Shown: positions 1 through 64,000 of the stretch, one piece after another
How positions within the stretch are numbered: the first letter of the stretch is position 1
Layout of the letters: every line of letters begins with the position of its first letter
Assembly: GCF_018977255.1 (NCBI RefSeq)
Contig: NW_024704742.1
Coordinates: 21,516,001-21,580,000 of the forward strand
Direction: 5' to 3'
Length of the DNA: 64,000 nt
Origin: Callorhinchus milii
Lineage: Eukaryota
Translations under genes and position numbers: made by a program
The notes under the pieces: model-generated
What the model was told of the DNA's origin: nothing
Seen by the model: the letters and a program-made list of their open reading frames with translations, nothing else
The model's database searches: none

Positions 1-377
1 AAATCTATAAAATTCGTAAGGGTCTTGACAGAGTAGATGCTGTGAGACTGTTTCCCCTGGTTGGAGAATCTAAAACTTGGGGTCATAGTCTCAAGGTTAA
101 GGGTCAGCCTTTTCGAACTGAGTTGAGGAAACATTTCTTCACTCAGAGGGTAGTGAATTTGTGGAATTCTCTACCCCAGAAGGCTGTGGATGCTCAGTTC
201 TTGAACATATTCAAGACTGAGGTTGATAGATTTCTAAAGGATAGAGAGATAAGGGATATGGGGATAGGGCGGGTAAATGGAATCAGGTTAGGAGATATGC
301 CATGATCTTATTAAATGGCGGGGCAGCTCGAGGGGCCGAATGGCCTACTCCTGCTCCTACATCTTATGGTCTTATGG
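1..377 (+). mobile_element. CR1 LINE 3' end (C-terminus of ORF2 plus 3' UTR and tail)
   Basis: ORF 42..305 reads GHSLKVKGQPFRTELRKHFFTQRVVNLWNSLP, the typical CR1 ORF2 C-terminus. It ends in ggccgaatggcctactcctgctcct and a cttatgg tandem tail. Highly similar to the 3' end of the element at 57896-61402. Confidence 0.95.
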
Positions 378-699
378 CTCTTCTTAAAATAACTTCCAAC
401 CGATTCTACGCTCTGCTTTCTTTATCTTGATGAGTGTGCGATTTTACGGCTGGCACAAGTGTTTACTGATTGGAAGATGGTGGCACTCCGCGCGTGTGTG
501 TGTGTACTCAAACATGTGTAGGCACGTCTGTATATCTGCTCCATACAGCTAATGGCAATTCTGATGACTAAACAGAGTTAACTGGAATCTCCACACTGTT
601 CGGTCGGTATACCTCAATATTTCTATGCCGTAAACAGTAATGCTTCAAATGGGCCATTGCACCAGCTAGCCTTTTTTTTTATTATTACCATTTTTTGTT

Positions 700-850
700 T
701 AGCTGCTGGCACTTTCAACTCTGAATCAGAAGTTTGTGAGTTCAATCCCCACATTGGGACTTTGATCTCACATTGATCTCACTGTCACTCCAATGCAATG
801 CTGGGGAGGCCGCAGCAGCGTTGGTTTTGGATGAGATGTTAAACCAAGAG
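700..850 (+). mobile_element. Older tRNA-derived DeuSINE (SacSINE1-like) 5' fragment
   Basis: ctctgaatcagaagtttgtgagttcaatcccc ... ggatgagatgttaaacc is shared with copies at 29888, 35680, 42515 and 43760. Confidence 0.6.
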
Positions 851-1242
851 ACTCTTAAATACAGACAAGAGTTTGAGAGGCAGAGACGTATACACAAAGA
901 CCGTTAAGAGAGACAAATACATACACTGTTAGAGAGAGAAAGAGTGAGAGAAAGATACACGCACACAGAAACACAAACACACAACGATCTGTTGATGACC
1001 ACCCTGTTTTCATATCCATCCACAAAGGATTTACAAAAGTAATCTGAATACCAAAATCAATTGCGAAGTGGCTGAGCCCAGGAAGCCAAGCACGGACCAG
1101 GATTCTCCTAGTTTGCAAGCATCTGGAACTCCTGGACTAAGTTTACTATGTGATTGTAGCCATGCGCACGCACACTAAGATACAACTGAATGGGTGATGG
1201 ACGGGACAGCAACAGCTCTAGCATCGCTCATGGCAACTATAT

Positions 1243-1614
1243 ATAATAATAATCCTGTCATTTGATATAGTGCCTTCTCACTTTGTTGAGATGTCTCAAA
1301 GCGCTTACAAAATATACTGTAAAGTGAATTGACTGTATATTTTGCAGGCAAAACACAGCAGCCAATTGCACACAGCAGTGTCCCACCAACAGTCGTGGAT
1401 TGAGTGGCTAAATTTATTTATTTTTTTATTTTTTTGGGAAGGGTTATTACCCCCACAACCGCCAATCGACTAACAAATGGGTTCCGCCTTACTGCTAGGT
1501 AAACAGAGGTGTGTGGAGTAAGGAAACTTGCCTAAAGTTTCGCCCCACTCGCGAATCATACCTGGGTCCTCTCGCTTATGAGGCAAGTGCTTTAACCCTA
1601 AGCTACAGGACTCC
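1243..1614 (-). mobile_element. tRNA-Ala-derived SINE, long variant
   Basis: The minus strand starts ggagtcctgtagct..., then has the Deu-like core and a (tta)n tail. It includes the internal ctctgtttacctagcagtaag segment. Confidence 0.9.
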
Positions 1615-2022
1615 AACTATGGCAATGGGCAACTTATTGGCTCCTTTTTGGACTCAGCCATAGGAAAATGTCCCTGTGGCCAACGATAACTATTCTTTTG
1701 TCGCATATTTTGTCCATGTGAACACTTATTTATCACCAGCGATAATTATCACATCCCTAGCACAATGCTCATTTTGTCTCCCCACCTTGCTTCACTGCCA
1801 GATTATAAACCTGGACAATGCTGACTTGTCTCTGAGAAAAGGACACAACTGATTCTTTTTTGCGTGAACATAAGTTAAAAACATTTTCAGGCAGCCACAG
1901 TACATACAGTATATATATTTATATTTGGATTTATTTTTGGTTTAATTTAATGCCCCTGTGTTTCCTCTTAAGCAGCCTGTAAGAACCAATATTCAATGAG
2001 GAGCAAAGTGAAAGTGCCTTAC

Positions 2023-2454
2023 CACTGATAGAAGATCCGGCAGGCAAAGGTTCCGTAGTTTTGCTACTTGTTGACATCAAAGCAGGAACAGTTGTTCTAC
2101 TTGTTATTATCTTATGAATGGTTGGGCTTAGATTTGTTGATTCTTTCACTTTGTCATCAGGATTATACGAGCGGTTGGTGGTGTTACTGCCATTGGAGCT
2201 GGGGGTTGAGGTGGGGATGTTACTGGGGCTGGGGGTTGAGGTGGGGTTGGTATTTGGCATGGAGATGGTACTGTTACTGGGGCTGGGGCTGGTATTCTCT
2301 TCCGAAGTATTATATCCTGTGTCAGGAGTCTGAGAGGAAACAATCTCAGATCTGGTACTGACCATGTCGATGGTTGTAACAGTTTGGAAATCAGAAGTGG
2401 AACTGGTTTCAGAAGTAGTTGCATTTTCACTCCTAGTTACGACAGTCAGGATAC
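2023..2454 (-). CDS. Exon 2 of a secreted or membrane mucin-like glycoprotein (Ser/Thr/Pro-rich ectodomain); PARM1-like or CD34/podocalyxin-like
   Basis: Minus-strand acceptor tttttttcttttcttttattaaag|GT at 2455/2454 and donor AGTG|gtaagg at 2023/2022. The exon is 432 nt, phase 1-1 and open: (G)ILTVVTRSENATTSETSSTSDFQT...SKTTEPLPAGSSIS. It has 8 N-X-S/T sequons (NAT, NTS x2, NST, NGS, NTT, NRS, NLS). Confidence 0.9.
2197..2292 (-). repeat. Coding 30-bp tandem repeat inside the mucin exon (PTSTPSPSN-like units)
   Basis: gctgggggttgaggtgggg occurs twice 30 bp apart, and tgttactggggctgggg also occurs twice. Confidence 0.8.
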
Positions 2455-2924
2455 CTTTAATAAAAGAAAAGAAAAAAAGCATGACTTCGATATCAGTTTG
2501 GTCCCTCTGCACCACAAAAATTTATATATCTAAGCAAGAACTTGGATATTTTGATAGTGCCTTAATATATCAAATGCCACCAAGTTCTTTACAACGCATT
2601 AATGTCACTAGGAGTGACTGTTTTTATCAGCAAATGTGATAGCTATATTTGCCCCAGCAAGATTTCACAAACAGCGATGAGGTGAATGAACAACAAATTT
2701 ATATCATCATTGATGAAAACAGTTGGAAAAAGCTCTCTTCTCATTTTGAATAGTTTCATAGATTCTTTAAAGTCCATTTGAGGATAGGCAGGCAGGTTGG
2801 ACATTAGTTTAATGACCCATCCAAAAGCGAGTACTTCAGACATTGCAGCATTTCCCTTGTGGTGTGCCTAGATCTTCTGTTTTATGTGGAAATCCAGTAT
2901 ATATATTTTTTAACTAAAGTGTTT

Positions 2925-3310
2925 TTTCATGTTTGACAAGTTAGATAGGAAATGCATCGTCCCCTGTGGTAAGAGAATATGGAACAAAGGGAATATAATG
3001 AGTTAATGTTAACAGGCCTATTTAGTGCATCATGAGAATGGCTATTAAAATGAGAGAAAAACCAATTCAAATTGAATCCACAAAACATTTCTTCGCCAAA
3101 GGTTCATGAGAATGGGGGAAACAGTGCAGCCCCAGAAAGCTGTAGACTCCGAATTAACTGAGGCACTTATAAGTCCAGATTTTGGGAAATGGGAGAGGGG
3201 TGGATGTTTTTAAGGAATGTGTAGAAAAAGAGAGGGTATGGGATTAAACAGAGAACGATCCTGAAGAAGGCTTGATGGGCTGAATGACCTACTCTGGTAT
3301 CCATATTCCC
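2925..3310 (+). mobile_element. Old CR1 3' fragment (intron 1)
   Basis: Degenerate aaacatttcttcgccaaagg...ccagaaagctgtaga...gatgggctgaatgacctactct matches the CR1 3' end at 1-377. Confidence 0.65.
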
Positions 3311-3539
3311 ATTTTGTTTTAGTCATTTCATTTTTACCCGCAATTAAGACAATTCCCTGCTTTTCGACCTCCACACTGCCCTTCTTCAACTGAAACAGTA
3401 AGGAAAGAGGGTTGGCAGTAATTTGCCACTATCGACAGTTCTCTTTATTGTTTAAGCTGTTATATGTATTGCACATTCCTCTCCCAGACACTGAGGACTC
3501 GGTCACATCACAGTCACCACAATGTGCAGCAGAACACAG

Positions 3540-3777
3540 CCCCCGCCTTCTGGAACTCCATCCCAGTCCCTTTGCCTTATCCCCTCCCTTGCCTAGGCCC
3601 ATCTTAAGACCTTCCTCTTCGACCATGCCTTCTGCCACCCTCCTACCCCTACACTCCATGCCCTCCACCCCTCCTAATTCCAACCCCTTGCTCGGGTCCA
3701 AATCCCTGACTGTCCTGCGCCTTGGGTCTTGCTCCCCACGTGAAAGGTGTTATACAAATGTAAGTTGTTGTTGTTGA
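3540..3777 (+). mobile_element. L2 LINE 3' tail fragment
   Basis: ctggaactccatccc...gtgaaaggtgttatacaaatgtaagttgttgttg, the same tail as the L2 copies at 33120-34460 and 40370-40585. Confidence 0.8.
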
Positions 3778-4715
3778 TAATAATACAAATAACTTCACAT
3801 GGAGTCATTTCCCTAAACCCAATGGCTCAAAGTGCTTTACATATTCAAACTTGATCAGAAATTAAAGTGAACATTGTTATAGAGGCAAATTATAAGATAT
3901 TCAGGTTCAACCTCAGTGAACCTTTTCTTTCTACTTCGTTGCAGTGAGTTCCAAAGCAGTTTTCTGACCCCAAGAAATGGTCATTCACTTCATGGCTGGT
4001 TGTGCGACATTGCTGTGCACAAATTGTCTGCCATGCTTATCTACAAAATGCACGATGGTTACGCTTTACAATATTTCCTGTGAAGCATTTTGAGATGTTC
4101 TCCCGATGCAAAAGGTTCCAAATCAAATGTAAGAATTATTTATTAGGATAAAATAAAAGAATTAAATAAAAATATCGCCAAAATATATTAGGCCATGTTT
4201 GCAGCAGCGAAAATGTGTCATAGATTGGGACATTATTTTTTCGTAATATTTTTGGATTTCTTTAAATTTAAAGGACTCCAAAAGACATTATGAAAAAAAT
4301 TACTTTATTGAAATGGATTTAATTTTTTTTTAAAAAATCAGTTTTATTAAAACCTTGAAGGGGATAATTAAAAACATTTTTTTTGAAAATAAAGTAACGG
4401 GGCAGAGATCGAGAAGTTTTGTTCAAGAGCAGCCCCTTTTGATCATAAAGTCATTATCAATTCAAAAATGAAGGCAAGCCAGACATTAAGGCTACAGGTC
4501 AGCCTGTTGCTTAGCCTTATCGCTGTTGTACTGAACACCCGTCGTGATTTATGCACGCACATATTTATCACACTCCGGCTGCTGCAGGACTCTGGGGTTA
4601 GCAGCACGCAGTTAAACTGGGGCTGACACTCAACACCTCATGTGGTTCAGTAATCAGCTTTCAGCACGGCAGCGAGGCAACTCCCTTGGCTGCCCAATCA
4701 CTTCATCTCATGTCC

Positions 4716-5190
4716 GTTAGCTGGCCCGTGTTATTGCATGTCCTCAACCAAACCGATCAACGGTGAGTGGCAGGCAGTTGGAAAGTTCTAGTACGCAAGT
4801 GAGAAAATGGCTGCCGTACATCGCCTCGTGGCTCCTCACCCCCTGTCGGTCTTTGAGTGGCAATGACAGCACTCAGAGAGAGATCTGAGCAAGGGTAAGG
4901 GCGGCAGCCAGCCTGGAAAGGGGACACAGAGGAAAATCTCTGACAGATGAAAAAAAAAATCAATAGTCCAAGAATGCCCAAAGATATTACAGCAAGTACA
5001 TGTTCCTTGTTTCTGTCTATGAAGTGTGGCCAGAGTGACGTGTACATTCTGAAAGAAAGGAGTGCACCAGGAAGGCAAACTAACTGGATGTTGAAAATTT
5101 GAAACAAAAAAAAACAACAGAAATAGCTGCAAAAAAAAACCCAAGGAGAAAGAGAAGGACAATTTAACGTTTCAGGCGTGACCCTTCAGC
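4716..5190 (+). repeat. Direct repeat copy 1 (paired with 5674-6033)
   Basis: gttagctggcc...gaaaatggctgccg...gagagagatctgagcaa...cccaaggagaaagagaa...tttcaggcgtgaccct aligns to copy 2, which lacks ~113 bp (about 4930-5042). Confidence 0.9.
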
Positions 5191-5234
5191 AGTAATCTAA
5201 CATGTTGCTTGATATTGTAGAGTTTCCAACTTAC

Positions 5235-5277
5235 CAGCAAGGATGAGCAAGGTGTAGTAAGTACCAAAAAGTGCCAT
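5235..5277 (-). CDS. Exon 1 (start codon and signal peptide) of the mucin-like gene: MALFGTYYTLLILA(G)
   Basis: ATG in a strong Kozak context (AGCATGG) at 5277-5275. 14 codons plus G, then donor GCTG|gtaagt. The phase-1 end joins exon 2 to give MALFGTYYTLLILAGILTVVTRS-ENATT, a plausible cleavable signal peptide. Confidence 0.85.
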
Positions 5278-5600
5278 GCTTCGTCTTGTAATATTCCTTT
5301 CACCAAACTTTTAAGTTACAAAGCATAAAGCACGTAACGGAAGAACCTCCAAAGCACTTGAAACCCTCTTGAGAGTCTTTGTCACCTAAAATCACCCTGC
5401 TTATCTCAATTGACATCATTTCCTTTTTTTGAAATAGCACAGCCAATGGAGTCACACATACCATCCTATAAATTAGGCTTCAGCCACAAACCACAGGTTG
5501 ATGCTGGGCGACAGTCATAACAGGATGTGTGTTGTTAAAAAAATGCATGTGTTTAACACGCTTAATACTTACATCGTAGAGAAATTCCCCGCAACAACTA
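5278..5600 (-). promoter_or_regulatory. Putative 5' UTR and proximal promoter of the mucin-like gene
   Basis: Motifs upstream of the ATG: GATA (AGATAAG, minus, 5400-5406), TGACATCA (5411-5418), PU.1/ETS-like AAAAAGGAAAT (minus, ~5418-5428), CCAAT (5443-5447), RUNX TGTGGTT (minus, 5489-5495), ETS CAGGATGT (5521-5528), NF-kB-like GGGGAATTTC (minus, 5581-5590). These are motif matches only. Confidence 0.6.
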
Positions 5601-5673
5601 CCCCTCTCCCAGCTCTAGAGTTACTCTATTAATGCAACAATATGAGTTGTCCAGAATCGGACAAATTATTGTC

Positions 5674-6033
5674 TGTTAGCTGGCCGAGTTATTGCATGTT
5701 CTCAACCAAATCGATCAATAGTGACAGGCAGATGGTAGATTCTGGTATGCAAGTGAGAAAAATGGCTGCCGCACATCATCTCATGGCTCCTCACCCCCTG
5801 TTGATCTCGGTGTGGCAATGACAGCGCTCAGAGAGAGATCTGAGCAATAGTAAGCGCGGTAGCCAGCCTGGAAAGGGGACACAGAATACATTCTGAAAGG
5901 AAGGAGTTCAGCATGAAGACAAACTAACTGGATGCTGAAAATGTGAAACAACCAAAAAAACAACAGAAATAGCTGCAGAAAAAAGAACCCAAGGAGAAAG
6001 AGAAAGACAAGTTAATGTTTCAGGCGTGACCCT
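5674..6033 (+). repeat. Direct repeat copy 2 (paired with 4716-5190)
   Basis: Colinear with copy 1, with scattered substitutions and one large indel. Confidence 0.9.
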
Positions 6034-6904
6034 GAAACTTTTTAATTCAGTTGTAGCTTTAAAGCCAATTTTATGCAGTCCTTAAAAATGTAGAGAAAAA
6101 TGGCTTCACCATTAAGACTGTTCTTAAGAAATTGGAAAATTCTGGATGCTCACAAGCATTATATAAATCAAGTAAATCTAGACCTAGGTCGAATTTTGCC
6201 CCACAGTGTGTATTCTTCTGTCACAATTCTTCTTAAAAAAAGGAAAAATTTGCACTTTATTTCCCCCGAAAGAGTTTTAAATCAGTAATTAATCTCATCT
6301 CATATGAGTACTGATGATGGAGATATTTTCAGGTGTTTTTTGCCAAAACATCAAATTTAAATTTAATGTAGCTCTTTACCTGTGTAGCAGACCTTTATCT
6401 ACAGCCCACCTCCCCTTAAAGAGGTGAACTGTAGACAGCTGGTGGGGGATGAGGTGAGAATTGCTGAGCCCCCTTGAGGCCTAGCCACCCGCCGCCAGTA
6501 GTATATAGGTTGAGTTGCCAGGGTAGATGTTAGAGCAATGACTAGACAAGCTAAGGCTTTTCAGTCTTGAAAGGACACTTCTCTAAGGGGATTGAGGTAC
6601 ACACAATTTTAAACGGGATTGAGGACATTTAAAAAGATTTTCGCATGCAGAGTAAGGGAATTAAAAGATAGGGCGAAAGAGCAGGGAATTGGTATTAAGA
6701 CACCGACGTGAAAATATACGCCAAATGACCTCCTTGTATATTTCAATGGTTCTGTGGTCCTCCAAATAAATTGGAGATCCACCTCATAGTTGTTTGTGGG
6801 ACATGCTCTATGCATATTGGTGCTATGTCGGCCTACAAATTAGTAGTCACGTCACTTGACATGAATTACCTTTGAATAGTTTAAAAACGGCTTGGGGTTT
6901 TATG

Positions 6905-7085
6905 CATTGTGTCACCAGATCACAAGGGAGCTTTGGAAGAAGAAGGCCCTTCAGCCCATTTGATCTCATTCTTTCCAAAACATCCACCCACCGTTCTCCA
7001 ATCACAGCATCAAGCTGTTTTTTTAAGATGAACCAGTCTCCTTGCATCAATACTCTTCCTGATCACGTGTTTGAGTTGTTACTTA
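6905..7085 (-). mobile_element. Old CR1 3' fragment
   Basis: Reverse complement of the fragment at 17310-17595 (cttgatgctgtgattgg...gagatcaaatgggctgaagggccttct). Confidence 0.65.
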
Positions 7086-9619
7086 CTATCTAACAACTAA
7101 CAACCAGGTTTGATTCCCGGGCAGGGCGATACGGTGGGCAAGTTTCCTTACTCCACATGTCTCTGATTACCTAGCAATAAGTAGGAACCCGATTGTTAGT
7201 TGATGGGCGGATTGCTTTTCCTTGGGTAATAATCCCTTCCAAAAAAAGTAACTAGTAACTACTCAACAAGCTGGAACTCAAATTGGAAAAAAATGTCCTT
7301 TTTATCAGCAATTTTTTAAAATAAAGAAACATTTTTTCTTAGCTCCACAGAAACGACATGAACAAATAATAAATAACACATAGATGTTCCCCACTTTGTG
7401 AATCAACTTCAATTTTTTTCTGACAAATTTCTTCCGCATTTTTCTCCCCTCCTGAAGGCATTTCAGTTTCCTTCAACTGAGTGTAAGCCCCTCACAGCCC
7501 CTCACCTCAGGACATCACTTTATGGTGAACAATAGCGGGACAGCACAGTATTACAGTAGTAGCTATGCATTTTTTCTACCAATACCCTGGATTGCCACTT
7601 AGTCAGAGATGGCTTGGGATTCAGTTCCTGCTCCAGGTTAGCACTCGAGTTACTAACTGGTGTCATCAAAGTTTAGCAGAGAACAGGAAATTTGATCTTG
7701 ATCTTAAGTTAAACAAATCTGCACATCCACATTATCCATATTTAGAGCACTGAAAATTGAGCGTGTTAAATTGATCATAATGGTTCTCATTACATAACAC
7801 ATGGCGAGACCCCAGGCGTCACAAACTCTCTATTTCCTGCTTACTCTGAGAAACATTTCTCCTGCCAGCAGATGTCTGGAAAATGTTTTACTTTTTAACC
7901 AAGAGTGGAGAGGGTTAGGGATTTTTTTTTAATTTTTTTGCCCCTGTGAGATTCAAAGACAAATTTATGCTCTGCATTGAATTAACATTAGCCAAGTTTA
8001 TTTCCTACCTTTCTTTTCGCGTGTGACTAAGAGGGAAAATCCTACTCCAAATTCCAGGTGTCCAAACAGTCCTTCAATAAAAAATAATTATTAGTATCAA
8101 TAATAATAATGTCAAAACATATAATATTTTGAGCCTATAATGTCAAGACATCTCAATGCACTTTGCAGGTAATTACCTTAAAAGGAAGCCATTATATATT
8201 TGTAGCCAAAATTTGAATGACCAAGTTTATGACCAATGTAGATTGTTGGTCAGGACATAGGAAGAAACTTTTTTCTATTTTCTATAGTGCCACAGAGTCT
8301 GTATTGTGGACCTTACATTCCTTGATATTGCTAGCATTTCCAGGTTTGAAAGTATTGAAGATGACTGCATTCATTATAATAAGGGCCCCAACTCAAACTT
8401 CCCTTTCCTAAATTAATTCACGCTTTCCAATCAATGAATATTCTAGCTTTTACCTGCACTTTTGCAGTAGTTTTACATCACCTGGACGGAACCTTAAATT
8501 GCAAGAGACAAAACCACAAATTCAGAAAATCTCTGTATACTAAATTCACAATATTTTGATGAAACTAAAATAGACAGATGACTTACCCTATGCTGTAGGA
8601 TATGGACCCAATCTTTTGTCAGGGAAGCACTTCATCAAGAATGTTGGAAAACATTGTATTTTTCTTGAATGTGTCAAAAAACAAAACCTATTGTTTCACA
8701 AAATCCATTCATGCCGATGCCATGATAAACTTCAGCCAAGAGCCAAATATATTTGGCATACATATTCATTTAGATTAACCAAGTCAAAAGTTGTGACAAG
8801 CAAGATTGTTGGTCAAGACACTGACAGAAACTTCTTTCNTTTTTTCGGAAACTCTCGCAAAGGACTCCTAAATATGTATGCCTCTTACTCTTCCGCACTC
8901 GCTCAAGCATAGTATTCTCACAGAAAACTATCCTCCATCACATGGTCAATCCTTGCAATCCCTAACCTGCATTTGCTAAATGACTGTGAATCCCTCACAA
9001 GTCAAAACACCTTTTCGCTGCATAAATGAATGTGTTTCTTGTAAATGTACATGAAATGTAAACGTAAACAAAAGAATGCATAGATGAGTTAGAACAGGAA
9101 CAGAAAGTATGGGGAAAGGCTTGAGGGGGCGATTAGGATGAGTATAAACACTGGCACGGACTAGTTGAGCCAAATGATTTGTTTTGGTGCTGTAGATTCA
9201 ACAAAACATTTTTTTGAAATAATAAGAGAGGAATACTTACATTTTAAGTCAGTCGATACTGATTTCAGTGTTTTAGTGTTTTGGCAATTCTATTTGTGTG
9301 AGTTGTGCCTATTGCACATAACTGCATCATTATGAATTGTGTTCCTTTGGTGCACCTTGGCTGGTTATGTGTTGTGTCGAAATATAACACATTCAAAATC
9401 ATTCAATGAAGGCGTAGAACAATTACTCACTGCTCAAAGTGAAGGATGCTGAGAAGTGATGGGAAATTGGTTTTAAGTTGTGATATTGAATGACTGAGAA
9501 TTTCTGATATTTTCTCCTAATAAGAATGAAATTAAAAATACTTCTGCGAGCAATAATGTGCATGTGTAAATAATGGGATTATATTTTTGGTATTTTTTTA
9601 TTTATAACCTCAGTGCATC

Positions 9620-10040
9620 CTCATTTTTTTAATTTTTCTCCCCAATGGAATATGCCTCTTTGCTCCTAGGCTGGTCTCCTCTTGTTGTGGTACAGTTCAA
9701 TGGGCACTGAACTGCCCTTTAGCATGATATGTACATGGACAATGTTCATATGTGAAATTTGACAGTGAGTATTAGCAGGTCATCTCACTGTAGAGGGCAT
9801 CACAGCCAAGCCTAACATCTTCCCACCCTCCTGCCACTCATATGCACGACCTGTAGAGGGTGATGTAGAGGGACCAAGAGTCGGAATCCTGCCTGTTACT
9901 TTTCTTCCTAAATCTTCATGAACCTAGGAAGGTTAGAACCAATTCACCTCCCCAGGCAGCCCCAGCTTACAGATCAGGATTCAAACCAGTGAGCACTTGA
10001 TCTGTAAGCTGCAGGGTTATTCGCTGCACCGATGGGGCTG
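9620..10040 (-). mobile_element. Ancient SINE, AmnSINE2-like
   Basis: gggcatcacagccaagcct and gacagtgagt are shared with 11400-12120. The minus strand has a tRNA-like head near 10040. The family name is from my recollection of the consensus. Confidence 0.5.
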
Positions 10041-11399
10041 TTTCTTTGGTATTTCTTAATGGAATTCTGTAATAAGGATCCTCTTAATATTTCCTTTAAC
10101 CCACAGGAACTGAGATCTGGAAGTAGATTATATTGGAGCAGAGTTCCTGTGGGCCCTTCCTCCTTGCATGCTCAGTGTTCCTTATTGAATCATTTAGAAC
10201 AGGCTGAATAGGGCTTAGGAATGGGGCGGTGTTAATAGCTATAAGTCAGATGTAATATGGTGTGAAAAAAGCAGTGCATGGGAATGTGTACTGCCATGCA
10301 GTAATGGATATTTTTTAATAAAAAATATTTGGAGATTTAAACTAGCATTAGACGGTATAGAATGGATGAGATAACAATTGAGCATTCATTGTAGTCAATA
10401 CTTGAAAATGCTTGGGTCTAAAAAAGCTGTTTTGAGCAGGAGAGGGAGTATTTGATCAACTTGTGCTAAATTGATCTATATACAAATTAAGTGCAGCTTC
10501 TGTGTTTGATGGAAATCAATAGCAATGGTGATTAGAAACATTAGTTTCCTTTTCCTGGAAACGTTAAAAACATTAAATCTTAATTCTTATTCCATTTTGA
10601 CACATTTTTCTTGCCTTTCCTTCACCATCATACATGCTTCTTCAGGAGCAAAAGCAGGTGGTTAAAGGGGAAGTTTTAAATGCTTAACAGCTGCATTTCA
10701 ATGTGAATGACCAGCAAGAGATACAGCAGAAGCCATGATGCCCAGTCAATGTCCTGAAGATGGAGCAGCTCACTTTCTCTGATTCTCCCTCTACTGGCAT
10801 GACTGAGAAGTATCAATTTAACCAGCAGTCAAAATTCACTGCATCCCTTTAGCACCAATAATAATAATAATAATAATAATACTTGCATTTGTTATAATGC
10901 CTTATCACATCTTCGAGACATCTTGAATAACTGTAAAGTGAATTGACTATATATTCTGTGGGTGAAACGCAGAAGCCAATTGCGCACAGCAGTGTCTCAC
11001 AAGCAGGCGTGGATTGAGTAACCAATTTATTATTATTTTGATCTTAATTTCAGCCTCTACCTTGGGGGCAGAAAGTGGGCAACACTTAAACCAACCCCAC
11101 TAACCATAGGCTGAGATGCCGGTCTGTACAGCTCAGGAGGTGAGGGGTCATTGCTGACATCAGCGAGGCCACAGATGCTTTCTGAGGGGCAGTGGGGGCT
11201 GCCGTGGGCAGGGAGGGTGGCTGGCATCACTGTGTTGTAAGCGGGCAGGATAGGCAGGGCTCTGCCAGGATTGTACCAGGATTGGAACTGGACATCTACC
11301 TATGCTGCAACATCAGGCACTACGTACAGGTGAACTTTTGTTGATGGATATCTTTTCAACAGCCACAAACTTTTCTCCAGGTGCTGAACTAATGATTGT

Positions 11400-12120
11400 T
11401 TAGAAAAGGTTTCCTTTCTGTCAATTCTCTCCTGTCCTAAAAGCATTTCATTCCTGTTTTTGTTTACTGAGTATAGTTCTATGGGTGCTGCTTGTTCTTC
11501 AGTTCCTCACTCAGTATTCACGTTTGAGCCTTGACAATGAGTCCTGAGTCTTCAGTGGTGACTGTTGACCCGTTATTCCATTGTTTGGGAATCACAGCCA
11601 AACCTCATTCCAACCTCACCTGCGCAACAACAATGTGTATTTTTATAGCGTCCTTCACACAAGATAGTGTTTCAGAGCACCACACAGGGCAGGGTTGGCG
11701 CTGAGCAAGGGAGAAGGAAGGAGGGGGAGGTAACTATCAGTATGATCCTGAAATCCACACATATACTACTAATAATAGTAATAATAATGATCCTTGCATT
11801 TGATATAGCGCCTTATCACGTCATTGAAACATCTCAAAGTGCTTCACAGAATATATTGTAAAGTGGATTGACTACTTTGTGGGCAAAGCGCACATTTATA
11901 AGTATATAAATATTCCAGCAGGGGTCTCCAGATAACAATCAGAAGTGGGAAGTGTTGATTTCATCTTCCTTGCCCAGAGGTGACAAGGCCAATTCCAACA
12001 TCTCAAATACGGTACTACACTATCTGATTAGCTAACTCAGGACTGACTGGGATTTGAACCTGCATCCCTTTGATGTACAGACGACTGATGCATCAGATAG
12101 TGATTTTAACCGCTATTGGG
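11400..12120 (-). mobile_element. Ancient SINE (AmnSINE2-like) interrupted by L2 and SINE tail fragments at ~11625-11900
   Basis: gggaatcacagccaaacct ... ttccagcaggggtc ... aggccaatt ... attagctaactcag ... gggatttgaacct is colinear with 9620-10040. Confidence 0.5.
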
Positions 12121-12691
12121 ATGCTCTATATATGATGATGCTTTGAGCATGTATATATTATCTTTGGCTTCAGAAAGAAAGTAAGAAAAGTAAACAAAAA
12201 TTGGATCAAATTTGCTTGCATGAGTCAAGCCACAAAAATTCCATAGGCCACCACCGTGTTACATGCTACGAGTTTGCGTGGGTCCTAACAATGAAATAAG
12301 AATTGAAATTTTTACCTTGACTGGCCCATCAATGAATAGTAACCCGGGATGCGAACTCAAAGTGACCCACTGCAAGGCAACTCAAGTACTCAACCACTTG
12401 AGCTACTGGGCCATATTATAAACACTTTGTTGAATGAGTTTCCGCAGCATCTTCATATGGGTGTTTGTTTATTGCACAGTTGCTGCCGTATTTCTAATTT
12501 TTATGAATGATTTCTGATAAAGCCAAATGAGACTCAGTGTCATCAAAATTCTTTTTCCAGCGAGGTGGCGTACTTACTATTTATTTGCTACACATATTCT
12601 ACAGTTTTGTATGAAATATAATTTAATGGGGAGTATGTGTTTTCCCACTGAAGACCTGTTTTTAAAAAATATAAACCAAATGACTCCTGTA

Positions 12692-12996
12692 TAATAATAA
12701 GCCTTGCATTTGGTATCACATCATTGATCTGTCTCAAAGCACTTCACAGAATATACTGTAAAGTGGATTACGCACAGCAGTGTCTCACAAAGAGTCGTGG
12801 ATTGAATGACCACATTTTTTTTTGAGGGATTATTACTCCCAGAAAGCGATCCGCCAATCAACTAACAACCAGGTTCCTACTTACTGCTAGGTAAATAGAG
12901 GCGTGTGAAGTAAGGAAACGTGCCTGAAGATTTGCCCCGCCCAGGAATTAAACCTGGGTCCTCTCGCTTGCTCTAACTACTATGATACAGGACTCC
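12692..12996 (-). mobile_element. tRNA-Ala-derived SINE, long variant
   Basis: Same family sequence, tail at 12692, head ending at acaggactcc. Confidence 0.85.
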
Positions 12997-15344
12997 AAAG
13001 TGTTTAGTTTAAGCTTTAATTGTAATTTTGTACAGATTGTTATAATTTGATATAAGTGGCATTTGGTAATAAAAGGGCGCATGAATCAAGGGCAATTTAA
13101 ATATGCGAAGCGAAATAAGCAGTTATCTGAAAGAAAAGCACAGGTCCGAAATAATTTGACAACAAAACTGTGGTGCAATAATAACAGCTGCAGAGGATCC
13201 CTTGGTAGGCTGGTGAAAGGGTTAAAACGAATGTGGGTAATTTTATGTCAACAGCACTATAAATCATCGAGCCACAAAGTGGCATGTACGCTGAAACCTA
13301 GCACTGCTGATGGCTCAGTGGACCACCATGTGTGTTGCTTTCCATTCAAAACTGTGGCACAACCGCAAGCCTTCATATGTGTGAAACAGCAGGGTCTCAC
13401 TTCAGCATGAGTACTGTTCATGCAACTGCATCCACGGACCGACTGAAAACTCCAACACCCTTTTCCATTAAACCCATGACATATCATAATAAATAAGGAT
13501 TATTTATTAGCATAAATACTTGGTCCAAGTTTTTATAGCCTCGCATCTGGTCGTCCATTGTAAATGGGACAGATAAAATTGATCTCTGCCTTTATAATTT
13601 GGTGCGGTAATTGAATTAAGTGTGTCAACGATGAGACAAGATTAAAACTAAAACAGATTCTCTGCAGCTTTGAAACCCAATATAGGTTGAAATTCCAGAG
13701 CAAATTGTTTCCATAGAAGTTGGCTTAATGTTGTAATCTGCACATCCCACCAGCTACTAGGTTAGTGAATACAAGAGGCAACTTGTCTTTCAAAGGTAAC
13801 CAGTCTTTTTTTCTCTGACTGAAAATAAGACAAATGATTAAGCATAGTGTAACAGAAGGATTGAAATTGTGCAATTTACCCTTATTTTATCAGCCCAAAT
13901 TTTCCTCTGTTAAATCTGCGACATGAACCTAGCTGCCTTAAAGCTACCGCTATCCTTTTTGACTCATGTTTTCACTCTTTTCTTTAAAATCCTCACCTGC
14001 AGCACTGTGCTCATCCCCTCTTGAGAATCTCTTTTAGGAGATTAGATGATTCCCCAAACCTTGCCCTGAGCACTGATCTGCTGTGATTTTCCTTTAGCTG
14101 GCTAGATCCACTCGCATATGGGCATCTTTATTTGTGCCTGTACAATTAGCTTTGAGTTTTTAAGCAGTGTAAGCACCTCTTTGACTGTAACCAAGTAATT
14201 GTGTGTTCCAGGGCCCAGCTTGGCAGTTTAAATAATAGTTCATCATTTCAAATCTAGAAAGTAAAAGCAGAAAATGTTTAGAATTCCTTCGTGTTTAAAG
14301 GCAGTGATTCCAAGCAATGAATAATTGTTCACTCCTCAGGGCAAGGTTCAGACTCTTGAGCTGGATTTCGACACATATTTAGTAAGCTGGATTTGATTTA
14401 ACGTTTCAAGAGAAAGCACTAGACCACCAGTCAGCGACACAAACTAAAAGGATTTGGGCTTTGCTTTTGCTGTCATCACATTCTCTTCCTTTATTGCATA
14501 CCAGCTGTACCCGTTGCAGCTTCGCTTGCAACCAAAGGATCTAATATGGAATGTAGATTGACACACAGACAGGCATTTCGTCTTTATCTATACTCAGCTG
14601 CGAGGACTACTGTGGGAGGACTCCTTTTGGGAGGACTCAGTGCTTTAAAAATGTAACTTTGTTGTTGTTGCCGCGGCTTAGCTTCGTCTGTGTTCTTTAT
14701 TTTGTTCCCGCTGCTTGGCTACCTGCATGCTCAGGATGCCACAGCGCCACTTTGATTAGGTGGCTACCAGGTGTAACTGCAGGGAAAAACGCAAAACTGA
14801 AAATAACTCATGAACAATAAGAGATACATGAAAACAAATATGCCCATGTCACTCCCAGAGGCAAGCCCTTTCTGACGAAGGATAAATCATATCTCTATGT
14901 CAATCAGTTATTGAGATCCTTCTTGAAGCACAGACAGATATTGCTGTTTTATTAGTATAGAGATAGAGGATAGATGTTTTCATGATCAAAGATAAAATAA
15001 TAATCCTTGCATTTGATACGGCACCTACAATGCCAAACCATCTCACAAGTACTTCACAAGTAATTGCGGTTGGGTGCAGTGAATGTGCAAGCTACATTCG
15101 CCCGCAAAATGCAGTCCCTGCACTTAACAGTAAACCTTTGAACAACAACAACAACAAATTGCATGTATATACTGTGACGCCTTTCACATTGGGATGATGT
15201 CCCAAGGTGCTGGACAGTGAAGGGCTTGCACCAATGAAGACTTTGGGGCATCTTCCCAACTTGAAAGGCATTATATCAAACGTAAGGATTATTGTTACTT
15301 TCAATGTCTTTTTAACAATTATTAAATTACTGACCAAGTAATAT

Positions 15345-15625
15345 AACAATAATAATCCTTGCATCTGATATAGTGCTTTTCACGTCTTCGAGATGTCCCA
15401 AAGCGCTTCACAGAATGTACTGTAAAGTGAATTGTGAACAGCAGTGTCCCACAAACAGTCGTGGATTGAGTGACCAAATTACTATTTTTTTAAGGATTAT
15501 TATCCCCAGAAAAGTGATCTGCCAATCTACTAACAACCGGGTTCCTACTTACTGCTAGGTAAACAGAGACATGTGGAGTAAGGAAACTTGCCTAACAATT
15601 CAGCCTGCTGGGAATAGAACCCAGG
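15345..15625 (-). mobile_element. tRNA-Ala-derived SINE, long variant, partial
   Basis: aataatccttgcat...gtggagtaaggaaacttgcc family match. Confidence 0.8.
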
Positions 15626-17309
15626 TAGCATTGAGATACCAGTCCTTTGGCATGCTACAGTCCTGTACATAGTGCACTGAATTCTGAACCAATGTCTTCC
15701 TGGTGGAGAAAATGGGCACAGGGCTAAATAGTCTTCCTGGTGCTCACATGGTTCCAAACACATGGCTGGAGAAAATAAGAAGATCTACAGTAACCCAGGA
15801 CACTTAGAAGAGTAGACATGTCATCAACCTAATGAACCAAACACTTTAAGGTCAAGGCAAACTGTGCTGGGCAAGTAACCTGCTATACGACTACCCATTC
15901 AGTAAGAAGACTGAAGTTTGACCCCCAATCTTCACTATGATTTAAAGTCAACGTTCCCTGCACTTTAAGCTCGCTAATCGCAGTCAGATCATCCAAGGAA
16001 GAATAGAAATAAATTGTCAGTGGTTGTGCTTGTCCCCAAATCATTAACCAGATCTCTTAGTAGGTCGAGCAAGGAATGGCATTGATGCAATTTGTAGCCA
16101 TATCAACACGTTCAACTGTCCGGAGAGAGGGAAGAACGGGAGTACAAAACAATAAATAACTCTTTTTCCTCACAGTTTTGGCTTTGAGCCTTTTCCAGCT
16201 GCTAAGTACACAATCTAGAATTAGATGTAAATCAGCAACAGCCTATATTCCTGACTCTCTCCCTTCTCCAGCAGTATAAATCTAAAATATGATTTAAAAC
16301 CAGAACTGTACATTTACATTGAGCTTTGTGCCTTTAGCCTTCACTGTTCTGTAAGGCCACAGGTTCTCACCCAGAGCAAGATGTTACATTAAACTCCAGG
16401 TCATTAACAAAAGCAAGTACAGGGAATGTGTGCAAGATTAGGTAACTGTCCGTTTCAGATTGTTTGACTTGGAACACATGACTCAAATACTCAACAGCGT
16501 ACTTTTATTTTACGTCCAAATGCTTCTTTGAGTGAACAGAGTCCCATTGCAGGCAGATCCGAATGGAGACAAAGAACTGCACGTGTGTAACTTTACGTGA
16601 GAATTTATGGGGTGGCACTCACACTGAAAAGCTAAAAGCAGCGATCAGCATGCATTATATCCGATGCATGCATTTGCAGAATTGACATTATGCAACACGC
16701 ATTGTTAATCACAATCTGGCTGCTGTTCTAGTTTCACTAAATGCACACCAGTTATGCCGTGGATGGTTTCAGAATAAACATCAGACCATAAGCATTAAAA
16801 CTGAAGCCTTGATCCTGCTTTAGATAAACATTTTCTTTTGACCAACGTGCCAGTTCCTCACATTAAGCCCATGTTATTTTGATTATTCCTATTCCTGGTG
16901 GGTGCACTTGGCTGGTACACTGTCCTTTAACCTTTGACATCTAGTTTGGATTTCAGCACACCCGGTTCAGACTGTTCAAAGCAGATCTCTGGCCAGGCCA
17001 AACTGAGTTTTTAATGGATAGAAAGAACTTGCATTTTCACAGTGCCTTAATACATCTTAAATCAACAGTAACGTCTGCAAACGTATGATGCATATTCTGT
17101 ATTCTGTAGGATACATTGGTGCAAATTGGGATCATAGCAGGAAACATAGTTAAGGTGATGTGTTTACATTTGCCTAATCTTATCTTATTAATCTTATTGC
17201 CTGTTTATTAATATTAATGTTGTATTTAACATCTTGAACTTCATCCGAAAACTTGATATGACAGTAATTAAGGATTAAAAAGGTCCAGCTTTCAACCAGC
17301 GATTATGTT

Positions 17310-17595
17310 CTTCCTTACAGTACTTTAAGATGCATCAAGATAGCAGAACAGGAGGCCTCGTGTTTAGAAATTACAAAGGCCAATTTCAGGCCAGAAACGA
17401 GGAAGTTTTTCCTGAACCAGTTGGCAATTAATAATGGGAACAGTTTGCAAGGAAGGGTGGTTGAGTCCAAGACACTGGATTCATTTAAAAAAAACAGTTT
17501 GATGCTGTGATTGGAAGATAGTGGGGTGAATATTTCAGAACAATGAGATCAGATGGGCTGAAGGGCCTTCTGAACTAAACTGGTAATCTTGTGAC
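17310..17595 (+). mobile_element. Old CR1 3' fragment
   Basis: agaacaggagg...caaaggccaatttcagg...aggaagtttttt...tgggaacagtttgc, a degenerate version of the RTRGH...KFFF...WNSLP region. Confidence 0.7.
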
Positions 17596-18278
17596 TCACC
17601 CTAGTACACTAGGTAGTGTGGAGCTGTCTGTAGCACGCCACACTACCCAGCTATCTCCAACGCCCGCCTGGCATGCAGCTATAGCTTCTCTGGACCAGAC
17701 CTTTGCCCTAACCCTTTCCTGCAATTCTAAGAAGCAAAAATCGTAATTTACAAGAATTGCCTTTTTAAAGTCTTCTAGCGTGCATGCCATTACCACAATA
17801 ACTCACAGGAAATATTGCCCAATGGCAGGAAGCTTGGTAAGATATCAACACTGATATTGGTCATACCAATCTGGTTTAAATAATAGCAGCCTCTGAGCTC
17901 GAAGAAGTCACTCAAGCAACGCCTATACCCACACATTCGCACACATATGCACTCGGTGAAATAAATGCTCTTGTTATTCTTGTGAAGTATCTTGGTAATT
18001 TTGGATGGATCATATTTGGATGCTGGTGCACTACATAGATTCACACATGCAGCTGCATCCAAAAAGGCCTATTTGGTCACTGTAGTTACATGTTTGATAT
18101 GTGTTCTCAGTTGTAATAATATCCCTCATGGCTGCGAACAGTGATGAAATAGTCCAATTGTGCCCACCATCCACCTTCCCACCCCCAACCATTAACAACT
18201 CTGCTAAGTAAACACGTCCATTCAATAAGCAGACACACTGTTTAAAAATAAACCCTTGAGTGAATGATGACTCTTCAA

Positions 18279-18597
18279 ATCCTGTAGCTCAGTGGTTAGA
18301 GCACTCGCTTTGCAAGCGAGAGACCTGAGTTCAATTCCAGGGAGGGCGAAACCTTGGGCAAGTTTCCTTACTCCACACGCCTAATAATAATCCCTCCAAA
18401 AACCAAAAACAATAATTAAATTGGTCATTTTCAATCTACGACTGTTTGTGGGACATTGCTGTGTGCAATTGGCTGCCGCGTTCGCCCACAAATATACAGT
18501 CAATTCACTTTACAGTGTGTTCTGTGAAGCGCTTTGGGACGTCCTCCCGACGTGAAAAGCGCTATATCAAATGCAAGGATTATGATTATTATTATTA
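18279..18597 (+). mobile_element. tRNA-Ala-derived SINE, short variant (young)
   Basis: A-box TAGCTCAGTGG, anticodon arm CTCGC-TTTGCAA-GCGAG (anticodon TGC), B-box GTTCAATTCC, Deu-like core tgtttgtgggacattgctgtg..caattggctgccgcg, L2-like 3' end and (att)n tail. Near-identical to 33348-33671. Confidence 0.95.
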
Positions 18598-19689
18598 AAT
18601 GAAGGTCAGGGGCCACCTGTCCATTACTACCTCTCCCTCTGGGCTGCTGGGATGGACACTCATTCACGCCTTCATCACATCCAGGCTCAACTACTCCAAC
18701 ACCCTCCTCCACAGATTCCCAGCTCCTCCATTTATCAATTTATCTTCAGCCTGTGTCCTCGGCTGCACCTCTCTCCCACAGTCCACTGACTCCCTACCCC
18801 TAGCTTCAAGATCTTCACCCCACCCCAGTGATCTCCTGCAACCATATAGTACGTTTCCTTACTACACACGCCTCTGTTTACCTACCAGTAAGTAGGAACC
18901 TGGTTGTTAGTCGATTGGCGGATCGCTTTTCTGGGGGTAATAATTCCTGTCAAAAAAATAAATAATTTGTTCACTTAATCCATGACTGTTGTTGGGACAC
19001 TGCCCGACAACTTCCTCTTCTCTGCTTCATGTCACCAGCCTGATCTTCTCCACCATCAGTGGCTGAGCTTTCAGCCATTCTGCCTCCTGGAAGTACATCC
19101 CAAAGCCCCTCTCTAACTTGCTCCTTCCATACCTTCAAAACCTGCCAAACAACAACCTATTTTTCAAATGTGGTTTCGGTCACCTTTCCTCCCCTCCAAT
19201 ACCCACCTCCCCAACTCCCACTCAGCTCAGGCTCATGACCAGCTGTAGTGAAGCACTTTGAGATGTCCTCCCAACATGAGAGGCACTATATAAATGTAAA
19301 TTATTATTGTGGTTTCAACCATTTGCTGTGTGAAAATTGGCTGCAGTATTTGCCCACAAAACAGTCACTGCACTTTACAGTATATCCTGTCAAGCTCTTT
19401 TGGATGTCTTTCCAAGATGAAAAGAACTATATGGATATATAAGGATTAATGTAAAGATTATTATTATTACTACTACTAATTCCAAACAATGCAAAGAATA
19501 TTCTTTTGTTCTTTCCAAAACAGTTGTACAAATTGGAGTGAAAATTGCAGAGTGCGTGACATAAGGCTTCAGAATTCTCCTCTCCCATTTCTTGCTTGAT
19601 TCAGGGTCAACGTCTGAACTGTGAACTCAATTCCAAAATCGAATCAGTCACTGGAGGTTTTCTGCATCCAGCGTGAGTCTGTGCACATG

Positions 19690-20015
19690 GGCTCACTTGA
19701 CCATCTGCCAGTCTTGTCCAGAGAAACCATCGTGCCAGTGGAACCTTTAAAGTGGTGCAGAAAGAGATTCTGGAGAAAGGAGTCAAGACATATTGTTGAC
19801 CAGGAACCTGGGAGAAATTCTTTTCTCTTTTCGAATAATGCCATAGGAGTTTTAACATCCACCTGAACATGCAAATGGGGTTTTGGTTTACCATCTTATC
19901 CAAAGGACGGAACCTCTAACACTACAGCGGAGCATCAGTTTAGACTATATAGGCTTCACGACCCTAAGTGCGACTTGAACCCCAACCTTCTGACTCAGAG
20001 GAGAGAGTCGTACTC
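19690..20015 (-). mobile_element. Older DeuSINE (SacSINE1-like)
   Basis: gacttgaacccaaccttctgactcagagg head and tttaacatccacctgaac body. Confidence 0.6.
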
Positions 20016-20869
20016 AGCATTTACATAAATTAAGACATTTCTGCAGCCTGGAGTTTTTTCTCTTGCAGTTTATGCAGTTTTTTTCTATTCAGGTCAGTTT
20101 GAACTGTGGGTTCCTTGTTTCTCATAATAAAAAGGAGCAGCTTAGCTTTGTGTTGTAAGGCCAGTCAGCTGTCCATATCAGCATATTGTTACAGTCTTGG
20201 AGGTTGAAAAAAGCATCTGCTTTTACAAATAGCATTCTCACAAAAGAGCTTGGTTTCATTCAAAGACCAAAGACAGTGTTGTGTAAATTGTGTTTATAAG
20301 AATGCATTTTGTTTAAACGCTGAACTCTGAGATTTAAGAAAGAGGTAAACAGAAAAACTGCATCCGTTTGAAAAAAACGGTGTTTGTTATTTACAGCTAT
20401 CAATATTTAAAATGCTTCTCCCTTGATTGCAAATAATATTGTTACAAAACAGATCGGAAACATTATTTTACTGTAACTTCACCCTCATTAAAATTAAGAA
20501 AAACTGTCTGAAAATTCAATGAAATGCATTTCATTTTATTAGACTGACACCAAGCGTCTGTTGAACAGAATCTTAATAACAAATAATAACAAATAATGGA
20601 ACCTCATTATATCAACACAATCAAATTATCAAAGCTTAGCACGACGTAAATATTTGTAATCAAACTGCTTTTCATCATTTTATTATGTTCATTCATACAC
20701 TTCAGCCTTGTAAATATCAACTCAGAACTAGATGCTTTTCTGCTTTACATTCAGGAACAATAACAAGCATTTTTACCCATTCTAAACTGCTGACTCCAGC
20801 AAAGGTAAACACTAGAATCACTGCCCTGACAGCCTCTACCCCCTGCTCCACAGAGATCAATGAGAATGA

Positions 20870-21980
20870 TTCCTAAGAGCAACGAGAATGATCCCCTGTG
20901 TTAGAAGAATAAGCTATGAGCAATAAGCTATAGAAAATTGCGGAAATATTTGCCAAAGATTGTGGGGAAATTTGACAAATTCTGTGGAATATTGTGGGGA
21001 GCTGATTGGTGCTATTGAGAGGTATATTTTACTTACTACCAACTTACATTTTTCATTCTATCGATAAAAACTAAATAACACACATTAGATTTTTACAAAA
21101 ATAAATATTAATGCCTTCTTTAACAAAAATTGGGTATCCCACTGTGTGGGGTGGGGGTCGGAGGGGGGAACTCCAGCGTAAGCCCAAAGGGCCAAAAGGT
21201 CCACTTCCACCCCACATTACATTTGAAGGCCAGTATCCTGACTGCAGGGCTCCAGGAGGTCACCACTTCCTGCCTCTCGGGGGCTGCCACCGCACACAGA
21301 CACAGAAACACACAAACACACCACTCAGCCACAGAGGCACACACATACACTTACAGACAAAGAGAGAGAGACACACACAAACCCACACACACACTCACAG
21401 ACACTGGGTGACACACACTCACAACACGCATACAGAGAAGAGAGAGACACACTCACAGACAAACACACTCACACATACACGCGCAGACAAGAGAGACACG
21501 CAGACAATCTCAAAAGCGGGGCCTCGGGTATTTGTAGTGAAGGAGGTCGTTTGTAGCGGATTCCGCAGAAAAATTGAGGCTGCACTTTTCCATTGACACA
21601 GGCTATGAGCAATAACTATGCAGGCTAGGACTCTTCAGCCTTTAAAAGAGACAATTCAGAAGGGATTTTGTAGAAGTACATAAGATTCTAAAGAGGATTG
21701 AGAAAGTGAACCCAGAACAATATTTTCAGTTATGCCGAGGCAGCAGAACAAAAGTTCACAGGTTTAGAGTCGCAAAGGCCAATTTTAAGACAGACAGAAG
21801 GAAGTATTTCTTTATACAGAAGGTACTTGATGACTGAAATGGGTTGCCAGGAAGGGTGGGTGAAGCTGGAATGCCAACTCCTTCAAGTTTGATGCAGTAA
21901 TAATACGATGGTATCTGGAAGGATGAGGTGAAATGGGCAAAGGACCTTCTTCATCTAACTCTGTCTAGTAGCCTTGTAAT
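20870..21980 (+). mobile_element. Old CR1 3' fragment interrupted by a ~675-bp insertion (20927-21601)
   Basis: The CR1-like gagcaacgagaatgatcccc...gctatgag resumes at 21602 as gctatgagcaataac...ggctaggactcttcagcct...aggaagtatttctttatacaga. The 14-mer gctatgagcaataa flanks the insert on both sides. Confidence 0.65.
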
Positions 21981-22479
21981 CATCTTATGTTGATCACACT
22001 GTACCACTGTACTATGCTCGGGTCCAAATCCCTGAATGTCCAGCACCTTTGGATGTCCTCCTGACATGAAAGGCTTTATACAAATGTAAGATGTTGTTGT
22101 AACTATGTTTGTTACAACAGTTGCGTCTGGACTATCACATAACAGTGCAATGAGATTCGTCCTTGGTTCTCCTGAATTCTGTTCATTTTTTTTAACAAAT
22201 GGAATGTCACTGAAGTTCAGGGTAAAATACTAAAGCATGACATTTTCTGGGGAAAGTTCAGATGAAATAAAAAATGTTAAATGTAGAAGAAACTTCCTTG
22301 CAGGTATTCTTCAGACAGATAATTAAAGTCCTTTAGTGATTCAGTATCTCAAGGCCTATCTCAAAATGGAGCCCTTTTACTGCACTTTCGGTCATATTTC
22401 CCTTCTCTCCCCTACTCAGCTCACACCACCTAGCTCAGGTGCCCACCCGGCTTTGTCAATCTTCTTGAGATCTTCCTTC

Positions 22480-22703
22480 TTCACTCTTGAAATTTCTTGA
22501 AACCTCCCTTCCTCACTCCCTTTGCCTCGCCCCCTTTCTTCCTATTTTCAGGTCTTGGCTAAAGACCTTTCTTTTTGACCGCACCTTTGGTCACCTTCTT
22601 CCCCCTTCCCCTGGCTAGGCCCCGGGATCCGTTATTGTGAAGTGCTCTGAGACGCCGTCCGGCGTGAAGGGTGCTACATAAATCCAAGTTGTTGTTGTTG
22701 TTG
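22480..22703 (+). mobile_element. L2 LINE 3' tail fragment
   Basis: Near-identical to the 3' end of the L2 at 50760-50955, with a (gtt)n tail. Confidence 0.85.
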
Positions 22704-23789
22704 AGGTGTCTTCCTGATGTTAAAATCCTGTCAAAAAAAGTTTTCACCAACACAAAATAAAATACAGTGAATTCACTTTAGGTTATATTCTGTAAAGCAC
22801 TTTGAGACGTCTCAATGACTTGAAAAGGCACTTATCTTATCAAATGCAAGGATTATTATTATCATACCTCCATAAGATCCCCTCTGAGCCATCTCATTTT
22901 AAGATTGAAGAGCCTAGCTTGTCTAATTGTTGCTCCTAGCTCATTCATCCAACACAGGGAATCATTCTTGTTGCTTTCTTCTGCACTACCTTTAGGGCCT
23001 GAGCTGTCACTTATATCAGGATGATCTGAAATGGATGCTCTAGGTGCAACAAGACCAGGGCACTATCCAGCTTGCATTTGACTTGTCGGCATCTGAACTC
23101 AACTGATTTACCAAAATAGCACACCATGTCTGTCTCGTTTATTGAAGTTACAGTACTTGGGGGCTGTTTTAGACCCCAAAACATATACATACATTTATCA
23201 GCCACCCATTCATATTGCATATTTCAAAATTCAGCAAGTTAAATTGGTACTGGCGCTACATTGAGCTCCTTAAGATGATTCAGGTTATTCACATCAATGA
23301 GAGCGAATAAGGCACTTAAACAATGCAAATAAATTTGACACTGTACACTTGTGGTATAATAGGGTGGCAAATCACACCAAAGCATAAATTGGATAACAGT
23401 TATATTTCGCTGAAGCTGAAATGTTTGCACTTGTCAACCTATTGCTGGAACTGTCCATCCAAACTAAATGTGTTTTTTGTCAAAGCTCCCACATTCTGTG
23501 AAAATCTTTCTCAGGGCTAGTTTTTCTGTGGCTGGGGTAAATTAATCTAGAGGGTCTTCCTATGTTGACTCGTTCCACCGTTGGTCCTCCTAAAGTGCAT
23601 CAGCCAGCACTTTGGAAATCTGTGAATAGAAGGTGACATACTATAGCATATACATTATGCAAATACTTGTAGGTATTTTAGCTCTATTCAGGTCCTGATA
23701 GAGGTGAAAGGAATCAATAAGGATTTTCCACTTATTGAGTCCAAAATTAGGTTTTAGATATATATATTTACATATTTGACAGCTATTAG

Positions 23790-24050
23790 CAGTTCTAAAA
23801 AGAAGTTTAGTAAGAACTTCTTCACGCAGAGGGTGGTGAAAATGCAGAGATCACTGCAGGAAGCTGTGACTGAAGCTAAAAGCAGCACTGTATATGAGAG
23901 TAAAGTTGCTGCATGCATGAGGGAGATAAGAATAAAGGGGGATAGGTGAGGAGGATAACGGGAGTGAGCTCTTGTGTGGAATGTAAACACTGTCATGGAC
24001 GAGTTGGGCTGAATGGCCTTTTTCCATGTTTTATCATTCTATGTAATTCT
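23790..24050 (+). mobile_element. Old CR1 3' fragment
   Basis: aagaacttcttcacgcagagggtggtga ... gagttgggctgaatggcct ... attctatgtaattcta tail. Confidence 0.75.
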
Positions 24051-25487
24051 AGGTAATTATTTTCATTGGTGAAATAGTTTTTGATCACTCCTATTACTGT
24101 ATCACTATCAGCCCATATTTGTTCCAGGCACAAACATTCGCAGTTCCTTTCTAAAATCCTCTGATACTATAAGATAAAAGCGGCTTCAATGGAGCTTTAT
24201 TCCAACAGCAGCAATTGCTGTGGAGTGGTATGAGCTGGCATCACCAAACTCTAGTCTCACTCCATATTGAGGTCTGTGGAGGGCTCCAGTGAGTGACATT
24301 TCTGAAGCCCAGAATTTCACTTGGTCTTAACCTTGAGGCCGCTGTCTTAAAAATGAATTTGTCTTTAAGATCAAGTTGAATTTTACAAAATGTCTCTGAA
24401 AGCTTAACAGTGACGGAGCCTAACACCGAGCTGGGGGAAGGGAACAGGTGACAGTAGCCCGATCGAAGAGGAATCACTGAATTGATGCAACAAATGTTTT
24501 TGAGTCTTGTCAGAACAGTCACGATCTGCACCCACACAAAAAGCACCCACATGGCCTTCGGGCCTTTAAGGCGTTCTCCTCCATTCCAGAAACAACAATG
24601 CTTTTCAGTCAAATGAGATAATAGTCAAGCTTTTATCTAACATGAGTCTAGACGTAGCTTGGTTCAGACAAGTGGCTCTTAGAACAGTAGAGGCTATGGA
24701 GGTATTTGCACCAGTTTTCTTGCCTGCCCCATTTCCAGGAACTGATACTGTCATTTAATTGACCTGTCAGATGGACAGACAGTGGAGGCACTTGTTGTTG
24801 TTTGTTCCCTCTCTCACCTACCTTGTGTGATCCTACCCCTTAATAAAGTGATCGTAATGCTCTGTGGAGTTTAAAATGCTCCAAAGCAAAAGCACAAACC
24901 AAACTGAAATTAGAAATTGAGCAAACCTTCATAGTCATTCTGAGTTTCCCTTTATTCAGAGTTCAAACAAAATGTTGGAAACCAAAAGGCTGGCAAAAAA
25001 AGAAACACAGACTTTTTGTTTAGTGGGTAAGGAATATTGAGTCGCAAACGAAAAAAAAGGAAAGAAAAACGGCAAATTTATTTAGTTGTGCTCTTGTGAA
25101 AGAATGACAAAGAGCAAAACACAACGGAAAAATTAGCATTAAGCTCCACTTCAAGTTAGTATAGTTTTAATCAAGTCCATTCACTTGCGCAGAAATGCTG
25201 AGATAGTCTTGCCTCCACAGCATCCTTTTCCTGTCTCACTGGAGAGTAAGGGAAAGAAAGAGTAAACAAAACAGTACTAAATTATACTGACAGTAAATGC
25301 CACTGGAAACTGAGTCCAATATACAAGAAGAAAATTCCTCCCATTTAATTTCAAAAACGCCTACATTTCAGATACCATCAAGGCCATTCACACCATGCAC
25401 TCATATGAAGGATTTCTTCTACAAGCAGATAAGCTTTTATGCATCAACTAAACTTCACCAACTTCTATATTGGTCATATCAATTATG

Positions 25488-25640
25488 TGTTTGATGGTCA
25501 GTCTGGTCTCTGTGGTTGATGGTCAGTCTGGTCTTTGTGGTTGATGGTCAGTCTGGTCTATGTGTGGTTGATGGTCAGTCTGGTCTCTGTGTGGTTGATG
25601 CTCAGTCTGGTATCCCATTGCTGTTGATGGTCAGCCTAGT
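25488..25640. repeat. Minisatellite, 25-27-bp unit (gttgatggtcagtctggtctctgtg), ~6 copies
   Basis: Directly visible head-to-tail units with no unique spacers. Confidence 0.9.
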
Positions 25641-27562
25641 CTGTTAGTCGGTGTTAGCAGCAGACTCCCTGCACTGCGGTAGACCAGCTTGTGCATGGCT
25701 GTTTTTTTTTCCCATTGGCTCCTTTTTCAAAATGCTTCCAGACATCTGATGTAGCTGATTATTTCTGAATCACACATTTCTGACACACATAGGCTTGTCT
25801 GGTTTTAATAAAAGTCAGCAAACATCAATATTCACATAATTTTTGTGATGGGCCATAATCAGAGCATTTTCATTGATAAAAAATTTCCAGAAACATAAAG
25901 AATTCAAAAAATTACTTACGGCTCCTGCCCACGCTGCTCGCTCTACCCCACCATTGGTGGGCAAGTCTTCAGTCTCTGCTTTCCTCTCTAGAACTCCATC
26001 ACAGAGACCCTCCGCCTTGTTCTTTCCCTTTCCATCTTCAAACCACTTTAGAAATGTATCTATTCAATCATGCTTTCAAACATCTGTCCTCTACCTTCCC
26101 AATAAGCTCACCCCTCTCAACTTGGATTACCAGTGAATTATGTGAAACACCTGCATAAATATGATATAAGCAAACCTTCATATACTGTATGTGAAAAAAT
26201 CAGATAATTTGTGCATTTTACCTAACATGTCTTTAGTTTTTTTAACACTTTAATGAGTGAGTAATTGGTCGCTCACTACATGTGTGTTTGTGGGACATTG
26301 CTGTGCATGCTCACAAAATACACTTTACAGTATATCCTGTGAAGCACTTTGAGGCTCCCCCTATGACATGAAAGACATCATATCAAATGCAAGGATTATT
26401 ATTACTTCAGTCAAAAATAATAGCAGATATTCAATATTTTTAATACTACCTACCTACTTTTTCTTAAAGGAATATGTTTATTTCTACACAGTTAAAATTG
26501 AATAGCTATAATATCCAAACTAGATTTAAGGGCTCCAGCACGCTACCCTGCATGAAGGGCGCTATATGAATCCAAGTTGTTGTTGTTAACTGAGAATTCT
26601 ACCTACACAAGAAAATTTCCCTGTGTCCAGAATTGCATATCCACCTGGCTCAGGAACCAGACTATCGAGAATGCCACAGAGAGTTGACTTGAATCCAACC
26701 TTCCATTATTAAGCATGCTACCTCGGAGCCAACTCCGCCCCAAGGAAATCTTGCGTACCTTCTCCCCTTACACACACCCTCCAAAACCCAGAGCAAATCG
26801 AGCACAAGCAGATAATCTTAAAAGGAAACCGTGGTTTGATGATCAGATAAATGACAACATGTTTTTATAGAGTATCTTTCACATCTCAAAGTGTTTGATT
26901 TAGTTAAAATTTAGATTTAAAATTAAAATTTAAGATTCAGAGATTAAAATTTCCAGCATTTCTAAATGCATTCCATTCCTTATTTATAAAACACCTTTGG
27001 GAGCAATGAAACCAGGAAATCTCAGTGCCACAAAGGTAAACTGTGAAAGAAAGGCAGTGGAGGAGAATGGAGTGGTCAACAATGTGGGAGACAGATGAGA
27101 GGTCACAGAGAAGAAATTATTCCTCACTATGAGCTTTCTATCCTTATTCACTGCAGGATATAAACTACATTCATTTTGTGCAAATTGATCATCTCCAACT
27201 GCTTATTGTTAAAAGAAAAACAGCTTCAATTCAAGAAGAGGAGACGTCAACTGAAACATGCACTGCTGTTGGTGCCTGTAATCTTTTAATCTTAATAAAG
27301 TGAAATTAATTTTTTTCCAAAAGTATTTACAGCCTCAGTGTGTGCCAAATAGTCTTTGCACGAATATTTTCCCATTTACAGTATGTTGGCATGAAACACA
27401 GGGAAATTAATTGAGTGAATGCAATCCATGCTGAGTGCACAGTAAGCATACCACCCACGACCATGGCTTCAGCTCAGCAGGTTTTATCCTTTCATCTGTG
27501 CTTGGAGTGACGGAGCCGCCTGTGAGGTTCCAGTGCACAGTTTCAGTGATTGCTCAAAATGG

Positions 27563-27681
27563 GGCTGAATCTTGTTACTTTTGAGAGCTCACTAATTGTA
27601 GCCATTTGTTGTTCATAGGCTTTAATTCAGTAACAATCAGTGAGGCATTGTAAATAACTGCAAGGGGCCGCAGATTCAGCC
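27563..27681. mobile_element. Possible small MITE with terminal inverted repeats
   Basis: ggctgaatct (27563-27572) and agattcagcc (27672-27681) form a perfect 10-bp inverted pair. Confidence 0.35.
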
Positions 27682-27737
27682 GTACATATATACAAAGGGA
27701 GGTCTTGAACCTGCCCGAGCTTGGTAAAAGTGATACA

Positions 27738-28020
27738 AGTGATTCCACACCAACAGCGCTAGCAATGATTTCACACTCACAGGCAGTAATAATTTCACAT
27801 TAACAGTGCTAGCAGTAATATCAGACACACAGTGTGGCCGGTGATTTCACATTAACCCTGATCGGAATTGATTTCATGCTCAAAGTGCTCACAATAATTT
27901 TAGATTGACAGTGTTAGCAGTGATTTAGCCTTAACCGTGATTTCACATTAACAGTGGGAGAAGTGATTTCACACTGACGATGTTTTCACACCAACAATAC
28001 GAGCAGTGATTTTACACTAA
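27738..28020. repeat. Degenerate minisatellite, ~26-bp unit (agtgatttcacattaacagtgctagc), ~11 copies
   Basis: tgatttcaca-like cores recur at roughly 26-bp spacing. Confidence 0.75.
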
Positions 28021-29887
28021 TTTGAAGTTGATGTTGAGTGTTCTAAAGCTTTTTCTGCTAAAATATTGGTTGCAGTGAAAACTGGACAGGAATCTGAATT
28101 CCAAAACATAAAACTAAATATATTTTGCTGCTTAACTGAACATTCATAGCAACATTGTGAAGAGCTTTAACATATACACTGTATAAAAGAAACAACAGAA
28201 AAATGTGGACCAGCCTCCAGGATTTTTATTTCAGACTCCAAAAATTTCAAAAGAATCTAAATACAGACATAAAATGGGCTTAAATCAAGCTTTCCATTTA
28301 CACAATGAGGTGCAATATCAAAGGTCAAGATTATTATTATTATATTTACACATATATCTACAGGTGTTGGGAAACATTAAAGCTGTGACCAAGCAGTGTT
28401 TGCTATTGCATTTCAATAGATAACAACTTGCATTTATATAGCGCCCTTCATGCCGGACAGCATCTCAGAGCATCTGGGAGCGCTAGATGCTTCAGCAACA
28501 TTGTAAATATTGCAAACCTCAGGCAAAACTCCCTTGAAAATCTTTGCTCTGAGGAGTCAACCACAATTGGGGATCTATCGTGCAGCGATTTCTTATTGGA
28601 TTGCTTAATCAGAAATGTGAGTGAGGACTCCTTCCAATAGCCAGAAATAGATCATACGTGCCACAACATCCCACGTGAACTCTGCTCCAAAAATAGATCA
28701 CATGAGAGAGACTCGTTGAAATGTACTTCTGGTTATCCTTATTGAACAATCCTGTTCGAAATTGCCACATATTACATCTCGCACTACATAATTGTGAATT
28801 CCTTACACTGTACAGCATTTGTAAGTGTGCAAGCCCAAGATTTTAAACCCAAGGACCCTGTTTAACTATTTATCAACTATTATTTATTAACTAACACCCA
28901 GCTCAAGTGCCCAGTCAGTACTGTTAATCACTTGGGATGTCCTCCTGACATGAAAGGTGCTATATTAATGTAAATTTGTGTTGTATTGTATTGTAACTAT
29001 GCTTAATAAAGAAATACAGGCGTCTGAGGGTATTCTCTTTAAGAATAAGAATTGGAATTGGTTTCATATTGAATTAAACAGAATTGAAGATAAACACTTT
29101 GTGTTATGAAATGGATGTCCAATATCAAAGCTCCAAAATGTAATACAATTAGGAATGTCCTATCACAGTCTCATACTTCAATGTGTTTTGCACCACCTGA
29201 AATTGCACACTTCTTTTTTCCAACCTGACAAAAGTAAACTGCACTGATCACATTTAAGCTGTGATCGAGAAACATAAAGGGAGCTGAAAAGACAGTAAAA
29301 AGCCTTTTTGTGTCATCGGGTGAAGAGAATTATTTTTCCACACAAAAAAGGACATGAATTATTATTTTAGAGAATCACAATAATCAACAACAACAAATCA
29401 CACTTGGAAAAACGTTCCAACGCGCTGGACTGTCAGGGTTTTTTGGAACCGAGCTGGGAATAGGGGTCAGGAGGGGTGGAGGGCAGAGGGGGTAGGGCTG
29501 GGAGGGAAGCGTTTTCAAATGATTGCCTTAAATTAAAATGTTTATGCTGTTGTTTGTTCTAAAGACAACATCTGTCAAATCCTTAGCATTGTGGTGTTAA
29601 CGCCACAGGCCTCAGAGGGTTAATGTTGCTGAGTGTTACTTCATTATGCCTGTTTAGACATATGGCTAGGAAATGACCCATGGGAAGAAAAATACACAGA
29701 TTTACTCTGCAGTACGTACTAAAATAATCCAAAAGTGAGCGCACTAACACATGCCATATTTCACATGTTGCTGACATCTTCTGAAAATCCTGAGACAGCT
29801 GCACAGAGAAAAAATCTGCATTACATTTTAGAGCCCAGTCATATCAGGAAGTTTTGCTGCTTGCAAATTAAAAATTACCATTAGGTG

Positions 29888-30362
29888 TCAGTCTGGCTCA
29901 GTTGGTAACACTCTGACCTCTAAGTAAGAAGGTTGTGGGACCCAACATTGGGTCTTCAAGCTCATATAGTCTAGGCTGACATTTCACCTCTTTGTTGGAA
30001 GCGCCGCCCTACAGAGGAGACATTAAACCAAAGTTGTGTCTGCCTGTTCGGGTTCAGACCTCTCCTGTTACCACTCTATAGCTGGCTGTGAAAAGATATG
30101 CAAGATCAGCAAGGTGGATGTTAAAGATCCTCTGGCACTCTTCAAAAAATAGAAGGGAGTTTCTCCTGGTGTCCTGGCCAATAATCTCCCAAATAAAACT
30201 GATCATTCACTTCATGACTGTTTGTGGGACATTACTATACACAAATTGGCTGCCATGTCCGCCCACAAAATACACAGTCACTACTTTACTGCATATCCTG
30301 TGAAGTGTCCTCCGAATGTTGAAGGCGGTATATCAAATGCATAGGTTAATGATATTATTATT
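29888..30362 (+). mobile_element. Older DeuSINE (SacSINE1-like), near full length
   Basis: Head ctggctcagttggtaacactctgacctctaagtaagaaggttgtggg, Deu core gactgtttgtgggacatt...aaattggctgcc, and an L2-like tail. Confidence 0.75.
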
Positions 30363-31975
30363 ATCACCATTGATGACGATTTGAAGCAGAGATTTTTGAT
30401 TTCATACTCTCACCACACCAGGCACTTTGCAAAGTGAGAAAGGTAAGCGAAAAGCCTGCTCGCAAGCCTCTGCTGAGAACCACTCTGTAGCTGGCTACAA
30501 AGAGCTGTGTACGATCAGCCTGTGGTAACTGAACCTCTGATAGTTATTTCTTTTCTGGGGAAACACCTGAGACACAAAATACTACCTAGTCTTCAGCTGC
30601 CAGATTGCTTTGTTTCAAAATGTAAGACTGCACAGAATTGTGGGCAATTCTTATACCCAAGCTTAATGTGGAAGCTGTTTTTCCGCAGTTCTTTAAAAGA
30701 ACTTGCTTCCTAATAAAATTTGAATTTAAGAATTTTCCACAATTCCTCACTATCTTAAATGTTAAGACTCAATTGGGTTGAAATTCTGGTCAGCGTAATG
30801 CCTTTGGCAATAGTGATTCCCTAATAGGATTCCCCCACTAAAATTGTACATCACTAAATGTAAGTAAGTAGTGCACACTTGAATTTAGTCCAAGTTGTCG
30901 TGTTGGAATTTCAGGCATCTGGCATCTATTCTGTGTTAAGCATACAATAAAAAATTATATTTGTGTAGCGCCTTTCACATTGGGAGGATGTCCCAAGGTG
31001 CTAGACAATCAGGAACTGGACCCATTTGGGGTGGCACAGGGATGGGATCAGGGATGGTGGAGGGTAGGAAGGTGGCCAAAGGCAGGGTGAAAGAGGAGGA
31101 TCTTGAGTCGTGCCTTGATGGAGGCACGTCTCATTGCCTCCTTATAATGCCATAGCTGAGATCAGGAACTCGGCAAGGTGGAGGATACTGAGAGGGTAGG
31201 ATACCTGCTACATGCTACTACTGCTGGTTCAATAGAAAAGGTGCCAGCAGTCAGCCCACAATCCTCGAATAACCATAAATGGCGCGTGATTAGCAATATC
31301 AACTATAGTGCTTCAAAATGATGAGATGTATAGATGACATGGATATGAAGAGAACATTTGATTTGGATATGAGAGTAGAACAAAAGAATATAGGTTTGAA
31401 ATTAATAAGCAAGAAAGTAAAAACAGAGATTATAGTAATCTCTCCTCTATGGTTATGAGAAACAAGCTGTGTATTCTTTATTATTTTGTATTAATTGGCT
31501 TCAGTTAATAACAATCTCAAATCAGAAAGCAAGTAGTCAAAATACTCCACACTATCTAACATAAGAGGTACATTTAGCTGTAATCTATACTAATATTGCT
31601 ATTATGTGAAGGGCTTTGAGATATCATCCCAATGTGAAAGGTGCTCTACCAAACACAAGGGTTATTATTATTATTATTGTTATTAATGGTGTTATTTTAA
31701 GTCTCAGCCTGGCTCAGTTAGTAGCACTCGCACCTCTGAGCTTCACTTTGGACTTATTTATATACTTTTTGGGATTCTAATACAGAGTTAGTTTTGAAAA
31801 GTAAACACATCATATAGTAATCATATAGAGTGTGTTCAGTACATGGCTAATAGCTACTCAGTCAAATCTTAGATCTATATGGTATCGGAATACAGGATGT
31901 AAGCATTTTGTGGTGTCTTGGCGACGTGCTAAGGCGCTATATCAAATGCAAGGAATATTATTATTATAAGGTTAT

Positions 31976-32284
31976 AATAATAATAATCCTTGCATTTGAT
32001 ATAGTGCTTTTCACATCTTCTAGACGTCTCAAAGCGCTTCACAGAATATGCTGTAAATTGAATTGACTGTATATTTGTGGGCGAAACGCGGCAGCCAATT
32101 GCGCACAGCAGTGTCCCACAAACAGTCGTGGATTGAAAATCACCAATTTATTATTGTTTTGGAGGGATTATTATTAGGTGTGTGGAGTAAGGAAACTTGC
32201 CCAAGGTTTCGCCCTGCCTGGAATTGATCCCAGGTGTCTCGCTTGCAAAGCGAGTGCTCTAACCACTGAGCTACAGGACTCCAC
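31976..32284 (-). mobile_element. tRNA-Ala-derived SINE, short variant, full length
   Basis: Reverse complement of the 18279-18597 family from head to (taa)n tail. Confidence 0.95.
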
Positions 32285-33154
32285 GTTCCACAGGGAATGA
32301 AACTCAATCAATTCTTTCTCCCAAAGCCTGACTCTAACTAATTTTTTAAAATAAATTAGCAGAACTGAAATTCAACCAAGTATTATCTTGTAAGACCATA
32401 TTGCCTTAAAATTTACAATTGCATAGGATTGTGGAACTTCTTAAATTTTAGTCTTAATCTGAAAGCTGGTTCTTTCTAAGAACTGCAGCAAAGTGTCTGA
32501 ATTTAAATTTTTCCCTAATTCTTCATAATCTTACATTTTAAGATGGATTTATAGACTAATACTTCAGTGTAATTTTAGGCCTACATTTGATGTTTTTCAT
32601 GCTTATTTAGCAAAGGGATATTGGGTTTGGTGAAGGCTGCATTTATCCACATTGGACACCCATTGCTGTTATGATCAAGTACACTCATGCCAATGCAGCA
32701 TGGAGCAAGGCAGAGTTCACTGTTTTATGCCACATCAATGTGTCCTAACTCCAGGCTCAGAATAATACCATATACTGCTGTGAATGCTTTCATTTGTCTC
32801 CTTTGACCAAGGAGATTCACAATTTGTTGCAATTTGACTAAATCATGGATGCTGTAAACTCATATCCAAACACGATTGAAGCTGTTTGAATTAATTTCAC
32901 TTAAGACTCTTACAAACAATGTAAGACATGAGTCACACCTGGACTAGATTGAACCCTAGAGACCAGAAGTCAATGTTATAAAATTGGTTGAGGTATTTAA
33001 AAGTGATATATTATATCAATAATTGGGAAGCAACTGTGTTAAAAATAATTCTTGTATTTGATATAGCACCTTATCCAATCATCACAATGTCTCAAAGTGC
33101 TTCACATGAATTATTGTAAACAACAGCAAAAACAAAACAACAAAATTACATTTA

Positions 33155-33774
33155 TAATAATCTTTGCATTTGATATAGCGCTTTTCACATCTTTGAGACG
33201 TCTATTCACAGAATAGACTGTAAAGTGAATTGACTGTATATTTGTGGGAGAAACGTGACAGCCAATTGCACACAGCAGCATCCCATAAACAGTCGTGGAT
33301 TGAAGTGACCAATTTTATTATTTTTTTGAGGGATTATTATTATGTATGTGAGTCCTGTAGCTCAGTGGTTAGAGCACTCGCTTTGCAAGCGAGAGACCTG
33401 AGTTCAATTCCAGGCAGGGCGAAACCTTGGGCAAGTTTCCTTACTCCATATGCCTAATAATAATCCCTCCAAAACAAAACAATATTAAATTGGTCATTTC
33501 AATCTACGACTGTTTGTGGGACATTGCTGTGCGCAATTGGCTGCCGCGTTCGCCCACAAATGTACAGTCAATTCACTTTACAGTGTGTTCTGTGAAGCGC
33601 TTTGGGACGTCCTCCCGACGTGAAAAGCGCTATATCAAATGCAAGGATTATTATTATTATTATTATTATTATGTGGAGTAAGGAAACTTGCCCAAGGTTT
33701 CGCCCTGCTGGGAATCGAACCCAGGTCTCTCGCTTGCAAAGCATGTGCTCTAACCACTTAGCTACAGGACTCCA
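33155..33774 (-). mobile_element. tRNA-Ala SINE split into 33155-33343 and 33672-33774 by another SINE
   Basis: The two halves join into one family consensus. Confidence 0.85.
33348..33671 (+). mobile_element. tRNA-Ala-derived SINE, short variant (young, nested)
   Basis: Full head, core and long (tta)n tail. Flanked by attattattatgt on both sides. Confidence 0.95.
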
Positions 33775-35192
33775 CAGCGCCTTTCACGTCGGGAGGATTT
33801 CCCAAAGCGCTGAACAGTCAAGTGTCGGGGCCCGAGCATGGGGGAGGGGTGGTGTAGGGGTGAGGGAAGGTGGAGAGGTGGGAGGGAGACCAAAGGCACG
33901 GTCGAAGAGAAGGGTCTTGAGACCGGCCTTGAAGGAGGCAAGGGAGGAACCGAGGTGAAGGGACCATGGGATGGAGTTCCAGAGTGTGGGGGCAAAGAGG
34001 CTGAAAGCCCGGCCACCGATGATAGGGCGGGTCGGGCGGGAGACATGGAGCAGGCCGGAACCCAATGAACGGAGGGAGCGGGCAGGTTGGTAGCGAGTCA
34101 GTAGGTCAGAGAGGTAGGAGGGGGCAAGGCCATGGATGGCCTTAAAGGTGAGGACGAGGATCTGGGAGTGATAGGGTCACAGAGACTGGTGCGTGAGAGC
34201 ACACGAGCTGCAGAGCTTTGGATGATCTGCAGTTTGTGAAGGGAGGAGTTGGGAAGGTCGATGAGGAGGGAGTTCCCATAATTGAGCCTTGATGTGACGA
34301 ATGCGTGGGTGAGGGTTTCGGCAGCCTGGGGGGTGAGGCAGTGGCGGAGTCTGGCAATGTTGCGGAGGTGGCGGTAGGCAGTGCTGGTCATGGCGCGGTT
34401 GTAGGGGAGAAAGGACAGTTCAGGATCAAACAAGACACCCAGGTTCCTGACTGGCTTATGAGGTGACGGGCTTAGTAAAGTGTAGTGACTGTTTTTTTTG
34501 GTAGATGAATGCAGCAGCCAATTTGCGCACAGCCATGACACACAAACAGCTATGAAGTGAATGACAATTCTTTTCTGGGGGATTGTTGGTCAGGATATAA
34601 TCAGAAACTCCCTTCTCTTTTCGAACATTGCAACGGCATTTTTAATGTTTATCTGATCAGGCGGACAGCACCTCAGTTTAACATCTCATCCGAAGCACAA
34701 TGTAATGCTTCCCCTAGTGCTACATTGGCGTATCAGCCTGGACTATGATTTTAAAGTTCCAAAGTGGGGTTTAAGAATATGATGAAAAGACGAAAAATGG
34801 AAAAACAGTTTAAAGGCTAAATAGCTTCCATGAATTAAGGAAAATGCAGATCAGGTTTGATGGGCTGAATAACTTAATTCTGCTCCTATATTCCTGGGCC
34901 AAATAGAACTCTGATATCTGGGTCATCAGTCGTCTTAACAATTATCACCTAATCACGGAGGCACAACACATAGGTCACACTGACATATGTCATTTATATC
35001 CATTTGCAAAAAAAAAGTTTGCAAATGGATAATATGCCAAATCACATCAATTAAGATATTTTTGGAACTCAAGTCGTATTTGATGAGAGGCCACTCTCTT
35101 TTAAAGGCAAAGCTTTTCCTTGTCCACTAGCCTCTCTATGCTGCCATATAAGTTCTTGTCAAAAATAAAATCTGCTCAACATATGTACATAT

Positions 35193-35480
35193 TAATAATA
35201 ATCCTTGCAGTTGATATAGCGCTTTTCACGTCTCAAAGTGCTTCACAGAATATACTGTAAAGCGAATTGACTGTATATTTGTGGGCAAAACGCGACAGCT
35301 AATTGCACACAGCAGTGTCCCACAAACAGTCATGGATTGAAGTGACCAATTTATTATTGTTTTTTTCCTTGAGGGATTATTATTAGGCGTATGGAGTAAG
35401 GAAACTTGCCCAAGGAAACTGCTGGGAATCAAACCCAGGTCTCTGGCTTGAGAGGCGAGTGCTCTAACCACTGAGCTACA
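35193..35480 (-). mobile_element. tRNA-Ala-derived SINE
   Basis: Family match from tail to ctctaaccactgagctaca. Confidence 0.85.
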
Positions 35481-35679
35481 TATTTTAAATAACCTCGAGT
35501 TTTCAAATATTTTATATCATCTGTTTAAAATTTTGGCACAAATGTTGCAATGCCCAGTTGCAGGTTTAGGTTATACAAAGACTCAGCAAATATTCTTGAA
35601 TAAAATTAAATGGCTCTGTATATGCTCCAAAAACACCTTTGTTTATTACACACAACAAAGTTAAATATACAGCAGTTTG

Positions 35680-36008
35680 GTATCAACCTAGGTCAGTTGG
35701 TAACACTCTGGTCTCTGAGACAGAAGGTTGTGATTCAACCTTACAGTCTCGGTTGACTCTCCAGCGCTGTGTTAAGGGAGCGCTGAATTGTTGGGGATGC
35801 TGTCCTTTAGATGAGACATTTATACCAATGTCCCACTCTGCCCATTCCGGTGGACATTAAAGATCCAATGTATATTGCTGTGCAGAAATTGGCTGCTGTG
35901 TTTGACTACAAAACCCATAGTCATATTCTTTGTAGCAGATTCTGTAAAGTGCTTTATGACATCCTCCCAACATGAAGAGTGCGATATCAAATATAAGGAT
36001 TATTATTT
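35680..36008 (+). mobile_element. Older DeuSINE (SacSINE1-like)
   Basis: cagttggtaacactctggtctctgagacagaaggttgtg head and gaaattggctgc core. Confidence 0.6.
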
Positions 36009-37132
36009 CATAACGGGTGTTTACAAGAGTGAAATTTGCCTGTTGTTTGTTTTGCTGGTCCACTGGTAACTGAAAATAAAATGAATCAGAGTGGTGTTCC
36101 TGTAAATTCGATGTGATCAAGCTAGGGTTTTGTTTTTAATATGAGCCGGGTGTCTGACACACACGGAAACCCATCGCCCTGTTTAAGAGTATACAAACCA
36201 GCCCGAGAATTCCATCATGCCACCAGAGAAATTTACCTGTATCTGGAATGGAATACTCAATCTCTCCCCAGAGGAACGCACCCCTCCTTACCTAATTCCA
36301 GAGAATATTGCGACAACCACACCTTGCATTTCTATGCATCTTTCATGTGGGATAACGACTTAGGACCTGGTTGAATGACAATCACAGGAGAAGGCTGAGG
36401 GAGAAGTAACCATCTTCACAGAGATAGGTCTTCGGGTGGGATTAAAGATAGATAAAGAAGGAGAGAGGTGGAGGAATTAAGGCAGGGAGTTCCAGAGGTT
36501 ACCACCGATGGTGACTTAGAGGGGTTGGGGTCATGCAGCAAGCCTGTGTTAGGTGAGTGAAGGAGGCGGGCAGAGGAGCGGTAGGGAGATGCTAGGGTGT
36601 GAAGAGATTTGTAGACGTGAGGGTGAGGATTTTGAAGTTGATCCATTCAGAGTCAACACAGATTGGTCAATGCCTAAAGCTTGGGGTTCCCAGAGCCCCA
36701 GAGTGTGCATTGGGATACTGCTGCAGTCTAACCAGCTAAATCCACATAGCTTGCCATTGAGAGCACTGCCTGGCAAGCATTCCCACTCCGTGTCCAGTTT
36801 GGACCACTGGAGAGGGAAAGGCAACATTTGAGTAGAGAAAACACTGGAACTAGAGAAGAGTCAAATTCTTCTTAGGAAAAAGATGACTCAGTGATTGATA
36901 AATCCTGGCATAAATAAGAGTGCTTCTATTTTACTGCTCAGCTCAAGGAAATACGATAGCGTACAGAGCATTCTGGTTAACAATGTGTTTGATTTGCTGA
37001 ATGGCCTGCCAAACCACAGAATGAATGAAGAATTGTTCAGCACTCTTCGAATATCCCACACATCTCATTCTCAGTGGACTCTTACATACAGACAAAAAAA
37101 TGTCTGGTAGTTGTGCATGATAGTTATGTTAT

Positions 37133-37380
37133 GTGGAGACCTGTAGCTCAATGGTTAGAGCAAGCGAGAGACCTGGGTTCAATTCCTGGCAGGGACAAAT
37201 GTTGGGCAAGTTTCCTTGCTCCACAGACTCCTGTTTACCTAGCAATAAGTAGGAATTCAGTTGTTAGTCGATTGGCAGATCGCTTTTCTGGGGGTAATAA
37301 TTCGTTCAAAAATAAAACAATAGAATAATAATTTGGTCACTCATTCCAAGACAGCTTGTGGGATACTGAAGTGCACAATT
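37133..37380 (+). mobile_element. tRNA-Ala-derived SINE, long variant, partial
   Basis: gtggagacctgtagctcaatggttagagc head and the long internal segment. Confidence 0.8.
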
Positions 37381-38639
37381 GATTTATTTACTTATATTTA
37401 ATTGCCACCTACTATACAGACCTTATTTTGACAAACGTGTATCCTTGATATTTGCTTGGTATTTCCCTCCTGTCAGCCTGTAAACTATCACAAATCCTGG
37501 TCCACAACGTGTTATCCTTGAAAACTTTCTAAGGTGTGTTGATGAATATCTGTTCAAATGTGTGGGGAAAATTGTAGGTCAGGTAGAAGTTATGGCTTCA
37601 TGGGATATAATGATAAAAAAAGGATTGTTTGTTCAGTCAATCCACAACTGTTTTGTGGGACACTGCTGTGTGCAATTGGCTGCCACAGTTTGCTGACAAA
37701 ATACAGTCAATCCATTTTACAATATATTTACAGATACAATATATCAATATATCATTAATGTGAAGCGCTTTGAGACATCTCAATGACATCATAAGGAGCT
37801 ATATCAATTGCAAGGATTATTATTATTATATTATAAGAGATTGTCATAGAATAATGTTTATCAGTCTTTAAATATTGGGCTTTATCTTTTTGCAGAGGTC
37901 TGGATTGTTTATATTTCACCCCCAGATTTCACCGCCAGCCAATAGGACAAATATCGATGAGCAACCGGCTCTCAGGTCTCTACCAGTTAGTCTCTGAGCT
38001 GCTAAGAGAACCATGTCAGAGGTCCATGGACAGCTCCCTTTGCCCTTTCTCCAATGCCATACATCAGCACCACATTGCCGCCTCTTCCTTCGGCGTTTAT
38101 TAAGAGGACATGAATCAAACTAGCTGGACAGGTTAGTTTGTCTGTTTAATCTTAACTTGCTTTTTTGAGACTTCCCTGGTGACTTGCCAGCAAGCATGCA
38201 GTACAAATAGGAGCTGAGCTAGCGTGAATTTTGCTGGAGGAGGTGATTTTAGGAGTAGGGCCAATCATGGCTGTATAATAGGGTGCCTATGAGTTGCAAA
38301 GGGCTCACTAGCCTGGGGGTCTGTTGAAAGTACTCAGGCAGTCCATTCAACTTTCAACAATCTGATTTCAATGTTATTAAAGAGGCAATCATGTGAAGGT
38401 TTTTAAAAAAAATAGAAGAACAAACAAAGAAAAAGAACTGCAGCAATTTTGTTTTCCAAAATTGGGTACGATCTTAATTTTCAAGACAATAGTTTAAGCC
38501 TAAGAACTTGAGAAATTTTGGACCCCAGATTTCAGTGCTCTACTTGGACAGGCGAAGTGCAATGCAAAGCAAGAAGTATAAATCAGGTTTGCTGCTCCAA
38601 CAACGCTGAACAGCTAAGCAAAGTGGCTTAGCTCCCAGC

Positions 38640-39450
38640 ACTATAAACATATCAAGAGCACAGAGCTGGTCAGGAGTAATCTGAATGAATGTTTTCAGAG
38701 CAATAGATCACGCCTCATGAATCTATCGCAATTCTCTGAGATGGCAGACAAAGACAATGCAGTGGATAGACATTATTTGATTTACGCAAGGCCCTTGATA
38801 AAATGAATATTTCAAAATAATATTCCTGGCCTATCAGTTAGTTACACCGAGACGATAACAAAAGGAAACGTGAAATGGATACACAATAGAAGGAAGACCT
38901 TTAGCAAAGGCTAAAAAGCAAAAAATTATTTGGGTTTCATGACTGGCCATTCATTAAAAGGACCCAGTAAGTTTGAAGCTATTATCAACAAACCTAATCA
39001 TCTTCCACTATAACTCATTCTAATCCAGCACCTCGAGACTATGAGATAACACACTTCCCTTTGTCTTTCCTGATTCCTACAATCGACAAGCTTTTAAAAC
39101 CTGAGCTTGGTATAGTATGACCCAACCACTACTTGTTGATTTATCTTGTCCTCTCTTTTCAACCTTGGTGGTCTCCTGCACTATGCTTTGGCCTTTCACC
39201 TTGCTTTCTCAATTCAAATAGATGCAGGGATAAATCTCAGGAGCATTTCAATATAAGTTGAAATAACCCTGTGTAATGCACTGTCAAGGCCACATTTTAT
39301 ATATTGTTACGCTCAGTTTTGGATGCCCTACCTTGAAAAGGGCATTGATGCTTTGGAGAGAGTTCAGAGAGGACAACAAAGATGATTTTCGGAATTAATT
39401 AAGCCAGACACAAAGACCTTGTTTTCAATGGAGAAAATTTAGAGTCACGG
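38640..39450 (+). mobile_element. Highly decayed CR1 ORF2 fragments
   Basis: gacaaagacaatgcagtggat...tatttgattt..caaggcccttgataaa resembles DKGNAVD.IYLDF.KAFDK, and cagttttggatgccctaccttgaaaagggcattgatgctttggagagagttcag resembles QFW.PYL.K.IDALERVQ. Confidence 0.6.
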
Positions 39451-42130
39451 GGGTCAAAATTGCATTATTCCTAATCACATTTCATTCCTTATTTAAGAAA
39501 CATTGTTAAATATGTTTCAAAAGACTTTCACCCTTCCAAATAATGACAATACCTAAACTCCAATGAAAAGTTTTGGCTTCCCCTTAGTGGAGATCATTTT
39601 CAAGTATCCTTTCCAAACTTATTTAAGGAATACTGACCCAACTCAATCCGAATTATTGCAGTGAATATGTCCAGACAAACTGATTCCCACACTTGCAAAC
39701 AGCTTGATGAAATTCAAAGATTTCCATGTTCTTGAGAGACAAGTATAGCCTCCATGGTCTTGCTCCCCCCTACCTCTGCGACCTCCTAATGCCCTACCAA
39801 CCTGGCCGCTCCTTCCATCTGCGGATGGAGTTCTAGAGGGTGGAGGCAAAGTGGCAGAAAGCCTGTCCGCCAATGTTGGGCAGAGCGAGGCGGGGGACGT
39901 GAAGCAGGCCGGAGCCGGCTGAGCAGAGGGAGCGGGCAGGTTGGTAGGGGGTTAGGAGGTCGCAGGGGTAAGGGGGAACAAGGCCATGGAGGCTATACTT
40001 CTCTCTCAAGAATAAGTGTATTTATGCAGCTCAAAGCAGGGTCCCAGCTTAACTCAACTGGCATCATGTGAAATAACAATTAAATCCTATCTCCTGGGTT
40101 CATACAAAGCATTCCTAGCCGATTATCTCCAAGTGGTGATCAAGGATGGCTGGCAAATGATTTTGAAAACAGGTTTTGGACCAAACCATTGTGAAGATGG
40201 TGTGTCCAGCCCCAAAACAACTCCATAATTGAAATTCCATTGTTTCTTAACAGATTCAGTCAGATAATTGTACAATATTCTGAAACTTCACATTTTCAAC
40301 CATGTATAACGGAAAGCTCATGTAAATTAACTGGTGATTATTGTTGTAAAATGAGTTTAACGCTATCCCACAGTCCCTTTGCCTCATTCCCTCCCTTGCC
40401 TCCTTTAAGGCCCATCTTCAAACCCTCCTCTTCGACTGTGCCATCGGTCACTCTCCTGCCCCTATCCTCCCTGCTCTCCACCCCTCCTGATCCCAACTCC
40501 CTGCTCAGGATCCAATCCCCAACTATCCAGCACCTCAGGACGTCCTGCCAACCTGAAAGGCGCAATACAAATGTAATTTGTTGTTAAATTTCTGGTTAGA
40601 AAGATTGTCCATTTTAAGATGATTGATATACATTGAAGATCAATGCTCCACAGGGCACATGGTTTCCTTGTTGGTGAGACAATTATATACATCACAGCCT
40701 ACAGTGATCCTCCCTCTGGTGAGAGGTGCTTGCTCTTTAAACAGCCTTCCCGTGACTATAATTGTTACAGTAATGGCTCCTGTCCAATAAGGGGAGGAAA
40801 AAAACAAACTTCTGCCCAATGTCCTATATCCTTTTGAGGCAAGACTTTATCGCTGACTTTCTCACATAGAGAGAGAGTGAGTGAAAGACAGTGATAGAGG
40901 CTCGCCTGATAATGGGATTCTGCATTGATAGCCCCTAGAAACAGTCCATTTCTGTGTCACTCTGATTCTATTGACAAACTTAACAGAAACACAGCCTCTT
41001 TTGATGCTCAGAAAAGCACTACACTCGAAAACTGTTTGGATTCCATCATAAAAGCCTAATAGCCTGTCTAGTCTCTGAATTGCTTTTCTAATTGTCTCTG
41101 ACATCTGACGTGTCTAAAGTCATGGGTCCAGCATTATAGGAATCCACACACAGCCTTGGAAGCTGCTCAATAGGTCTTGCCATCTTCCTCACCCCACCGA
41201 AACAACTATAAAAGAATGACCGCAACAACTCGTAACATTGTTGAGTTCTTACTTATATACTGTGGTTCAATTTGCTGGTCAGCACAAGCTGGCGAAATGT
41301 ACCATTTACCGTATATTATGGTAGCAGCACCATTGGCTGTAGACACTCGATAGCCCTCAAGCAGAAAGCCCAGCCCATGGTTGTTCTGCATCCAGACAGT
41401 TATAAAATTAAGTCATTCATACAGCAGTGCCATTTATTGTTTCCAGCAAAGAATTTCAGAAGGAACAGTTTGCCAACACTCTTTTCATGTTGAATCTGTA
41501 TTTTCCATACTATTTCATTGACACCTTTGAGATCTTGCCAACTACCATTGGATTGTGCTTTGTACCATGCTTTCTTTCCCTTCATGTGAACTCCAGTTGT
41601 TAATTGCGAGGTAAAACTGTGGCATTTCTCTGCGGTCTTTCTTTTGTCTGTCAAATTGGGAAAGTATTAAGTGGGTTTTGGTTTCGTCTTTTGTTCTGCG
41701 TGCTTTTCAGTTTGTTTTTGTGTGAGTTTCATGTATCACACATGTTTTCTCCTTCCTCGTCGAAGTCCTGACATACTGTCTTCGGAATAGCATGAGATGT
41801 TTTCATCTGCCTTTGTCTGGATGTCTCTGCTTTGAAGTTTACACCACTCACTGGTGCCTCATATCCCGCATTGGAACATTAGGCTGAGCCGCAAAATATT
41901 AATGACAGTCTCCGCTGAGGGTGCTCCAAGTTGGTCATTTTCATAGAGTTTGGCATGAACTCACTAGAGGGATCGTTTGATGGTTACAGTCTTTGTTACA
42001 TATGTACAGTGCCTCCTTTTTTCAATTTTTCCTTTGCCGACATATTAAACAAGCGCTTTTCTCACAAGTGACGCTCAATACTGAGCAAACGATTCCTCAC
42101 AGTGAAGATACTTCACTCGTTGCAATCTTG

Positions 42131-42507
42131 TGGAGTTCTGTAGCTCAGTGGTTAGAGCACTCACCTCGCAAGCGAGAGACCGGGGCTTGATTCCGGGGCA
42201 GGATGAAACGTTGGGCAAGTTTCCTTACACCACACGCCTCTGTTTACCCAGCAGTAAGTAGGAACCCGGTTGTAAGTCCATAGGTGGATTGCTTTTCTGG
42301 GGATATTAATTCCTTCAAAAAAATAATAATAATAAATTGGTCACCCAATCCACCACTGCTTGTAGGACACGGCCATGCGTAATTGGCTGCCACATTTCGC
42401 CCACAAAATATACTGTCAATTCTCTTTCCAGTATATTCTGTGAAGCGCTTTGAGACATCTCGAAGATGGGATAAGGTGCTATATCATATGCAAGGATTAT
42501 TATTATT
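42131..42507 (+). mobile_element. tRNA-derived SINE, long variant, inserted in the Crypton fossil
   Basis: Full head tggagttctgtagctcagtggttagagc through to the (att)n tail. Confidence 0.9.
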
Positions 42508-42514
42508 GTATATT

Positions 42515-43116
42515 AGCCTGGCTCAGTAGGTAGCACTCGTGCCTCTGAGTCAAAAGGTTATGGAGTTAAGCTCCACATCAGTATTTTGAATTTACAATCC
42601 AACCTGACTCTCCAATGCAGTGCTGGGGATGTGCTGCATTGTCAGAGTGCCATTTTTCAGATGAGTCGTTACATCAAAATGCCGTCTGGCCATTCGGGTG
42701 AACAATAAAAGTCCGAATGGCACTCTTTATAAAGAGAAACAAATTTCTCCAGGTTTCCTGGCCATCAATTCTCCAGATAAAATTGATCTTTCACTTCACT
42801 CCTCTTTGTAGGACATTCCTGGTTGCAAATTGGCTGTCGCGTTGACCTACAAAATATATAGTCACTATACTTTACAATGATTCCTGTGAATAATAATAAT
42901 AATGATTATTATTATCATAATAATAATAATAATAATGATTATCCTTGCATTTGGTTTAGAGCTTTTCAAATTGAGAGGACGTCCCAAAGTCTTTCCCAGG
43001 ATATACTGTGAAATGAAGTGACTGTGTATTCGTGTAACTTCGTATTTTTGAAGTGCTTTGAGACGTCCTCCCAAAGTGAAACATGCTATATCAAATACAA
43101 AGATTACTATTATTAT
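42515..43116 (+). mobile_element. Older DeuSINE with a nested opposite-strand tail fragment
   Basis: Head agcctggctcagtaggtagcactc and core aaattggctgtcgcg. An inverted tail lies at ~42890-43030 and a plus-strand tail ends at ~43115. Confidence 0.65.
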
Positions 43117-43759
43117 AATCTTTCAGTCATACCACTAACATGAATTGATGGAATTTCTTGGTTAGGATGTGTGGGAGGTATTTACTCAATTGGTTATGTT
43201 AACTCCTGTGGCGCCTTGTAGATATCTGTTGCGGAGTCGTGCGTCATATCTTGTTTTCTTTTGCGTGTGTTCTTATTCTAATGCTTTGAAGATGTTTTCT
43301 GTGCCTCCTCCACTTATTTTGTCAAATGTTGAGTGATGTTCTTTTATGTCTGCGGTGCTGATTTGTTCCAGCCCTCAGGGGCCTATTGATTGTCATCTTA
43401 TGGTTTGTAATTTTCTTCTGTGTTTCTCTTTTATTTTCAATGTCTTTTATCGGGGTCTCCAACTCTCAGTTGTCATTGGTGCTCTTGTGTGACCATTTCT
43501 TGCACCTTCTGAAATTGCACTCAAAGCAGTTTCCACATTTGTGGGCTATTGGTTTTGTGTTTCTGAATATAAGTTTGAACTCTCCAGACTTCAGGCTTGT
43601 CTCAAAGTCTGTTAGTAGGCTTACCATGAAAATTACGATGAAAAAGACATTTTGGCATAATCTCTTCTGTTAGCATTTTCTGCTAAGATTATTTTGGCAA
43701 GGTGTGTTTTATATTTACACTATAATGTTATGTTTATAAATTGGGCTAGTGTACCAATC

Positions 43760-44045
43760 GGTCTGCCTCGGTTGGCAGGAATCCAACATCCAAGTCAGAA
43801 GGTTGTGAGTTCAAGCCCCACATGAGGACTCTGAGCTCACAATGTAGATTAAAACTCCAGTACAGTGCTGGAGGAGCGCTGCACTGTTGGAGGTGCCGTC
43901 TTTTGGATGAAACATTACACTGAGGTCCCATCTACCTATTCAGATGGACAGTAAAATGGTACTATTCAAAACGAGAAAGTGAGTTTCTTCCCGTGTCCTA
44001 GCCAACAATTTCCCCAAGTAAAATAAATGGTCATTCACTTTTCAT
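43760..44045 (+). mobile_element. Older DeuSINE (SacSINE1-like)
   Basis: gtcagaaggttgtgagttcaagcccc...gcgctgcactgttggaggtgccgtcttttggatga. Confidence 0.75.
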
Positions 44046-47000
44046 CTGTTCATTTTATGGAATAAGGGATGTCATTGACAGCATGGAGAATAATAACAAT
44101 AATCTTGCACTTGATGCGACGCCTTATTAGTTCAGAAAAGAGCAGCAAGGTTCTGTAAATTGGGGTTCTACGTTGTGAAGAGAAACTCCAGAGCCAAACT
44201 TACTATCACTGCAGAAAAGATTATATATAATAATAATCTTTACATTTAGTATAACCCTTTCACAACAGGAGAATGTCCCAGAGTGCTTCACAGAATATAC
44301 TGTGATGTGGTGTGACTGTATGTTTTGGGGTAAATGTGGCATCTAAGTTGTGTACAGTAACATCCCATGAACAGCCATGAAGTGAATGATCATTTTTATC
44401 CTAGTCTTTAACATGATGAGAGGTACAGCTACAGCTATTTGATTCAGACAGTGACAGCAGAACTCATGGACACAGGATTAAATTAACTATTCCTCACACA
44501 AGACCAGAGTCAAAGATGTTTCATCCAAAGCAGAGTTGTGGATATGTAGAACACATGCCCAGTAGAAGTAGAGTAGTGTAGTACAGTAATAATGGCACAG
44601 TAAAAACACATATTGTGTATAATGTATTTTAAGATCTCCAAGGTGCTTCCAGGCATGAAGGGCACTATATAAATGCAAATTGTTGTTGTTGTACCCTAAT
44701 AACAATGTTAATGTGCTTTCCAAAATTCTAAAAGTCTGGCAAAATAGAATAGACTGACACTTCAATGCTGAGAGAATGCTGCATTGTCAGTGATACCATC
44801 CTTTGCGTGAGATGTTAAGCTTACATCTCATCTGCCTGTTAGTGTTCAAAGGGGTGTTGGTGAGCCCCCCTAAAGATCCCTTGACACTATTTCCAAAGAG
44901 AAGTTTCTCCCAGTGTCCTGGCCAACAATCCATCAGATAAAGTTGACCATTCACTTCATGATTGTTTCTGGGGCTTTTGGCTGTGCATTAATTGGTTGCA
45001 AGTTTTGCCTAGATAAACACAATAATAACACATTACTGTGAATGCTGTGAAGTGCTTTGACACAACCTCCTGATGTGAAAGGTACTATATCAAATACCAG
45101 AATTATGATGATGCAATACAAATTGACATTTAAATAGCTTTTTTAATGTCAGAAGGACATCCCAAGGTCCTGATTATTATGACAGAGGGGTGAAAAGGTG
45201 CTCTTTGGAGGAAAGGAGAAGGCAGTCCTACTGGAACCCGATTGCCAGATAGGTTCTGCACCTCACAACACAACCTAAATCACTAGCAACAGACTCCCAT
45301 GTACATCACATTTGATTCTGATCTGAGAATCTAATCTCGAACCCAAGGTCTAGCTTTTCTGAGAAGTGCTTTTTTGACTCCAGTGTTTCCATACTAATAC
45401 TGTATGCAACTCTCCAAGCAAGGAAGTCTGTATACCCCTAACTCTGCTTTCTGCTTCCTGGCAAAGTGCCACAGTGCAAGTCACGTTATGCCCTGAATAA
45501 AGGGGCGAAACATTTGATGGTTCTGTTTTCTACAGAAATGATATGGATACTGAGGGAAACTCTGAGTTGGGCCAATTTGCTGATGACAGCAAAATAAAGG
45601 GAGCAATGGAGACAAATGATGAAGAGAAGAATTTGCAAAATGATTCAGATCAGTTATGCAACTCGGCAGACCTATGTCAAATGAATTGTAACACCAATAA
45701 ATGTTAATGAATACAAATAAATACAAAACATGTGAGACATAGTATGCACTAACTGGAAACAAATTAAAGATTAAAAAGCCAATATATAGACATATAGCCA
45801 ACAGATTAAAAACTAATGTAATACCATCCAGGCAAAAGAGCAGAATATACTACTGAAGAAATGCTAAGGTTTTACAACGTATTGATTTTAACTAAAATAT
45901 AGAATACTAGTTATTGACATTGTTAATAAAACGGAAATAATTACATTTCAAAAGGTCACAAAATAGCAATGAGACTGATCCTAAGTATAACAACATGAGC
46001 TTTATAATATAATAATAGTGCTAATATTTATAATTCTTGGATTTGATATCATGTCATCGAGACATCTCAAAATGCTTCACGGGATTCATTGTAAAGAGGA
46101 GTGACTATATATTTGGTGGCCTTAAACATACGGAAGAGGAACTCAAGCTTTACAATCAGGAAACAAGGTAGTTAAGAGGTGACCTCATTAAGGGGTCAGG
46201 ATTGAGCGCAGTTGTAAAAGAGTTTGGGACTGAGGATGGCATGTGAGGACAAGCGACGACAACAACAACAACAGAATTACATTTGTATAGCACCTTTGAC
46301 ATTGGGAGGACATCCCAAGGCGCTGGCGACAGAGAAGCAAAGAAAGGATAAAAGACTGTGGAAGGAGACACTTCATGATAAAGTGCAAGGAGCATAAACT
46401 TGGCAATGTATTTAGTTGCAAGAGACAATATAAATAATTATCCTGTAGTGTAATGCTTTGAAATCTTAATGTTTAGTTGCAAAAACTGTTATGCAAAGTG
46501 AGTGCTACAAATTGTGAAGCCGAAAATGTTTGATTACATGCCAGTAAGAATAAACTAACTAACTGTATCATATACCAGGGGGAGGTTAGTGGAGTCTGCA
46601 GGACTCTTAACAGTAAACAGAAGTGATCTAGGATGAAAGTTATGGTGTCTGTGAGGTTTAGTTATTGCAATAGCTAACATTAAGCACTTAGCACAGCATG
46701 CTAAAAACAACTATTGTAATTGTTTTGCAAGAGTGTCGGAATCAAGCCAGCCCTCTGTGGCGATCTCGGTAGTCCGGTTCCCGAGCTCGGCGGGTCCACA
46801 GTATTTCAGGTCACTGCTGGTGACAGCACAGCCGGTCTGGGTCATTAGCAGGACCTGGAAGGCAGACCAGTCACTGGGGGCTGGGAGTCACCCCACTCAG
46901 CTCCTGTTAACCCTGCAAACCAAAGCCCTAATGGGTAGAGTGGTCCTAGCTGGACAAGCAATGGGAAAGCTTGCCAGGCAGTGATAACAAAGGCATTTTA

Positions 47001-48035
47001 GCTGGTTAGTACCCAACACACACTTGGCCCCAAGCCATGGCTCTTGCCATCCTGCGCCTAACACTTTCCGGAATTAGGTAAGCAGGATGTTTCCCTTCCA
47101 GGGAGGGAGTGTGCATTCCATTCCAACAATCTATCTCTGGAATTTCCACATGTAGGTGGGATGCATGGAAATCTCAGCTTGGTTAGGATACTCTTAAGCA
47201 TGGTGATGGGTTTCCGCATGTGTCAGACACCCGGCTGACCAGAAATATATATACATATATATTGCAAGAGTTGACGCCGTGTGTGTTTTTGTGCGTACGT
47301 GGATATCTGTGAGTGCTGTTATGGTTCTGAGGAGCCGGACATTAGCGCGATCGTATTCGCTGTTTACACTGTGTGCAGTGGTTACTGTTTGTGTCTGCGT
47401 GTCAGTGCATAGATGTTTCAGCCGATCTTGCCACCATTTAAAAACTATGCCATTTAAAACAAACTAGTGGAAGTAAACAAGCGGCTTTGAGTTCAAGCAG
47501 TTAATAATAATAATAACAATAATAATAATAATTCTTGCATTTGGTAAAATTACTGTAAAATGCAGTGACTATTTTTTTTTGCAGGCAAAAAGTTACTGGT
47601 ATTTTCTTCCATTTTTCAACAAAAAGAGAGAGTTCTCTATTTTTCTCTTTTAACAAGACTCGCCGCCAGTGACACATTCTTCAGATAAGACAGTGCCAGG
47701 CCTCTCCAACTGTTAGTCTTAGGAACATAGGAATGTCCATGACCGGGAAAAACATTGCACTCCATCTGGCTGGTCTCATAACTTCAGTGCAGGATTGAGG
47801 AAAGTTTCCACCAATGGGTGTACTGTCTTTCGGATGAGACATTGAACTCTTTGATGAGATGATGAGACATTCGCAGACACAGGGAAATGTCCAGGTCTAG
47901 GTGGTATACATATGTGGGCCTCTCAGTCTGGCTTGGGTACCCTTAAGCATGGGGATGGGTTTCCACTTACGTCCGACACCCAGCTGATTCGTTTTTCAGA
48001 TGAGACGTTGAACTGAGGTTCCAATTTATATTACA

Positions 48036-48412
48036 ATAATAATCCTTGCATTTGATCTAGCACCTCATCACATCGTTGAGACGTCTCAAAGTGCTTCATA
48101 GAATATATTGTAAAGTGACTGACTGTGTATTTTGAAGGTGAAACGAGGCAGCCAATTGCACAAAACAGTGTCTCGCAAACAGTCGTGGAGTGAGTGACCA
48201 AATGTTTTTTTGGGGGGTGGGGGTGTGGGATTTATTACCCCCGGGAAAGCGATCCGCCAATCGACTAACAACTGGGTTCCTAATTACTGTTAGGTAAACA
48301 GAGGCTTGTGGAGTAAGGAAATTTGCCTATGGTTTTCCCCCTGCCTGGGAATTGAACCTGGGTCCTCTTGCTTGAAAGGCAAGCGCGCTGACCACTACAC
48401 TACAGGACTCCA
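48036..48412 (-). mobile_element. tRNA-Ala-derived SINE, long variant
   Basis: Family match from tail to ctacaggactcc. Confidence 0.9.
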
Positions 48413-49904
48413 CATAACGACCAACAACAATCTTCTGACTCAGAGACCAGAATGCAACCAACTGAGCCAGGCTGACACACTGTCAATTTGTTTCAAATTA
48501 TAACAAAATAAAATCAATTGGATCAATGTTTACATCAGGATGAGATTGTTCTGTAAAATTAAACAGACATTAGTAATGTGCACTCCTGTGGCATATTACA
48601 GCCACTTTCTTCAAGTTCAAACACTTTGAAACATACCCACACTGTACAAGGCAGTGTAATACGACCTGCTAATGGTTAGTAATCAACCAAGCAAGGAATT
48701 TGCTTTCTACATCTCTTCGAAAAGTCTCCGTGCTTGTCAGTAGAAGCAGCTTTCCCACACACCGGTATAAATGGGACACTGTTGGCGTGTGTTGATGAGC
48801 ACACGGATAAATTACATTGAAGTGATGCATAACTGAGATCACAGCACACACTTGTGGGCAGTGATCACTCATTTGCACTTCAGTGAAATAGACTGACGGA
48901 AACACCAACAGATATGCTGCCTTTAAATATCATTTAGAATTGCTCGTGCAATAACAATTTTTAACCCTTAAAATGCTGGCAGGTCTACAGGGATTCCTGA
49001 TTGTGGAATGTACAAATAATATTTGTACAGCACCTTTCACATCAGGAGGACATCCCAAGGTACTGAAACAACCATTCTGCATGTTTTCGACTCAAGCACT
49101 GAGCCTCTGCAAAAAGCACTGATGTTACAGTAATAAAGCTATTCAAACACAATAGTAGTGTTATTGTGATATTAACTTAACTGAATAAATACATGAAAAA
49201 CTAAAAATAACATATTTTAAAAACAAAACCTCCACTTGCTGTCATCCCTTTATCCTTTCAATTTATAATGTGTGATAATCCTTGCATTTAATATAGACAT
49301 TATCAAACTGTCTCAAAGTGCAGGGTTTACCATAAAGTGCAGTGCCTGTATATTTGCCCTTTATTAAATTGGATTGTTTTCCCTTTTTATGTCCAATTTA
49401 ACAATGATTCAGGTGAAAATTAATTCACTATTTATTGAAGCCATTTCCTCCAAAGGGTTTACATGAAACCTGTGCTCCATATTTGAGAGAGTTTAGAAGC
49501 TGGTTGAAGTACTTTCACTTTAAATTCATTTTATATTTATTACATTAAAGGTTCATTTGATGTATCAGAGGTGAACCCCCAATGCAATTCTCATTAGTAA
49601 CATCCATGAGGCAGAGTCTGTAGCAATGATGTGTAATATGTTGTTGTTGTTGATCTTCCGGCTCACCAATAGTGTGATTTGTCCGATGATCAGCAGGATA
49701 CTCTGAGTGGTTTTATTTAGCAATAGAAGCAGTTTCCACCCATAGACTTAGTAAAAGAAAAATTGAAGTCAAGTTATTGCAAGACATTTCAGCATTGATT
49801 TTTTAGGACTAGGTTTTTTTTGCATCTCCAGTGCTTCCGACACAAGGCAAAAAAAAACAAAAATCTCTATGTTGGAGATACCAAGATTGAAGATGAATCC
49901 AGGT

Positions 49905-50955
49905 GTTTTCTCCGCCCGCTCTCACCCGGTTACCTGCGGGTTACCCCAAGGATCCAGCCTTGGCCCCTCCTCTTTCTGATCTACATGCTCCCTCTTGGGG
50001 ATGTCATCTGTAGACATGAGGTATATTTCCACATGTACGCAGACGACACCCAACTCTATTTTTCCACCTCTCTTTGCGACCCCCAGTCCCCTGATGTTCT
50101 GACAGCCTGCCTGTCAGACCTCAGGGGCTGGATGAGCGCAAATTTCCTTCAGCTGAACATTGACAAGACAGAAGCCATACTCTTTGGCTCTCGTCAACAT
50201 CTAAAATCTCATGGTTCTCACCTCCTCCACCTACCCGACCTCCCGCTAAAACTCTCCGAACCCGTACGCAACCTAGGCGTCAGGATCGACCCCCAATTAT
50301 CCTTTCTCCCCTAATCCGATCCCTCACCAGCACCGCCTTCTTCCACCTCCGACGCATCACCCGTCTCCGCCAATACCTCTCTCCAAACGCCGCTGAAACC
50401 TCTCGGCTGGACTATTCTAACGCCCTCCTCGCCAGCCTCCCCTCCACTATCATCCATAAAATCCAGATTATTCAAAACTCTGCCACCCGCATTCTCACTC
50501 GCACCAAACTCCGCTCCCAATCACCCCAGTCCTTGCCAGACTGCACTGGCTGCCTGTCCCAGAGAGGATTGACTTCAAGATCCTCACCCTTGTATTCAAA
50601 TCCCTCCACTCCTCTGCACCCCCTACCTCTCTGACCTCCTCTCTCCTCAAAACAGTGCCCGTTGCCTTTGTTCCTCCGGGTCTGGCCTCCTCCTTGTCCC
50701 CCGAGTCCTCCGCTCCACCCTCGGCAGCCGTGCCTTCAGCCGTTATGCCCCAAGGCTCTGGAACTCCCTTCCTCACTCCCTTTGCCTCGTTCCCTCTCTT
50801 CCTATTTTCAGGTCTCTGCTGAAGACCTTTCTTTTTGATCGAGCCTTTGGTCACCTTCCTCCCCCTCCCCCTGGTTCGGCCCAGGGATCCGTACTGTGAA
50901 GCGCTCTGAGACGCCGTCCAGCGTGGAGGGCGCTATATAAATCCAAGTTGTCATT
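49905..50955 (+). mobile_element. L2 LINE, 5'-truncated RT and 3' end
   Basis: PLLFLIYMLPLGDVI..H...[39 protein letters not shown] in ORF 49820..50314. It continues through LHWLP-type sequence to the tail gcgctatataaatccaagttg. Confidence 0.95.
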
Positions 50956-51122
50956 GTTCTTGAATCGCAGCACAACAGCAAAAACATAAATTGCATTTAT
51001 AAAGGGTATTTCACATTGGGAGAATGACCCAATGCGCTGGACCTAACTTCCACTCAGGCTTATAAGCTTCAAAATAACAACAATAACTTGCATTTGCATA
51101 GAGCCCTTCATGCAGGGTAACA

Positions 51123-51392
51123 TAATAATAATAATCCTTGCATTTGATAGAGCTCTTTTCACATCTTCTAGATGTCTTAAAGCGCTTCACAGAATACACT
51201 GTAAAGTGAATTGACTGCGTATTTGTGGGCGAAACGCAGCAGCCAATTGCACACAGTAGTGTCCCACATACAGTTGTGGATTGAAGTGACCAAATTATTA
51301 TTTATTACTTTTTTCTGGAGGGATTATTATCAGGCACGTGGAATAAGGAAACTTGCCCAAGGTTTCGCCCTGCCGGGAATTGACCCCAGGTC
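51123..51392 (-). mobile_element. tRNA-Ala-derived SINE, short variant, 5'-clipped
   Basis: Family match. Confidence 0.85.
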
Positions 51393-52303
51393 ATCTCATC
51401 GAGTTCTGTGAAATAAATCCTCAACACATTTAGATCAAACTAGAAATTCTACTTTCAGAAGGGACGTTAAACTGAGGTCCCTGTCTAGCTGTTCAGATGG
51501 ATGTTAATGATCCCATGAGAGTGTTTAACAAGAGAGGGAAGAATCTTCCGGTGACCTGACTAATAATCCACCAGATAAATTGACTGTTCATCTCATTGCT
51601 GTTTGTGCAACATCCCTGGTGTCCATGACTGGTCCATTTGTTTAATAATAGTCACCACACTTGACAGCTGTGAAGTACTTTAAGACAATTTTGACATGAT
51701 GAGGCAGTTTAATAATATGTGTTCTTTCTTGTAACATTCAAAACACCTGCTTTCTTCTCAGTAAAGGCCTTTGGTATTCGAGCCAGTGATACATATTCTA
51801 AGAATGGAAAGTGTTTAATGTAAACAAGACAGTGGAGTCGGGCGAGGGTGGGAGTGATGGGGTCACGGAGCCTGGTGTGTGTAATAATATGAATAATAAC
51901 TAATAATATTCTTAAATTTGATACAATGTCTTTCACGTCAAGACGTCATCACATTTACTGTAAAGTAAGTATATTTACTGTAAAGTGTAGTGACTGTGTA
52001 TTTTATAGGCAGATGCATTTGTCTAATGATACCTAGTAAGAAAATCTTTTGATTAAAACTTTCCTGATCATAATCCTTGCATAGAATGCCTTATCACATC
52101 TTCGAGGCGTCTCAAAGCACTTCACGGAATATTACTGTAAAGTGAATTGACTGTATATTTTGTGGGTGAAATGCGCAATTGTTATACAGCTATTGTTTTC
52201 TGGAAATAAATAGCTTCATAAAGTTACTGATCCCGGGGTCTAAATCAAACCCAGATATATCAGTGCAATTTCTTCATTAAGGAATCTGATTGGGCACTCT
52301 ATT

Positions 52304-52648
52304 TGGAGTCCTGTAGCTTAGTGGTTAGAGTACTCGCCTCATAAGTGAAAGGGCCTGGGTTCAATTCCTGGCTGGGTGAAACATTGAGCAAGTTTCCTTA
52401 CTCCACATGACTCTGTTTACCTAGCAGTAACTAAGAACCCGATTTTTAGTCGATTGCCAGATCGCTTTTCCGGGGCTAATAATCTCTTCTAAAATAATAA
52501 CTATTTGGTCGCTCAATCGAAGACTGCTTGTGGGTTACTGCACAAAATATACAATCAATTCACTTTACAGTATATTCTATGAAACGCTTTGAGACGTCTC
52601 GAAGATGTGATAAGGCGCTATATCAAATGCAAGGATTATTTTTATTAT
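52304..52648 (+). mobile_element. tRNA-Ala-derived SINE, long variant
   Basis: tggagtcctgtagcttagtggttagag head through to gcaaggattatt tail. Confidence 0.9.
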
Positions 52649-52770
52649 TCCTGTAACCCAAAATAGGGAAAACTTCTACAGGAGAGCTTGTGCCGTCCCA
52701 ACCACGTTGAGGTTCTCACCTCAAGGTCCTAGTCCATTGCTGAGTAAGCCTGAACAGATATATCAATGCG

Positions 52771-52950
52771 AAAACAGAAGTCGCTGGGAACACTCAGCAG
52801 GTCAGGCAGCATCTACGGAGAAAGGAAAGTGAGTCAACGTTTCAGGTCCACGACCCTTCGTCAGAACATAGATGCTGCCTGACCTGCTGAGTGTTCCCAG
52901 CGACTTCTGTTTTTGTTTCAGATTTCCAGCATCCACAGTATTTTGCGCTT
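52771..52950. mobile_element. Penelope-type inverted-repeat remnant with a hammerhead-like core
   Basis: Perfect 45-bp arms at 52771-52815 and 52869-52913. The spacer on the minus strand contains CTGACGA-AGGGTC-GTG-GACCT-GAAAC. Confidence 0.7.
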
Positions 52951-53438
52951 TATTATATATATCTATATTTCAATGCGATTACTTCTTTAAGGAATCTTTG
53001 AAGTTATCTTACTTTAGATCCACTGTCACCCTACTGTCACTGAGATGTTGCAGCAGTGCTTTTTGGTTTAACTTCACAAATAACGTTTAGGATTTACAAA
53101 ACCAAGCGTTCAAGTGTATAGAGCAGATAGTCACTGATTATCATGCTCACTTGCTTCTCAGTTTGTCCATTTTTATAAAATGTTTCCTCCCACCTCTTAC
53201 CCCCACCCCCACCCCGGTGCTTGTCTTTTATCTTCTTTCCTCCAGCATCCACCTTTGGAAGGTGGGAGCAAGCTTTATTGAAGTTGTGTGAAGGCTCATG
53301 GAGACTCCCTTGCAGCCTTCACACTAACACCAGGCTGGGTCAGAGTCAGCCTTCACAGCCAGTGAAAAGATAAAAAGCTGAAGTTTGACAGGGCTGAGCT
53401 GCAGAAGCAACCCCTTCCAGAGAGGAATCGTAAGAGTT

Positions 53439-53740
53439 ATAATAATAATAATAATAATCCTTGCATTTGATATAGAGCTTTTCACGTCTTCTGGACGTCT
53501 CAAAGCGCTTTACAGAATATATTGTAAAGTGAATTCACCGTATATTTGTGGGCGAAACGCGGCAGCCAATTGCCACAGCAGTGTTCCACAAACAGTCGTG
53601 GATTGAAAATGACCAATTTATTATTGTCTTGTTTTTGGAGGCATTATTATTAGGTGTGTGGAGTAAGGAAACTTGCCCAAGGTTTCGCCCTGCCTAGAAT
53701 TTAACCCAGGTGTCTCGCTTGCAAGGCGAGTGCTCTAACT
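53439..53740 (-). mobile_element. tRNA-Ala-derived SINE, short variant
   Basis: Family match. Confidence 0.9.
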
Positions 53741-55019
53741 AGGAGCCAACTAGGGACATGAGAGTAAATAACATAGCAACTGTCCAGGCAAAGCTCGCTC
53801 CACCAATGTAACCACATGGGGGTGGCTCTGTAAGAGTTTATGGCATGCTTGTTACTACACTTTTCAAGGCAAGGGTCCATTTCCACCCAATGGCCTTTTC
53901 TTTCTCAAGAAACTAAAATCCCGCTGCTGGACATCAATAGGAATTGGTTCTGGTGCATCTGACCTACCTGGTTTGCCTCAAGACCAATTGGAGAGGGAAA
54001 ATAAAATGAGATGAACAGAATCACATAACCATAATCTGCCTCCTCCTCTCCCTAGATGTAAGCATCTCCCTTGAAGCCTTCATGCTTACACCAGGGTGGG
54101 TCAGAGTCGGTTTTGCACTTGTCCATAGAATAACAGAGCAAAGTTGATTGCATTGAATTCTTTCTGTAAATAAATTAATTAAAGGCGGGCATCTTTCCAT
54201 GCACCAAACACTACACATACAGTCAAGAGTGTTTGTTTAATGTAGAGGATTGGGTAAAGTAAATGTTTTGCTCATCACTGGGAAGGGGGAACATTTCCAT
54301 TAAGAGGCTTCTACTGTATACAATTTTCATTGCAATCTCATATCTCTCCAGTACTGTTTATTTTCTGAAACTGAAGAAATGACTATTATTCCTTTATTAC
54401 AAGGGGTCTGCAAATAAACAAAATTCTAACTTTGTCACAGTTTTGGAAAATGTGCAAAGCTACAATCCCAAAAGACCTTAAAAGGTAACAAATTCCCTTC
54501 ACCGATCCAGAGTTGCCCTACACTGTCAGATGGGTGTTGTAGAATCCTGTCTATGGAGTTAATGCAGGATAATTCATATGTAATTTCTAAACAGCCAAGA
54601 TATTGTACTACCATAACAAGAGTGCCAGCAGTTTTACATCACCGACGCTCACATGGAGAAGTTGTCCACTGTCCTCATCGGAAACCAGTTTTCCAAAGAT
54701 AGATTTTTTCAAAAACATCTGAAAGAAAACAGCCAGTGTCACTTTCTCTGTTTAGTTCAGTTCATCAATTTTCTTTTCACGTATAAATACAGTCACTACA
54801 CGACATCTGACAACAATTACCGATGAAGCATTTTGGGCTATTTCAGTGTTATAAGAGCTACATAAAATTAACAACAACAAACAATAAATTGCATTTATAG
54901 AGAGGCTTTCATGTCAGGAAGACATCCCAAAGCACTGGATACATAGAATGATATGACACGGAAACAGACTGTTCAGCCCAACCATGTTAATATTCCCACA
55001 AGGCCTCAGCCCTCCGATT

Positions 55020-55670
55020 CCCCTTTCCTATATTCCTTTATTTGTATTATGTCAAATACAAGGACTATTTTTTGCTCTGAGCACATTGTTTTTCTCAGCT
55101 CTGCACAGAATCTGCTCCTTTCTCTCTGGTCTTCTGGCTCCACTTCATCTGCTCTGATTCCTCGATTGTCCACTCTTTTCTGAGGTTCTCAAATGACCTC
55201 CTTGGAGGTACCCTTTCATCCACCATCAAGAATGCCTTTGATTTCACCCGTTCCATTTTCCATGCCTCTCATCTTCCCTTCCCCCACTTCTTTTCCCTTC
55301 TTTCATCACAGTGGTAGAGTCCCTTTGGTCCTTATCTTCCATCCACAAACCCATAAATCTTACAGATTATCTCACGCCAAGTACAGCACAGCTTCACCAC
55401 CACAAAAATATTTTTCTTCTGCCTGTGCTGTAACGCTCTATGTAATTGTACATAATTCCTCTCCTCAATCCACTTTCAGGAGTGACTAAGATGTCCATTG
55501 ATACCTCGTTCACTCTGGCAACATACCCACCAGAGACTCCTCTTCCCTTGGCAATTTCTCCTACAATTACATCTGTTCCTTCTTTTATTCTCTCTGGCCT
55601 CAAGCCCTGTTTCTATTTAAGGTAGAAAATCACATCGACCTCAATTTAGCTTAATTCAGATTTACGGACA
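55020..55670 (+). mobile_element. Decayed Penelope-like retroelement fragment
   Basis: ORF 55193..55489 contains GRVPLVLIFHP, similar to the Penelope RVPLVLTYHP motif. Upstream ttttctcagctctgcacagaatctgctcc resembles FSQ..R.RRICS. Confidence 0.6.
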
Positions 55671-57324
55671 ATTTCAGGGTTCCTGCGTGTCAGCCTGGCT
55701 TTGAATTCATATAGTCTTGGCTGACATTCCATGTAGCAATGGGGTGGGGGTGGGGGAGGGGGGTGCAGTGCATTGTTGGAGGAGCCTCTTTTAGATAAGA
55801 TGTTAAACCAATCTTCCTGTTCAGATTGACATTATAAACAACATGGCAGTATTTGGAAAAAAAAGTAGGACATTTCTCCTGGTGTCCTGGCCAACAGTCC
55901 CCCAAAAGAAAATTGATTGTTCACTTTATGGCTGTTTGTGGAACATTGCTTTATACAAATTGGGTTCTGCATTTTCTTTAAGACATTTTGACGTCATAGG
56001 ATCCATATCAAAATGTAAGAACATTTTTTACATCAAAACTCAAGAGTTATTATTATTTTTAATTTGAAAAATTTCTTCCATGTACATAATAATAGTGTGA
56101 TAATTTCCAATGTTATACAAATGGTGTTCCTTGCAGGTTTACGAGTGCCTCCAGCTTTATCTTCTGATGGGTACGTTTATATATGGTTACGTGGAACTTG
56201 GCAAGATACATTGGTTTGTGTTATTCAAGCTGGCAGAGTGAAGTAATGCTTTATTTACTTTTCAGTCTGTATGATTTAATTTGTATTCAGGAAGGCAGAG
56301 ATTGTGTTACCGTGCCTGCCAGCGCTAGTTTCAATTTAGGCGCAAGGGTTATATCCAATAAAGCCAATGGGTGATGGCGTCTAAAATAGGATATCAGTAA
56401 TAGGAGGTGCATATAGCGACACCTGCCAGCAAGTAGATAAATAGATCACATCAGAGCAAAGTTCCCATGGGTCACTGCAATGCACTTCTGACTATCATCA
56501 GCAATCACTATTTATCACTCCCTCTGTGGATATGCTGGGTTTTCATTGATAAGCTTTGTGGTTTTAACTGGTCCAACTCCAACTGTATCCCAGCCACATA
56601 CTCTGGAGCACCCAAGCCTTGGATCTCGTCAATCTGTACTAAACACTCTTCAGATTTTAGAATCAGATAAGTACCTGAAAAGGAAAAATTTGCAGGGGTA
56701 TGGGGAAAGAGCAGGGGAGTGGGACTGATTGGGTAGCTCTTCCAAAGAGCCAGCACAAACGCGATGGGCCGAATGGCCTTCTTCTTTGCTGTAATATTCT
56801 ATGATTCTATGACTTTGGTAAGCAACGTGCATCCCTCCAGGTAGAGACTAAAGAACTATTCAAAAAGAGAAGGCCATTTCTCCCATTGCCCTGGCCAACA
56901 GTCCTCTATGTAAAAATGATCATTCACTTCATGGCTGTGGGACACTGCTATGTAGAAATTAGCTGCCGCGTTCACCTACAAATGCATAGTCACTCCACTT
57001 TACAATAAATCCTGTGAAGCACTTTGAGACTTAAGTCATTATATCAATTGTAAAGATTACTATTTATTTTCATGCCCCTTTGTTACACTTTGCACCAATT
57101 ATTTCAACTGCTATACTAAAATCTGTTCAAAAAGTATGCATAAAATTTACGATCAATCCCGAAGTTGTCTCTGAAGAGGCTTTTCTAGGGGTTCAGTGCA
57201 CAAATAGAAGTGTGTCGGCTGGCTTCACGGCAGGTACATCTCTGCCAAAGCATCCCACGTGAAGACCTGGATTAAGCAATTGGTGTTGAATAAACCTGGT
57301 ACTTGACATTGGACTTGGATCCTG

Positions 57325-57642
57325 TGGAGTCCTGTAGCTCAGTGGTTAGAGCACTCGCCTTGCAAGCGAGACACCTGGGTTCAACTCCAGGCAGGGCGAA
57401 ACCTTGGGCAAGTTTCCTTACTCCACACGCCACACGGGATAATAATCCCTCCAAAAATAAAACAATAATAAATTGGTCATTTTCAATCCATGACTGTTTG
57501 TGGGACACTCCTGTGCGAAATTGGCTGCCGTGTTTTGCCCACAAATACACGGTCAATTCACTTTACAGTCTATTCTATGAAGCGCTTTGAGATGTCAAGA
57601 AGACGTGAAAAGGCGCTATATCAAATCCAAGGATTATTATTA
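57325..57642 (+). mobile_element. tRNA-Ala-derived SINE, short variant
   Basis: Full head, core and tail. Confidence 0.92.
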
Positions 57643-57985
57643 TTTTTATCTCTAGAACATCAAGGTGACTGGCACATCGCACGGTGTATTATTACAGGTC
57701 TTCCCACCACACTGAAAGTAGATAGCCATTGACTTACAAAATAAGCAGCAAATCCCGTGAAGCACTTTGATACGTCCTTCACTCTTGTTAACCTGCTCCT
57801 AACACTTTCTGGAACTAGGCAAGTAGTGTGTGTTACTCCAGGGAGAGGGAGTGTGCTCTCTATTTCCAGATGGAGGGAAATTTCCATATACTGTATATAA
57901 GAACATAAGAATTAGGAGCAGGAGTAGGCCATTTGGCCCTTGTGCCTGCTCCGCCATTCAATAAGATCATGGCTGATCTTCTCAC

Positions 57986-60918
57986 CTAACTCTGATTACC
58001 TGCCCTATCCCCATATCCCCTAATCCCTCTATTTTTCAAGAATCTATCAGTCTCAGCCTTGAAAATGTTCAAGGACTGAGCATCTACAGCCTTCTGGGGT
58101 AGTGAATTCCATAAGTTCACTACCCTCTGAGTGAAGAAATGTTTCCTCAACTCTGTTCTAAGAGGCTGACCCTTAATTTTAAGACTGTGACCCCTGGTTA
58201 TAGATTCTCCTACCAGGGGAAACAGTCCCTCAGTGTCTACTTTATCCAGCCCTTTAAGAATCTTATAAGTTTCAATAAGATCCCCCTAATTCTTCTGTAC
58301 TCTAGAGAATATAGCCCTAGTTTATTCAGCCTATCCTCATAGGTCAGTCCCCTCATCCCAGGAACTAACCGAGTGAATCTACGCTGCACCCCCTCGAGGG
58401 CAAGTATGTCCTTTTTTAAATAAGGAGACCAAAACTGCACACAATACTCCAGGTGCGGTCTCACCAAAGCCCTATACAGTTGCAGCAAGACTTCCCTACT
58501 TTTATATTCTAAACCTTTCGAAATGAACGCTAACATGCCGTTCGCCTTCTTAGTTGCTTGCTGCACCTGCAAACTAACTTTTTGGGACTGGTGTACAAGG
58601 ACACCCAAATCCCTTTGAATACTAACACTATCTAACTTCTCTCCTTCCAGAAAATAATCTGTTCTTTTATTCTTGCTACCTAGGTGAATAATTTCACACT
58701 TGCTAACATTGAATTCCATCTGCCACCTACTTGCCCACTCCCCTAGCCTATCTATATCTTGTTGCAATCTTTTTGCATCATCCTGAGAGCTCACTCTGCT
58801 ACCTAGTTTAGTATCATCCGCGAATTTAGACACATTACATTCAATGTCCTCGTCCAGATCATTGATGTAAATGGTAAATAGCTGAGGCCCAAGCACTGAT
58901 CCTTGTGGCACTCCACTAGTTACATCCTGCCAATTCGAGAATGATCCGTTTATCACTACTCTCTGCTTTCTACCCGATAGCCACTCTTCTATCCATGTTA
59001 ATATTTTCCCATTAATCCCGTGGGCCTTGATCTTGAGTAACAGCCTTTTGTGTGGCACCTTGTCAAATGCCTTCCTAAAATCCAAATATACCACATCTAC
59101 TGGTTCCCCCTTATCCAACCTGCTGGATACATCCTCAAAAAATTCTAAAAGGTTAGTCAAGCATGACTTCCCTTTTGTAAAGCCATGTTGACTCTGCCTA
59201 ATCTTTTTATGGTCTTCCAGGTATCCCATAACTACGTCTTTTATTAAGGACTCAAGAATTTTCCCTACAACTGACGTCAAACTAACTGGTCTATAGTTTT
59301 CCCTATTTTCTCTCCCACCCTTCTTAAATAGTGGAGTTACGTTTGCAATCTTCCAATCAATGGGAACTTTTCCAGTATCCACAGACTTTTGGAAGATTAT
59401 AGACATGCCATCCACTATCTCAGTAGCCACCTCCTTTAAAACTCTCGGATGCAGGCCATCCGGTCCAGGGGATTTATCGGTTTTAAGACCCGACAATTTA
59501 CCTAGAACCATCTCTTTACTAATGTTAATCTCCCTAAGTTGCTCGCTAACATTGTCTTCTTGGTCCTCTATTTTTGGTATGTTTCCAGTGTCTTCTACGG
59601 TGAAGACTGTAGAAAAATACTTGTTTAATGACTCTGCCATGTCTTTGTCCCCTATTATAATTCCTCCGGTCTCTGCCTGTAATGGACCCACATTCACCCT
59701 CGCTAGCCTTTTCCTCTTTATATATTTGTAAAAACTCTTGGAGTCTGTTTTTATGTTCTTTGCTAGTTTGCCCTCGTAATCTATTTTCTCCCTCTTGATC
59801 AATTTTTTGGTCCTCCTCTGTTGTTCCCTAAAGTTCTCCCAATCCTCGGGTTTACTACTCATCTTCGCTGTTTTATAGGCTTTTTCTTTTGATTTGATAC
59901 TTTCCCTAACTGCTCTAGTTAGCCATGGCTGCACCACCTTTCCCATGGCATTCTTATTCCTCAAAGGAATATGTGCTCGTTGGGAATTTTGCACTATCTC
60001 CTTGAATGTCTGCCATTGCTGGTCTACCGTCAAATCTTTAAGTTTAGTCTCCCAGTTTATTCTGGCTAAATCCTCTCTCATACCAGCAAAGTTGGCTCGA
60101 TTTAAATTGAAGACTTTTGCTTCAGACTTAACTACTTCCCTCTCTAACTTAACGCTAAATTCCATCATATTATGATCGCTTTGCCCTAGAGGAGCCTTAA
60201 GTTCCAGTTTGCTGATCAGCCCTGTTTCATTACACAAAACAAGGTCTAATATGGCTTGTTCCCTGGTCGGCTCCTCAGCATATTGATCTAGAAAATTATC
60301 TCTAATACATTCTATAAACTCCTCTTCTATGTTACCTTTCCCAATTTGGTTGTCCCAGTCTATGTGCAGGTTAAAATCACCCACAATTAGTGTCTTTCCT
60401 TTGCTACATGCTCCACTAATCTCTTGATTTATACCTTGAGCGATACTTTGACCACTGTTTGGGGGTCTATAAACTACTCCCACTATAGTTTTCTGCCCCT
60501 TGAAGTTACGTATCTCTACCCATACTGACTCTACATCTTGCTTTTCAGATTTAAAATCTTTCCTCTCTACTGTTTTTATCCCATCCTTTATTAGCAGGGC
60601 CACTCCCCCTCCTCGTTTACCACATCGCCTATCTTTCCTATATACCACGTAGCCGGGAATATTCAGTTCCCATCCCTGATCACCCTGTAACCATGTCTCG
60701 GTGATGGCTACTAGATCATACCGGTTTGTCTCTATTTGTGCAACTAATTCATCTATCTTGTTACGAATGCTTCGTGCATTCAGATATAGCGCCCTTAATT
60801 CTGACTTCCGGCTATTAACCCTATTCACCAGCACTCTATCACTGTACTTCCTTTCCCTGCTTGACACACTTTGCTCTTCTCCCTTGTTAATCTGCTCTCT
60901 TGCTTTTGTTGATCTCAA
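57986..60918 (-). CDS. CR1 ORF2: APE endonuclease plus reverse transcriptase, with one frameshift at 58282-58286
   Basis: Endonuclease motifs YLNARS, ITETW, YRPP, GDFN, SDH. RT motifs KSPGPDG, NYRPVSLTS, QHGF, LDFRKAFD, GVPQGSVLGP, FADD. The shifted frame continues DLIETYKILKG...WNSLP...NQS* to the stop at 57988-57986. Confidence 0.93.
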
Positions 60919-60967
60919 GTTTAACTGTGGTGGACTATACTTTACTATGTTTTTACCTCCCTCCCCC

Positions 60968-61402
60968 TTAATAGTTTAAAGCCCTTTCTACCTCCCTATT
61001 TATTCACGTAGCCAGGACATTTGTCCCAGCCCTATTTAGGTGGAGCCCATTCCTTTGGAAAAGCTCCCATCTTCCCCAATACTCGTGCCAGTGGCCCATG
61101 AATTGGAATTCCTGCTCTCCGCACCACTCTTTTAGCCAGGCATTCAGATCCATGATCTTCTTTTGCCTGTACCAATTAGCTCCTGGCTCAGGTAACAGTC
61201 CCGATATCATCACTTTGGAAGTTCTATTCCTTAGTTTAATTCCCAATTCCCGGAACTCGCTCCTTAACTCGTCCCTACTGGTCCTACCAATGTCATTGGT
61301 CCCTATATGTACCATTATGATTGGATCCTCTCCCTCATGCCTCAAATTTATCTCCAGCCCGGTGGTGACATCCTTCACCCTGGCCCCAGGAAGACAACAG
61401 AG
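60968..61402 (-). pseudogene. CR1 ORF1 C-terminal SGNH-esterase-like fragment
   Basis: CCLPGARVKDV...VHIGTNDIG...GLHLNRAG. An in-frame TGA at 61006-61004, probably a decayed CGA, precedes INREVERALN. Confidence 0.85.
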
Positions 61403-61689
61403 TCTTCTTCTCAGTTTTGTCTGAATACTCTTAAGGGCAGCAATGGGTTTCTGTGTGTGTCAAACCCCATCTGATCCAAAAGAATATATCTGTATATATC
61501 AAATGCAAGGATTATCATTATGAGTAGCCAATGCAAAGCCTTGTGATTGATTGATTGATGTGTGGCTCCTTGAGGACAGTAAGTCTCAGCTGGGGCTGAA
61601 TCGTCTCAGGTATCTTTAGTAATGTTCTGTCCTGGCCTAGAGGCAGGGGATAACTTCTGCATTAGACTGAAACCAGAGAACTCTCTCAC

Positions 61690-62330
61690 TCTCTCTCTCT
61701 CTCTCTCTGCAGAGAGCGATGTTGAGCACCGACACCCTTATACGAAAGAAAAAGTTCCCGCACATGAATCGGTCATATTGACTTTGTGCTGAGTTTGGAG
61801 CAGCATAAAAAGCACTTTGCAAATTCCTATTATGAAAGACGATGGAGACAGGCTCTGCTTGAGTCAATCGCCGGGGAGGTTCCATGACATTCAATACAAC
61901 GTTTGAAAGCAGGAGCTGGTGCTGGCTGGAAGCCAAGGTACAGACAACCGGGATCAAACGGACCGAGACAGGCCGGGATGGGCTGAGACCCAAAGCTGCA
62001 GAGGCGACTCAGCATGAGAAAACTTTATGAAACATTTATAAAAGTAATAAACTCGGGAAGAATTTCTCCATTAACCAGAAAGAAAACCGACTTAGCCGGT
62101 CTGAACAGCACTGAGCGAACAGTGCTCCGTGCGTACCAGAGACATAGGCAATTGCACTGTGCTTCGCGAGCAATGTGCCGTGGGAGAATTTCTCGAGCTG
62201 TCATCCGCGTTACGGGAAGCACATGATGTTTCCTGCACACTCGGAGCAGGACAAGTGGTGACCATTGGAATGGGACGATTGGCAGCAGCAGTCAGCTTAT
62301 TGTGCCCATGTATATGTGTGTAGGGAGGGA
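61690..62330. promoter_or_regulatory. CpG-enriched unique segment, possible enhancer or promoter
   Basis: About 30 CpGs counted by eye in ~600 bp within a CpG-depleted background. Motifs: AP-1 TGAGTCA (61860-61866), STAT-like TTACGGGAA (62210-62218), two minus-strand CCAAT boxes (~62264-62282). Confidence 0.45.
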
Positions 62331-64000
62331 AGGAAGGAAGGAGGGAAGGAGGGAGGAAGGGGGCAGAAATATCCCAGCAAAAATTCAAAGAAAGAAATTA
62401 CGTTTTATGTCAATCAATGAAATTCACGTGTTTGTATTGCATCTTTAAATAACTGCGGTAGCGATCTACAACAATGATACAGTTACGATAGTGATAAGGT
62501 TACAATTTTCACTCTCATACAGTACCCATATTTTTGCTTAAAGAGTTGGCAGGTAAAGGGAAAGTTCACACTCAACTTCCACATTTTGTACTATGCTTAC
62601 TCAGCCTGGCTCAGTTGGTAGCACTCTCGTCCACAAAATACACAGTCACTCCACTTTATTTGTATCCTGTGAAGTGATTTGAGACTTCCTCCTGACATGA
62701 AAAGATACTACGTCGAATGCAAGGATTATCATTATATCAAATATAAGGATTCTCATTAAGGATTATTAAACTGTGACATTAGAATGATAAAACTACACAG
62801 ATTATTTATTATTGAAATATCGATGCTTAGGTTCGAATTTTGAAGCTATAACTATGTGTAAATAAAATATATGTTAATAAAGGGAATTTTGGTTGCTCTT
62901 CTGAAGGTATTTAACAACCAAAGAATTATAGAATCAGTAATCCTTTTCTAAGGTTGCAAATAGAAGGGAACCATTAATTCCTTATTTACACACTTTTTTC
63001 ACAAATTATTTACACAACCCTCAAATTAGACCTCATTATGCACTTAATGCTGTGGTTATACTGCCCTGAGCAGCATAGCAATGTGGAGCAGGAAGCCAAG
63101 TTTATACTGCTTGTTCCACATCACTTTCAATCGGAGGCAGGAAAAAAAAACAATTGGGTATTGGTTACCTAACGTTATTAAAGAGACAGAAATCTTTAAA
63201 CAGATCATTGGGGAGTGACCCAGGGCACTGTGCAGCAGAAGGGTCAATACCTTAGTGGATTCGAATCTCTCCGCTCACGATGCCAGCTCTCAAGATGTTG
63301 ACAAGGGCCAGGACTCCAGCAGTGTTCATCCTATCTCAGCCTCCATTTACACTGCACATTCACTAGTAAATCATTGCACAAGCAAGTCAATTTACCACCA
63401 AATATGCCCTGTAAATGCAGGAAAATATAAAACCAAAGTAACGCCAGTCCTTGTCCTCTTTTCTTTTTCCCCAGTCAATCTCTCTTTTTTTAAGTTCTTC
63501 CTTGTCCATTTTAATTAATTTAGCTATTTAATCTATCTAACAGTTCTACTGCTTATTGTGTGAAACAAATACTATTCAAAGCTTTGGAAAGATGATCCAA
63601 AGGTTGCCTTAGCCATTCGTACATCAAGATGAAACCCGTTTGCATCAATAGACAAGTCAAATAAAAAAAACTTGTAATTTATATAAGCGGCTTATCAGTT
63701 GCATTGTCTAGATTTCTCAAAGCTTCACAGAATTTTACTGTAATGTGTAGTTACTGTGTATTACTGTGTATTTGCAGACAAATTGTGGCACAGGTTAAGT
63801 GCTAAACAGACACCTGCAAGTTAGCTAGACCCATGGGACTGGCAGCCTGAATACATCCAGCAAAACAGCAAAATTCACCCCCTCTGTGGGAAGGATTAAT
63901 TCCATTTGTGAATGACTGAATGCTATTCTGGATTAGGTGTGTAGTGTCTAAAAGTGCCATCTTTTTATCTAATATATATAGATTTGTTGTACCTGCTGCT

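Follow-up and report, generated by a model that had tools for sequence, protein, structure and literature searches.

Does the minus strand of this window (the whole 64,000-nucleotide stretch that was analyzed) hold the remains of a Crypton recombinase, and was such a copy left by the transposon itself or by a host gene derived from one? Vertebrate genomes contain few Cryptons, and the group is known from them chiefly by the genes descended from it; any remnant that was never domesticated is of help in dating the activity of the Crypton transposons themselves. In the survey of Kojima and Jurka (2011, Mob DNA 2:12, PMC3212892), a Crypton element is described as carrying one recombinase, by which DNA is cut and rejoined via the catalytic residue set R-H-R-Y, animal Cryptons are described without terminal repeats, and DUF3504 genes are reported to have been domesticated repeatedly. 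The initial annotation had read eleven ordered motifs in three minus-strand frames as a fossil of this kind, and all eleven strings were found where it had placed them.

The region 41391..43277 on the minus strand is probably a dead and very old copy of the tyrosine recombinase gene of an animal Crypton of the CryptonA type, bearing DUF3504. It is homologous to and colinear with Crypton/DUF3504 proteins, the colinear similarity to this superfamily being significant, and it is broken. Two pieces, running from 43277 to 43118 and from 42114 to 41475 (perhaps to 41391), were colinear with positions 3-281, or 3-309 with the extension, of a Crypton/DUF3504 tyrosine recombinase profile and together retain about 900 bases of coding region. 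The alignment path contains 12 stops, 11-14 frameshifts and a 987-base SINE block, so the recombinase reading frame is not intact. Among the 276 residue columns aligned on profile cry5, 95 were identical to the consensus and 187 scored positively. The parts of the relic are as follows.

43118..43277, minus strand: N-terminal recombinase part, cry5 positions 3-53, with 3 frameshifts and 3 stops, ending at the SINE block
42130..43116, no strand assigned: SINE-derived repeat block splitting the relic, with repeat families D1-D7
41475..42114, minus strand: central recombinase part, cry5 positions 58-281, with 8 frameshifts and 9 stops, running from the EpssLrgi..RhL motif to beyond the W(Y/F)..G motif
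41544..41954, minus strand: single-frame core of 137 codons with 3 stops, matched by HMMER without frameshift handling
41391..41474, minus strand: possible HxxR region and Gly of GH, profile positions 280-309, tentatively assigned

The match was analyzed with custom profiles built from Crypton-like proteins, none of them taken from this window; four profiles and two or three frameshift costs were tried, for which the E-values deserve a small correction. In the six-frame translation of the window (hmmsearch --max), the stretch from 41954 to 41544 was matched at 9.6 bits by profile cry1 (E 0.003-0.005), at 17.1 bits by cry5 (E 2.9e-5) and at 19.0 bits by cry6 (E 7.9e-6). Across 264 kb of DNA from the same genome, comprising the rest of the window and 200 kb taken at random, no unrelated stretch exceeded 1.0 bits, and the relic cleared these controls by 16-18 bits. 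With frameshift-aware alignment, the central part scored 131.9 at a frameshift cost of 8 (to 41391) and 95.5 at a cost of 12, which was reached by none of 516 genomic control tiles (maximum 49.6 and 45.3, respectively). The N-terminal part, the best remaining cry6 match in the window (1.7 bits), was significant alone, scoring 51.4 at cost 8 and 42.5 at cost 12, and none of 1340 control tiles reached it (maximum 38.6). Even the weaker score with the first profile was reached by 0 of 1600 simulated tiles.

The relic was invisible to Pfam and tblastn and was seen only by the custom subgroup profiles. The Pfam DUF3504 comparison suggested by the initial annotation came out negative, with no match at E ≤ 10 in the six read-through frames of 41000-44200 or in the core alone; the relic thus stays below the curated gathering score of PF12012, 29.7 bits. 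None of the 25 matches of a genome-wide PF12012 search fell inside the window. Seven DUF3504/Crypton proteins of the same genome yielded 1400 tblastn pieces in the window (word size 2, E ≤ 1000) and no colinear chain, all pieces in the region having E > 1. In frameshift-aware pairwise alignment to these seven proteins the region was unremarkable, at best 2-4 of 102 control tiles scoring as high, and the alignments were mostly out of register, the register being kept with the intact gene L005 only (18/61). The relic was also absent from the listed matches of single-protein genome searches, for which it is too decayed, and the 82 window open frames of at least 85 codons gave protein-family matches only to retrotransposon domains. 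Subgroup profiles combined with frameshift-aware alignment thus recover relics hidden from Pfam, BLAST and open-frame calling, and a genome census by these means would likely reveal more of them.

These failures are what would be expected if the resemblance were accidental, with short motifs selected visually across three frames of DNA rich in both AT and repeats. The catalytic third of the protein, at chance level under neutral scoring, also fits an accident, as does a spurious-looking second match at 35548-35710, whose similar first-profile score indicates that motif-driven scores are heavy-tailed. An accident is nevertheless scarcely credible given E-values of 8e-6 to 3e-5 well clear of the same-genome controls, two independent parts that neither set of genomic control tiles reached, the simulated tiles, and an independent link to a fossil on contig C15 described below; moreover, the spurious match vanished with a better profile, while the score of the relic doubled.

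The match at 35548-35710 (plus strand, 'CPVA ... WY....GNTL') had scored 59-67 with the first profile and was rejected. From a reading of the sequence alone, its GNTL belongs to an apparent tRNA-type SINE head; the match had no extension upstream or downstream, scored -0.5 bits with HMMER and did not rank among the highest-scoring control tiles once the better profile was used. Another stretch, a control tile in L023 with a score of 50, partly crosses sequence resembling the simple-repeat start of the window SINEs, scored -1.5 bits with HMMER and was treated as noise. Locus L041 (C20), with 72 against the core but 29.8 against the profile, was taken as the genome-wide chance level.

The initial annotation had proposed excising 42130-43116 before alignment, and the proposal was right. 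The block yielded 17,255 first-look repeat candidates in the genome, 40 of which were scored, and both of its flanks are single copy at the DNA level. It consists of a young SINE at 42130-42507, with 84-87% identity to copies on many contigs among the scored candidates, of older SINE pieces reaching up to about 43104, and of an ATAATA-type simple repeat. Across it, the profile alignment resumed after a jump of 5 positions (53 to 58). The block is the sole interruption of the part covered, which is otherwise intronless, as claimed. A DNA search for further copies, also proposed, returned the flanks as single copy only, and no element ends, target sites or second DNA-level copy marking a transposon were found.

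Several in-frame TGA stops had been noted where Arg would be expected, and the profile alignment bears this out: of the six TGA stops facing profile columns, four fell on columns where Arg scores best, compared with 6 of 53 in control alignments. Such Arg-best columns make up 20 of the 328 profile columns. The four stops are listed below.

41859..41861, minus strand: TGA at the first catalytic Arg column (column 154, Arg best), directly before a conserved Gly
41456..41458, minus strand: TGA at the Arg column of HxxR (column 287, Arg best)
42097..42099, minus strand: TGA at a further Arg-best column (column 63)
43127..43129, minus strand: TGA at a further Arg-best column (column 50), the Arg of the V-R-x-x-x-G motif

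Among the 33 Crypton-like proteins that were aligned, the first catalytic Arg and the following Gly (R187, G188) are nearly invariant, as is the Arg of V-R-x-x-x-G (R82). The proposal that CGI*G contains the decayed first catalytic Arg was sustained by the TGA before the conserved Gly. Arg-column stops of this kind are an internal signature of CpG decay and can lend support to the chosen register when very old pseudogenes are read. According to the alignment, the intact gene L005 of the same genome has lost the Arg at both catalytic Arg columns; TGA stops at these columns in the relic thus fit descent from a recombinase still bearing both residues.

The remaining catalytic residues were less accessible, and the third of the protein with HxxR, GH and Y was not above chance under neutral stop scoring. 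Of the eleven motifs, eight lay on the supported cry5 path (NKN/T..KTRYD, PIE*IPP, F.LVV*LKD, SSL*GI/..SIERHL, QLGAPS, CGI*GTSE..KL..RDI, PQFYLAINN and WYKAQ/PM), two (LANCSF* and the LSG of LSGCR) only on the lenient extension at frameshift cost 8, and LEGY on none. The extension 41391..41474, on the path at cost 8 only, gave p 0.37-0.45 in a free test, and in an anchored test its score was reached by 246 and 953 of 2488 control tiles; when TGA counted as Arg both in the relic and in the control tiles, these numbers fell to 9 and 43 of 2488. The assignment of NCSF* to HxxR accordingly holds for its Arg under TGA-as-former-Arg scoring only, and the His column is occupied by Cys. Of the GH proposed for SGC, nothing beyond a single Gly was recovered, where the lenient path ends. 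The catalytic Tyr was not alignable on any profile path, and the motif proposed for it could not be upheld.

41350..41361, minus strand: LEGY, proposed as the catalytic Tyr, beyond the end of every alignment path

The spacing of 13 codons between LEGY and the Gly, compared with about 10, is plausible and nothing more.

The best non-self match of the core translation in the 991-Mb genome was C15:8597683-8597853 (E 0.19), within a second fossil (locus L040, C15:8597587-8597895) that is also broken by stops and frameshifts. This fossil strongly matched Crypton/DUF3504, at 60 bits with cry5 and with an alignment score of 233, and reached E 5e-4 with Pfam DUF3504 at 20.6 bits, below the gathering score. 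The core of the relic aligned to it with a score of 90, the control maximum being 58, at 39% identity over 59 aligned columns and 33% over 110. The C15 fossil is better preserved than the relic (60 versus 17 bits with cry5) but covers profile positions 38-226 only, and its residue at the column of the first catalytic Arg, where the relic has TGA, is Ala. More decayed copies of the same subgroup, more distant from the relic than this sister, were scattered over contigs C1, C3, C4, C8 and C15; in the one on C4, the GH motif and the HxxR His are still recognizable.

In both tree methods, the relic and the C15 fossil were sisters (SH-like 0.92; UFBoot 98). The pair fell inside a 29-member clade with invertebrate PF12012+PF00589 proteins (0.82; UFBoot 84), a placement of moderate support with long fossil branches. 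It lay outside the clade formed by L005, its shark orthologue, a frog protein and the C4 fossil (0.98; UFBoot 97), and also outside the next clade of 12 (0.92; UFBoot 100). The fossil branches measured 1.0-1.3 substitutions per site, a length that could draw the pair to a falsely basal position. No nesting in the DUF3504 genes of the same genome was found in this tree, which included six single-exon members (L001, L005, L006, L009, L010 and L011) and was built without ZMYM-type genes and without full-length orthologues of KCTD1, KIAA1958, ZMYM2/3/4 and QRICH1. Compared pairwise, ZMYM-type exons aligned to the relic in register with scores at control level (31-37). The reading as a Crypton/DUF3504 fossil placed outside a host-gene clade, as the initial annotation had it, thus held against the own-genome genes in the tree, with a significant colinear match and a best placement not nested in any of them. 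Lineage-restricted intact members of the family exist, namely, L005 and the anuran KRAB-DUF3504 proteins. For L001 and L006, the ESM Atlas returned the general DUF3504/integrase family only, and no gene names.

The relic could be an ancient dead duplicate or retrocopy of a domesticated DUF3504 host gene, for example of the L005 lineage (C13), and not a product of active Crypton transposition. This would agree with its best detection by the profile centred on L005 (17.1 bits, compared with 9.6 for the profile centred on the ATF7IP-linked Crypton) and with the sister on C15, which has lost the first catalytic Arg and, compared with single proteins, matches the intact gene L005 best (BLOSUM sum 184 at 29% identity, versus 148 for the best Crypton-like protein). 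It would also agree with the lack of detected transposon ends and DNA-level copies; host genes, too, are intronless over the region, and the missing introns therefore decide nothing. Such an origin is nevertheless rather unlikely, since the pair lay outside both the L005 clade and the next clade of 12 in both tree methods, TGA stands at both catalytic Arg columns where L005 is without Arg, and several decayed copies are spread over five contigs. A transposon copy that was never domesticated is favored over an old, now dead duplicate derived from a domesticated host gene.

Considerably less probable is a unitary pseudogene, the debris of a host gene that once functioned and was then lost in this lineage, or a fragment later co-opted as non-coding regulatory DNA. 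The single copy at the DNA level, the repeated domestication of DUF3504 reported by Kojima and Jurka (PMC3212892) and the lineage-restricted intact members would be compatible with a lost gene, whereas the stops, frameshifts and SINE insertion on the alignment path, and open frames in the window whose protein-family matches are all to retrotransposon domains, argue against it.

Under the favored reading of a transposon copy, the element would have arrived with an intact catalytic set, SINEs would later have inserted and split the recombinase gene in two, and CGA>TGA decay would have produced the stops at both catalytic Arg columns, leaving a relic now presumably without function. A further possibility, somewhat less likely than not, is that a separate and very old CryptonA lineage once existed in cartilaginous fishes, basal to the lineage of L005 and the anuran KRAB-DUF3504 genes, and that the relic and its C15 sister are all that is left of it; its recombinase would still have been working at insertion, as the catalytic-Arg TGA stops suggest. 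If true, the genome itself would directly attest that Cryptons were autonomously active in early jawed vertebrates, in addition to what the domesticated genes show.

The relic is an unexceptional molecular fossil; others of its kind have been reported from cartilaginous fishes before. Chordate Crypton fossils, chimaera included, were published in 2011, with three chimaera records in Table 3 of that survey (PMC3212892), and the relic alone adds little because such fossils were already listed there. As described, these chimaera records resemble it: they, too, are Crypton-like coding remnants from the genome of a cartilaginous fish and carry frameshifts and substitutions. With CryptonA transposons, as described in the same source (PMC3212892), it shares a single intronless recombinase frame, a DUF3504-type core and no recognisable terminal repeats; unlike them, it is dead, single copy at the DNA level, and its catalytic His and Tyr are not recoverable. 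Domesticated DUF3504 genes (KCTD1, KIAA1958, ZMYM2/3/4, QRICH1 and the ATF7IP-linked Crypton) share the domain and the motifs L..QLG..P..L.N, G.R/x.G....L, FY and W[YF]....G with the relic, but they are intact and conserved, and most are without catalytic residues. The initial annotation had also taken the genome to be probably chondrichthyan, in agreement with two intact relatives of the same genome that were 91% and 79% identical to shark proteins.

The Crypton-type tyrosine-recombinase fossil proposed by the initial annotation at 41330-43700 was found by custom profiles and frameshift-aware alignment to be a real, colinear and very decayed relic, and its homology to Crypton-type recombinases is considered firm, with very little room for doubt. 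All eleven motif strings claimed for it were located in the three minus-strand frames. The parts of the relic are listed below.

43277-43118, minus strand: N-terminal part of the relic
42130-43116: block proposed for excision, confirmed as inserted repeat DNA
42114-41475 (perhaps to 41391), minus strand: remainder of the relic
41954-41544, minus strand: core, the single-frame stretch seen by HMMER

Standard tools were blind to the motifs. The suggested Pfam DUF3504 check failed, giving no match at E ≤ 10 in any frame of the region or in the core by itself, and a whole-genome PF12012 search returned 25 matches, none of them in the window. By tblastn with seven own-genome DUF3504/Crypton proteins, the region was reached only at E > 1, and it was not conspicuous in frameshift-aware pairwise alignments to such proteins. 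On either side of the repeat block, 41330-42130 and 43116-43760 are each single-copy DNA.

Four profiles were tried, none of which contained the window sequence. Profile cry1 was built from L009, an intact Crypton-type frame of the same genome, and 150 representatives of 7473 database relatives. Its best match in the six-frame window with filters off was the core (profile positions 143-272, 9.6 bits, E 0.003-0.005); the runner-up in the window had an E of 3.8, and unrelated matches stayed at or below 1.3 bits across the remaining window and 200 kb of arbitrarily chosen same-genome DNA. The core match was lifted to 17.1 bits (E 2.9e-5) by cry5, made around the intact own-genome gene L005 and 41 relatives, and reached 19.0 bits (E 7.9e-6) with the union profile cry6, for which the N-terminal piece of the relic was the second-best match and the best unrelated control scored 1.0 bits.

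Frameshift-aware alignment was performed with a purpose-written script that scored the profile in half-bits, with gap penalties of 11/1, a stop score of -4 and a cost of 8 or 12 per frameshift. With cry5, the central part (41200-42130, minus strand) scored 131.9/95.5 at costs 8/12, compared to a mean of 33.1/30.5 (sd 4.6/3.9, maximum 49.6/45.3) in 516 control tiles. The N-terminal part scored 51.4/42.5 against profile positions 1-57, the maximum among 1340 control tiles being 38.6. The alignment stops at the SINE block and resumes at 42114, five profile positions further on; the block is therefore an insertion into a once continuous frame, intronless as had been proposed. The 276 aligned columns include 95 that are identical to the consensus and 187 with a positive score, along a path with 12 stops and 11-14 frameshifts. 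Scores with cry1 were lower (50.9-65.2); the maximum of 1600 Markov-simulated tiles was 48.0, and a single control tile from elsewhere in the window outscored the relic. This tile, 35548-35710 (plus strand), carries Crypton-like motifs at the right spacing (CPVA ... WY....GNTL) and was judged spurious, as it gave no signal with the better profile and its GNTL part apparently comes from a tRNA-type SINE head.

In the catalytic third, the positions of LANCSF*, LSGCR and LEGY match the diagonal predicted from an anchor at 41537. Under flat scoring of stops, this third was not above chance in the free test (1003/2228 and 848/2228 controls as high) or the anchored test (246/2488 and 953/2488), and likewise not with cry1. 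Four of the six TGA stops facing a profile column fall on Arg-best columns, which make up 20 of 328 columns, compared to 6 of 53 in control alignments; the four comprise both catalytic Arg columns (the first one and that of HxxR), the V-R..G Arg and one further Arg. When TGA was counted as an original Arg, in the controls as well as in the target, just 9/2488 and 43/2488 controls were as high. Taken together, these results make the HxxR register likely, as read from the sequence, and the Gly of the GH motif possible. Among the four catalytic assignments of the initial annotation, one was supported and one conditionally so, the GH Gly stayed at the level of a possibility and the Tyr found no support.

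Across the 991-Mb assembly, the best non-self match of the core translation was C15:8597683-8597853 (E 0.19, 39% over 57 residues), in L040; the next match, L041, was without a profile match and was taken as chance level. L040 (C15:8597587-8597895, plus strand) is a clear Crypton/DUF3504 fossil (cry5 60 bits, alignment score 233, Pfam DUF3504 E 5e-4), better preserved than the relic; it covers profile positions 38-226, is broken by stops and frameshifts, and has Ala in place of the first catalytic Arg. The core scored 90 against L040, with a control maximum of 58. Single-protein searches revealed more decayed copies on contigs C1, C2, C3, C4, C8 and C15 and did not list the relic of the window. 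A third fossil, L042 (C4:28177700-28178356, plus strand; alignment score 200-217, about 10 stops), reads TNHSA where HxxR is expected and SGH at the GH position, so that the HxxR His and the GH motif are still visible; it grouped in trees with L005 and its shark orthologue.

The relic and L040 were sisters in FastTree (0.92; 187 sequences kept of 191-192, 4-5 dropped for <60% column coverage) and in IQ-TREE (UFBoot 98; 51 chosen sequences, a 36-member clade and 15 outgroups). The pair was sister to a 27-member clade (0.82; UFBoot 84) including L005, its shark orthologue, a frog KRAB-DUF3504 protein, the C4 fossil and invertebrate PF12012+PF00589 proteins. Its basal place is possibly false, because the fossil branches are long (1.0-1.3). 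Nesting in a host-gene clade, named beforehand as the sign of a processed pseudogene, was not observed with loci L001, L005, L006, L009, L010 or L011; the trees left out ZMYM-type multi-exon genes, whose first exons align to the relic in register with scores of 31-37, the control level. A transposon copy is the favoured and fairly probable origin of the relic, ahead of an ancient, inactivated duplicate of some domesticated gene. In Kojima & Jurka 2011 (PMC3212892), DUF3504 is described as derived from animal Crypton recombinases, and animal Cryptons as without terminal repeats. Crypton activity is placed in the jawed-vertebrate ancestor in an account by Kojima 2018 (PMC5753468), and DUF3504-encoding CryptonA elements with catalytic residues retained are described by Krysinska et al. 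2026 (PMC13465315).

Two intact relatives at other loci of this genome show 91% and 79% identity to shark proteins, which makes a cartilaginous-fish source a reasonable guess. L009 (C31:3488246-3489481, plus strand) is an intact Crypton recombinase frame of 412-489 codons with R, HxxR, GH and Y all present. Annotations linked to it suggest that the ATF7IP-Crypton fusion is older than the amniote ancestor, of at least jawed-vertebrate age, in contrast to the 2011 paper (PMC3212892), where the insertion is dated to the amniote ancestor and the chimaera copy is described as left unanalysed. L005 (C13:1600450-1601490, plus strand; open frame of 528 codons) is an intact DUF3504 gene that lacks the catalytic Arg and His and shares 79% identity with a bamboo-shark protein. 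Among its longer relatives, KRAB-DUF3504 proteins from ten anuran species come closest (38-41%), with KIAA1958 at only 33%, and L005 may represent a Crypton domestication beyond those listed in the 2011 abstract (PMC3212892).

The window corresponds to C1:21516001-21580000 of the assembly. The surroundings of the relic are repeat-rich, with SINE copies having thousands of relatives. An open 912-codon endonuclease/reverse-transcriptase frame of a LINE (58240-60975, minus strand; RVT_1 E 9e-34) lies downstream of a frame with a GDSL-lipase/esterase-type domain (61007-61459, minus strand; E 7e-10), and the two are possibly a young, near-intact retrotransposon. A reverse-transcriptase fragment occurs in a GC-richer stretch (49799-50311, plus strand; RVT_1 E 2.6e-7). 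Beyond the LINE/reverse-transcriptase frames, the 82 open frames of ≥85 codons in the window gave no protein-family match. Young SINE copies at 35250-35480 and 42130-42507 share 89-91% and 84-87% identity, respectively, with copies scattered over many contigs; the first-look candidates numbered 5,629 for the former and 17,255 for the latter. An inverted repeat is formed by 39708-39815 and 39926-40033, with 108-base arms that are 82% complementary and spaced 110 bases apart.
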